A stretch of 64,000 nt of DNA from Blastocystis sp. Blastoise (GCA_039096225.1 JBBPEB010000028.1:620001-684000), one strand, 5' to 3'. Shown: positions 1 through 64,000, counted from the stretch's first letter. Numbers and translations: made by a program. The notes: generated by a model not told the origin, from the sequence alone.

Positions 1-431
1 TATGTGAAAAAGTCTCCTAGTTATTCATATGACTGATCTTATATAAAATATTTTTTATATACACAATTATTAATAAAAACAGTCTCTATACGAAGTAAAC
101 GATCCATTGAGATTCGTGCATTCAATACTTCACAACTTTATTGCTAATGTGTAAAAGTAAATATGTCTAATTCAAGTATTTTTATAGATATATTGTGTTC
201 GTAGAATATTATAGTCTATAAAAAATATTTATTTATGAAATAAAACATAGAACTCAATGAGAAAATAATATATGAAACTATTTTTTCACAGAGAAAACTT
301 GTGAAGGAGTCACAATATGAAAGTTTTGATTGGTGGTTAAAAAGTAAAATAGATTTTTTATTTCATTTTGAGATTGCGTTTTTGATTCTTGATTTATTGA
401 CAATCCTTTTTTTTATATATAAGTTGAAAGA

Positions 432-1715
432 ATGGGAAATAAGCAAACGAAAGTGCCATGTAAATAGCAATATAAGCGTTATGTATTTCATCATGTAGTA
501 ACTATGGCTAAAAGTATAAATGGTTTGAATAATTATATCAACATGAAAGACGATGTGGAGCCTGATACATGTAAGTTGTCTACGTTATTCTCGTTTTATA
601 AGTTTAGATCAGCCATTTTTTGTTATAAATGATTATACCACAACGATCCCTGATGAAAAAATACAGAACAAACCTATGGACAAAAGATGGTCAGATGCAG
701 TTTCTATTACAAAAGGATCTATTGATGATTTCTCCTCTGAAGAGTTCTTATTAAGGTAAATAGTAATTATTATTGTCTATATATGATTATACTATACTTA
801 TTTTATTTAAAAAAGCATAGATTATATATTTATATGTAGAGTGAGTATTAAATTATCTGAATTTGTTACAGAAGGTTGTAATTATTGGAAGAAGGATAAT
901 AAAGTGACTATAGATAATGAATCCAATGATATTATTTGGTCTACGTTCCTTGTAGATGAACAGAATTTAAAAGATACAGCGTCACTGAAATTCTCCGAAG
1001 AATGCTTTATTAAATCGGATTATAGGTATGCTTATGTTGTGTTTGTTTGTTTATTATTATGTTTATTATGTTTATTATTATGTTTATTATATGTTTATGT
1101 GTTTATTATTTTGTTTATTTGTTATTATTTTGTTTATTTATTTATTATTTTGTTTATATGTTTATGTTTGTTTCTATTCCTTAAATATCTATTATTATTA
1201 TTATTATTATGTATATAGAATAAGAGTTGCTGGTAATGCACGTCCTTGTACAATGACTCAAACATATTTACAAGTATATATATATATATATAGTAATTAT
1301 CAAGAAGATTAATATTAATATTTATATATATAAAGAGAAAACCCAAAACATATAAAACTCCGTCGACTGTTGATATTTATAACTTTTTAGCGAAAATTAT
1401 TGCTTCACCAAATGTATATATATAGAAATATTTATTTTTTAAATGTATTTTTGTTTCTGTTGTTTATATATGTTTATATATATGTTTATATATATGTTTA
1501 TATCTCTATAAATCACTATATATCTCTATAAATCAATAAATATCTCTATAAATCAATAAATATCTCTATAAATCACTATATATCTATAGATGATGAAAGA
1601 GTGTATAATATTGTTTTATATCTATGTGGAGAGATTGATGCACTTAAGTCATATCAGTTTATTACCCTGTAACTGGAGATGTATTTGTCTTGGATCTATT
1701 ATTCTTGCTTCTAAA

Positions 1716-1753
<38 letters not shown>

Positions 1754-2274
1754 TTAGGAAATATTCTTCAATCTTTATATATATATAATAATATTATTAT
1801 TATTATTTATCATCAAAATAATTTTATAGTATTATATATATTGATTTCATATTTGTGACGAGTAACACAATTATATATATAGGTTTGGAATGATTGTCCT
1901 CCTTACAACACACAATTCTCTCAATTGGTTCCTCAGTTCAGTTTGGAGGGAATAAATCGATTAGAAGCTCTTTGCATTGAACATCTACAATGGAACGTTA
2001 TGATTTCTTCTTCTCTCTATGCGAAATACTATTTCGCTATTCGATCACTTGATGAACAACCTAATTTCAGAAGGAAACACAATTATATTAAGAATATAAC
2101 ACAGTTCACAAATACACGTGCTGTTCAACGTGGAAATAGCGATTGTGATGATAATGCCACAGCTGTATATATCTATAATATATATTATATTATATTTATT
2201 ATATATATCTATATATATCTATATAGGAACAGAATAAAGCCAAGAATGAAAACTTTTTTTCAATGTCTTTGTAG
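432..2274 (+). CDS. Cyclin Y-like protein (multi-exon)
   Basis: Spliced translation starts MGNKQTKVP (myristoylation-like MG). It contains cyclin-Y/PHO80-type motifs ECIILFYIYVERL, NWRCICLGSIILASK|VWND and INRLE...LQWNVMISSSLYAKYYFAIR, and ends ENFFSMSL*TAG. Introns are GT-AG. Confidence 0.88.
1501..1588. repeat. Intronic 20-bp tandem repeat (TATCTCTATAAATCA[CT/AT]A[T/A]A, ~4.5 copies)
   Basis: Directly visible in the cyclin intron. The last unit supplies the 3' splice site. Confidence 0.85.
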
Positions 2275-2787
2275 TTAACTATATATATATAATATCCCTT
2301 TTGAATTTTCATGTTTTTCTCTTTTCTCTTTTAGTTTTATGTATATATATAATTATGAATCCAATTAACTATTATGTTTTTACTCAATTATTTCAATTAT
2401 TCTCTTCTGTCATGTAAATTAATAATCTATACACACATATATGTTTGTATTATAAATATAATTCCTATATTATTTTAGTTAGCTTGCATTTCTTTTTCTT
2501 TTGTTAGAATTTTAGTTCATAGTATTATAGTTGTTTTGTTTTGCTTTTATAAAACACAGTTTGTAACATTTATTAATAATTATTTAAATGTTCTTTTTAA
2601 ATCATTAATGATAGAAATAATACAAAATAAATTTGTTTGCCATTAATATATATAAATCTGTATGTTTTTTGGTTTACAATTATTATTGAGAACAAAGCTA
2701 GAATAATCAAACAAAATTATATTATTTATAAAGAAAACAGAAAAGATATTATTGAAAACATAAAACAATGCTTAAAAAAAAGAGAAT

Positions 2788-3085
2788 TTACATAAGGAAT
2801 CCTTCTAAATAGAAAAAAACTGAAAAAGAAAGAAATATTATATATATTAAAGAAATTGTATTCATAGTTGAGCGCATGCATATATATACGAAAGAATTCT
2901 AAGAAGAAAAGTGAAAAATAGAAGCAAATTGTGTTTATAAAGATAGGTAGATGTGAAGATGTTATTAATGTTTCTTTTTAGGGATCTATATATATATAAT
3001 AATATACAATAAGATATGACATACATAAGGAGTAGATGGGATTTCTGACTATATATATAGGGTAATAATATATTTATAATAGGGT

Positions 3086-3128
<43 letters not shown>

Positions 3129-4131
3129 ATATATATATACATTCATTGTGACTGTTGATGTAGGGAAAAAAATCGTTCTAGAGAATAATAATAATAATAA
3201 TAATATTAATAATATATATATACCTATTCTCTAAAAGTTGATTATCGTAATCATAAATATGATCTTCATGAAGTGAATGAATAAAAGATCTATAATTTGA
3301 GATTGGTCGATTTAGTAAATAAGGCATAAAGGTTTCTATATATATAAATATAATATAAATATATATAATAAACAACACATACTCCATCGATGTGTTTGAG
3401 AGAGATATTTATATATATAGTTCATAAATTCATCATTGAATTCTAATTCTATGATTTGTTGTTGTTTATTCTCCTTATATAGTTCATCCATATATATACA
3501 GAACAAGGAGTATTTATATATAGAATAAGGTAGTTGACATAAAAATAAATAGGCCTTCATATAGGAATGATTCTATATATACATGAAAGAATAATCATAA
3601 TAAACAATAATAAATTATTAATATATATATATTTATACCATAAAAAACATTTTCAGCAAATTAGTGAATACAACAAGTGTTTCTGGATTTATTTCCGTAC
3701 AATTGTCCGTTAGATTTATATCTATAGCTTTCCGTTTATTGGATGATTGAAGAGGGATTTCAAACAGTGACGGATTCATCCAATGAGAAGACACTTTCGT
3801 TAGGGATACATAAGGGATTTGTAATGAAATGAGGGATAAGGGGGATCCGTACAAACATATTAACGGAAATACAACAGTATCTTTATTCTATATGAACGTT
3901 GATTATATATATAAATATATAGTATATACTTGATAAGCCTTGCTAGCTAATGTTGTATATATACAGAACGGGAGAGAGGAAATAGAAGATAATATATCTT
4001 TAATATCTACTACATAATCACGGGAATCAAGTTCAATAAATAAAAAGGCCATATATAAATAATCTTTGGAAATAGGACAAGGTTTGATTTGGCGGGTTAT
4101 TTGATGGAGGGAAAGAAGACCTAAAAGAAGG

Positions 4132-4164
<33 letters not shown>

Positions 4165-5064
4165 ATATATATATACCTTGATGAATATTATTTGGGGGGC
4201 ACCAATGATTTAAGAGGAGAATAATAATAATATATATATATAAACTAATAAAATCATCTGGTGATATATCCTATATATATGTAATGAATACATAATATAT
4301 ATATATATATATATAAATGAATAAAATACTAAAAATAATGAATCTATAATATATGTATACAATTAAATTAATTAAGAATGAAGATAATAGAGTTGAATAG
4401 GGTAGAGAGTTATATATAATTTGACACGAGGGATTTGAAAGAAGGGAATTTATATATGAATTTGAAATGAACGAATAAGATGACCTATTATATATAAGAT
4501 AAGATTAATAATAATAAAAAAAAACTATAATATCTTTTTAGATACAGAAAATTATTGATTGATTGTGAAAAAGAAATTTGATAACAAATAATAAATTGTG
4601 TGACTTTCAATATATCGCGAAGACGGCATAATTTGTCATATATGTTTTTTAATTGTTTCATATTATAGAATATTGGTAATGATTTGCTTTTATCGACTGT
4701 TAAATACTCCTTTACAAATTAATCAATAATAAAACAGAAAATAATATACTTTGAACACTGAAATACAGAGTTCTAGATGATTCTCAATTATGTAATAACG
4801 ATGAGTAATCGTATTCAATTGATTCTCAGAGTCATTTGACGTTGAATCTGCAAAACTATAGAAAAAGAAATCATCAATAATACGCGAAAGAAATAGAATG
4901 TATAGAAAACAACAAAGAATAATATAGATCTACATTTGGTTCAAATGAGATATGTCATTCACAAGAAAATGTCGTATATCCTCTTCAATTCTGACGGAAC
5001 CCTCAATAGATGACTCTAAAAGAGTAGTTCCGGTCAATAGAATATCTGATTGATCCTCTGACAT
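2788..5064 (-). CDS. Hypothetical protein, multi-exon, family not recognised
   Basis: ATG at 5064 (MSEDQSDILLTGTTLLESSIEGSVRIEEDIRHFL). Frame-compatible exons are joined by GT-AG introns and the probable last exon is GFLM*TAA. Internal boundaries are approximate. Confidence 0.6.
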
Positions 5065-5940
5065 CAAAATTCAATGACAAACAAGCAATTCAATATTTCC
5101 GTAATTATTCTAGAAAGCGAAAGTGAAATGATTAAGATAATAGTAAAAAGAAGATATCCATTTATTCTTTTGATTCTTTGAGGTTTATCTCGATTATTCT
5201 TTATAAAAAAATATTAGAATCTATAAAAACATGATTGCTATATATGTGTTGAAAGAGTTTTTTAAAAACAAACGAATGATTACGTATGAGTTTTTTCCAC
5301 TATTGACAAATGTGCATTCGAATGGTTGAGTATACTGCAGAATTTGATGAAGCATTGTTCGAATCATATATCAGTTGTTCTTCTTACTATTTAAGAGCTT
5401 GATGGTATTTTTGATGATCTTCATAGCTTTATAAAACAAGAATTATTAGTGTATACATAATAGTAAAATCAATAGTGCAATAAATTAGTATAATGAGTAA
5501 CAAATTGTATCATCTATTTGAAAATTGTTTGTTTATATACTTTATTGAATACACAAGAAGTATAGAAATGAAATGTATCATAAAAAACCAATAAAACATT
5601 GCAGAACAAATCACTTTAGTTTCATATTTTTAAAAATTATCTAACAAACTGACAATTCAGTAATTATATTTCAAATGAAAACATTCATATTAACTATAAT
5701 AAACATATATCAAAACAAATCTTAAAGAGATGACACCACAATATCAAAAATTATGATTTCATGTTCAAGTAAATTGATTTTCATGGGAATTCTAAAGAAA
5801 TGACCATTCTTTTGAATTTCTGAAGGGTTCTAAAAAAATCCTTTGCTTTAAACTTATATTTGTTAAATCATAGGATAGGTTTCGTTACATCTAGTTTTTG
5901 ATTATTGAATAAGTGATACTTGGTGTAAAATAAGTCGAAA

Positions 5941-8900
5941 ATGGCTGAAAACCCCTCAATAACAACAAATGTATGTTTAGTTTATGAAGAAATACTATAA
6001 ATATTATTTTGATTCGATGTAACATTTATTGTAATGTTTAGGATTCCATTCAGAAAGGAATCAATACTCAATCAAGTGACATCTCGGTAGACGATTTTTC
6101 ATCTTTGTTTGAAAAGTTTACTCGGGCTACTAACGCACCTTCTAGTAAGAAAGAAAAGAATAGTCGTTGTCATCTACTTGTAATTAAATATCCATTTTCT
6201 ATTATTTTTAAAATTATTTAGAGAAATCTCCTTAAGAATTACATGAATTATACAAAGGAAGATCGTAAGAGCTTAATATCTTTCCTTGATGAGATCTATT
6301 CAAAGAATAAAAATAATTTCATCTCTACTAATTCACCTTCAATGTTTTATTTGCTCAATGCATTAAAGAATGAAAATGAAAAGGTATTTGTGTTATTCAT
6401 AGTATATTATATATTTTTTTTATTATAGGAATTACAAAGTTTAATTAGTAATACAGTTTATCAATATATAAAAGCTTCTAATTTACATGAATTATATACT
6501 TTTATAAATGATACTGATTCTCAATTTAATGAAGGTATATAGAAAATATAATTGATTTTTTTTTTATATTTATTATTGTTTTTGTATGTATGTTTTGATA
6601 TAAATTAATATGTTTTGATATACATGAATATATATAGATATAAAGTGTCATTCTAGTATATATAAACTTTTGGAACGTCTTGTTCATGAATCCTATCATT
6701 CTATTTATAAGAATGATTATACTATTCATCAATTTATATATCAGTTAAATATATTATATAAATATAAATATAATCAAGAAAATGGCCCTTATGAAGATCT
6801 ATTAACTGGGTACATATTATATATTATATATTATAAATTATATATTATATTTTATTATTATTTATATATATTATTATATTATCTATATAGAATAACTGAA
6901 GAAGAAAAGAATAGTATCAATAAACAATATGATGAAGTATATACTTATTCTATTTATTATTATTTATTATTATAGGAAATGGAAACAATAGTAGAAACAG
7001 TATTTTTTTATCTATATAATAATAATAATAATAATATTTTTTTAGAAGAATCAATCGAATTCAAAGGAACATGTATATATATATATATATTACTATATAT
7101 TATTATATATATATAATATATATATATAGGAAATAGTTCAATTAGAAAAAGTTAATGAATCCATTAATTCATTTAAGAATTTATTCACTATGGTATATAT
7201 ATATATATATATATATATTTATAATTCTCTATATATATTTATATAGGTATGTTCATTTAGTATTGTTTTCTTTGTTTTATTTTTATTTGGTGCTTCCTTC
7301 TATCAACCTCAATGTATATATATATATAACTATACTAATAACAATAATATATAACAATAATATATAACTATGGTAATAACAATAATATATAACAATACAA
7401 ATAACAATAATATATAACAACACTCTATATAGTACATATGTCTGAACCAGAAAATATTCCTCTTGTTACTCTACCCGATACTCTTCAAAATACTCCAATT
7501 CCCGCGAATAATTATCATTTTCCTGACTATACTCGAGTATCTACTTTAGTGCAATCAACATCATCTCTCTCTTCTTCTTTTCTATCCGATATGAATACTC
7601 TGAAGATGTCTATAAATACTATGAATGAACAACTATGGATCGCTATGAATAATTTATATTATCATTATAATGAAACATTAATTAGTATTCCTTCAATTGA
7701 TGATATTCCCGTGAATATTCCATATTCTTCCATTTCTTTAGTTGATAATATTAATTCTATTTCTATATTACTTCCTCTTCTCCTTAAGGAATATAGTACT
7801 GTGAAAACAGAGAGAAACACTCTTCAAAATCAAGTAAAAGACAAAGAAAGTACTATATATGGATTAAATAAATATATAGAATCATTAAATAATACGAATA
7901 ATGAATTATCAAGAGATCTAGGGAATAATAAGATTCAAATAGAAAATAAAGAAGATCAAATAAAAGAGAATAAACTAGTAATTCAACAGTTAGAACAAAA
8001 AGTTTCTTATTATCAAATATCTCTCAATGGTACAGAAGAAAGTAAGGCAAATATTGTTAATGAATTAACTACATGTCAAAAGAATATTACAATGATATCA
8101 GAATTATTAAAAGAAAAAATAAATCATATTGAAGAACAAAAAGAAGAATTAAAAGAAAAAGAGAATGAAAATAAACAATATGAAAATGATATATATAGTT
8201 TAGTAGAAGATAAAATGAAAGTTGAATCTGAATTAAAGAAACTTCAAAAAGATAGTATAGATAACAATTTAGAAATACAAACATTAAATCAGATTAAACT
8301 AGTTCTTCAAACGCAAGTTAAGAATCTTTCAGATACAATTCAGTTGAATAATGAAAATTATAATAGTGAAAAATGTATATTAATAGATAAATATGAATCA
8401 AGTATAATTGAGATGAAATCATCATATCATGAAAATATGACTTATTTACATGAAACAATGAATAATAATAAAGATATATATGAGAAAACTCTTAAAGAAT
8501 TACGTAAAGAAAATAATGATAATGTGAATATATTAAATTATAATTGTGATGTACGTATAAATACATTAAAAGAAGATCAACAGAAAGAAATAGATACAAT
8601 AACTTCTACGTATGAAAATAAGATAAATGAATTAAGAATGAATACTACTGAAGAAATACAAGTATTAAAAGAAACATCAAAAGCTGAAAAGAAGACATAT
8701 TTAGAAGAATTTGAGAATAAGATAAATACCCTTAATGAAGATCATAAGAAAGAAATAGAGTCTGTTCGTATAGATTATAAACAAAAGATTAAGAATATAA
8801 ATGAGAGCCATAAACAATCTATAGAAGAACTGAAGAATGAATGTGAATTACAAGTAGAAGATATACATGAGAAACATGAAGAGACTATAGAAACTCTAAA

Positions 8901-11900
8901 GAAAGAGAATGAAAAGAGTATGAATATTATGAATGAAGCTCATAAGAATGAAATTGATAATAATAATAATGCACATGAACGATTAGTCAATAGTATGATT
9001 TCGAAACATAAAGAAGAAATAGAATTCTTAGAACAAGAATATAAACAACGTTATGAAAATCAGTCTCTTAATAATACAAATAGAATTGAACAAATAAAAG
9101 AATCTTATCAAAAAGAAATAGATCAATTAAATAATCAAACGATGAATACTATTAAACAAATTAATATGAATTGTATGGAGAAGATACATACAATTGAAGG
9201 AAGTAGTGAGCAACGTATTCAATTAATAAAATCAACAGCTTCTCAAACACTTAAAGATCTAAAACAAGAAAATCAAGTATATATTGAGAATATATATAAA
9301 GAAAATAATAATACTATTGAAAATATACATACTGAATATAATACTAAAATGAATTTATTGAAAGAAGAGCATGATTCTTTATTAAAAGAAAAAGAAAAAG
9401 AAAATAATAAAGCATTAATAGAGCAAGATAATCATTATAAACAATTAATGAATAATCATACAATAGTATATGAAAATAAATTAAAAGAATTAAAACATAA
9501 ATATTCAAATGAAATGAATGATTTAATTGTATTTAATGAACGTATGTTAAAGAAAGTTATTGATATATCTATTCATAATACAGATAATTTAAATGAAGAA
9601 CATAAGAATGAAATAATAGAAAAAGAACAAGAATTTGAAGAAAATAAACATATAATACATTTTAATTATCAAAAACAAATAGAATCGATTCAACAACAAA
9701 ATAATAATACCCTTATTGCTATACAAAAGAAACATAAATATGAATTAGATTCTCAACGATTTGATTATGAAGCTATTTTATTTAGTTTGAAGAAAACAAA
9801 TAATAAAACATTAACTGAATATGAAAATCAGTATGGATCTCAAATTCAAAATATTACTTCTTCTTGTGAACATCGTATAGTTGAATTAAATCAAAAGAAT
9901 GAACAAGATTTAGTGGATATAAAGAATCAGTATGAACAAGAAATAAGTCAACTTGAGCAAGATCAAATGAATAAGATTCATATATTAGAAATAGAATCAG
10001 AAACTCATTATACAGAAGATATGAAGAAACAGAAAGATGATTATGAACTATATATACATAATTTAGAAGAAGAATTAAAGAATAAATTACGAACAAGTCA
10101 AGAACAATATGAAAAAGAGCGAATTATCTTAAAAAATGCTGAAGAACGTGTATTACTAACTGAAAAGAGAAATCATGAGAAAGAAATCAATACATTACAA
10201 CTATCTTCAAAGAAAGAAATCAATACTTTGAATGAAATTCACCAGAATGAATTACAACGCCTTCAGAAAGAAATGAATGAAAATAATAAATTATTAGCTA
10301 TTAATCATCAGAAAGAAATTGTGAATATTAATAAGAATCATGAAGAATCAATAAAAGAATTGAAATCTCATTGGGAAGTTCTTTTAGAACAAACCAAGAA
10401 AGATTATAAAGATGAATTGAAAGAGAAAACTGATAAATATATGAATGAAAAGAAAGAGATTGAAACTAATTATGATATAATAATTAATAATATAAATACT
10501 CAACATGAATCGGTTATAGAAGAAATGAGACATGAATATGAATTGTTAGTAAAGAATAATACATCTGAATATGAACATAAAATTGAGTTATTAAAAGAAA
10601 GAGAAGAAAAGAATCAATTAATATATAATGAAGAAATCGAAACTATGAAACAAACTTTATTAACTACTTATACTCAAGAGAAAGAAGAAATTCGTAATCA
10701 ATATGAGAATAAATTAAATGAATTACAAATAGAATCTAATCAAACAATAGAATCTCTTAATAAAGAACATGATAATATTATTCATGAATTAAATATTCAT
10801 TATGCTAATACTATAGAAGAATTAAAAGAAAAACAACAATTAGAATTAGAAGAGAAACAGAAGGAATATGTACGTGATTTAGATAATACATCTATTTCGT
10901 ATACAAATCAAATTCAAACTATAGAAATAAGTTATGAAAAGCAAATAGAAACTTTAAAAGAAACACATGCAAAAGAAATTCATAATATAAATGAATCGAA
11001 TGAAAATGTATTAAATTCAATGATAAAGCATCATAAGCAAGAAATTCAAGATACAATTGAAAAGAAAGATAAAGAAATCGAAGTTTTGAAGAGTAATTAT
11101 GAAGAGAAGATACAACAGAAAGAAGAAGAATATCAAAGTATACTAACTATGAATAAGAAACAATATGAAGAAGAATTGAAGACCAAAGAAGAAGAATATT
11201 TGAATACCGTTGATAATATGACTTCTAAGTATCAAGAGATCATAAATACTTTAAATACTACTTTAGAACAAGAAAGAATAATGAATGAACAACGTTATAC
11301 GAATGATATTCATTCTTTAGAAGAGAATTATGAACAAATAATAAAAGATATGAAAGACCAATCTTCTAGTGAATATATGAATATGACTACCAGCTATAAG
11401 AGTACTATACAACAATTAAAAGATAAATATACTAACGATATGGAAAATACTAGTAATCTTTATGATAAAGAAATAAAGAGAATGGTAGAAGAGCAAGATA
11501 ATACTATACAAAGAATGAAAGTAGACTATGAAAGTGAGATTCAAAATAATAAAGATATCTATATGAAAGAAAAGAATACATTAATAGATCAATATACTAA
11601 AGAAATAGAAGATGAAAAAGTTAGTCATAAGCAAGAACAAGAGCAATTAAAGAAGAATTATGAAGAACAAATAGATGAATTAACTAAGAAGAATATTCTT
11701 AGTATTCAGTCTTTGAAAGACGATTATGAAATAAAAGTCAATTTAATAAATGAATCACATGAAAAACAATTAACCAGTCTTCTTGAGTCTCATGAAAAAC
11801 ATATTCAAAGTATAAAAGATACATATAAATCCGAAATGAAATCCAATAATGAATCTCATGAAAAGATTATTTCGAATATGATTCAAACACATAAACAAGA

Positions 11901-13352
11901 AATAAATACTTTAAATAATAATAAAAAAGAAGAATTAAAGATAATAGAAGAGAAACAAAAGAAGCTTATAAGTCAAATAAATCAAGAGAATAAAGACTCT
12001 ATAATAAAGATGAAAACAGAGTATTCTAATCAATATAAATTATTAGAAGACAAAGAAGAAAAAGAAAAAGAAATGTTAAAGGAATCTTATGAGAATGAAG
12101 TTGAAGGACTAAAGAAAGAAACAGAGAAGAAAATAAATAATTTAGAATCAAAGTATAAAGAAGAAATGAAGAATATGATGAATAATAAAGAGAAAGAAGT
12201 TCAGTCTGTTTTGAATGAGAAAGAGAAAGAAATAAAACGTTTAGAAACTGAATATACAAAAGAAAAAGAAGTATTAATAAAAGAAAATGATTCGAAGTTA
12301 TTATCTATAAAACAGTCAAATAAGAAATCTATAGAATTATTAAATAAAGATCATAATGATAGTATAGAGAAGAAGACTAAGGAATATAATAAATTAAAGA
12401 ATACATATGATCATGAAATAAATGATATAAAGAAGAATTATGAGAATAGAATAAAAGAATTAGAAAATACATCAAAACAAGAAATAGAGAAAGTTCAATT
12501 ATATAGTAAGGGACAAGTAGATATAATGAAAGAAAAACATGAGAAAGAAATTACTGATTTGAAATCTAGTTGTGAAAATACCAAGAATTCTATTCGAACA
12601 AAGTGTAAATCAAGTATAAATAATTGTCATAGTCAGTGTACAGATGAAAAACAATCAATGAGTAATGAATTAAATACAAAATATGATTTATATGTCGATG
12701 ATTCGAATAAGCAATTAAAACAACTTGAAAATGAATTAGTATCCTTAAAAACAGAATATAAACAATGTATAGATACAAAAGAAACTATAAATACACAATA
12801 TATAGATTGTTCTACTTCTCTTAAGAACATAGAAACACAATTCAAAGGTTGTAAACAGAATTCAACATTATTATTTAATGATTTAGAATTATTTTCTAAA
12901 TATACAACAATATGTACAAATCAATATACCTCAGCAATTCAGAAGATTCAGACACTTTCAGATGAATTCAATAGTATTACCAATAGTACAACATGTATAG
13001 AAGATATTCAACCAATAAAATCACTTCTTCGTACATATAAGAAAGAAATACAACCACTTTCTCAAGAACCAAAATCAACTTTTATTCAACAAGATTCTCA
13101 ACAAAAGAAATCTGTATATATATATTATTATTGTTTTATTTTATTTAATTATTAGATTATTTTGTTATTTATTTGCTTAATTTTTATATTATTTAATTAT
13201 TATTTTATGTGGTTATTTTTTGTTTAATTATTAGATTATTTGTTTAATTATTATTTTATTTGATTATTATTATATAGTATATATTTCATTGTTATATTTC
13301 CCTTATGATTATACTAATATATTTATATATATAGAAATTCTTATGGTTTTAA
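5941..13352 (+). CDS. Giant coiled-coil protein with a single N-proximal TM helix (type II topology inferred), ~2,100 aa
   Basis: ATG at 5941 (MAENPSITTN), then several small exons, a TM exon at 7247-7313 (VCSFSIVFFVLFLFGASF), a 5.7-kb E/K/N/Q-rich exon (ORF 7438-13155, donor near 13114), and a last exon KFLWF*. Confidence 0.75.
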
Positions 13353-13729
13353 CTCAGTTCACTGATGTTATTATACATATTTGTAAGTTTTATTTTACTT
13401 TTTTTATTGATATAATTATATATAATAAGTTCTAATTCTTGTTTTCTCTTATTTTATTTTTGTTTAACAAAACGTTAATTATTAGTTTATATATTGCTTT
13501 TGTTTTATTAATTTTATATTTCTAGTATACTTTATTTTTTTTTAAATAATTGAATAGGATATAATAGTAATGATAGCAAAACAATATAAATAAAGATATA
13601 AAACAACATAAATGAATAGTCTTGCAACTGCTTAAATAAATCTACAAAGCAATATATATATATATATATTCAATAAAACATAAATATGAATTTAAAAAAT
13701 AACTAATAGAATATATATTAAGTAACACT

Positions 13730-15138
13730 TTAAGCAGTAGTAGAAGTTTCAGTAACAGCAGGTTGTTCATCTTTCTTAGAGAAACGATCGTATTTAATAA
13801 CATTATTAAAAGATAATAAACCGACAGTTAAGATAATAAAACCTAAAAGTTGAAGAAGAGACCAATAATTAAGACCTTCACCAAAACTAGATATATAATA
13901 TTATTATTATTATTCATATTATGTTTTTAATGTATATATATATATATGTATAAATATATATATATACCTAGGATTGAACCAATGGATAACAACAACAGTA
14001 ACCCAAACGAGGAAGGTACGACAAGGTTCAAGAAGATTACGAACTACACTGTTAGTATACTTAGTGACTCTCATAGAGGAGAGATTGAAAAGAAGAAGAA
14101 CAAAAATAGATAAAATATTAAGAGTTAAAATAAAACCATTATTTTTGCACATGTAGAGAGCATCAATGAAATCTTCATGAAGACCATTACCTTCTTCTCC
14201 AGGAATGAAATAAGCAGCAATAAGAGCGAAAGTAGTAAGAATAAAACCCCAAACACCTTCCATACCGACAATAAGATTAGAAGAAGCTTCAACACCTTGT
14301 AAAAGATATTCTTCATAGACAGTTTGGAAAGCTTGAATACCTTGAGCAATAAATACAAATACAAATCCAAGAATCTTTTGCCAAACGGTAGAATCACTTT
14401 CAGTAGCATCACCAAAGATATTACTATATAATAAACATAATAAATATAATAATAAACATAATAATAATAATAATAATAATAATATATATATATATATATA
14501 TACGCAACACCAACAACAACAAGAGCAATGAAAATAATACCTAAACCAATCCATTCGTGTTTTAAGAGAGGTTTCTTTAACCAAGTAATACGGAAGATTC
14601 CCGTGAAAATGAGGATAGAACCACGAATCATTTGCCATATAGAAACAGGAATCCATAATAAACCAACAAACATAATAAAAGAAGCTAAGAAATCACAGAA
14701 AGCAGGAGCTAAAACCATGAAATAAACTTTCATCGGAGGCTTCTTGTTTTCTTCAGTTAAATTTTCAAGTACAGATGGATCTTTCTTAGCTTTCTTTTGA
14801 AGAAGACAATAATTAATCTAAAAATAATATAATTTATTTAAAATAATAATAATGAATCAAAAAAGAATATAATTTATGAATCAAAACAATAACAAATCAA
14901 AAATTATAAATATCTCGAATTGCATAAATAAGAAACTCATACCGAAGAACATAATAAAATTAGAAAACCAAGGTTTTTCAAAGTGATGAGGTTCACTTCC
15001 AGGAATACCAACAGCTTCAGTTTGGTAAAGAAGTTTACCAAAAATTAAAGAGCAAGTACCAGTAATAAGGAAAAGTGTAATATAGAATATAAGAGTCTTC
15101 TTATTGCTCTTAGGTTCTTTTTCAACAAGGGGTTCCAT
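13730..15138 (-). CDS. SLC35F6-like drug/metabolite (nucleotide-sugar-type) transporter
   Basis: About 10 TM segments, with motifs FEKPWFSNFIMFFG, PAFCD, SIWQMIRGSILIFT, QTVYEE, VGMEGVWG, RNLLEPCRTFLVW and LQLLGF. Confidence 0.85.
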
Positions 15139-15821
15139 AATGTCTCTTTGTATGAAAGAATGAATAAAAATAAAATAATTGTATAAGGAATGTCAACTTG
15201 TTCATGGTACTCCAAGAATAAATTCTCTTTTTGACGCAGATTAACAAAATAATCAGGGAAACTTGACTTCTTATTTATTGGATAATTTTTCTTAATTACC
15301 TATGATATCGCCTATAAATAATGACGATATAAATGACAAAAAGAGAAACTTCAAGTTACTCGTCTATGTAATACAATTCTCCAATAATTTTCTTTTTTTA
15401 TACAATTTTGTTGAATGACACACACTATCGTTTTTTATTTTTTTTTGACTATTTTTTCTTTGATGCATTTTTTGATATGACAAACAAGTAAGATGTGATC
15501 GTGAATTAGTGTCTCTTATTTAGATTTATCTTATGAACTGAAATGAACCAAATTAACGGCTTGTCATCGTAGAGAATTTGAAATGTGGCTCATAAACGTT
15601 CTCCTCTATGATAAAGATCTTGCTGAATATTATAATGGAATGCTGCTGTAAATGAAATATATAAAGTCTTTAAACAGTGGATTGAGAACAATTACTTATA
15701 AAACAAAGAAGAAAATGGGTAAATAATAGGCTCACACTATTCATAATTTAAGGAATAAATTTAAAAAAAAGCGATGAACAACAAGATAAGCGATTTTAGT
15801 TTGATAATAATTCTTTTAAAG

Positions 15822-18463
15822 TTAATTCTCATAGAAGTAAAGTGAGAAGCTGTCTTGAAGAATATAAAGTTTGCCTGATAATTGTTTTTGAATGGATTTC
15901 AATGTCTCCTGACTAATTACTATGAAATTATGATAGAATTTGATATTTATTTGATTTATATACAATGAATATATATAGAAAGATGATAACTGAAATCAGT
16001 GTCTAGAATTGAATTGATAAATGACATAATATTTTGTTCTGACCATTTATGAACTAAAATAATTATTACTTAAAAAAAAATATATATATACATGATATAA
16101 CAATGGAATGGAGTGTTTTCTTCGAGTTTTTAAAGAGACTCAAAAGATCAGGAAGTATGTCTTCTTGAAGGCATAAGTCTTTATATATATATATATATAA
16201 ATAATCCATATATATATGCTATTTATGATATATACAAGAGATATCAAAAGTTGAAACATTGTGTAATTCTATCGAATGGGTTAAGTGATGAATACATGAA
16301 TTCAATAAACGATTCTCTATATTTAGGTATATATATGTAATATAATAAAATATAATAAAATATAATAAAATAAATAAAATATAATAAAATAAAATAAAAT
16401 AAAATAAAATAAAATATAATAAAATCTAATATAATAAAATAAAATAAAATAAAATAAAATAAAATAAAATAAAATAAAATAAAATAAAATAAAATAAAAT
16501 AGAATAAAACAAAATAAAACAAAATAAAATAAAATAAAAAAAATAAAATAATATACTAGATAAATCAAAACAGAGTAGATTTTGAGCATGATTATTAAAT
16601 AATTGTAATAATGGTATAATTCCTTTTAAAGATAGTTGACAGTCTATATTTATATATATTATTATTATATATATATTTATACTTGATATATTTAACGATT
16701 GAGTATAAAAAGGAGAAGAATGAGTATATAATCCTATGAGCGCAGAAAGTCCAGAATCCCCAAGATTATTATCTATATATACCCAAAAGTATCATATCTA
16801 TTAGATTCTGTTTAATAATATATTTCATATACCATATATAAATCAATAATATATATCTATACTTGATATATCAATGGAAGTAGACTGAATGATCATTTTG
16901 TGTCTCCAAAATAATGAAACCTTTTGAATACCATCACCTGTTATATTTATATCTATATATTAATTTATTATGATTTGTTATATAAACTTATTATTCTTCT
17001 AAAACAAGATTATATATATATATATATATATAATGAATATATAATAATACTCTATTCTATACCTGAAATATTAAAATAATTCAATGAAACTAAAGGAGTA
17101 TTTTCAGCGATCTCTACATCTTTAAATATAGTGTTATATAAGTCAACATGACAAGAGTTCAAATCAAATATATTCTCTATGTATATATGTTATTATTATT
17201 ATTATATATAAATACTTGAGATGTTTAAAGATACTAAGGATTGTAGATGACCTGTATATATACATTTATATATATATAAACATCCATCTATCGTCATATT
17301 TGTATCTATATATTTATTATATACTTAATACTATAGTTGATATATATATATAATTATTATATTTATAACAATGATATACTTTGTAAGTTTAATAAAGAAA
17401 GATTTGTTAATGAACTTGAATATAAATAATGGCAAAATTCATTTCCTAAAGGAATATCTATATATATTATTATATATATAATACAATAAGAGAAAAACAT
17501 ACTTTTTAATGATAAAACTGAAATATTCTGAAATGGTCTGGAAGATAGTGTATCATATATCTTTGGAAATTGTGATGAAGATAGAATACAATCTATATAA
17601 TATATATATGAATATATATAAACTACATATAGATCTATTTATATATATAGTTATGTTTATATACCATCTAATATAAAGCTATTAAATATATTTTGTTTAC
17701 ATGTTCCAGTTAAGAATGCAAAAAGTGATTCTGAATATATACATATTGGATTGTCTATATATATAGATATAGATATATATATATATAATAGACATACTAG
17801 CAATAGAGAAATAGGTTAATTTTGGAAAAGGTGTAGTAAGTATATTCATATATTGCTTGTATATAGGAAGAGATGTAGAAGTAGAATTATTATAATTATT
17901 ATCAGCATATGAATTATAACAAATACAATTCTCTAGATTTATTAAAATATTATATTCTTTTTATTATATATATATATATAAACAATTATAGAATAATGTA
18001 CTAGAGAGATCTAAGTATTCTAAGAATAAATGCTGATTTCCGTGGTTATTCATCGCTTCTATACATTTTTCTGTTATTTTATTTCCTATATAAATAAATG
18101 AATAAATGTATATATATGTATATACCATGAAGATTTAAATATTTTAATTTTGGAATCATTAAATCATCAATACATTTATATATATATATAAATTCTTTAT
18201 CTGTAATAGTGTTATCTAATATATATATATATAATGAATAACAAATAGTTTATAGAAATCAATTAACATAGATAATTATTATTATAATATATATATATAT
18301 ATATACTTTGAAAGTCTATAATTTCAAGTTTTGGACATTCGCCGTTATATATATATGTACGAAATAATTGACAACTGGAATCAGATAAACATGAATCTAT
18401 ATATATATTATTACTATTTATTTTTGTTATAGATATATATATATAATGAGTTTTTGAAAATAG

Positions 18464-18512
<49 letters not shown>

Positions 18513-20154
18513 TATATACTGCATAGACTGATTTCTCTTAAGGAATGATATCCATGATTTGATATATACCCCAATATATAAGACATATCATTTTCATTTA
18601 TAGGCATGTCTATATATACATATATATATACATATATATATATATATAATATATATCGCTACTATGAATAATAATTCTGGTTATTTTCCCTTGGGAATAC
18701 ATATGAAGATACTCAAAGATTGACTTCATTTGACAGGTATCTTTAAGATCTATATATATAAAATTATTATAGTTTAAAAATAGCATATATAATTGAAACA
18801 AATATTGATTATAAAAATGAAGTCTACTAAGATATATAATAAAAGCATAGTTTATGTACTATATAAGTAGAGTGTGCAATGATTATTTGTTCCGTGATGA
18901 ATATATATAGAAACAAAAGAAAACTCTCTATCTTCATCTATATACATATATATCTTATCAATATAATAATTAGACTCATTTAATTATGTATACTTTCAAC
19001 TAGAGAAGCAACAAGAATAGTTTCTCCTTTATTTGTGTTTCTCAGTCTTTTAACGTTTTCTTCATAAGTATATTGATACTCTGTCACAGTATAATGATTT
19101 AAATATTGAGAATTCCCACGATTATAATCCTGTTGTTTAAATATATATTGTTTAAGCTTTTTACTGTTATATAGTAAATCTTCTATAGAATTTGAAAAGA
19201 ATTAAAAGATATATATATTATTATAAGAATATATATATGTAAGAAAAAAATTAATAATTACTCTATATGTATAAGAAAAATAATAATTACTCTATATATA
19301 AAAGAAAAAACTAATCAATATTTATATATATACCATTCCAAAGAAGACCTTTCAAATTGGGAAAAGAATATATTCCTATATAATCTTCAATTTCATACTT
19401 TTGCTCTATACTTAGTTTCAAACCTATATAAATATATATACATAATAATACTATTATATATAAGTATAACTAAAATAAATATTATTTGAATAGGTTTTAC
19501 CTGAAAAGTCAATATAATTCACTTGCTTTATACTATCAGATATATTTAATAATCGAAGAGAATCACAAATTACTTGTGAAGAATGAATATCAATTTGTGA
19601 ATCTACATATATAATCATAATACTACATATTTTATTATTCTACTATTATTAGCAAGTAACTAATATATAATACATATAATATATGAATACGAAAAATCAG
19701 TATAGGGATATCTACAACAGAACTAAGGCTTGATTTCGTAAATCCATACAGGATCGGCTTTTCTATAATATGTATATTGAAATTACTACATCAATAACTA
19801 TATACTGAATTGTCTTGATTTCTCTGTTTCGAATATCTATAATTCAACAAGACATAGATATTGAAATAATGCACAACATTACATACTCGACATCTATATT
19901 CATAAGGATGATTCATACGTATATTTCTTTTCTGAATATTAATTGGGTGTGATTGACTTAAACACTAAGTTTTTCTTTATAAAAATATGCTAAAGAGATA
20001 ATACATACTATGCTAGCGAGTGCTAATGACTTCTGAGACATAGTTGGAGCTTTATAATAAATATATCGATTGTATTGTCTAAACCTTGAATATTCATGCC
20101 AGCAATAATTATAGCATACTTCGTATCATCACAAAGACAAAGTATTTGAACCAT
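15822..20154 (-). CDS. RNI-like leucine-rich repeat protein, roughly one repeat per exon
   Basis: About 20 exons, mostly ~80-90 nt, with LxxLxLS|xN patterns (PKLKYLNLH|GNKI, FLEYLDLS|KN, QSLVSLNIS, NNNLGDSG). The splicing of the 5'-most exons is uncertain. Confidence 0.75.
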
Positions 20155-20665
20155 CAAGTATTTTATAATTTATATGTATAAAAGACTTGTGCCAAAAAGT
20201 TAAAAATATAACATTCTACAAAGTATTTCTCCTTTTTAGGGATATTGTGATCCATTTGATTTAAATCATTAAAACATTTATTTCTTGTATATGACTAGAT
20301 TTGATGATATGAATAATTCAAATTCATATGTTTTTATTTCAGAAATTTTCAATAAAAATATTTATTTTAATATTTTATAGAATTCATCTGCTTTTCAAAG
20401 AAGCAAATAATAGAAGGATGATAAAAAAACAAATGGAACATTCATACAGTTGGCAAAATATACACAATAAAAATAATCAAATCAAATTGGGTTTTTATTT
20501 TGTTAAATTTTTCGAGAACATTGATGAAAGAGCGACAGAATTGAGAATTGTTGTTATTTCCCAATGTCATTTAGAATATTCACGGTTTCATCAAATTATA
20601 GAAGAAAACCTAGACTTTTTCTTTATTCATTTTTTATTATTTATTGGATTGAATAAGGTATAAGA

Positions 20666-22718
20666 ATGTCTTTACTTGAATTATGTGGAATTGAAGAGGA
20701 TGTAACTCCTATTCAAGAGGAAGCTTTCGATTTTTCTCTTAAGGACTTTCAAACGAATCTCTGCTGCTATCGTAGACAACATATAACAGATATGTTGACT
20801 ACTTTGAAACAACTTTATGATGTATGTCTTGTTTTTTTCTTTTGTTTTTGATTTTCATTATTGTCTATAGACTAGACCAGAATCAAAGACATGGATTCAT
20901 GATCAAGAAGAAGTATATTTATTTTTATTTTTGAAGAATTCACACTTTCTTTTGTTTTTAGGTTCTTTCCTTAGCTCATTATATTTTGGAAGGTGACTGG
21001 GAGCAAGTTTTACAATCTGAAGTAGCTCAATATTTTATCTCTGCTTCTAGAGAAGGTGAAGGTGTTTTTACTGTGAACTCCGGGATTTCAGGATTTACTT
21101 CTTTTATTGAAAAGAGAGTAGATCAATATATAAATAGTTGTGATACACAAAATCAAGAAATCTGCAAGTATATATATATATATTTATCTTTTTATTAGCT
21201 ATATATATATATATTTATATATATATATTTATCTTTTTATTAGTTATATATATATATATATATATATATCTAGATATTATGAAATGCTATTATTAGCTAT
21301 ATGCTTTTTAAATATGTATATACAAGAGAATTATACAGGACCTCAAATAGAAGAAGTAATGAATATTAATCAATATTATCCTTTCCCTGTATTCAATATT
21401 AAACAAGTATTTAGGATTCTATTTATATATTTATTTGTTTTTTAAATTATTATATTATTTATTATTTATTGCTATTTTTTGATTATATATATATATTATA
21501 TATTATATATATATATTATATATTTTATATATAGGATAATACAAAATCGTATCGTAAGATTTGTATTTCTTTCTTGGAATTAGATGGAGAAGTATATATA
21601 TATATATATATATTGCTTTTTTATTATTATGTTTTTATTATATATATATATATATATTTATTATTGATTACAAATATTGATTATATATATATATAGGTAG
21701 CATATCCTTTAGCGAAACTTCCTCTTCTTCTTGTATTATCTCGTTGTTTATTCAATATTCTCTCTAAAAAACAAGAAATAACCGCGATTATCCCAACCCT
21801 TAACTGGTGGTGTGCACGTGCTGCTGGTATATATTGTTTTATTTATATAATTAAGATTATATTGTTATGATAATGATAATAATAGTTGTGATGATACTTA
21901 TTATATATATATATATATAGTTGTTCACAATCGTACACTTGTCGATAAGCCAGTATATGATCTCTATTTAATAAAGGAAGAAGCATTCAAACAAGCTATA
22001 TTATATTGTGAATCCCTTAATGATGTATATATGTGTGTTCGTATATATATCGAAAGAGCTTTGGCATATTTATACAGTCAAGAAACTGAAAAAGCATATA
22101 AATATATTGAAAAAGCAATGAAGGGTATATATATAGTTTATTATGCTTATTATTATTATATTTTATTTTTATTATATTTTTATTATATTTTATTATATTA
22201 TGTTTTATTATATTTTATTCTTATTCTTATATTTATCATATCTCTCTATATAATAATAATAATATATATATATATATAGTAAGTGAGATGACGTGTACTT
22301 TAACGGGTGTGAGTGGAAAGAAGACCAAATTCCAGCAATATGATGTTAGTCAATTATTTATATATGCAAAGAGTAAATTAACAAATGAAGAAGAATCAAC
22401 AAATAAGAAGAAGAAAGAAGAAGAAAAGAACAAAAAAGAAGAAGAAAAGAAAGAAGGAAATGTTATGGATGAAACACAACAAGTGAATATTGATCATAGT
22501 AAACCTCATCAAATCTTATTGGATGATATAGATCAAGAAAACGTTCTATTGGAGGATATGAAGATAAGTGATGACACACAAGAGGAATATAAACAACAAG
22601 AAGAATTATGTATTCTAGATCAAATCTTGTTAATTAGTAAATGTATTGATATTAAGAATAATAATCCTAAATTTGGTCTTATTACTGAACAAATGGCACC
22701 TTATATTTCTAGAGTTCT

Positions 22719-22753
<35 letters not shown>

Positions 22754-23191
22754 CTTTATTATTATTATTATTAATATATATATATATGACTTTATAATAT
22801 CTATATAGATGCATGCCTCCAATTGGTCTGTCTATAGTACTGGATTATTATATAAGACTTATATAGAATATGAGAATATGAGAACTAAAGAACGTTCTTT
22901 ATTACAGTTACAAGTCTTAGTAGATCAACTGACCAATGAAACCACACCTCTTATTCATGATAAAAAGGAAATAGAAGAGAGTGCACCCATTTGGGAAAGA
23001 CTTATGTATATATATATATATATGTTTATCATACTTATTCGTATTATATATATATATATACTTATATTAATCCTTATTATCTATATATATATAGTATATA
23101 TATACTCTTGGTTATCCTCCTTCTTGGGAAATGGAACGACAATTGGGAAAGAGATATATGTCTATGGGTATATGCAGATCTGCACTACAAG

Positions 23192-23225
<34 letters not shown>

Positions 23226-24823
23226 ATAACTTATTATATTTATAAATTATATATACTAGATAGCTTATTATATATATATATAGATCTTTGAAAAATTAGA
23301 ATTATATGAAGATCAAATTGATTGTTTACATTTAATGAACGAAATACCTCAAGCAATCAATCTTATAACAACATTAATAGAGGAACAGCCTACTCCCTTC
23401 TTATGGTGTAGATTAGCTGAATTAAAAGATAATGTCGAATACTTCGAAAAATCATGGGAATTATCCAATCATCATTATGCACGTGCTCAAAGGGGACTTG
23501 GAAGACACTATTTCGCAATTGGTGATTTTGAAAATTCTATTCGTCATTATAATTTAGCTTTATCTATTAACCAATTATATCCTGATATTTGGTTCATTGT
23601 TGGTACGGCTTACATGCATACGGGGGATATGAATCAAGCAGTCACGTGTTTCTCACGTGTCTGCCAACTTCAACCTGATAATGGTATATAATATTATCGT
23701 TATAAGATTCATAATTCTAGTTATTTTATTTTTATGTTCTTATTATAGTTACTCATATAATTACAATAATATATATCTATATATATTTATAGGTCAAAGT
23801 TGGTCTAATTTAGGAGGTACTTTATATAAAGAACACAGATATGACGAAGCCTATCAATGTATGACGCAGGCTGTGCAGATGCTTCATGAACGATGGGTTG
23901 TGTGGGATAATATGATTACTATAGCTGTATATATATATTATTATTATTATATAGTTATTCATATTATGATACTAATAATTATAACTATATTTGTAATAAT
24001 AGAATACTATTAATATTATTCATATATAGATGGCTGCTAAACAATATAATATGGTTCTTCAAGCATTAAATAAATATATTGATTTACAAAATAAGAAAGA
24101 TATTAAAATGGATTTTTCATTATTATCTCAATTAATAACCGCTATTCTTATCAAATCGGGTCTTCTTATAGAAAGTGAGTCTACTATTACTAATAATAAT
24201 AATAATAATAATAATAATGAAGATAAAGAAGGAGAACATATATCTGAAAGTGTCTTAAATAATTTAAGAACTGTTATTGAAGATACTTTAGAAAATAATA
24301 AAGAAGATATAACAGAAGAAGATATAGAAAATGAGAAGAAGAGACAAGAAGAAGAATATGAAGCTAATAATTTTACTCTTCATAAATTATCAGAATTCTT
24401 AGCTAGAATGCAAACTGTTGTATATATTATAATAATAAATATAATAATAATAAATATAATAAATATAATAATAATAAATATAATAAATATAATTATTATA
24501 TATAGTTCCCTAAAGAGCCTAAAGTATATGATTTATGTATTCAATATTATAATGGTACAAAACAAGATCAAAAGATAAATGATTGCTTATTAAAGAAAAC
24601 TCGTGCTTATATGATTGGTGCTTGGAATAATGACGAAGTATCTGTCAAGAATGTCTTATCTTCATGTTATAATTTATTATGTAATACACTTGAACAAAAT
24701 AATAAAACTAGTGAATATGAAGTTAAAATGCTTTGTAGAACATGCTTAAAACGAGTTGAACAAGTATATGGCGAATTAAATGAATATAAAGTATTAAAAG
24801 AAAAACTTGATTCAATTGTTTAA
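20666..24823 (+). CDS. TTC27: Tetratricopeptide repeat protein 27 (Emw1-like)
   Basis: Motifs YIQENYTGP, LTGVSGKKTKFQQYDVSQL, NWSVYSTGLL...KERSLLQLQVLVDQ and FEKSWELSNHHYARAQRGLG, plus TPR repeats. Confidence 0.9.
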
Positions 24824-25332
24824 TCTATATGTTATTTATTGTTTTTATCTATCTATCTATTTATTTATTATAATGTATTTATTGAAAATAATAACTATTC
24901 TTTCATTTTTCATTATTTTTTTGTTTTTATTCATTTATCATTTTTAAAACGATAATTTATGTATTTTCTACATATCCCAAAACATTATCTAATGAAAGCA
25001 ATGTACTATATTCAATAGAAGAACAAAAAATGATTTAAAAAAATATTTATTTTGAAAATGTTATAAAAATTATTTCCTTTTCAATTAGTAAACTACTTCT
25101 GACGTGCATATGTAAAACAAAATTCACAAACTACGTTGTTATCGCTTCAATATAACTTGAAATATACATTTAAACTTTTGATATATTCGTGTTCATTTTT
25201 GAGTATCTTTTTCATAAAAAACACGGGAATACTGTTTTCTGGGTAGTTCTATTTTTACTTCCGTTTCTCCATTGAGCCGTAAGAAATTTTCTCTCAATTG
25301 ATTTGACAAAAAAGAAAAAATAGAATAGAATG

Positions 25333-25357
25333 ATTGGCTAATTAAAAATTAGCCAAT
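25333..25357. promoter_or_regulatory. Palindromic paired CCAAT/Y-box element ATTGGCTAATT-AAA-AATTAGCCAAT
   Basis: Perfect 11-bp inverted repeat containing two CCAAT boxes, ~400 bp upstream of the cold-shock gene ATG. Confidence 0.55.
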
Positions 25358-25750
25358 AGAGAGAAAGTATATGGTGAACAGCAAAATAGATAGGGATATG
25401 TCCCTAGTAAATAATACTCTCTATAAGGAGAATGGATCGGTTTCAAATGTATAATTTAATTCGAAATAATACCTGGGTATTTGAGTATTTTGATGTTTTT
25501 ATACAAAAATATAGGCAATTAAAGTCGACACTTGCATTCAATTCTAGAACAAAAAATTTGATTTCTTGAGAACTATTACTCTAGTCTCTAGTTATCCAAA
25601 TAATATTTATTATTATTTAAAGATATCTTCTTAAATTTTTAGTTTATAAGTATAAAAGTATGTTTCTATAATTATATATTCTATGATGACCTAATATTTG
25701 ATTTTATTTATATATAAAAAATATAATTATTTATAAGTATAAAATTCAAA

Positions 25751-26486
25751 ATGGAAGGTGAAGCTCCTAAACGTTGTTCTGGAATTACTGAAGGTCACGA
25801 ACGTGTTACTGGTCAAGTCAAATGGTACGATACTACCAAGGTATTTATTTTTAGCACATTTCTAGTTTTTTTTATATTTTTTTTTTTGTTTTTTTTTTTT
25901 GATTTGTACTAATTCGTTTTTTTTTCCAATTTATGAATAGTTTTTATGTGATTCAATGTATATAGGGATTTGGTTTCATTGGTCGTGAAAATGAAAAGGA
26001 TACTTTTGTTCACATTTCTGCTATTTGGTCTGAAGATACTTTCCCCAGACGTCCCGTTCTTCTTCCTAATGAAACTGTTGAATTCTATGTTGCTGATACT
26101 CCTAAGGGTAACGAAGCTAGAGAAGTTTCTCTTGTTGGAGGTGTAATTGTTCCTAAGGTATATATTTGTTATTTTATTATTTGATTTTTAAACTATTATA
26201 TTTCATAATTATATTCTATTATTAAGAAATAACGATATTTATGGCATTATAATATATATTTTTGTATATATAGCGTAGTATTCATCGTTTCTTCAGAAGA
26301 AATAATCAAGAAGAAAATCCTACTGAAAATAATGGTGAAGCTCCTGCTGAAGGTGAAAAGCCTAGACGTAGATTCTATAGAAGAAACAATAACTACAGAC
26401 GTAATTATCGTAAGAATAACAATGAAACAGCTCCTGCTGCTGAAGTTCCTGCTGAAACTGTTGCTGAACCTGAAACTAAAAACTAA
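25751..26486 (+). CDS. Cold-shock domain (Y-box-like) nucleic-acid-binding protein
   Basis: Three exons. RVTGQVKWYDTTK|GFGFI (RNP1) and DTFVHISAI (RNP2), followed by alternating Arg-rich and acidic C-terminal blocks. Confidence 0.92.
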
Positions 26487-27033
26487 ATTGAATGAATAGC
26501 TAAACAAATATATTTATGTTCTATATTATATAGATTTTTGTATTATATGACTTTGCTATATTATGTAGTTTGTTTTTATTTTTCACTTTTTCAATTCTTG
26601 CATACTTTTCTATTCATCGTTTAGTTTGTTACATTTAATAATTGACGATAATATTCATATGCAATAGGAATTCTATATAATTATGATAAACAAAAATACT
26701 TTTTTTTTACTATAATAAATAATAGTCAATAGATTTTAAGATAAAATGAATAATAATAAATAAAAATATATATATATAATTTTTGAATTGATAAATATAT
26801 ATATATATGAAGAATTTGCATCATATAAATAATAGAACATAAGATAGAAAAAATACTAACAATTAATGAAATATATATATATATATAGAAAGAATATAAT
26901 AATTAGAAAAATCATTTTTTTGACTTATGCAACTATCTATTATAAAAAATATATACATCAATAAAATAAAAATCAATAATGGCAAAAAAAAGAAGAAAAT
27001 TGAAAAAAAATAATATATATATATATATATATA

Positions 27034-27815
27034 TTATGAAGACAAGAATTGATCAAGATTATTTCGACCTATTTTATCTTTATTAAAAACAATAGTATTT
27101 CGTTTTGCTTTTAGTTCATCTATTGTATTTTGTATTAATAATTTCCCATGGTTATATTCATCATTTAAGTGGTTTAATGTAATCACCTATATAAAAAGAA
27201 AGAATATTAAATATATATAAATATAAATAATTGACTCAAATACTTTTTCAGACACTTTAATTTGTTCTGATAATGACTGAATACATAATAAACAATAACC
27301 ATATTCTTTATATAAAGCATCAATATAGATATATAGATCATCTATTGAAGGAATATTAGTAGCATTAGTAGTATTAGTATTATTATTATTAGTAGTAGTA
27401 TTATTATTAGGCGGAGAGAGAGGTGTAACTGATCTTATTTTTGATATTTGTTCTCTAAGGGACTTCATTTGAATATTATAATTATTTATTAATTCTTTGT
27501 TAATTGTATCATTTGCTTGTACTATATATATTTATTTATAATAACAAATAAAAGTTATATATATATATACATGTTTGAAGTTGATCTATGGTGTTATCAT
27601 ATTTCTGTTTAAGATCGTTATAAGCCGTTTGAATATCTTCTGTTGACTGTTGAGAACCGTTAGAAATACTTGATGACGTTATACTATTTAATAATTCCTA
27701 TATATATATATTATTAATTTTAGTATAGAATAAAGATTATATATATATATATACATTATGTAATTCTTTATTTTCATTTAATAATTGATCTATAGAAATG
27801 ATAATTATTATATTT

Positions 27816-27854
<39 letters not shown>

Positions 27855-27897
27855 ATAATCAGATTTAGAAACCATTTGAGATAATTCTATAATAAAC

Positions 27898-27934
<37 letters not shown>

Positions 27935-28872
27935 TATATATATAATATACGTTTATCTTTTTCTTTCGATAGAATTCGATTTGCTTCTCGAAGTTCTTCT
28001 ATTTCTGATTTATATTTATCAACTAGTGAATTATTATCTTCTTCTTTATCTTTATTATCTGGTATAGATGGCATTGATTTACATTTCTCTGTTAATGTTT
28101 CAATTTCTTTCTGGTAATTCTGTATTTCATGTTGATTCTGTTCCAGAATACTATTCTTTTCTCCTATTTCCCTTTGTAAATTACTGAGAATACTATCTTT
28201 TTCATCTAATTTATTCTGAATTACTTTTAATTCATTTTGAGTAGATTTCATATCAGTCTGAATAGTACTTAAATCATTTTCTAATTGCTGTATTTTATTT
28301 TCTTTTTCTTTTATATCGATTTCTTTCTGTTTGATCTCTTTTGATTTTTGTTCTACTTGTGTTTTATACTCTTCAATTCGACTCTGTAATGATTGTATTA
28401 ATGAAGAAGAAGACATTGATGAAGATGATTGGACGGTTTCTAATTGTGTTCTCAAAGAATCTAATTCAATTATTAATTGTTCATCTTTCTTTTGAATATC
28501 ATATATACTTTGTATATAATTATCATTTTGTTTCTTCAATTCCCCATTCTCTTTCTTTGTTACTTCTAATTCTTCCAATATTGATAAATTATTATCCTAT
28601 TTATATATATATATATAATTAATAGAAATTATATAAAAAAGAAATTATTTATAAATGAAGAAATAGAATCATAAAATATATATATATATATATACAATAT
28701 GTTTATCTGCTTGAGGAATAATATCTTTAAGTGCTTTTAATTGTTGTTTTAATTCACTTATTTCTTGATCCTGCATTCGAATTAAATCTTTATACTGTTG
28801 AACTACCTATATATATATATATATATAATAGTTATAATTATTAAAAAATATTTAAAATATAATAAATAAATA

Positions 28873-28963
<91 letters not shown>

Positions 28964-30544
28964 ATATCAGATTCAACATTCGATGCTGTTGGTACAGGTG
29001 AAATACTATTACTTGAAGATCCAGTAGAATTGATTTGTGTATTATTCGATACAGGAGTAATAGGTCGAATATAAAATTGAATTACATAAGATTTTAATGT
29101 ATTAAAACAACTTTCACTCTTCTGTAGGAAATCAACAGAATAACTATATATATATATTATATATATTATATATATATTGTATATATATACACAGAATTAG
29201 TTGATTCCCCTCGGATAATAGCACGAATCTCTTTTAATTTGTAATATTTTAACATAATTTCACTCATTCTATATATATAATAATAATATATATATATATA
29301 TATAATAAAATTTACTTATCTAACGAGAATTTATTTGTAATAATATGAAATAGTGTTTCTGTATTTATATATAAGTCTTTCCCATGGGATTTTGGTGGTT
29401 TCTCCGTGTTTTCTGTATTATTCTCATTATTTTGAACATCGTCTTCGCTTGTTAGTAAACAACATAAAATAATACATCTTAACGATATACATTGAATCTC
29501 ATCTATATATATATATACATATATATATATAATAAATTAATAAATATATATAAATAAATAATAATCAAATAAAAATAATAAATAAACATATATACAATCA
29601 TAATTATCTTTATTAATAGTATTATTAATGGTCGCTGCGACTTTTTCGATAAGGTGCATCATCGGTGTCGGGTAGGCTGTCACATAATAGTAAGTGGCGG
29701 GGGATGAATGGAGCCAGTTCAGGAAGAGGGATGTGAGGGATGACTAAGGAATAATAATAAGTTAAAATAGTTGACATTAAATTCATATTATTATTAAATG
29801 ATAATATAATAATAATATGTTAAAAGAGTATATTATTAAATTGCTATTATTTATAAATAATAATATAATAATAATAAGTCAAAATAGTTGACTATTAAAT
29901 TTCTATTATTATTAAATATTAATAAATTAAAATAATCTATTAAATTCATATTATTATTAAATAATAATAATATAATAATAATAAGTATATAAATATACAT
30001 AAAGAAGAAGAGAGAGATTGTCTTTAATTATAATATTAAATAATATATGTATAAGTGGAACTGGCTCGAAGGGGGTTACTGTAACGACATCTAACAGCAT
30101 CTTTTTATATATCGCTGAATTAGAACACTATAAAATAATAATTATATTATGTATATATATAATAATAAGTAATAATAAATGTATATATATATATATACAG
30201 TAAGTATAATATTAAACATATGAATACAAAATTGATATTGTTTTACTATATCATCATTAATATCAATTTCTTTATCTTTTGTAGTTTTTTGTAATGTATA
30301 TAAACTTTCACAAAACATGTTCATCATTAAGAAATATATATATAATATATATATATATAATATATATATATATAAATATATATATAGTATAGATATTTAA
30401 GGATATATTTAAAACATACATACCTGGAGTATAATTCTTGGATTCAGTCATATTCATCAATAGACTGAAAGCGACTGAAGGCAAGATATCATCAAGAAAT
30501 GAAGCATAAAATGACGAATTTGGATTCTTTTGCTATATAAATAA

Positions 30545-30592
<48 letters not shown>

Positions 30593-32233
30593 AATAAAAT
30601 AAAATAAAATAAAAGATGAATACATTTAAAGATGTTTCTATAATATATTTAATAATATTATATGTTTGTCCATTCACTTCGAGTTCTGATTGGCTGAACG
30701 ATATGCACGCGTCATTATTATCGGCCAATAGCATTGTTAATATCTTAACACTCTTTTCGTTTATATCATCATTTGTATCTTTTCGTGTACGAAGTACGAA
30801 TGATGCAAGCGACGACATAAATCCAGGAATCTTTATATATATATGAATATATATAATACATAAAGAAATAAATATACTTGCGAAAGTGTGTTTTTGGTTT
30901 CTTTTATTCCTTTTTGACGTGTTGTTTCAAGAGCATCGTCTTTTTCCACGGGAATAGACAACTGAAGAAGATTCTCTAATATCTATATAATTATAATATT
31001 ATATATTTAATAAAAATAATTATATTTAATAATTATATATATTTACCATTAAGACTCGTTGAAAACATTGTATTTTATCAATATATATAGCTCCAGTCAC
31101 AACCTTTGTTGGCGGGCTTAGAAGCGCGGGAAATGCAGCAAGACAAGATTCTAATCACAAATATATTAATAATAATAATAATAATAATAATAATGAATAT
31201 ATACTTTGTTGTGACAACAATTTGATATTAATAGTATTCTTATAAATCATATTATTAATAATAGTTAAACAATCCATTGTAATAATTGTCACTTGATCCG
31301 TGCCTTCTGATTGGATAATTCCAAATAAACGCTCAAAGACTTCCTATATATATATATATATATAGCTTTTAAAATCACTCTTATAAAATTTATATATAAA
31401 AAACATATAAAAAAAATCATTAAATAAAAAAAGGATGAATATAAATAAAGATCTATATATATATATATATACTTGAAAAGCTAAGAATGTTTGTATTTGT
31501 GGGTTATTTTTAGAAACATCCTTAATAATATAAATAACTTCATTTCTTATTTGATCTTCACTATCAGATAAACAATCAATTAAACACTGAAGTCCCGTGG
31601 GACTATTTAATAAGGATTCTTCAAGAAGTATCTATAATATACAATAATAAAAACAATAATAAACTTTTATTACTAATAATAATAACAAATAATGATTAAA
31701 AAAAAAACATACAACATCAACAGCAATAAATTCTTTAATGATTTGAAGTAATCCCATTTTTAGCCACATATATTCACTTTTAAGTAATAATAATAAGCTT
31801 TCAACATTATTAGTATTCTATATAATCAATGTAATAAACAAATTCATATATAGTGAGCTTACAGATAAAAGATTATGAATATTATTCATCATAAGTTCAT
31901 CAGAATTTTTCATATCTGGAAGTTCAACAATAAAAACAACGATATCAAAGAGAGTCTGAAGTAAATCCTCATCATAAGGTTCTTTAGACAACGTTTCACA
32001 AATTTCTCCACTTATCATATTACATACGAGTTCAGGATAATCTTTCACCAACTCCTAGATATATTTTAGCATGAGAAAATTGAAAATAAATGCAAAAAAC
32101 ATACAAGTAGACGAGAAGCAGACATTCTTCGTTGTTCTAAATATTCAGAATTTTGTAGCTGAGTCATATGAGCAGAAATCTCCTTTTTAATACTCTCTTC
32201 TGATGGAGCTGACCATGAAAAAAGTGATGCCAT
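27034..32233 (-). CDS. USO1: Vesicle tether p115/Uso1
   Basis: Armadillo-head motifs SPTGLQCLIDCLSDSEDQIRNE, NNPQIQTFLAFQ|EVFERLFGIIQSEG and MDCLTIINN, followed by a long C-terminal coiled coil. Contains one AT-AC intron. Confidence 0.85.
30319..30406 (-). other. U12-type AT-AC intron in USO1
   Basis: 5' splice site ATATCCTT, branch-like TTTCTTAAT, 3' end AAC. No AG lies between this donor and the next exon, and removal keeps frame (PGMYVLN|MFCESL). Confidence 0.85.
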
Positions 32234-33026
32234 TCTTTGGATTAATCAGATTCTACATAAAAATATGATAATAATTCAGAATTCTATTCATCATACTCTT
32301 TTATATAATATCTAAACTTCTTTAGTGATGTATAGAAAGATTAAAACAAGAGTTTTACCAAAAAAACAAAGAATGAAAATATTGGCGACTAAATCCTATT
32401 TTTTGCCTCTTTTAAATATGATTTTCAAAAGAATTTTTATAAATGAATTTTATTCGTTTATTCATGTATCTTGTATTAAATTTATAAAATAAATGATGCA
32501 TGAGATAACCAATACATTGTTTGTGCTATATGTGGAAATCAATTTTTTATTCTACTATTTTATTTTTTTCATTGGAACTCGTTTAGCGATATTGTTACTT
32601 ATAAAATATCAGAAACAATTGGAAAAGAAAGAAAATTTATGTATAAGAATTCAAGTGATATAATTCGATTACTATTTGATACATGAGTGATAATGACGAT
32701 TTTACTATTTCTTTTCGTTAAAAAATAGTATTTTTTAGTATTTTATGATAGAAGAAGACAATTTAAAGTCTCTGTAATCAATATTTTGTATCCTGAAGTC
32801 AAGAAGAATTGTATTTTTATATATATGATGATAAAACATTAAAAAAAAGATACATTTTATTATGTATTATCAAATTGATTACAAAACAAAAGAAATAGAT
32901 GAAATACTACACACACAAAAGAAAACATAAAAAAATATAAATAAACAAAATATAAATAAACAAAAAAAAAGCATGATATTGATATATTATATATATATTA
33001 TATATATATTATATATATATATATCT

Positions 33027-34333
33027 TTAGAATCCTCTTTGTCTCTTTCTACCACTATATTTCGAGTCATTTGCCACCATTTTTCCTTGTTGACGCTGTA
33101 CATGCTTCTTTTTCATAATCCATTCTCTATATATAATAGAATAATATAATATATAATATATAATATAGAATATAAAATATAGAATATATAATATATAATA
33201 TATAAAATATAATATATAATATACTTGCTTTTAATAGGAGCTTTATCTTTCCCTCCTTTTCTCTTTCTTAACGCTTTATCTCTCGCCGTATATTTAACGC
33301 CTATAACATCATTCTCACCTTCTCCTAACTTACCAGCAGGTAAAGAAAATGAAGGATCATTTCCCGCGAATAAAACTAAATATAACTTTTTTGCTTTTGT
33401 ACTATATATAATTAATAATAATAATAATAATATTAAATATCAATATTAAATATTATTATTATTAAATATTATTATTATTATTATTATTATATACCTATTT
33501 GGATAATCGACAACAGCACCTCCAGTAAACCCGCATTTTACCGCACATCTGGTGATTAATTCCATCTGCTCGGGGGTTTCAGGATATAACTGAAGAACAG
33601 CTCTATATATATATATATATATATATCTAGTTTATTAGTATATAAACATAATAAGTGTAATATATATATATATACCTAGCTCCTCTCTTTAGGCATGAAT
33701 AAAGGGACTGGAAAAAACAAGTTAATCTTTTGCTATATATATATTATTTTATTTAATAAATATATAAATAATATTAATAAAAAAAAACATATATATATAC
33801 ATAGGAACTTCATTTTTATTATTAGAATAGCATAGCCATTGAACAGCAGAAATACTAATAGCACCATCAAAAACACCTTGTCTAAAAGGCATTCCTTGAC
33901 CCATATCACGTAACATAATATCTCCATCACATTCATTCTATACAAAAATCATACTTTATAGTGAATATAGCAATATTTATATAGAAAACAATAAATTGAA
34001 TATGATTCACGTAAATAGTACATACATCGTGTGCTACATGTAACATAGAAGGAGAGACATCACAGCCAACCCAATAATGCCCCTTTTCAGTAATACTAAG
34101 ACCACTTAAACCAGATCCACAACCAACATCAAGTAAATAACAACTTTCATTTGGTGGTAAGCATAGTAATTCTAAAGCTCTATCAGATAATTGAGATTGA
34201 ATTAATTGAATGTGCCCATTTTGAGTATATTTCTTGGCTTCCGAATCATTATAGAAATACTAATATCATTTTTAAATATGAAATAGTCTATAAAACATAC
34301 TTCAGGAGGTCCTTCTAATTCAGGTCGACTCAT
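33027..34333 (-). CDS. BUD23: 18S rRNA (guanine-N7) methyltransferase Bud23/WBSCR22
   Basis: Motifs MSRPE...PPE|YFYN...[60 protein letters not shown], and a C-terminal DSKYSGRKR. Confidence 0.96.
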
Positions 34334-34492
34334 GGTAGACAATAAGCAAAAAATAAATGATTGAAAAAAAACAGAAGAAAAAAAACCATTTATTCATATT
34401 CCCATAACTAATTATCATTTTCGAGGCAAATGTGTGATGATAATATTTCTTAATCAATTTTAGCTTGGTTTCTTTTAATATTTGTTATAAGG

Positions 34493-35746
34493 ATGTTTTC
34501 AAGTCTTAAGAAATTTGATTTCCATTCAAAAGCACTTGAAGGACTTCAATCTAAATCAATCTTCGGTGGAATAAGTATGCTATCTATTGAAATGTATTGT
34601 AATTTGCTCCATAGTCACTGTTATTAGTACCACAATGATTATGTGTCTTTTGATATTTGAATTAAGAACTTTTAATCAAGTAAAACTGGTTACTAATTTA
34701 AATGTTGATACCGTTGTTGATAATAGAGCTCCTGCTAAGTTAAATATCACCTTATTACATATGAAATGCAGTGGTATGTTTATTTTTTATGAAATATTAA
34801 ATTATATATATTATTTTTATAGAAGTTGATTTTGATTTTGAAAATCTTAAAGTTAGACCTCCTGAAAATGTAGTAGTATGTAAATTCATAAGTCTATTGA
34901 ATTTTTATATATTGAATAACTGTTATTTGTTATAATATTCTAAAGAAATAAGTTGATTTGCATTATATATATATATATCTATATAGATTGAAAAGATACC
35001 TTATTTACCAGAAGAGGTTCATTCTCAATTTGATGAAAATAAACCAGAATTATTCCCTGCTTGTCGCGTTGAAGCGGAATTCGATATTTTTAGCGTATAT
35101 TTATAGTTATTCTAATGTTTTATATGATGCTTATTTTTGTTATATTTTATTATTTATTGTATTTATTATTATTATTAATATTATTTATTGTATTTATATA
35201 TATATTATTATATATATATATATAGGGTCAAGGTAGTTTTCATATACCAATTCACAGTGGAAAAATTAATTTTGGAGATATGGTATATATATATTATTTC
35301 TATATAATTAATATATTTATATATATATATATAGCATACACATGCTTATGATCGTACGGCGTTAGATCATTTTAACTGTAGTCACGTGATCAATCAAGTA
35401 CGTTTCGGTCCTCTTCTTCAAAACACATATTATCCATTAACCAATCATACTGCAATTACGAAAAATGGTATATATATATATAGTTGTATTCTCATCATTT
35501 ATATTTTCTTCTATATATATATAGTTTTATTATTATAACTATATATTCTCCTATATATATAGTTTTATTATTATAACTATATATTCTCCTATATATATAG
35601 ATATTAATCATTATTCTTATTTCATAAAGATTATTCCTTCTTCTTATATTCCTCTTCGTGGAGATATTATATCTACTTATCAGTATAGTGCTTCTGTATA
35701 TAGTAAACAAGTTGGAGGAATGATGATGGGAAATAATGTATCTCCT

Positions 35747-35782
<36 letters not shown>

Positions 35783-36030
35783 CTTGTTTTTATTAATTTA
35801 TATATTTATAAATTTTTTTTTTAAATATATATATATATATATGTATATATATAGGTATATATTTCAAGTATGAATTTAGTCCTATTCATATTGATATTGT
35901 AGAGACAAAAACATCTTTCTTCTTCTTCTTTACTAATAGTTGTGCTATTATTGGTGGTATTATTACTGTCTCAAGAATGATTCAGTCTTTTGTTCATAAA
36001 TCTACAAGTGCACTCTATAAAACAGATTAA
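34493..36030 (+). CDS. ERGIC/Erv46-Erv41 family ER-Golgi cargo receptor
   Basis: N-terminus LKKFDFHSK...FGGI plus a TM; motifs LNITLLHMKC, FNCSHVINQVRFG, YFIKIIP, PGIYFKYEFSPI and FTNSCAIIGGIITV; ends YKTD*. Confidence 0.9.
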
Positions 36031-36413
36031 TCACGATTATTCTTTGCATTTCTATTTTATTATTTATATTTATGGCTATAAAATATTATTAAATCAATTT
36101 CTTCTACAGATTCTAGATTTTTTTTCATATTTTTTTTGTTTATATACATATATGGACAAGTGAATTATTGAAATATTATTTAGTGTGATAAAGACCAGAT
36201 CTCTATCATTTAAAAAAATAAATAAATATCAATTAACTTAACAAGGCATACATAGAGTACAAAATAAATAAAGCGTACGTGAATTATATTTAAAAAAATA
36301 TTTTAATAAATAAAAAAAAAATGAAAAGAAAACTAAGATACAGAATGAATACTTTTAAAGAAATTTTTAAAAAATACATAAATAAATAAAACAATAAAAA
36401 TATATAAATAGAT

Positions 36414-37662
36414 TTAGAGAAGAATATTAACAATAACAACGCCAATAAAAACAATAATTAGAATAAGAACTAAATCCATACAAAATTTATCTCCACTTCT
36501 TTTAGAAGAATGAAGTGTTTTTCCAAGTTTCTTTTGTGTTTTATCTAAATGTTCTTGAGCTGTGTCCATATTAGTTTCCAAAGAATCTAACATTTTTGAT
36601 TGCTTTGTAATTTCATCATTTATATTATGAGCCATATCCTATATTATTATATATATATATAATCTTTATTGTATATCATTATTATATGTATCATTATATT
36701 ATTATTATTATATTATTATATTACTTTTTAATTACATATATATTTTTATTACTATTTATATCATATTATATATTATTATCTCATATTATATATATTATTA
36801 CTATTTATATCATATTATATATTATTATCTCATATTATATATTTTTATTACTATTTATATCATATTATATATTATTTCTATTTATATCATATTCTATATA
36901 TTATTACTATATACTTCAAGATCATTCAGTCCATTAGCCATGATTTCAAGTAATTGATCGAATTCTTGTTGATTACGTTCTATTTGTACCATATTCTGTT
37001 GCTGAGCATCTGTTAACTCTGGACCTCCACTATAAGCATTAATATTCTGTTCAATATCACCACCTACTAAAGCTTTATGATTCGACTGATTTGTATCTAT
37101 ATATTATATATTATATATTATATATTAAATAAAATATTACAATAAAAAACATAATTCTCATACTTGATGTTTTATTTAAAGCATTTTTATCAATAGCAAA
37201 AGAACTAGTGTCCGTAAAACTACATAATTCATCAGTTGGAACACTCATATTCTTTTCTTCTTCTTCATATTTCTCACCTATTGTCTTGATTTGGGATTGA
37301 AGATTCTGAATTACTTCAAGTCTCTCTTTCTTCTCTTCAGGAGTCATCTTACCAATTCTTTTCTTATCATCTTTCATGAATCGTTCTTTCAAAGCTTCAA
37401 AATCTACCGTAATCTGCTTCATCTTTCTATTAATCTGAGAATTACATTCAATAATTTTCCTTCTATTAGCACCACGATCTAATAATGCATTTCTTGCATC
37501 AATATCTGCTTTCATTTCTGCAATTTCATTAAATAATTTACTTTGAAGAAGTTCAAATCCATTTTCATGCTCTTCTTTCGTTTTACCTTCAGGTATATCC
37601 AACTGTAAGTCTTTCTTGATCCAATCAAGATGAACCAACATTGTTTCTACTTCCTTATCCAT
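36414..37662 (-). CDS. Qc-SNARE, SYP7 (SYP71)-like
   Basis: N-terminal helical bundle, SNARE motif (EFDQLLEIMANGLNDLE|DMAHNINDEITKQSKMLD), and DKFCMDLVLILIIVFIGVVIVNILL C-terminal TM typical of SYP7. Confidence 0.82.
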
Positions 37663-38400
37663 TCTAAACAAAAATATCATCATCATACTAACTTACATAC
37701 ATTTATTTTCCAATATTTCAAGAAAAAATAGAATAACTATATATAATAACTATATATACAGTAAAGCACTTTGTTTTACTTTGAAAATAATCTTTATTTT
37801 TTGATTTTGTTAAATCATGGTTTTAAAAGATTCTTCTGCTCTTATTACAGAATCTCCGTGATTATTCTTTATTTCAGCATTATTTCGATTTATCTTTCGA
37901 TTGTTTATTTGAGTATTTTTATCATTTAAACATAAAATTATCATTTATAATTTGCATATATAATTCTAAGATCAGATAAGCAAGATATAAAAAGTGTTTT
38001 TATGGCAAAATGGTAGTTATTGAAAAGGATATTACGTTTTTTCTATGAATTATGTCGTTAATTAAGTTCTCTTGAAGTCTAATTTTTTTATTAAAATGGA
38101 AATAATCAGTTTTTTAATATTAAAAAGAGAATTTTTGAAAAAAAGAGTTTCTTAAAGGAGTTAAAATTCTTTAGATGAATATCTATATGAACTAAGAGTA
38201 TACAATATTTAAAGATATTAATCAAATGAGTAAAAATAAAAAAGAATAGTGATAAATATATAATTGTGAATAAATTTCATTTTAAACTATATAAAATATA
38301 AATAAAGAACATGTAGTATATTTTACACACATGCGTTTTCATAATAAACAAAACAATATATATGAAAATAATTATAATATATAATATATATATATAAAAA

Positions 38401-41400
38401 TTAAGTTATGATTTGTTCGTCTAAAGATTCTAATGTTGTTGATTGTGAGTTCACAGATGGCGTTACATCAACAATCATATCTGTTGATTGAAGAGTCTCT
38501 GAAGTATTATCTATTTCTAGTTGTGTGTTATTCATATTATTATTTATCATCGAATCATTTATTGTTAAATCTTTATTCATTGAAGATGTTATATTATTAT
38601 CTAAATTAGCAGTAGATTCTATATTATTATCGAAATTAACAGTAGATTCTATATGATTATCTAAACTAGCAGTAGATGTTATATTATTATCTAAATTAAC
38701 AGTAGATGTTATATTATTATCTAAATTCATTGTACCTCCTGTACTTATAGCTAAATAAGCTTGTTCATTCGCTTCATCAATTAATTGCTGTTTTTTAGCT
38801 TCTTCTCTATACATAAAGAAAGCTTCTTTATTTATTTGAATTGGTTCTACATTAATAGCTTCTAACGAAGATGGTGTTCTATCTTTTTCTCGAACTTCAT
38901 ATTCAGCTAATTCCATCGATTCTTTTTGTTCTTCTTCCCAAATTTCTTCTTCTTCTTCTAATCCTTGTAACTCCATCTGTAATGCTTCGGGAGTTACTTC
39001 AGGAATAGGATCATTAACTTCACGTAATTCTATACATTTCTGTTGAATAGAAGGCAATTTCTTTTCCAATCCTTTTAAATAATCAGCATTCTTACCAGCC
39101 CAAATTTTTAATTCTCCTTTTATTTTAGCTTGAACACGTTCAATACTTTGCTCCTCTAATAAATTACTTTTCTCTTTTTCTATTGAAGTTATTCCTGTAG
39201 TATTACTTGATATACTATTCGTATCTTTATCATTAACATCATTCGTATCTTCAATATCAGCATCATTCTGATCATTTATTGTCTTTGCCTCACGTGCTGC
39301 GTTAACAGCTGCTTGTGCGTCATCTTGATCTTCTATTTTATTAATTACATTCTCAAATTCATCATCAACTGGCTTTGATATTACTAAATATATATATATA
39401 TTGCTTATAGATAATGAAATAGTTTAAATATTATTTTTAAAAATAGTAATGAAAATTAATTATATATATATATATATACAATCATCAGAAGTAGGAGTTT
39501 TATTTACTGACGATAATTGATCCGCTATATAATAAGTCGAATAATAATAGTAATATTTAAATAAAACATAAATATTAATAATAATAATTATATTAAAACA
39601 AAAATAAATATTAATAATAATTATTATATTAAAACAAAAAAATAAATATTAATAATAATTATTATATTAAAATAAAAATAAATATTAATAATAATTATTA
39701 TATTAAAATAAAATATAAATAAATATGCTTTCAAAAAAACATAAATAACTATATACAATCATAATTATCTTCTGGAGGTGTTCCTAGTATATCATTAATA
39801 GTAAATTCTTTAAAGAAAGAAGTAGTAGTAAATTGACCTTCTTCTAAAGATAATTTATTTAAATATCGTTTTTGATTTGCTTTCTTTAATATATTTTCTT
39901 CAATAGTAGATTCACTTATCAATCGATATATATGAACATCACGTGTCTGACCTATACGATGAGCACGATCCTGAGCCTATATATATATATAAGATAGAGA
40001 ATATAGAGATGATATATAATATATACAAAAATATATAATATACAAAATAAATAATATATAAAACAAAAAAAAAATAATATAGAATAACTCTATAATAATA
40101 TATAATAACTATATAATAATAATAATATACTTGTGAGTCCATTGAAGGATTCCAGTCACTATCATAAAATATTACCGTATTTGCACCAATTAAATTAATA
40201 CCTAATCCCCCACTACGTGTACTTAATATAAATATAAAGATTCGATTATCCGTGTTAAATTGCTCCATCATACGCTGTCTTTCCTCAATTCCCGTGGAAC
40301 CATCCATTCGTAAATAAGTATAAGAATGATTATTTAAATATTTCTCAAGAATATCTAACATTTTACTCATTTGTGTAAAGATTAAACAACGGCTTCCATC
40401 CTTATGCAACTTTGGAAGCAAGGTATCTATATACATATATATAGATAGATTTATATATATATATAGAGAGAGAAAGAAAGAAAAAAAAATAATCAAAATA
40501 TTTATAAAATATAAAAATTATAAAATAATGATAATAATAATAATAAGCATCACATACTAAGCATTTGAAACTTTCCACAATCGAATTCTAAAAGATGTTT
40601 ATCTGGAAATGATATTGATTTTTTAATATTCCATTTATATATACATGAACTTCCAATAAAATCATGTAAATAATTTTGTAATGGTTTTTTGTCTCTTTCT
40701 TTCTTCTCTTCTTCTTCTATAAATATTTCTTCTTGTCTCTCCATTACATTTTGTAAATGTTTTAATTCCATTTCTGACTTCTTCTCTGATTGACTAATAG
40801 AACTTAGTATATGAACTCCATTTACTATATGATTCATTGAATCTAAATATTCATATTCTTCTTGATCTTTGAGTTCTTTATATATATCCTCAAAATTACT
40901 TATTTTATATAGAGTATTACAACTTATTTGAGGTCCAAATTGACTATATACTTTTAATATATAACAACTACATATATTAATATAACTCATAAATGTTTCT
41001 TCTTGCATAGAATAAGAAGGACATAAATAATGTAAATATTGGCAATCTTGTTCCCAAAGGCTTAACTCTTTATGAGTATTCTTATAATTATATGTAGTTT
41101 TATCAATCCAATAAGAAGGACGATGATATATTTGTAGTAAAGATCTTAATTCACGACCATAAACAGGTTGTCGGTCACATTTCCGACGGTTATTATTATA
41201 ATACTTTGTATATCGTTCTTGAATACCATCAAATTGTTTCATATTTCGATGGGCATCTGCTTGAGCAAAGAAACGATGAACTACGGGAGATATATAATCA
41301 ACATTTAAGAGGGTACCCATAGTATCTTCATAATTATATAAATCATAAACTTCTTGTATCTTCTTTCTACATTCTTTTTGATATAATTCTTTAGAAGGAC

Positions 41401-43969
41401 ATAAAGAAGAAAGAAGGGAAGCCTATATATAGATATATAGTTAATATACTTAAAAAATATTATTTTATATTGAAATATATTTGAAGAAAAATATTTATAT
41501 ATATAATATATATATATATAAAACATATATATATAATACTTAAATATAATATATATATATATAACATATATATATATAATACATAAATATATATATATAT
41601 CTTCATATACTTCTAAATGTGTAAATTGTTCTCTTTCAATAAGATTGCCTTCAAATAAAAATAAACTAATTCCTCGTGTTTGAATAGGAAACACAACAAG
41701 TTGTTTTGTCCAATCATTCTTCTCTAATTCTTCATCTGTTAAATCATTTGCAAATCGATTATAACGTATGCTCGTCACATTATGAAGAACACAATCTTTA
41801 AATAGATTTGGAATATGTATAAGTATAGGTGTACTAGCAAAAGGTGTGTCAATAGGTCTAGTTTCAAATAAATCAGGGTGATTACATACTTTACGTAATT
41901 GCATTAATACACTCATCATACTAAATAATGAACCACTTGATAACATATCTTTTGTAGAACGACGAGATATATAATCCTCATATAAATATTTTTGACGTTT
42001 TGATAAAGGACAATATAAAACATGAAAATATTTTTTAGGCATCTATAATAGATATAGATATAGAATAAAAAGAGTAAATTCAATACTTTAATACATAATT
42101 ATATAGAAAAATATAGAGTTATATAAAAATAAAAAAATAAATAAATTTATATATAATTTAAAAAATATATATATAAATAAATAAAAATAACATATTATAT
42201 ATACTTCTTTTTCGACTTCATTTTTTAATCTTCTTAATATAAAAGGCCTTAAAACAGTATGTAATCGAAGAATCAATTGATTATTCACTTTAATATCTCC
42301 TTCAACCATAGTATTTAAAGGATTTGAAAACCAAAAGGCGAATTCCCCGCGGGAACGGAATAAAGCAGGCATTAAGAAATGCATAAGTGACCATAATTCC
42401 ATTAAACTATTTTGTAAGGGTGTTCCAGTTAATAAAAGACGACGCTTGGTATTAAAATGAAGTAATGTCTGCCAACGTGTACTTTTAAAATTCTTTATAT
42501 TATGTGCTTCATCTAATATCATATATACCCATCTTCTTCTTCGAAATAAAGCCACATCTTTTATAGCTAATTGATACGAAGTAATACATATATGATAGGA
42601 ATTCGGATTCGTCCATCCCTTACGCTTCTCCTATAGAAAGCATAGTATATAAATGGGTATCATTATTCACTATTATTAATTAATTGTAATTATGAATATT
42701 AATGGTAATTATTAATATTAATTATATTAAGAATTATATTAAGAATTATAAATAATAAATAATAATATAATAATAAATAATAATAAATAATAAATAATAA
42801 CATAATAAATAATAATAAATAATAATACAAACATATATATACATACTTTACGTTCATTTAAATTACCATAATAAGTCATAATTTTAAATGCAGGACAAAA
42901 CCGTTTAAATTCACATTCCCAGTTTAATATTGTACTCGTAGGAACGATAATAAGATGTGGACCCCAAATACCTTTATTTCCCGCCAAATAAGCAAGGAGG
43001 GAAATAGTTTCAATTGTTTTTCCTAATCCCATTTCATCTGCTAATATACCGCTAATACCTTGTTCATATAAAGAGATTAACCAATCTAAGCCTTTTAATT
43101 GATAAGGACGTAATATTGTCTTTGGATTAAATAAATAAGGAGTCTCACTTATATGACCTTAAAGAAACAAGCATAAGATTTATTTTAAAATATTTATTAA
43201 AACTCAAATATATACATATACATACATTTATATATATATTAAAAATAATAATAATAAAAACATCATTTATTCAAGTTAATTTTATATAATATATACTATC
43301 TTCTAATTTAGGCAGTTGACTAGAGATTCTGGTTGTATAATCTTCAGTTTGTTTCAGCATGAATTGTAAATGTCGATCCATTAATTCAGCTCGACGTTCA
43401 TATAATTGACTATAAATAGCAGGATAATAATATATACATAAAGTATAGAATATACTATAAACAAATATATATATATATACCTTTTATGTTTGTATGTAAC
43501 AATCTTATCAATTTTATCCCAATAAAGTTTTATATGTTTTGTAATAAACTTTGCTTTCTGCTTCTTTTCTTTGATAATTTCCTATGAGCATTATAGAATA
43601 TCTGTTTTTAAATGATAAATGATCAGATACTTGTTCCTTTTTGAGTTCTGCTTGATCCTTTTCTTTTCTCCATGCTTGAACACATTTACATATTTTCTTG
43701 GTTTTCTGATTCTTATATTTTCGTTCATCATCGAAATCAGCAGATAACCATTTCATCTCTGCAAGTAAATAATCCCAATGAACTTTTTCTGGTGTTCGTG
43801 GAGGTGGATCTTTACATTTAGGAAGTCTACTTCCTACACTCGTACACGATCGACGAAGTTCAAGATCATTTTTATCTTCTAACAATAAATGACGTTTGAT
43901 GGATACAGTACCATAATCTTCTAATGTCTGTGAAAATGGTTCTGTATTCTCATCCTCATAAACATCCAT
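38401..43969 (-). CDS. SWR1: SWR1/SRCAP/PIE1 chromatin-remodelling ATPase
   Basis: HSA domain ([23 protein letters not shown]), [37 protein letters not shown], a long insertion, [19 protein letters not shown] and [14 protein letters not shown]. Confidence 0.95.
38581..38730 (-). repeat. Coding 30-bp (10-aa) tandem repeat x5 in the SWR1 C-terminus
   Basis: [50 protein letters not shown]. Confidence 0.85.
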
Positions 43970-44651
43970 TCTCTATATATAAATATCTATTTTATGTAGT
44001 ATTATTCTATCAAAAAAAAAATTGTATTTTTAAGAAATAATTTTTTGAAAAAATGATTTTCCGTGTTTATTAAGAAATCATTTGGTATTTCGTTTGAATT
44101 CCCCTAGAAACACGAAATGATTCATTTAGAATTCGTATTCATAATTTGGGTTTTCTTTATTGTTTTGTTGTTATTCTGGTTTGATTATGTTTTATAATTA
44201 TTAAAATAATATTCGTATTAATATCAATGTGATTTGAATTATAGTTGTAAATTAAATATGATAAAAGAATAACTAATTTGTGTACACAGTAAGATTTATT
44301 AAGCTGATTCTAGAATTAATGATTCATATTACTCAGATATACATTAAAGATATTAGGCTATTAATCTGAGGAATAGAATATTCTTATAGTTATTGTTTTT
44401 TATTTATATTCTGATATAAGGAGTATTAAAGTATTTGATCATATTTATATATACGTGCATGAGATGATAAGAATATATTATTCAAAGAAATATATAGATA
44501 AAGCATTGAGAACAAGATTAACGATGATTTCATGTAGATACTTATTAATTGTTTATTATTATTTATTCAATAACTATGATATATGATGCAAATAATGGTT
44601 TTCAATTTTTATATTGTATATATTTACACTATGGACATTTTTTCAGGTTTC

Positions 44652-44860
44652 TGTCAAAAGGTCCAACGACTTTTTTGTTTTGGTTTCCCCAGTGGTGAGC
44701 AGTGAAAATTTTTAAATATGTAGCTGACAAAAGGTTATTTGATTTTTCTGTTTGGTTTCCCCAGTGGTGGAGCAGTGAAAAAATTTTAAAGGGTAGCTGA
44801 CAAAAGGTCCAACGACTTTTTTGCTTTGGTTTCCCCAGTGGTGAGCAGTGAAATTTTTTG
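44652..44860. repeat. Three tandem 73-bp subterminal repeats
   Basis: Units start at 44652, 44725 and 44798, with core TGWCAAAAGG...TTTGGTTTCCCCAGTGGTG(G)AGCAGTGAAA. Confidence 0.92.
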
Positions 44861-45147
44861 TCAGAGTTTCAGTGATTTTATAAAATCGAAAAGCAGTGCA
44901 AAAGTATGACGCACCTTAAAACAATAATTGGCGAATAAAAATGGTTTTAAATATTCTCTATTTTTTCATTTATTGGTTTTTTTATTCTTTTTGTGGTGTA
45001 ATAATAAACGATATAACAAAACAAACAAATTAAATATTATCAAATAATCATAAAAACAAATAATAGAAAACAATAATAATAAATATATAAAAAAAAGATA
45101 ATAAAACATATAATAAATAATATAATAAAATATATATAATATTTAAT

Positions 45148-45818
45148 TTATAATATTTCAACCAGGACAGTTTCAGTCTTTAATTTGCATTTAAGCCTAA
45201 GCAACCTATATAAAGAGATGATATTAATTAACTAGTACTATTAGTAATATATATAACATTTTAAAATAATAATAAAATAAAAATATATACCTTTTATTGA
45301 AGCCATTACTAGAAAAAGCAAGGACCAAAGGCAAGGAACCATCCTATAAAAGATATATTAAATAGTATAAGTAATAAAAAGGAATATAATTAATATATAT
45401 ACATACCTTTGATAAGCCATTCTCTCCAATTAACAACAACGACAGCAACGGAACCCCCGGAAACCTATATAAAGATAGAGTAAGTTATATAATATAATAA
45501 TATATAATAAAGTAAATTAATATAGAATAATAAAATATAAATATATACATTACTGCTATATAAATATAAAGTGGGGTTAGTTATATAATATGTAATAGAT
45601 AATATAGATGATATATACCTTCTTTTAACATTGATTCCTTCCATTCTAGACCTAAAGAACCCATCTATAAGAGAGCCACGACCACACAAAAGAAGGACCA
45701 GAACGTTTAAGGAGACCAGCAAGTGTCAAAACACCAAGCAGAGACAGCTACAATAGAAAAATGAATGAATAGAGTAGAAAAAATAAAATATAAAGAAACA
45801 GCAAACACCTACCATCAT
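45148..45818 (-). other. Five-exon spliced cargo unit (small ORFs, pseudogene or ncRNA)
   Basis: GC-richer blocks 45747-45619, 45464-45407, 45343-45291 and 45205-45148 are each bounded by host-style TATAG|...|GTAT sites. One frame stays open across three junctions. Confidence 0.55.
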
Positions 45819-47658
45819 AATAGTATCATATATAATAAAATAAAAATAAAATTTAATAATATATCATATTAATCATATAAGATATAATAAAATAAATATG
45901 TGATAAGTCATGTAGCATTTTGTTTTGTTATAAAAGGGTGTAATAGGAATTTAGAAGATATAGCTGAAATAATGAAAATAAACATGAATAATCTCATATC
46001 TACTAAATATAGAGAATCTTCATCATAAGAAAAATGAATGGTTAAGAATAAAAGAGAAAGAAAAATTTTATTTCTATGAGGAAAATGGATATTGTTATTG
46101 TTATTTTCAATTTATCATAATTATCATAAGTAATACAAAAATTGTTTTATTTTAAAGAATTATATAGTTATTTATCATTATATCATTTTATAATCAGTTT
46201 TGACTATGGAAGAGTGATTTTTATCCTTAATTGTCAAAATTATTTTTAGTATCACTCAGTAAGTATAAGTCTTTTAAAAAATAAATATAGGTTACAATAC
46301 AGACTTATAGAGAAGACTCTGAAACTTCTATTTCCAGAATAAAAGTCATTTATATAATCCAGAATGATTGCCTGAATCATTATTTAAAGAATCAGTTTTA
46401 TCACATATCTTCAATAAAATTATAAAATAAAGAAAATGAAGATAAAAAGGTCTAGAGTCGAAAAATGTTATGAAATATTATCTTTTTAATGTATTTGTCC
46501 CGATTTTTTATTAATCTGTTATCATAATATGACAAAGAGAGTGGTAAAAACATTTTAAAAGTGAATTAAAGCAATAATTGGAATCAAGTTAAAGTCTTCT
46601 AATACCTTTAAATAGACTTGAAATACATAGAGTAAGCATTTTTTCATGCAAATAGTGTTTTTCATTTAAATAATATCAAAAACAAATCAAAATAGTATTT
46701 TATAATTACTCAGCAAGAACTTTTTCTAGTATTCAAGGACTTACTATTATCAAATATACGTATAAACAAACAAAAATCATATTTTATATATTTTTAGTTG
46801 AATAGTCGGAGTCGTGTTGATAGTTTATTATAAAACAAATGCAAAAATCACTTTTTTGTCAAAAAAAGTCTTATATCGATATATAGTTTTATTCATAATT
46901 TATTTATTGTCTACAAACTCTGTGTATTCATTTTAAGTGATTTTTAGTAAAACTAAAATTATTTGAAATACATATTCTAATTTCGAAAATGACAAAAACA
47001 TATTATATTACATATTTAGTGTTTAAATGAAGTTTAAAAGTTATTAAAATATCAATTAGTTAAAAAATATAAAATATTGAGAATCTCCATTTTTATGACT
47101 TGTCTTAAATCACGTTAAAGGTGTATAATTGAATAGTTGCATTGATTATTTGTATGATTCTAGTAATATTTTCTAAGAATTTTGTTTTTTAACAAGAATA
47201 AATTCTTAATTTATTGTTTATCAACTTAAAAATGTATTTAAATGATTATTTTCTTGTGTAAAAGGGTATAGTGGTTATATGAAAAAAAAATTACGCAGAA
47301 TCATTTGATAATATAATTTTGAAAAATGAGAATTATTATTTTGAACTAAACTAATTTTTCACATATACTCATTATAAAACGACTTGAATAATCTTTTGAG
47401 AAGATTATTTTGTTTTATAATACACTTAAGAAGTAATTGAATGTTATTGTGTCTCTTTTTGTTAAAAAGATTATTTTGAATGCTATTTTTGATTGATCTA
47501 TATATTATCAATGCATTCAATGATGAAATAAATACATATGTAAAGAAAAAATAGTAATTGATCTAATTTATCTTCATCTATTTGAATAGATAATTTTTGA
47601 AAAAATTAATATAATATAATTATTGATACCTATATATAAAGAATTAGTTATGTAATTG

Positions 47659-47727
47659 ACCTTAAGACAGGAATTGAACCTGTTTTCTATCATAAACTGA
47701 TAGATACTTACCAATATAAGCTTAAGG
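47659..47727 (-). ncRNA. Non-canonical tRNA-like cloverleaf
   Basis: CCTTAAG-CTTA TATTGG TAAG-TA-TCTATCA GTTTA TGATAGA-AA-ACAGG TTCAATT CCTGT-CTTAAGG-T. It has four perfect stems and a B-box GGTTCAATTCC, but lacks the U8/A9 linker and a normal anticodon loop. Confidence 0.7.
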
Positions 47728-47739
47728 ATAATATAGAAT

Positions 47740-49470
47740 AAAAATACATAAATGAAAGTAAAATAGTAGGAATAATGAGTCAGTATGATGTGTAAGGATA
47801 TATTTATATATGTATAAGTGAAAAAGGATGCTAGAAGAAGGGAAAAGAAGTAAAAAAGAATAAAAGAGAAAGAAATATAAAGTAAATGAGATAGGGTCTT
47901 TAATTATTGAGATTAATAAAAAAAATGAAAAATAATTTATAATAAATGACAAAGATAGATATATAGAGATCTATAATAATAAGGAATGCAGAAGAGAAGA
48001 GGATTAGAGGATAAAGAATAAGAAGAAGATAAGGAAGATAAGGAAGAAGATAAGGAAGATAAGGAAGAATAAGAAGAAGATAAGGAAGAAGATAAGGAAG
48101 ATAAGGAAGAATAAGAAGAAGATAAGGAAGAATAAGAAGAAGAAAAGAAGAATAGGAAGAAGATAAGGAAGAGAAGGAAGAAGAAGAAAAGAAGAATAGG
48201 AAGAAGATAAGGAAGAAGAAGAAGAAAAAGAAGAAGAAAAAGAAGATAAGGAAGAATAAGAAGAATAAGAAGATAAGGAAGATAAGGAAGAAGAAGAAGA
48301 AGATAAGGAAGAAGAAAAAAAGAAGAATAGGAAGAAGAAAAAGAAAAGAAGAATAGGAAGAAGATAAGGAAGAAGAAGAAGAATAGGAAGAAGAATAAGA
48401 AGAAAAGGAAGATAAGGAAGAATAAGAAGAAGATAAGGAAGAAGAAGAAAAGAAGAATAGGAAGAAGATAAGGAAGAAGAAGAAGAATAGGAAGAAGAAT
48501 AAGAAGATAAGGAAGATAAGGAAGAATAAGAAGAAGGAAATGAATAATGACAACAAGAAGATGAAGAATAAATAGAATAATGATAAGAAAGAATAAATAG
48601 ATTAATAAGAGAACAAGAGGATGAATGTGAAGAAGAGACAAGGAAGGAGGTGAAAAAAAAGAAAGAAAAGTAAGATAAAGAATAGGAAGAAGATATACAA
48701 GAAAATGAAGAAGAAGAGAAAGAAAAGAAAAGAAGAATAAACAAGAAACATATATAGAGAAACAGAAAGATATAAAGAAATAAAAGAGATAGATAGATAG
48801 ATAGATAGATAGAGAGAAAAAAAATACAAAGATATAAATAGATAGATACACTAATAGATGAATAGAAAGAAAGAAGAAAAGAGAGACATAAAGAAGAAAT
48901 TAGATAGAAAGAGATAGAATTCTATATAGAATGAGAGATATACAAAAGAAATCAAATGAAATAGAGAATAAGATAAAAATAGATACAAGAATAAAGATAA
49001 AAAGAGAAATAGAGGAGTAGGGAAGGTGTATAAAAAAGAAAGAATATAAAGATAGGTAGAGAGGAATTGAGAAGGATAGAGAAGGAGGAGGAAAACAGAT
49101 AGAATTGGAAGACGAAGAAAAGAAGATGAGACGAAGAAGGGAGAAAAAAGGAGCAGGAAGTGAATATCAAGAAAGATAAATTTATATAGAAAAAAATTAG
49201 AAAGAAAAATACATACAAAGAAAACGATAGGGAATGATAGAGAGAATTATAATTTGAATGACATAGAGAGAAGGAGAGACAAAGCAAGATAAAGAAGTAT
49301 AATAGAAAAAACAAAGAAGAAAAAAAGAAGAATAAAAAAAGAAAAGATAGAACAATAGTATATGAGAGAAGAAAGAGACAGAAAGAAAACGGGAAATAGG
49401 GTAGAGACATAGAAGGTAATAAAATATATAGAAGGGGAGAGGGGATTGAGATAAATAAATAGATAGATAT

Positions 49471-49539
<69 letters not shown>

Positions 49540-51585
49540 GATAGAAGAATACCGAAAGATATAGAGAAGGAGATAAATATTAATAAAAAGGAAAATATGG
49601 ATAGAGAGGAGATAGAATCAAACAGAGAAGGAGAAGTAGATAAAAGTCGATTGAGGGAAGAGAGAAGTAGATTAAAATAAAAACAAATAGCAAGAGTTAA
49701 AAGGAAGAAGGGAAGAATATAGAATGATTTGAAGAATGAGATGTATATAGAAGTGAATAGAAGGAAATAGAGAAGGAGAAGTAGATAGAAAAGATTAAAA
49801 ATAGAAGGAGATAGAAAGATAAGAGAATGATATAGATACAATAGAATGAGATAGAGAAGATAAAGTAGATAGAAATGGATAGAAATAAGAAAAATAAATA
49901 GGATAAGAGAGAAAGAGAGATAAAAGGATATAAAAGGATATAGAAGGAGAGAAAACGGATTGAGATGTAGTAAGATGGAAGGATGTAGATGGAAATAGAG
50001 AAGTAGATAGAAGATGATGGAGAATAAAGAGGAGATAGAAGAGGAGATAGAAGGAGAAAAAGAAGAAGAGGAAGTAAATTAAGTTAGAAGGAGATATAAT
50101 AAGATAGAGAAGTAGATATACGTAGATATAAGGAAATATACGAAGATATAAGTAGATAAGAGAAAATAGAAGGAAATAGAGAATGAGATTGAGACACATA
50201 AATGAGGTAGAATGAGATAGATAAGGATAGAGAAATATGAAGAGAAATATAGGAATACAGAGAGATAGAATGATGTTGAAAGAGAAAGAAAAGGAAAGAC
50301 TGAAGATTGAGACAGAAGGAGTAGCTGAGATAAAAGGAAGATAGAGAAGGAAATTGAAAGATGAAGGAAGAAGGAGAGAAGATGAAAGAAGAAGAATATA
50401 GAAGAAGATAGAGAATGAGATAATAGGGATAGAAAGAGAAAAATAGGAAAAAAAGATGGTTAGAAGAAAATAGAAAAGGAGAAAGAAGGAGAGATAGAAG
50501 GAGAAATAGAAGGATATAAAAGAGATTAAGAAAGAAGTTAGAGACAAGAAGATATAGATATATAGAAAGAAATAAAAGGATTAAATAGAAGATTAATAGG
50601 AAATAAATAGGAGACATATAGAAGATTAAGATAGAAGAAAAGAGACAAAATAGAAGTAGATATAACAATATAGAGAATGAAAGGATAGAAATAAAAATAG
50701 AAAATAGATAACTAGAACATAAGAATATATAATAATAGAGAGAAGGAGAGAGAGAAGAAAAAGTAGATATAAAGTGGAAAAGGAGACATAGAAGGAAATA
50801 TAAAAGGAAACAAGAAGGTAGAAAGAGACATATAAGATAAAATAGACAGGGACAGAGAGAAATAAATGGAAAAAGAATAAGGATAAAGATGGATACGAGA
50901 ATAGAGAGGGAGAGAAGGAAGATTGAGATAGAATTATACAGAAAGAGGAGAGAAGGAAGATAAAGAAGGAAAATAGGGCAGTAAAAAAAAGGGAATCAGA
51001 AGGAGGAGAGAAGAAGTATGAGAAGAATAGAAAGAAGGAAGAGGAGGAAGGCAAATAATAGAAGAGAACTATATATATAATAAATAGTGATATAAATATA
51101 AATAAGAAGATGAAGATCTGAAAAAAGCAAAGAATTATATGGAGAAGAAGAAGAAGAAGAAGAGGAAGAGGAAGAAAAGGAGGGTATACACTAATACATG
51201 TCGAGGAAAAAGAAGTATAGAATAAGGAGAAGAGGATAACAGGATAAAAGAAAAAGACATAACGAAATACAATGTAAATAGAATAGTGATTAAGAAAGAG
51301 TAATGAAAGAGTGATATAAAAGGGAAGCGAAGATAAGAGAGAGGTATAATTAAAAAAAAAGAAAAATAAAGGAATTTAGATAGAAGAAAAAATAAAAGAA
51401 AAATGAAGATCTGAGGAAGATAATGAATCAAAGGGAGAGACAAGGATATAGGCTGGAGACAAGGCATAGGAAGAAGTAATAAAGAAAGAAGATGAAGAAA
51501 TAAGGAGATAAAAGTGTAGAAGGAAGAAAATGAAGAAGAGAGAAGAAGGAATCATTTTGTGTAAGAAGAAGAAATAAAGAAGAAC
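47740..51585. repeat. ~3.9-kb purine-rich (+)/pyrimidine-rich (-) low-complexity tract, with a GAAGAAGATAAG-type minisatellite (48007-48540) and (AGAT)n runs
   Basis: Almost entirely A/G with very few C on the + strand. This explains the many overlapping F/L/S/Y-rich minus-strand ORFs. Confidence 0.9.
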
Positions 51586-52100
51586 TAGATAATAAATAAA
51601 TAAATAAATAAATAAATAAACATACCTAATAGAAAAAAATAATTTGGTGATGTTGAGTCATAGGGAAAGATAACCAACAGAAACAGTAGAAAACAACCTA
51701 AATAAATAAATAATAATAAATAAAAATATAAAAATAATGAAAATAAATAATAAAATGAATTAGATTCTAATTTAAGAAAAAAACAAAAAGAAAGCTAATA
51801 ATAGATAGAATGAATATACGATAAGTACTCTATTATATAATACTTAAAAATATAACAAAGAAAAAAATTAGAGATAATTATAAAAATAAATAAATACATA
51901 TATACTTTGAAAGTAGTTTGACATCATAGACGTTGTTGACATGGACTGAAGAGGACTCTTATAACCATGGACGAGCAGGAACCTATACATGCTAGAGAAT
52001 GGGAGAATGTTAATATTGATAAAGAATAAAAAATAGTAATATACATACAAGAGAATAATCTGAAGTTAAAATCAACTTCTATTTTTTAAAATAACAGCTA
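51584..52100 (-). other. 5' exons of a putative spliced transcript entering the pyrimidine tract
   Basis: Donor GTATGT at 52048, exon ~51982-51906, exon 51697-51626 and acceptor at 51585. The introns have host-like composition and no convincing protein is encoded. Confidence 0.45.
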
Positions 52101-53653
52101 ATAAAAATAAAATAAAAATAAAGAAAATAAGTAACAAATGAAAATATTTTCTAAGTTAATAGGCTCAATAGCGTATGGGTGTATTCAGGTCTTAAAAGAA
52201 AAATCATTTTTGCGGGAATATCAAGAAACTCAAAAAAAGTATTTTTTCCCTCCTTTTTTCACTGTCACTTTTCTTTAATATTTTTGACTTTTTAGTATTA
52301 AAAACGATTCTTACAGGCATGTATAGAGACTCTATACCACTTTTGAGACTAAAAATCAAATATTTAAAAATGAGTGAAAATCTTGACTAGCAAGAAAAAC
52401 AATTATGTGAAGCTGAGTATGTTGTGTATACACATATCTAACAACAGAGATGATAAAAACACACAACTCCTCTTGGTTTAGGACATAATTATGAATTCTC
52501 TCAAAAAAGCTATTTTAAACCTTAAAACGATACCCTGAACTATAAATCAAGTCCTGAATGATATTCTAAAGTCATATTTTTAAAAACAGGTTTAATGACG
52601 ATAATCAATAAACAAAAACAAGAGCTTCCGTTTTACTTTTCTTTTTTGAATTTTTAATTGTTTTGACTTTCTAGGGTAGTTGGCTGAAAGAAATGTTGTC
52701 GTCTTTAGGCTAAAAAATGATGAATAAAAAAGTCAAGTCATTTTATTGTTTTTTCCTTGGGAAATAAAAAAGAAGAAATTTTTAGGTGTGTTTTGGTTTA
52801 GGCTGTATAATGGTTTTTATTGTAAAAGGACTTGACGAGAATGATTGAAATGATAATACATCACTCAGAGAACACACAACTTTAAAAAATTTGTCACTCA
52901 TGTAATCCATTCCTGGAATTATAGACTTCAGAGAAAAAATTAAAGTCTTTTTGGTTTTAAACAGTCATTTTAAATCATAAAACACTGTAAAATAGTCAAT
53001 ATTTAGAATGTCTATGATTATATAAATAAACAATATATTTTGTAGAGTTATTTTTAAGTTTTTCTCGTCAAAAAGAGAGAAACTTGACAAGTTGGCGGAC
53101 ACTCTTTTCTCGAGTTTAGGCCAACGTATTTTTGATTAAAAAATCCCAGTCATTTTGTTGTTTCTCTTACGGGAAATAGGGTCAAAAAAACACAAAATGT
53201 CCATAGTGTATAATTTTTGAATTCCATCGTTGGAATATTAAATATTAAATATGTATCGACTTTTCTATATATATATTTATGAGTTATTTTTAAAAATTAG
53301 TTTTTTATTGTATAAGTCTGGATTAATAAAAACTAACCTATTTATGTTTATTAATTATAAGGAATATCATTAGCATTTTAGTTTTTTATTTATTCTAAAA
53401 TGATTTATTTATATATATATATCGTTTTCGTTGAAAATTAAAATTTCTTTGTATTCAATTCAATTTCCTTCTCATACTCTTTAATACAAATACTTCTTTT
53501 TTATTCTCTTATTAGTTTATTTTATAAATAAAATCAATATCAATATATAAATATTTCTACAATAATAGAAACAAACCAATTGATGACATACATATATCTA
53601 AACACATAAAACAAGAGAAACAACAATAAATTCTTTGTAAAATGACCTTATTA

Positions 53654-54382
53654 TTAATCTTCTGAAACCCATTTATCATCTTGCATTCCTTTTTTAGCTT
53701 TCTAAACATTAATGTATTTTTAATATATGAAAGATATAATATATATAATAAATAAATAAATAAATAAATAACAAATAAATAATAAATAATAATAAATAAA
53801 TAAAAAATAAAATCAAAAAAAAAAATATCACTATAAATACTCCATAACCCCAAATAGGTTTCCATTCTTTTGTTTGTTCATCGAATTCCATACGATTATG
53901 TTTTCTTTGTTTAATACCTTTTTCACGAGCGAATTTATCCCATTTGGTTTCTTTAATAACAGGAATAGGTTTCTCTCTTGGTATTTGAGAAGTACATTCA
54001 GGAAGATTAGCAACTGGGCCAACTTCAGTGACTTCAGTAGGTAATTGGAATAATTTATTGAATAATAATTGAATATTATCTCTGCTAACACTTTGAAGAT
54101 ATTCTTCCTTATTTTTCTTCAATTCCTATACTTACAGAAATATGAATTTCATAAAATTAAAACTGTTTCAAGAAGAAATTGTGTGTAAAAATATATACTT
54201 CTGTATTTAATGCATGTGTATCGAAAGCAGCAAGATTTCCAAGATCATAATTAAGATCATTTTCCTTTCCTTCTTGATCTACAGTAGCACTTTTGAAAAC
54301 TAATGTATACAAAGAATAATATAAATACATATTTATATATACCAGAATTAGGAACTCTCTTTACTTGTAATATAGTAGACAT
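53654..54382 (-). CDS. RRS1: Ribosome biogenesis regulatory protein Rrs1 (short form)
   Basis: Motifs YDLGNLAAFD, SRDNIQLLFNKLFQLP, IPREKPIP, TKWDKFAREKGI and EWKPIWGYG|KAKK. Four exons. Confidence 0.93.
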
Positions 54383-55075
54383 AATAATTCTCTAAATGTA
54401 TGAAAACGATAAAGAAATAGATGAAAGGCAAAAACAAAAAAGTGTCTTTCTTCATTGACTTTTTCACGGAAATCATTCAAAGAAAACCATTGTTTTGAAG
54501 CCTAAAAAGTAACGTAATGAATCGTGGAACTTGGTGTTTTTTGGCCACATTATTTTTTAGGTCATCAATTTTTCATTTATTGATTTTACTTTTATTATCA
54601 AGTTTCTATTTATATTTCTATGCTGAAGAAATTTATGAATAGTCACTAAATAAAATTTCTGGATCAATAAAATGAAAAAAGCAGAATTCTTTCATACAAT
54701 AACTGATTCCCTTGATTGTTGCCGATAACCTTCTTAATGTTGGCCGATACTTTCAATAAGAAACACATATCTATATTATAATTATAAATATACATCCAAT
54801 AGAGTAATGAATAAAAATATATTGAAGATTATTAAAAAACGAAACTGTCTTCAAAACGTTGTTCATAAGGAAGTGTGTCATTTTTCTTCAAAAATAAAAA
54901 AGGGTGAGTTTCCCCTATAAAAAGAGTTTTACTAATGAATAAAAAACAAGTTTGTGACCATTCAAAAGGATGAGCCGAGAAACACGAGGAATAATGAATT
55001 TCATGCAGAAATGTCGTTGAGAATCATGGTTTTTCGATAATTTGTTTTGTAGTTGTTTTTTCTTTCTTTCTTTCA

Positions 55076-56175
55076 ATGCAAAAACTAATAAATAAAGGTT
55101 TTTTAAAGACCGCATTTACTGTTTTAAATTTAAATAAGACTACTTTACAGTCTACTATTCCTTTAAGGCAATTCAGTAAGAAAACTAAGAAGATGGAACC
55201 CACTATAGACGTTGATGCTCTTCGTGCTAAGGTTGTACAACAAGGAGCTGTTGTAAGACAACTTAAGAAAGATAATGCTGGACAAAATGATCTTGTTGCT
55301 GGTATTTTATTATGATTTGTGACATTTTTTGTTGTTATTTTTTGTTTTATATATATTCTTTATATACATAAATATAGCTATTGAGACTCTTCAACATTTA
55401 AAGAAAGAATTAGAAGAAGCTGTTAAGAAATATGAAGAGAAAGATACTTTTGATCGTGCTGCTTTTGATAAACTTACTCTTAGTAGAATGTTTGTTGTTC
55501 CTTCCTTTGAAATATATGGAGGTATTGCTGGTCTTTATGATTTTGGTCCTGCTGGCTGTGCTTTAAAGGCAAATTTCATTAACCTTTGGAAGAGACATTT
55601 CATTTTAGAAGAAGAAATGCTTGAACTTGAATGTACTAACTTAACTCCTTATTGTGTTCTTAAGACTTCAGGTCATGTTGATAAATTTACTGATTTAATG
55701 GTTAAAGATGTTAAAACTGGTGATTGTTACAGAGCTGATATATCCTTATTATGATTATATATTTTATTTTATTTTATTTATTTATTTTATTTTATTTTAT
55801 TGTTTTATTATATATATATATGTTTCTTTAATCTATGTGTGTACAAGTTATTAGAAGCTAAAATAGATGAACTCTTAGAAGACATCACTCTTACTGAAGA
55901 ACAAAGACAAGAATTAGATAGAATACGTATTCAAGCTGATTCTTATTCTCCTGAAGAATTAGAAGAGTTATTTGCTAAATATGATATTAAGGCTACTATT
56001 ACTGGAAATGATCTTACTAAACCTTATCCTTTTAATCTTATGTTCGCTACTAACATTGGTCCTGAAGGAAATAATCAAGGTTTCCTTCGTCCTGAAACTG
56101 CTCAAGGTATGTTTGTCAACTTCAAACGTTTATTGGATTATAATAACCATAAATTCCCTTTCGCTGCTGCTCAAG

Positions 56176-56250
<75 letters not shown>

Positions 56251-56798
56251 TATAGGTAGGTACTGGATTCCGTAATGAGATTTCTCCTCGTGCTGGTTTA
56301 CTTCGTGTCCGTGAATTCCCTATGGCGGAAATAGAACATTTCTGTAATCCTAAAGATAAGAGTCACCCTAAATTTAAAAATCTTAAAGATTTACATGTTC
56401 CTCTATTCCCTAGAGAACATCAAAAAGGAGATGGAAAAATTATTAATCCTACTTGTATATATTATTATTATTATAAATATATGTAGTTTTTTTTTTTTTT
56501 AAGTATAAATTAATATATATGATATTATTGACCTATATTTGTAATAATAATATATATATAGTAGAAGAAGCTGTAAATGCTGGTACTATTAATAACGAGA
56601 CTTTAGCTTATTTCTTAGGAAGAGTATATCAATTTTTAACTACTGTTGGTATTGATAATACCAGACTTCGTTTCAGACAACATCTTGAAACTGGTATATA
56701 TATTATAATTAGTTATATTATTATATATTATAGTTAGTTATTATTATTATTATATATAGTTGTTATTATTATTATTATATATAGTTAGTTATATTATA

Positions 56799-56830
<32 letters not shown>

Positions 56831-57980
56831 GAGATGGCTCATTATAGTAGTGATTGTTGGGATGCTGAAATCAAGTTATCCTACGGCTGGACTGAATGTG
56901 TAGGTATCGCTGATAGATCCTGCTTCGATCTTACTAATCATAGTAGAGTGACTAAGGTTGATTTATCTGCAAGTGTTAAATATGATACTCCTATTTCTGT
57001 TGAAGTATTTGTACCTAACTTTAATAATAAAGTATTAGGTATGAACTTTAAGAAAGAACAGAATCTAGTAAAGGAATATATAAAGAGTATTAGTGAATCT
57101 GATTTAGAATTAACTGAAAAGATAGTGAATGCTTTTGAAAATAATGAATCTTATACTGTTGGTCCTCTTGACAATGGAAATACTTATGTATATATACTTA
57201 ATTTTATTTATTATAATATAGATTATAATTAAAAATACATATTATTATTGATCTATTATTATAATTATTATGATAAAAATAAAATAACAATATACTATTA
57301 ATAATATAATTATATAGACCCTTACTAAGGATATGGTTACTTTCAAGAAATCTATTAAGAAGATTCATGAAGATAAATTTGTTCCTTCCGTTATAGAACC
57401 CTCTTTTGGTGTTGGTCGTCTTTTATATGCTATTCTTGAACATAGTTTCTATATTAGAGAAGGTATATATATATATATTATTATTTATTATTATTATTAT
57501 ATATAGATAGTGAAAAGAGAAATGTTATGAAATTTAGACCTTGTGTATTTATATATTTATATTTATAATAATAATAATATAATTATATATAATTATATAT
57601 AGGTTGCTCCTGTAAAATGTTCTATTTTCCCTCTTTCGAATTCTGCTCTTCTTCAACCTGTTGCTGAATCAATTTCCAGAGATATTAAGGATTTAGGATT
57701 CTCTACTAAGATTGATACTACTTCTGCTTCTATTGGTAGAAGATATGCTCGTACTGATGAAATTGGTATTCCTTTCGCTGTTACTGTTGATTTTGATACT
57801 GTTACTAGTGATTCTCCTCTTTATAATACTGTTACTGTAAGAGAAAGAGACTCTATGCAACAAGTTCGTGTCCCTGTTAAAGATCTTACTAATTTAATTC
57901 ATGATTTAGTTCTTGAAAAGAAGACTTGGGCACATGCTGTTGAGAATTATCCCGTTGTTGATACCAAAAATCAAGATTAA
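55076..57980 (+). CDS. GARS: Glycyl-tRNA synthetase (homodimeric type) with WHEP domain and putative organellar presequence
   Basis: Motifs [28 protein letters not shown]|[53 protein letters not shown] and [12 protein letters not shown]. Confidence 0.97.
55740..55844 (+). other. U12-type AT-AC intron in GARS
   Basis: 5' splice site ATATCCTT, branch-like TTTCTTTAAT at 55823-55832, 3' end TAC. Excision restores the conserved RAD|KLLE. Confidence 0.93.
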
Positions 57981-58591
57981 AAACTATTATTCATTATATA
58001 TATGAATCTTTTATTCTTTTTATATGAATTATATATATGTCTTGTTTTTCTTTACAATGGATGTATTCTATAAATCTATGCACTTGTAATGTTTCGTTTT
58101 CATTCAATTTCACTGTTAATCATTTTATTTTACAATTGTTATGCTATTCATAAATTATGACTCAATTTTTTTTAATATTAATTGTAGAGAAATAAGCATT
58201 TAAACCTTTTTTATAAAAGATATATAATAAAACATGAAGTGATTACTATTGATTATCTTATAAATATTCCTAAAATACATGTCTTTAAATACTTTTTATT
58301 TTCATCAGATAGAAACAAATGTAATATTGCTAGTAAATTAAAACTATATAAATAAAAAAAAAACATTAAAAAAAAAAAACAAAAAAAAAAAGAGAGAAAA
58401 AAAAAGCATGTGTTAATCATTTTAATTAGTTATTCATTTTAAATATATAATGATAGAGAGGAGCAAAGAAATAAAATTTAGTTATAGGTTATATATACAT
58501 TATATATATATTTTTATACTGCACCAATAAATATAAAATATATAATATAACCTATTAAATAATATTATATATATATATATATATATATCTA

Positions 58592-59948
58592 TTAATTTGA
58601 ATCTAATCCAAATACTTGAATATCATTAACTAAAAAGAAGTTTTTATCATTAGGTCCTGCAGTATCAACAAATAAACTACTTCCATACGTAGAATCACGT
58701 TCATAAAGACCACTTTTTGTACCTATAAAAGAACGATTTATTCTATTACAATCATTTTCTAAATAGAAACCACTACAAAAACAAGCTAAAGACACTGTAT
58801 TTTGTACAATTGCATCTTTTTCTGATAAAACATTAAATTTTTGAGGACCTGTATTATGAGGATTCTTTAAAGTAAATATAAACGCATTTGGATCTAATCT
58901 CCAACCTACTCCTATATATATATATATATATATAATAATTATTATTATTAGTAGTAGTTTATTAATTTAATATTTTTATATATACATATAATATAATAAT
59001 AATAAACATTATATAAAATAATAAACATATATTTACATAAAATAATAAATATATATTTACATATAATAAATCAATAAATATATATATATATATATATATA
59101 TACCAGGAATTGCTTGTATTTGTGGGAACCCCCATCCAACGGATGAATATCCTCCAAAAATACATGGAATATTATTCTTTCCCTTAGCATTCACAAGAAC
59201 AAGCGTTTCGCCTTTATCATCACATATAGAATGAAATGATTTGGCCTTAAAACCATCTATACTAGCTCTATATATATATAATAATTTATAAATCTATAAT
59301 TCATTAAATTAAAAAATAATATAATTTAAAAAATATAGAATTTCTTGAAAAAATTCTATAAAAACGAAATTATACTGAAAAATTAATTTCCATTTTTTCT
59401 CTATAGATAACCAATCAGATAATACATTATAAGTATCTTCAGTTAAAAGTGTTGATTCCTTTAATGAAATTGAACGAGCAGCACTGATTTCTCTTCTTAT
59501 AATAGGAGTAGAATAAAATTGAGTTCTGGGTACCTTTATATATTTAAAATAATTAAAAATAAAAAAATCAATTATAAAAAAAATAATAAGACAAAAACAT
59601 ATGAGAATCTCTAGGTACCTGAAGCGGAGGATTCGAGAACACTGACATACTAGAGAAAAACTTATTTTGTAATTTTGGAGATTTTATAGATGAAAAAGGA
59701 TTATCCACATCAACGATTTTTCTTTTATTTGAATTGGATGCATTATTGCTATCTATCTGATTGAAAAAAATAAATGAAATCTTTTTTGGATTATAGTATT
59801 GACTTGAAACATTGTCTGTTGGATTAAACTTATCAACTTCTTCATTTAATTGCTCATTATTTGCAGTCTGCATATTGATTTTATCTTTATCCATCTTTGC
59901 ATCATAGAGTATGCCATCATCAGGGATTGCCTTACTTGAACTACTCAT
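58592..59948 (-). CDS. TLDc domain protein
   Basis: Motifs WKLIFQASIDGFKAKSFHSICDDKGETLVLV, FGGYSSVGW, DPNAFIFTLKNPH and DIQVF. Confidence 0.9.
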
Positions 59949-60153
59949 CGTGTCAATAGAAACTAGTAGTAAATAAAATGCTTAAATTACTTATATAGTC
60001 CTGTAGACTATATTTCTAATAAAACAAATTTTTAAAACTGATTAAATACGAATTCCCATGAGAATTCATCAAAAAGTTTAGTTTTTTTATGTGTTCTAGT
60101 CTTAAAACACATTTCAAATCACTATATAGCGGTTTTATTATTTGACAGATATG

Positions 60154-60179
60154 ATTGGCTATTATACTATTTATCCAAT
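60154..60179. promoter_or_regulatory. Paired inverted CCAAT boxes (ATTGG-N16-CCAAT)
   Basis: TGATTGGCTA...TATCCAATCA, ~200 bp upstream of the TLDc ATG. Confidence 0.5.
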
Positions 60180-60446
60180 CAACATGTTTTAATATATAAA
60201 AAAACTATTTGATTGTTTTTTACAAGTTTTTCTTTTACTCGAAATAATTTAGTAAATGATAGATGCATGGCTCAGTCATATATGGCACGCATTTTTAATA
60301 AAACCCCTCTTAAGTTTTTTTCTTTTAGATTTAAAAAAACTTATATCATAATTTGCAGTTAACTAGTAGGCATATTTACGGTTTTTCTGGCACTACTACA
60401 TCGAATTGGCAATATTTCCGCAATTGTTAAAATTGCAACTGTAAAA

Positions 60447-60566
60447 ATGGCAATTATTGCGATTGCAGAAATGGCAATTATCACAATTGCAGAAATACCA
60501 ATTATTATAACTTCGGAAATACCAATTATCACAATTGCAGAAACAGCAATTATTACAATTATAGAA
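60447..60566. repeat. 24-bp tandem repeat x5 (degenerate copies extend to ~60409)
   Basis: Unit approximately ATGGCAATTATCACAATTGCAGAA. Confidence 0.85.
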
Positions 60567-61250
60567 ATCGGTTTAAATATTCGATCTATTAAATTCAAAA
60601 AATTTTCAGTAATATTATTAATCTACTAATATTTAACAAAACAATTTACTTTTTTATTAAAAAACATATAAAACACATATAATATTTAAAAATAAGTAGA
60701 GAAATAAGCGTTTAATTGTTTTCTCAACTAATGAAGACCAAATCATTTCTGAAAAATAACTCTAAGCAATTATAAACATCTAAAATAAATAAACAAGATA
60801 TAATGATATATATACAAACAAAGCAATTTTTGAATTAAATTTGTATCTACAAATTTTAAATCGAATTCTAAATAATATAGTACACAAATAATATAGCATA
60901 CATAGATAATGGTAATAATTGAAAAACTAGCATAGTTTGAATACTATATATAGAACTATAGTGAATAATGGAAAGAAATAATACATAAATATACATATAT
61001 ACAAAAATAATATTCAACAATGTATTAAACCAGACAACAACTTTTCATCCTATATATATTTTAGTTAATAAATTAAATATATATATATACAGCACAAATA
61101 CTTGGCAGCAAATCAAAGAACCAAGTATAAAAGTAGTCTATAAATATTTAACAATTAGATATAATACATAATAATATATATATAAATATATCTCTGTATG
61201 TATATATATTGTATATGTAGAGTATCAATTTATTAAAAGTATTAAACATA

Positions 61251-62111
61251 CTAAAATTCATAATTTATATAATTTTCTTGAAGCTTAGCTAGTAAGGACA
61301 GTTTTTCGCTGCAACCCTTACACAAATCATCAAGAATACGATATGCTGTATAAGTAGCAGACTATAGAAATAGAATAAAATAAGTATAATATAAATATAT
61401 ATACAAATAATGAATTTGTTTCTATATTATTTTGAGCACCTTCATCATTAGGAAAAGATATTGGTGATATTCTAAAGAATTTTAGAATTGAGCTTTTGTA
61501 TTTTTTGTTTCTGAAACAGTTAGCAACCACTATTTGAACTTGAAAAGGATCATTAAAATACTCAGCATCTTCATCATGTAAAGTATTCCATATTATTGAC
61601 GATATTTTTATAAATAAATCGCTATTCAAGTTTAAATTATACGCATCCTTTTTCTTTTCCCACATATATATAGAATTCGTCCGTTCTTCGTCAGATAAAA
61701 CCATAGGAATTAAATTAACTGCATCCTATATATAAAATAATACTTAATATGTAATGATTTTAAGCTAAATAGGTAAATAATACATACATATATTTTCTTT
61801 TTTGAAGATGTATAAGATCCAGAATATCCAAGGTGTTTTACACAGAGTTTTCTCAAAAAGACTTCAACTTCCATGTCACAGGAATAATTATACGGTCCTA
61901 AAACAATTACAAAATAATAAAAACTTACAATACCACCATTAATCAAGTCTTCGAACCCTTTGAAAAAGGATTTGACTTGTTTAACTGTTCTTCGTTTTAG
62001 TCGATGAAGTGATTTCAATTTTTTCTTACCATGTGTTTTATTTTTATCATAAGTAACAGCAGAAATGGTTTCATCTGTTGATGAAATATCGCTAACCACT
62101 GATGAATTCAT
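61251..62111 (-). CDS. Hypothetical protein with a basic NLS-like N-terminal patch; 3' end uncertain
   Basis: MNSSVVSDISS...HGKKKLKSLHRLKRR, with four frame-compatible exons to TAG at 61251. Further exon-like pieces down to ~61010 could not be joined in frame. Confidence 0.55.
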
Positions 62112-62760
62112 TTTTTTCGTCTGCTGATATAATAAAAAATAATTAACTGGTTAAAGAAAAACAACTAAAACACAACAGAATTATATTTTTGCGTAATATC
62201 CTATATAACCGTGATTTTTTGGAAATAATGGCCATAAATAAACAGATTCTTTTATTATTGGATCTTTCATACTATTTTCATAATAATCGTTTTCCACGTT
62301 CGAATATATATATGCAAATAATCACTATTTTTTCAAAAATATAACATAATGCAGGCTATTGTAGTAATATCCTTTGTCATTTTTACTTATGTTAAAGAAA
62401 CAATTATTGACTCTTAATACCATTTTCTTTACTTCATAAAACATGACAACCGTAAAGCATTTTAAAGCCCATAAAAAACCATCAGTGATTAGTACATATC
62501 TATCTATTTTTTTGACCAGATTGCATATCAATTATAATTATATACTGTTTCAATATTTTTAGAATCAATTCAAAGAAATGTATCCATAAGCAACCATAAT
62601 CAAATAAACATTTTAATTAACACATTTAATGAAAGTATGTATAATAAAGTATTATCAAAAATATCTAAACAATTAAATTTATTAATAAGCTTATTTCGTT
62701 AAATTCTCAATTGATTATTTCATTTTATATAATATATAACTAACTAATTATCAGCTATCT

Positions 62761-62785
62761 ATTGGTTTAACATCTTATAGCCAAT
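62761..62785. promoter_or_regulatory. Paired inverted CCAAT boxes (ATTGG-N15-CCAAT)
   Basis: About 40 bp upstream of the proposed transposase ATG at 62827. Confidence 0.45.
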
Positions 62786-62826
62786 ATATATTGTATACTA
62801 GTTAAACTTTTATTATATTTCATTAC

Positions 62827-64000
62827 ATGAATCTTCATATGTTGTCTATAGCCCAGGATATTCGCAAAAATAGCGTTATACTTCGCCAAATTATTGAAAT
62901 AGCAGTATAAATAATAAGCTTTTATATTTCCATATCATATATTATTCATTTTAACCATTATATACATATATCGTATTTATAAAATAAGGTATTATATAGT
63001 AAATACTCTAGCAATTGTTTTTTTGTAATATTATAATTTATAATATACTACTATTACATAATAAATATATAACTTTATATAAATATCCATAATTAAATTA
63101 CTATTATATATTTCAGAGCAAATAAAAATGAATTGTAATCAATATATTTATTTAGATTAGCTTCTAATATAAATAATAATTATATTTATATATTATTGCT
63201 TTTTATTTATAAACTGTGCTATTTTTACTTCTTATATGCATTATTTAAATATTACTATATATATAGAATAAAGCAACGATTTATGGATCAAAATCAATTA
63301 AAGATGAATTAGAAGATGAAGCCTATAAGCTGTGGGTAACGCTGGAACTTCCATATGAAAAATTCCATGATATTTTAGTTTATACAAATTCAACGTTCAA
63401 ATTGGTAGATAGTAGTTATAGTACACTTCTGAATAGCAATTATGACTCACAAACATACATCAGAAGCATTAGATCTAAACAATTCTTCTTTCCAGCTTCA
63501 TTGAGACTTTATATATGTCCTGAATGTTTAAAAATTACAAATGCTACATCTTCTAGAAACAGCCTATCTTACGACGATATTAAATGTTTCGAGCATAACG
63601 ATATTTCAGATGATAGTATATATATATAATGATATTTAAGTATCTTAATAAATACTTAATAAAATTGTACTATTCACTATATTCTATAGAAATGTATCAT
63701 ACAACAATACTTCCTGTTATCCCACGAATAAAAAGACTTCTTTCTAATGCTGATCTTCTAGAAGATATATCGTTTTACAAGAAGGACGATATAATGCAAC
63801 TGCTAAGTCTTCATAGTCATGAAGACTATTATATTCAAACATCAGAGATGGATACTCGTGACATAACACAAAATACATTAGTTGATATCCCTTATTTCTT
63901 TTATGGTTCTACATTTTATAAATATACGCAACCTCTTGTAGAAAAAGGCGATATTTTCCTCTTTTTTTCTGTGACTTCTGATGGGATAACTGTATTTAAT
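62827..64000 (+). CDS. CACTA/EnSpm (Tnp2/Transposase_21)-like transposase, 5' part, runs off the window
   Basis: Exons ~62827-62904 (tentative), 63267-63616 and 63690-end. In order: YICPEC, ILPVIPRIKRLLSN (cf. TnpD YFPxIPRLxRLF), and LFFSVTSDGITVFN (cf. LxLxTDGxxPF, the first catalytic Asp). Confidence 0.72.

Follow-up and report, generated by a model that had tools for sequence, protein, structure and literature searches.

What occupies the intergenic space between RRS1 on one side and a SNF2/SWR1-like gene on the other in Blastocystis sp. 'Blastoise' (tortoise gut), and, if a transposon, what moves it and what does it carry? The space lies in a window of 64,000 nt, the whole stretch of DNA that was analysed (GCA_039096225.1 JBBPEB010000028.1:620001-684000; positions are counted from its first letter). 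No paper pairing Blastocystis with CACTA or EnSpm was among the 10 best-ranked matches in a full-text literature search, and a Blastocystis genome paper gives transposons only as a genome percentage (PMC12129017). The answer advanced here is that window positions 44627-53208 are a full-length, 8.6-kb copy of a CACTA-type element, very probably a non-autonomous DNA transposon of the CACTA/En-Spm type (CMC superfamily) that is most likely moved in trans by the enzyme of a 15.5-kb partner and has an older cargo inside.

A sequence-only reading of the window had described a perfect 15-bp terminal inverted repeat with TA on each flank, and this description stands. The repeat, CACTATGGACATTTT, begins CACTATGG, is perfect over 15/15 bp with the match ending there, and occurs in the window exactly twice, in opposite orientations at the two ends (Table 1), with TA immediately outside both termini; two matches to it with up to 2 mismatches were reached in 2 of 100 shuffles. 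The subterminal repeats, probably a binding region for the transposase or an accessory protein, are at the left end only, with none at the right end. The internal layout that had been reported is also there: minus-strand exon-like blocks bounded by GT..AG, a tract that is pyrimidine-rich on the minus strand, a cloverleaf and 73-bp subterminal repeats, three in number.

Table 1. Features of the 8.6-kb element in window coordinates.
Feature	Position	Strand	Remarks
Left target-site duplication copy, 2 bp (TA)	44625-44626	.	2 bp in 7/26 paired copies, 3 bp in 19/26
Left terminal inverted repeat CACTATGGACATTTT	44627-44641	+	identical in at least 28 copies
Left cis region common to autonomous element	44627-45005	+	~96% identity; similarity stops at 45005
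Three 73-bp subterminal tandem repeats, core TTTGGTTTCCCCAGTGGTG	44637-44859	+	also in 15.5-kb autonomous element, 96% identity
Five-exon-like unit	45148-45818	-	all junctions GT..AG; no conserved reading frame
E5	from 45205	-	
E4	45343-45291	-	
E3	45464-45407	-	
E2	45747-45619	-	
E1 stub, ATGATG	45818-45813	-	
Recombination patch	45206-45812	.	no difference from family B between I4 and E2 (~540 bp); backbone otherwise that of family A
AT-rich spacer	45831-47659	.	no coding or Rfam signal; 91-95% identity to family B up to 47401
Linker-less tRNA-like cloverleaf, 68 nt	47660-47727	-	T arm and loop GGTTCAATTCC invariant
3.8-kb tract	47760-51585	.	purine-rich on +, G-poor and pyrimidine-rich on -
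Degenerate minisatellite, ~500 bp, within tract	48014-48535		
(GATA)n run within tract	49449-49539		
5' exon-like blocks	51626-52049	-	blocks 51991-51906 and 51697-51626, donor 52048; acceptor 51586-51585 opens tract
Right cis region common to autonomous element	53044-53208	+	~92% identity
Right terminal inverted repeat	53194-53208	-	exact match to CACTATGGACATTTT
Right target-site duplication copy, 2 bp (TA)	53209-53210	.	

Has the element moved? It has done so recently and repeatedly, by cut-and-paste with target cuts staggered by 2-3 bp. A search with both ends for copy number, shared boundaries and target-site duplications, which the sequence-only reading had suggested, returns ~30 copies with identical ends and shared boundaries from the 33-Mb Blastoise genome, terminal segments of 274 and 309 bp each being matched at 30 places with 99-100% identity (copies were compared over ~1.8 kb at each end and at a few 3.8-kb loci). 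Left and right ends could be paired for 26 copies, at a spacing of 8415-8836 bp, and the duplications flanking them are a perfect 3 bp in 19 and 2 bp in 7, the window copy being one of the latter. Their sequences are varied (GTT, ATG, GAT, TCC and TGA among them), and a copy at C13:909068 is nested inside the terminal repeat of a neighbouring copy with a TAT duplication. Taken by itself, the TA on either flank of the window copy would suit a Tc1/mariner-type or other TA-targeting element, but it is the 2-bp duplication of this one copy, and a target preference for TA is ruled out by the 3 bp of varied sequence at most others. With the obligate TA of Tc1/mariner failing across the 26 copies, and a partner enzyme that belongs to the CACTA family, such an element has virtually no chance of being the explanation; nor has a segmental duplication or an assembly artefact, against which, as against Tc1/mariner, the same boundaries recur at every site. 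What is found instead is the set of CMC features: inverted repeats of the CACTA/CACTG type, a short duplication without fixed sequence, subterminal repeats and a Tnp2-type transposase in the partner.

The element itself encodes no transposase, as had been claimed for it: outside the tract no open frame exceeds 86 aa and the ten longest (56-86 aa) have no Pfam match, and tblastn of the partner transposases against it gives no similarity and no protein-level remnant. An enzyme like that encoded at 62.8-64 kb of the window had been put forward as mobiliser, a suggestion that has to be given up. The gene there begins a third CACTA-type transposase, a distant one that shares 26% identity with the N-terminal part of a second-lineage transposase, P0002, in an alignment of 96 aa, and a terminus matching that of the element was sought near it in the window and not found. 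The better candidate is the 917-aa transposase of contig 23, P0001, which lies in an element with the same terminal repeat. This single 15.5-kb element (contig 23: 362896-378401) also has the 73-bp subterminal repeats, and is flanked by a 3-bp duplication (CAT-CACTATGG...CCATAGTG-CAT). Transposase_21 is matched at four places in the genome, with scores around the Pfam cut-off (27.7-30.8 bits), and the contig 23 match sits between the shared ends. P0001 is intact, entered at NCBI as a hypothetical protein of Blastocystis sp. Blastoise, and very divergent (21 matches among 1.84 billion representatives); its own Transposase_21 score, 27.7 bits, is slightly below the curated cut-off of 28.6. Aligned with a bona fide Transposase_21+DUF4218 protein by hhalign, a profile of P0001 and 10 homologues gives a probability of 97.7% (E 2.5e-12, 449 columns), with the invariant D263, D353, CxxC and E695 present, and P0001 belongs among the DDE transposases, in the Tnp2/Transposase_21 + DUF4218 lineage.

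Only the termini of the partner and the window element are similar, over ~380 bp at the left (94-96% identity) and ~165 bp at the right (90-92%), in a comparison that covered the first 1.4 kb of the partner and the part from its transposase gene onward, on either side of ~9 kb at roughly contig 23: 364334-373535. We infer that P0001 recognises these shared ends and in this way mobilises the 8.6-kb element in trans. Because so little is shared with the autonomous element, the interior is cargo and not a deletion remnant; a dSpm-type deletion derivative of the 15.5-kb element was considered and rejected, the interior not being colinear and the tblastn search being empty. With ~30 copies of the same boundaries, duplications of 2-3 bp and an autonomous partner sharing its termini, the earlier view of a mobile, non-autonomous CACTA-type element is upheld.

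The interior is an older cassette in its own right, and it rides also in a second CACTA family, family B, which has different termini, CACTACGGACAG. Over window 44825-47401, the extent compared, the cargo in family B has 91-95% identity; family-B places also match the tract and the tRNA-like fold, and the core TTTGGTTTCCCCAGTGGTG is kept in the ~95-bp repeats of this family. Likeness between the ends of families A and B is confined to a part of the left subterminal region, where it is ~76%, and their terminal repeats differ. By its haplotype the window copy is assigned to a 4-copy recombinant subfamily, which is defined by the recombination patch of Table 1; copies swap segments by recombination, probably during gap repair after excision.

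Within this cargo lies the tract. Its plus strand is 56.5% A, 26.3% G, 14.7% T and 2.4% C, and its minus strand is therefore G-poor and pyrimidine-rich. Identity is 95-100% in 32 copies, and the longest frame, of 304 aa, finds no protein in a collection of 5.8 billion sequences. On the minus strand it is followed by the cloverleaf, which folds at -20.6 kcal/mol (z = -4.5). Is this a tRNA gene? ARAGORN in its default setting reports no tRNA there, a relaxed setting alone calling Lys(TTT), and Rfam gives no tRNA match up to E = 10; the 8/9 linker bases are lacking and the letters of the anticodon loop differ across three contexts, so that a functional tRNA gene was rejected. The shape nevertheless appears to be kept by selection, acting on the fold itself, because the changes are compensatory: among the three sequences 8 of 24 pairs have changed on both sides and none on a single side, 94% of cells are paired, and this level of covariation was reached in 0 of 500 shuffles. 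No other part of the cargo has direct evidence of selection. The sequence-only reading had suggested a functional non-coding module, a phrase that can be retained for the tRNA-like fold, given that its pairs change in a compensatory way and that further repeat families have it too, while the exon units and the tract have conservation of architecture alone.

Might the cloverleaf act at the level of DNA or Pol III, its B-box-like T arm GGTTCAATTCC recruiting TFIIIC/Pol III, whether for the synthesis of a short RNA or as a chromatin boundary protecting the element or its neighbours? Across the three diverged contexts the T arm and loop do not vary, the D loop keeps TGG, and T runs occur 13-55 nt past the fold in the window copy and one other. 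However, each of the four stems has compensatory changes, which suggests a folded RNA and not just two promoter boxes, chance T runs are frequent in this genome, and the A-box match is poor; such a role is quite unlikely.

A second possibility, itself unlikely though less so, is a non-coding gene resembling MALAT1/mascRNA, in which a 3.8-kb U/C-rich exon, joined to a spliced leader, would make up a long RNA with its 3' end cut by RNase P at the fold, and the five-exon unit would be a second, non-coding transcript. The order and shared orientation of GT..AG blocks, tract and cloverleaf suit it, as do a structurally selected fold without conserved anticodon, the maintenance of the architecture in families A and B, and G-poor sequence upstream of the fold in two other contexts. 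Yet (TA)n, a common sequence where genome GC is 23%, makes up most of the latter, the ~70 nt before the fold have no evident A-rich or U-rich element of the triple-helix type, and conservation between the families is 73% in the tract but 99% in the fold.

The exon-like units, called from canonical GT..AG splice motifs alone, have their own peculiarity. In the five-exon unit the splice junctions and introns are kept and the exon bodies are 4-5 times more diverged than the introns, with exon GC at 36-47% throughout; the two 5' exon-like blocks vary less than the intron separating them. A coding role for the five-exon unit was rejected, the translation of the joined blocks being open in the 4-copy haplotype only and having stops in all others. 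The haplotypes examined all have an open frame of 33-35 aa that starts at the ATGATG stub, with about a third of its residues differing. GC-to-AT decay does not account for the exon divergence, as in a first comparison the excess was seen at A/T sites (16% versus 5%) and at G/C sites (31% versus 18%) alike. A 40-nt intron is cleanly present or absent among copies. The poly(A)-site motif TGTTTGTT occurs 9 times in the window, against 2.7 expected, with 2 of these on the element's minus strand; it was set aside as a poly(A) signal because, according to a published analysis, the gene ends of tortoise isolates have no enrichment of it (PMC12129017).

Such freely varying exon bodies, with no reading frame conserved among haplotypes, no domain and no annotated protein match, invite the deflating thought that the cargo is inert: a decaying captured gene fragment, an expanded low-complexity tract and a hitch-hiking tRNA-derived (SINE-like) repeat inherited from a founder copy. 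For tortoise isolates an enrichment of low-complexity DNA is reported (PMC12129017), and the cloverleaf model has at least 150 full-length matches genome-wide, many outside the family of the window element. Simple decay sits badly, however, with compensatory changes in the fold, with junctions and introns kept and exon GC maintained while exon bodies change, and with the same ordered architecture in two families whose left subterminal parts are merely ~76% alike and whose terminal repeats differ. Nor was a host parent gene for the exon module found, all 44 of the 44 matches listed being in transposon copies (40 of 198 candidates were scored). That the whole cargo is inert is possible but rather improbable.

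The reading preferred, held tentatively and at somewhat less than even confidence, is that the cassette would be transcribed on the minus strand, the direction of the partner's transposase gene, that the cloverleaf would serve the element as a signal, either for RNA processing or of the Pol III/TFIIIC type, and that the exon-like units would be non-coding. A bolder version, distinctly unlikely, is that this transposon family has a dedicated non-coding expression cassette whose long G-less pyrimidine RNA would be ended by a selected tRNA mimic, convergent with vertebrate MALAT1/mascRNA, and whose copies would exchange exon-limited sequence via spliced RNA templates. Such exchange would explain both the divergence of the exon bodies and the clean presence or absence of the short intron.

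What may be gained from all this? Some 30 identical-end copies and one intact partner make a candidate natural transposition system in a protist without genetic tools; a structurally selected, non-decoding tRNA mimic in several repeat families suggests that transposons here use host tRNA-processing or Pol III machinery; and conserved introns with free exon bodies are a concrete, testable oddity.

Among known systems the nearest for the element is En/Spm of maize with its non-autonomous dSpm/I, in CACTA termini, a 3-bp duplication, subterminal repeats and an autonomous member whose DDE transposase is of the Tnp2 type. The defective dSpm/I members are mobilised in trans, as the window element presumably is. 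In contrast to En/Spm, the interior here is unrelated to the autonomous member and no deletion derivative of it, the subterminal repeats are at one end only, a quarter of the insertions have 2-bp duplications, the partner transposase is extremely divergent, and the host, a protist of the gut, is a stramenopile. CACTA elements that carry gene fragments (the Pack-CACTA type) are represented by Tgm-Express1 of soybean and Tpn1 of Ipomoea; these too are non-autonomous, with intron-bearing interior cargo (exon-like here) co-oriented with the element, whereas no host parent gene was found for the present cargo, which is without a conserved frame, is common to two families and has a structured RNA as one of its modules. 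In snoRNA host genes of the UHG/GAS5 type introns are more conserved than exons, as in the multi-exon (here exon-like) unit, but Rfam detects no snoRNA in the window element and neither introns nor exons have a fold signal, so that the snoRNA-host idea was rejected. tRNA-derived SINEs and tDNA/TFIIIC boundary elements are likewise dispersed tRNA-like units with a conserved B box, matched by the B-box-like T arm; they differ from the Blastoise cloverleaf, which is in the middle of a DNA transposon, covaries in all four stems and is exactly 68 nt long without linkers. Vertebrate MALAT1 and MEN-beta undergo tRNA-like 3'-end processing that yields mascRNA and menRNA, and the likeness is of a linker-poor, non-decoding cloverleaf directly after a long, apparently non-coding unit; there is no sequence relation, no triple-helix element is evident upstream, and the Blastocystis fold is borne by a DNA transposon in ~38 copies and by other repeats in 150 or more. 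The element itself is thus an ordinary kind of transposon; it is the cargo that is the unusual part.

The 15-mer CACTATGGACATTTT forms both termini of the 8.6-kb element and has no other site in the window; the inverted repeat is perfect over these 15 bp and no further, and each end is flanked externally by TA. Subterminal tandem repeats of 73 bp are present at the left end, and no repeats of that type were found at the right. These features had been described in the sequence-only reading and are where it placed them. Its broader proposal, that this is a mobile CACTA-type element, is borne out by the many same-ended copies, their 2–3 bp target duplications and the subterminal repeats. Within the host genome (33.3 Mb in 34 contigs, ~23% GC, with the window at contig 5: 620001-684000; tortoise Blastocystis isolates have 21–23% GC and long introns, PMC12129017), the first 274 bp and the last 309 bp each occur at 30 places with 99–100% identity, and pairing of these ends yields 26 elements of 8415–8836 bp, here termed family A, sets of which are identical across 1.8 kb at either end. 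A perfect 3-bp direct repeat borders 19 of the 26 and a 2-bp repeat the other 7, the window copy (TA) among them, with sequences that vary from copy to copy (GTT, ATG, GAT, TCC, TGA, TTA and others). A Tc1/mariner-type TA target is ruled out because the duplications of the paired copies differ in sequence and are 2–3 bp long. At contig 13: 909068-926219 two complete copies are arranged head to tail, one of them (909068-917646) having inserted in its neighbor's left terminal repeat after CAC with duplication of TAT (CAC-TAT / copy / TAT-GGACA), while the outer one is flanked by GAT on each side as its own duplication; the nested copy acts like an ‘empty site’ test within a single genome. The window element is a member of a new CACTA family, from a gut-dwelling stramenopile, and is non-autonomous and recently active. 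It lies ~660 bp upstream of the ATG of an SNF2/SWR1-like gene and ~450 bp beyond the 3′ end of RRS1 (product P0003). Both neighbors are minus-strand genes; the element thus sits between genes and shares their orientation, which is also that of the cargo.

Features of the window element and its surroundings, and loci of related genes and elements (window positions unless a contig is named)
Feature	Position	Strand	Remarks
SNF2/SWR1-like helicase gene	38400-43969	-	HSA-like, DEAH/helicase motifs; many short AT-rich introns; ATG at 43969
Left terminus	44627-44641	+	15-mer
Subterminal tandem repeats	44637-44859		three x 73 bp; left end
Exon-like block E5	45205 onward	-	canonical GT..AG
Exon-like block E4	45343-45291	-	canonical GT..AG
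Exon-like block E3	45464-45407	-	canonical GT..AG
Exon-like block E2	45747-45619	-	canonical GT..AG
ATGATG stub (E1)	45818-45813	-	GT..AG-bounded
Cloverleaf	47660-47727	-	tRNA-like
Tract	47760-51585		purine-rich on + strand
5′ exon-like blocks	51991-51906; 51697-51626	-	canonical GT..AG
Additional donor; acceptor at tract start	52048; 51585	-	GT..AG motifs
Right terminus	53194-53208	-	15-mer
RRS1 gene	53650-54122	-	PF04939
P0002 gene copies	contig 5: 500192; contig 19: 220920; contig 23: 205345		
Family B loci	contig 25: 718792; contig 7		

That the element is transposase-less also stands: of the open frames outside the tract, the ten longest (56–86 aa) contain no transposase domain, nor any Pfam match beyond a chance-level one to YncO (E = 0.019). 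The tract itself (A 56.5%, G 26.3%, T 14.7% and C 2.4% on the plus strand) has long minus-strand frames that are a by-product of G depletion, and for the longest of them no relative was found in the protein collection. Elsewhere in the genome Transposase_21 matches four places, one of which, on contig 23, is bracketed by family-A-like ends (left at 362896, 94% identity; right at 378401, 90%) within a CAT duplication (CAT/CACTATGG...CCATAGTG/CAT). The product, P0001, is a 917-aa hypothetical protein of Blastocystis sp. Blastoise in NCBI and is very divergent, with 21 matches among 1.84 billion representatives and a Pfam score at the cut-off. A profile built from P0001 plus ten homologues gives a 449-column alignment (97.7% probability, E 2.5e-12) with a Transposase_21/DUF4218 protein that itself scores 301 bits for the former domain and 145 bits for the latter, and D263, D353, a CxxC, an LD.MH block and E695 are invariant in the alignment. 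The gene runs from the right end toward the left, the direction of the cargo blocks in the window element. On these ends and this product the contig 23 element is identifiable as the putative partner of family A. What the two have in common is only ~380 bp at the left (96%) and ~165 bp at the right (92%), and with similarity confined to both ends the window element is not a deletion derivative of the partner. A probe from the tract (window 49550-51100) has no match in the partner, nor does the model of the cloverleaf. A second CACTA transposase, P0002 (1143 aa, 53% identical to P0001), is encoded by three near-identical gene copies. The transposase gene that begins at ~63265 (+) and runs past the window end represents a third CACTA-type lineage, a distant one; window 63265-64000 (+) includes a CxxC...CxxH block, as well as a ‘...FSVTSDGITVFN’ block that corresponds to the motif of the first catalytic D in the homologue alignment. 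A transposase like this one had been put forward as a possible mobilizer; the gene is rejected as the partner, given its distance and the lack of any CACTAYGGACA terminus elsewhere in the window with which to pair it.

The cargo extends beyond family A. Five-exon unit, 1.8-kb AT-rich spacer, cloverleaf, purine tract and 5′ blocks follow in the same order in family B, a second CACTA family with the terminus CACTACGGACAG and subterminal repeats of ~95 bp whose core is unchanged from family A. Its cargo is 91–95% identical to that of the window element over the stretch compared (window 44825 onward); the tract is 95–100% identical in 32 copies and 73% identical in family B, and weaker pieces of the cassette occur on contigs 28 and 16. 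The window copy belongs to a 4-copy subfamily (contig 5, contig 15: 262972 and the contig 13 pair) that equals family A at 44825-45205 (0 differences) and family B at 45206-45747 (0 differences in ~540 bp), to the left of which family B differs from the window copy at 55/320 and 11/56 positions. The remaining copies join haplotype blocks in different combinations. The copies are mosaics, a pattern that gap repair after excision from a related-copy template would produce.

What of the ‘spliced exons’ with which the cargo was credited? The GT..AG-bounded minus-strand blocks are there and are richer in GC than their surroundings, their splicing being a prediction from the motifs only. Local translation of the joined blocks gives a frame open across E2–E5 in the window haplotype only, with stops in the common haplotypes, and E3 varies in length by one base either way between haplotypes; the five-exon unit is probably non-coding. 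A reading of it as a snoRNA host found no support. Haplotype comparison reveals 4–5 times more differences in the exon bodies of this unit than in its introns, for example 53/235 against 24/365 (p = 2e-8) and 34/235 against 11/370 (p = 3e-7), and in one copy compared with family B, E4 has 15/53 differences and the four introns 0/366 (p = 7e-7). The excess is present at A/T sites and at G/C sites taken separately, exon GC is 36–47% throughout and the predicted splice junctions are retained across haplotypes. Candidate explanations for this unexpected combination of conserved introns and free exon bodies are constraint that acts on splicing and leaves content free, micro-conversion with divergent copies as donors, and exchange via spliced RNA templates. 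The 5′ blocks have the opposite trend, their exon-like parts being less variable than the intron between them. Within E2, some copies contain a 39–40-nt GT..AG block (indel site window 45660-45661) that others lack cleanly, on two haplotype backgrounds; slippage is an alternative explanation, since TATAG bounds the block on both sides.

The tRNA-like cloverleaf is present as described, with a predicted fold of -20.6 kcal/mol (z = -4.5). It is no tRNA: only at a relaxed setting does ARAGORN report one (Lys, TTT), the Rfam tRNA model yields nothing up to E = 10 and the acceptor stem is without linker bases after it. A covariance model built from this single sequence has at least 150 full-length 68-nt genomic matches, ~38 of them within family A or B; the others, with grouped scores, lie in different repeated loci. 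Identity is 93–100% within family A and 99% in family B. When the window cloverleaf is aligned with two matches from other contexts, both bases differ in 8 of the 24 pairs and a single base in none; 94% of cells are paired, as against 35–43% in slid controls, and no shuffle out of 500 attained any of the covariation measures. All three sequences share one T arm and loop, GGTTCAATTCC, whereas the letters of their anticodon loops lack conservation. The compensatory pairs in these three show the RNA fold to be under selection. Does it serve, via RNase P, to terminate a long RNA from the minus strand, does it drive or bind Pol III/TFIIIC, or does it do something else?

Matches with identical scores occur in series, for instance at contig 4: 1506834-1542674, where some are ~3.1 kb apart, and at contig 6: 1651-112281, where there are many; these series suggest further repeat families or arrays bearing the same cloverleaf module. 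In the spacer beside the cloverleaf, window 47513-47589 (+) resembles the C/D-box snoR21 at chance level only (19 bits, E = 5.7); the match includes an ATGATGA box together with a terminal stem.

The cargo is, then, a conserved cassette that seems to be non-coding and includes a tRNA mimic, under selection and common to repeat families. As to its carrier, CACTA termini, 2–3 bp duplications and subterminal repeats together fit the CACTA/CMC superfamily, and the element itself, partner included, is an ordinary kind of transposon.
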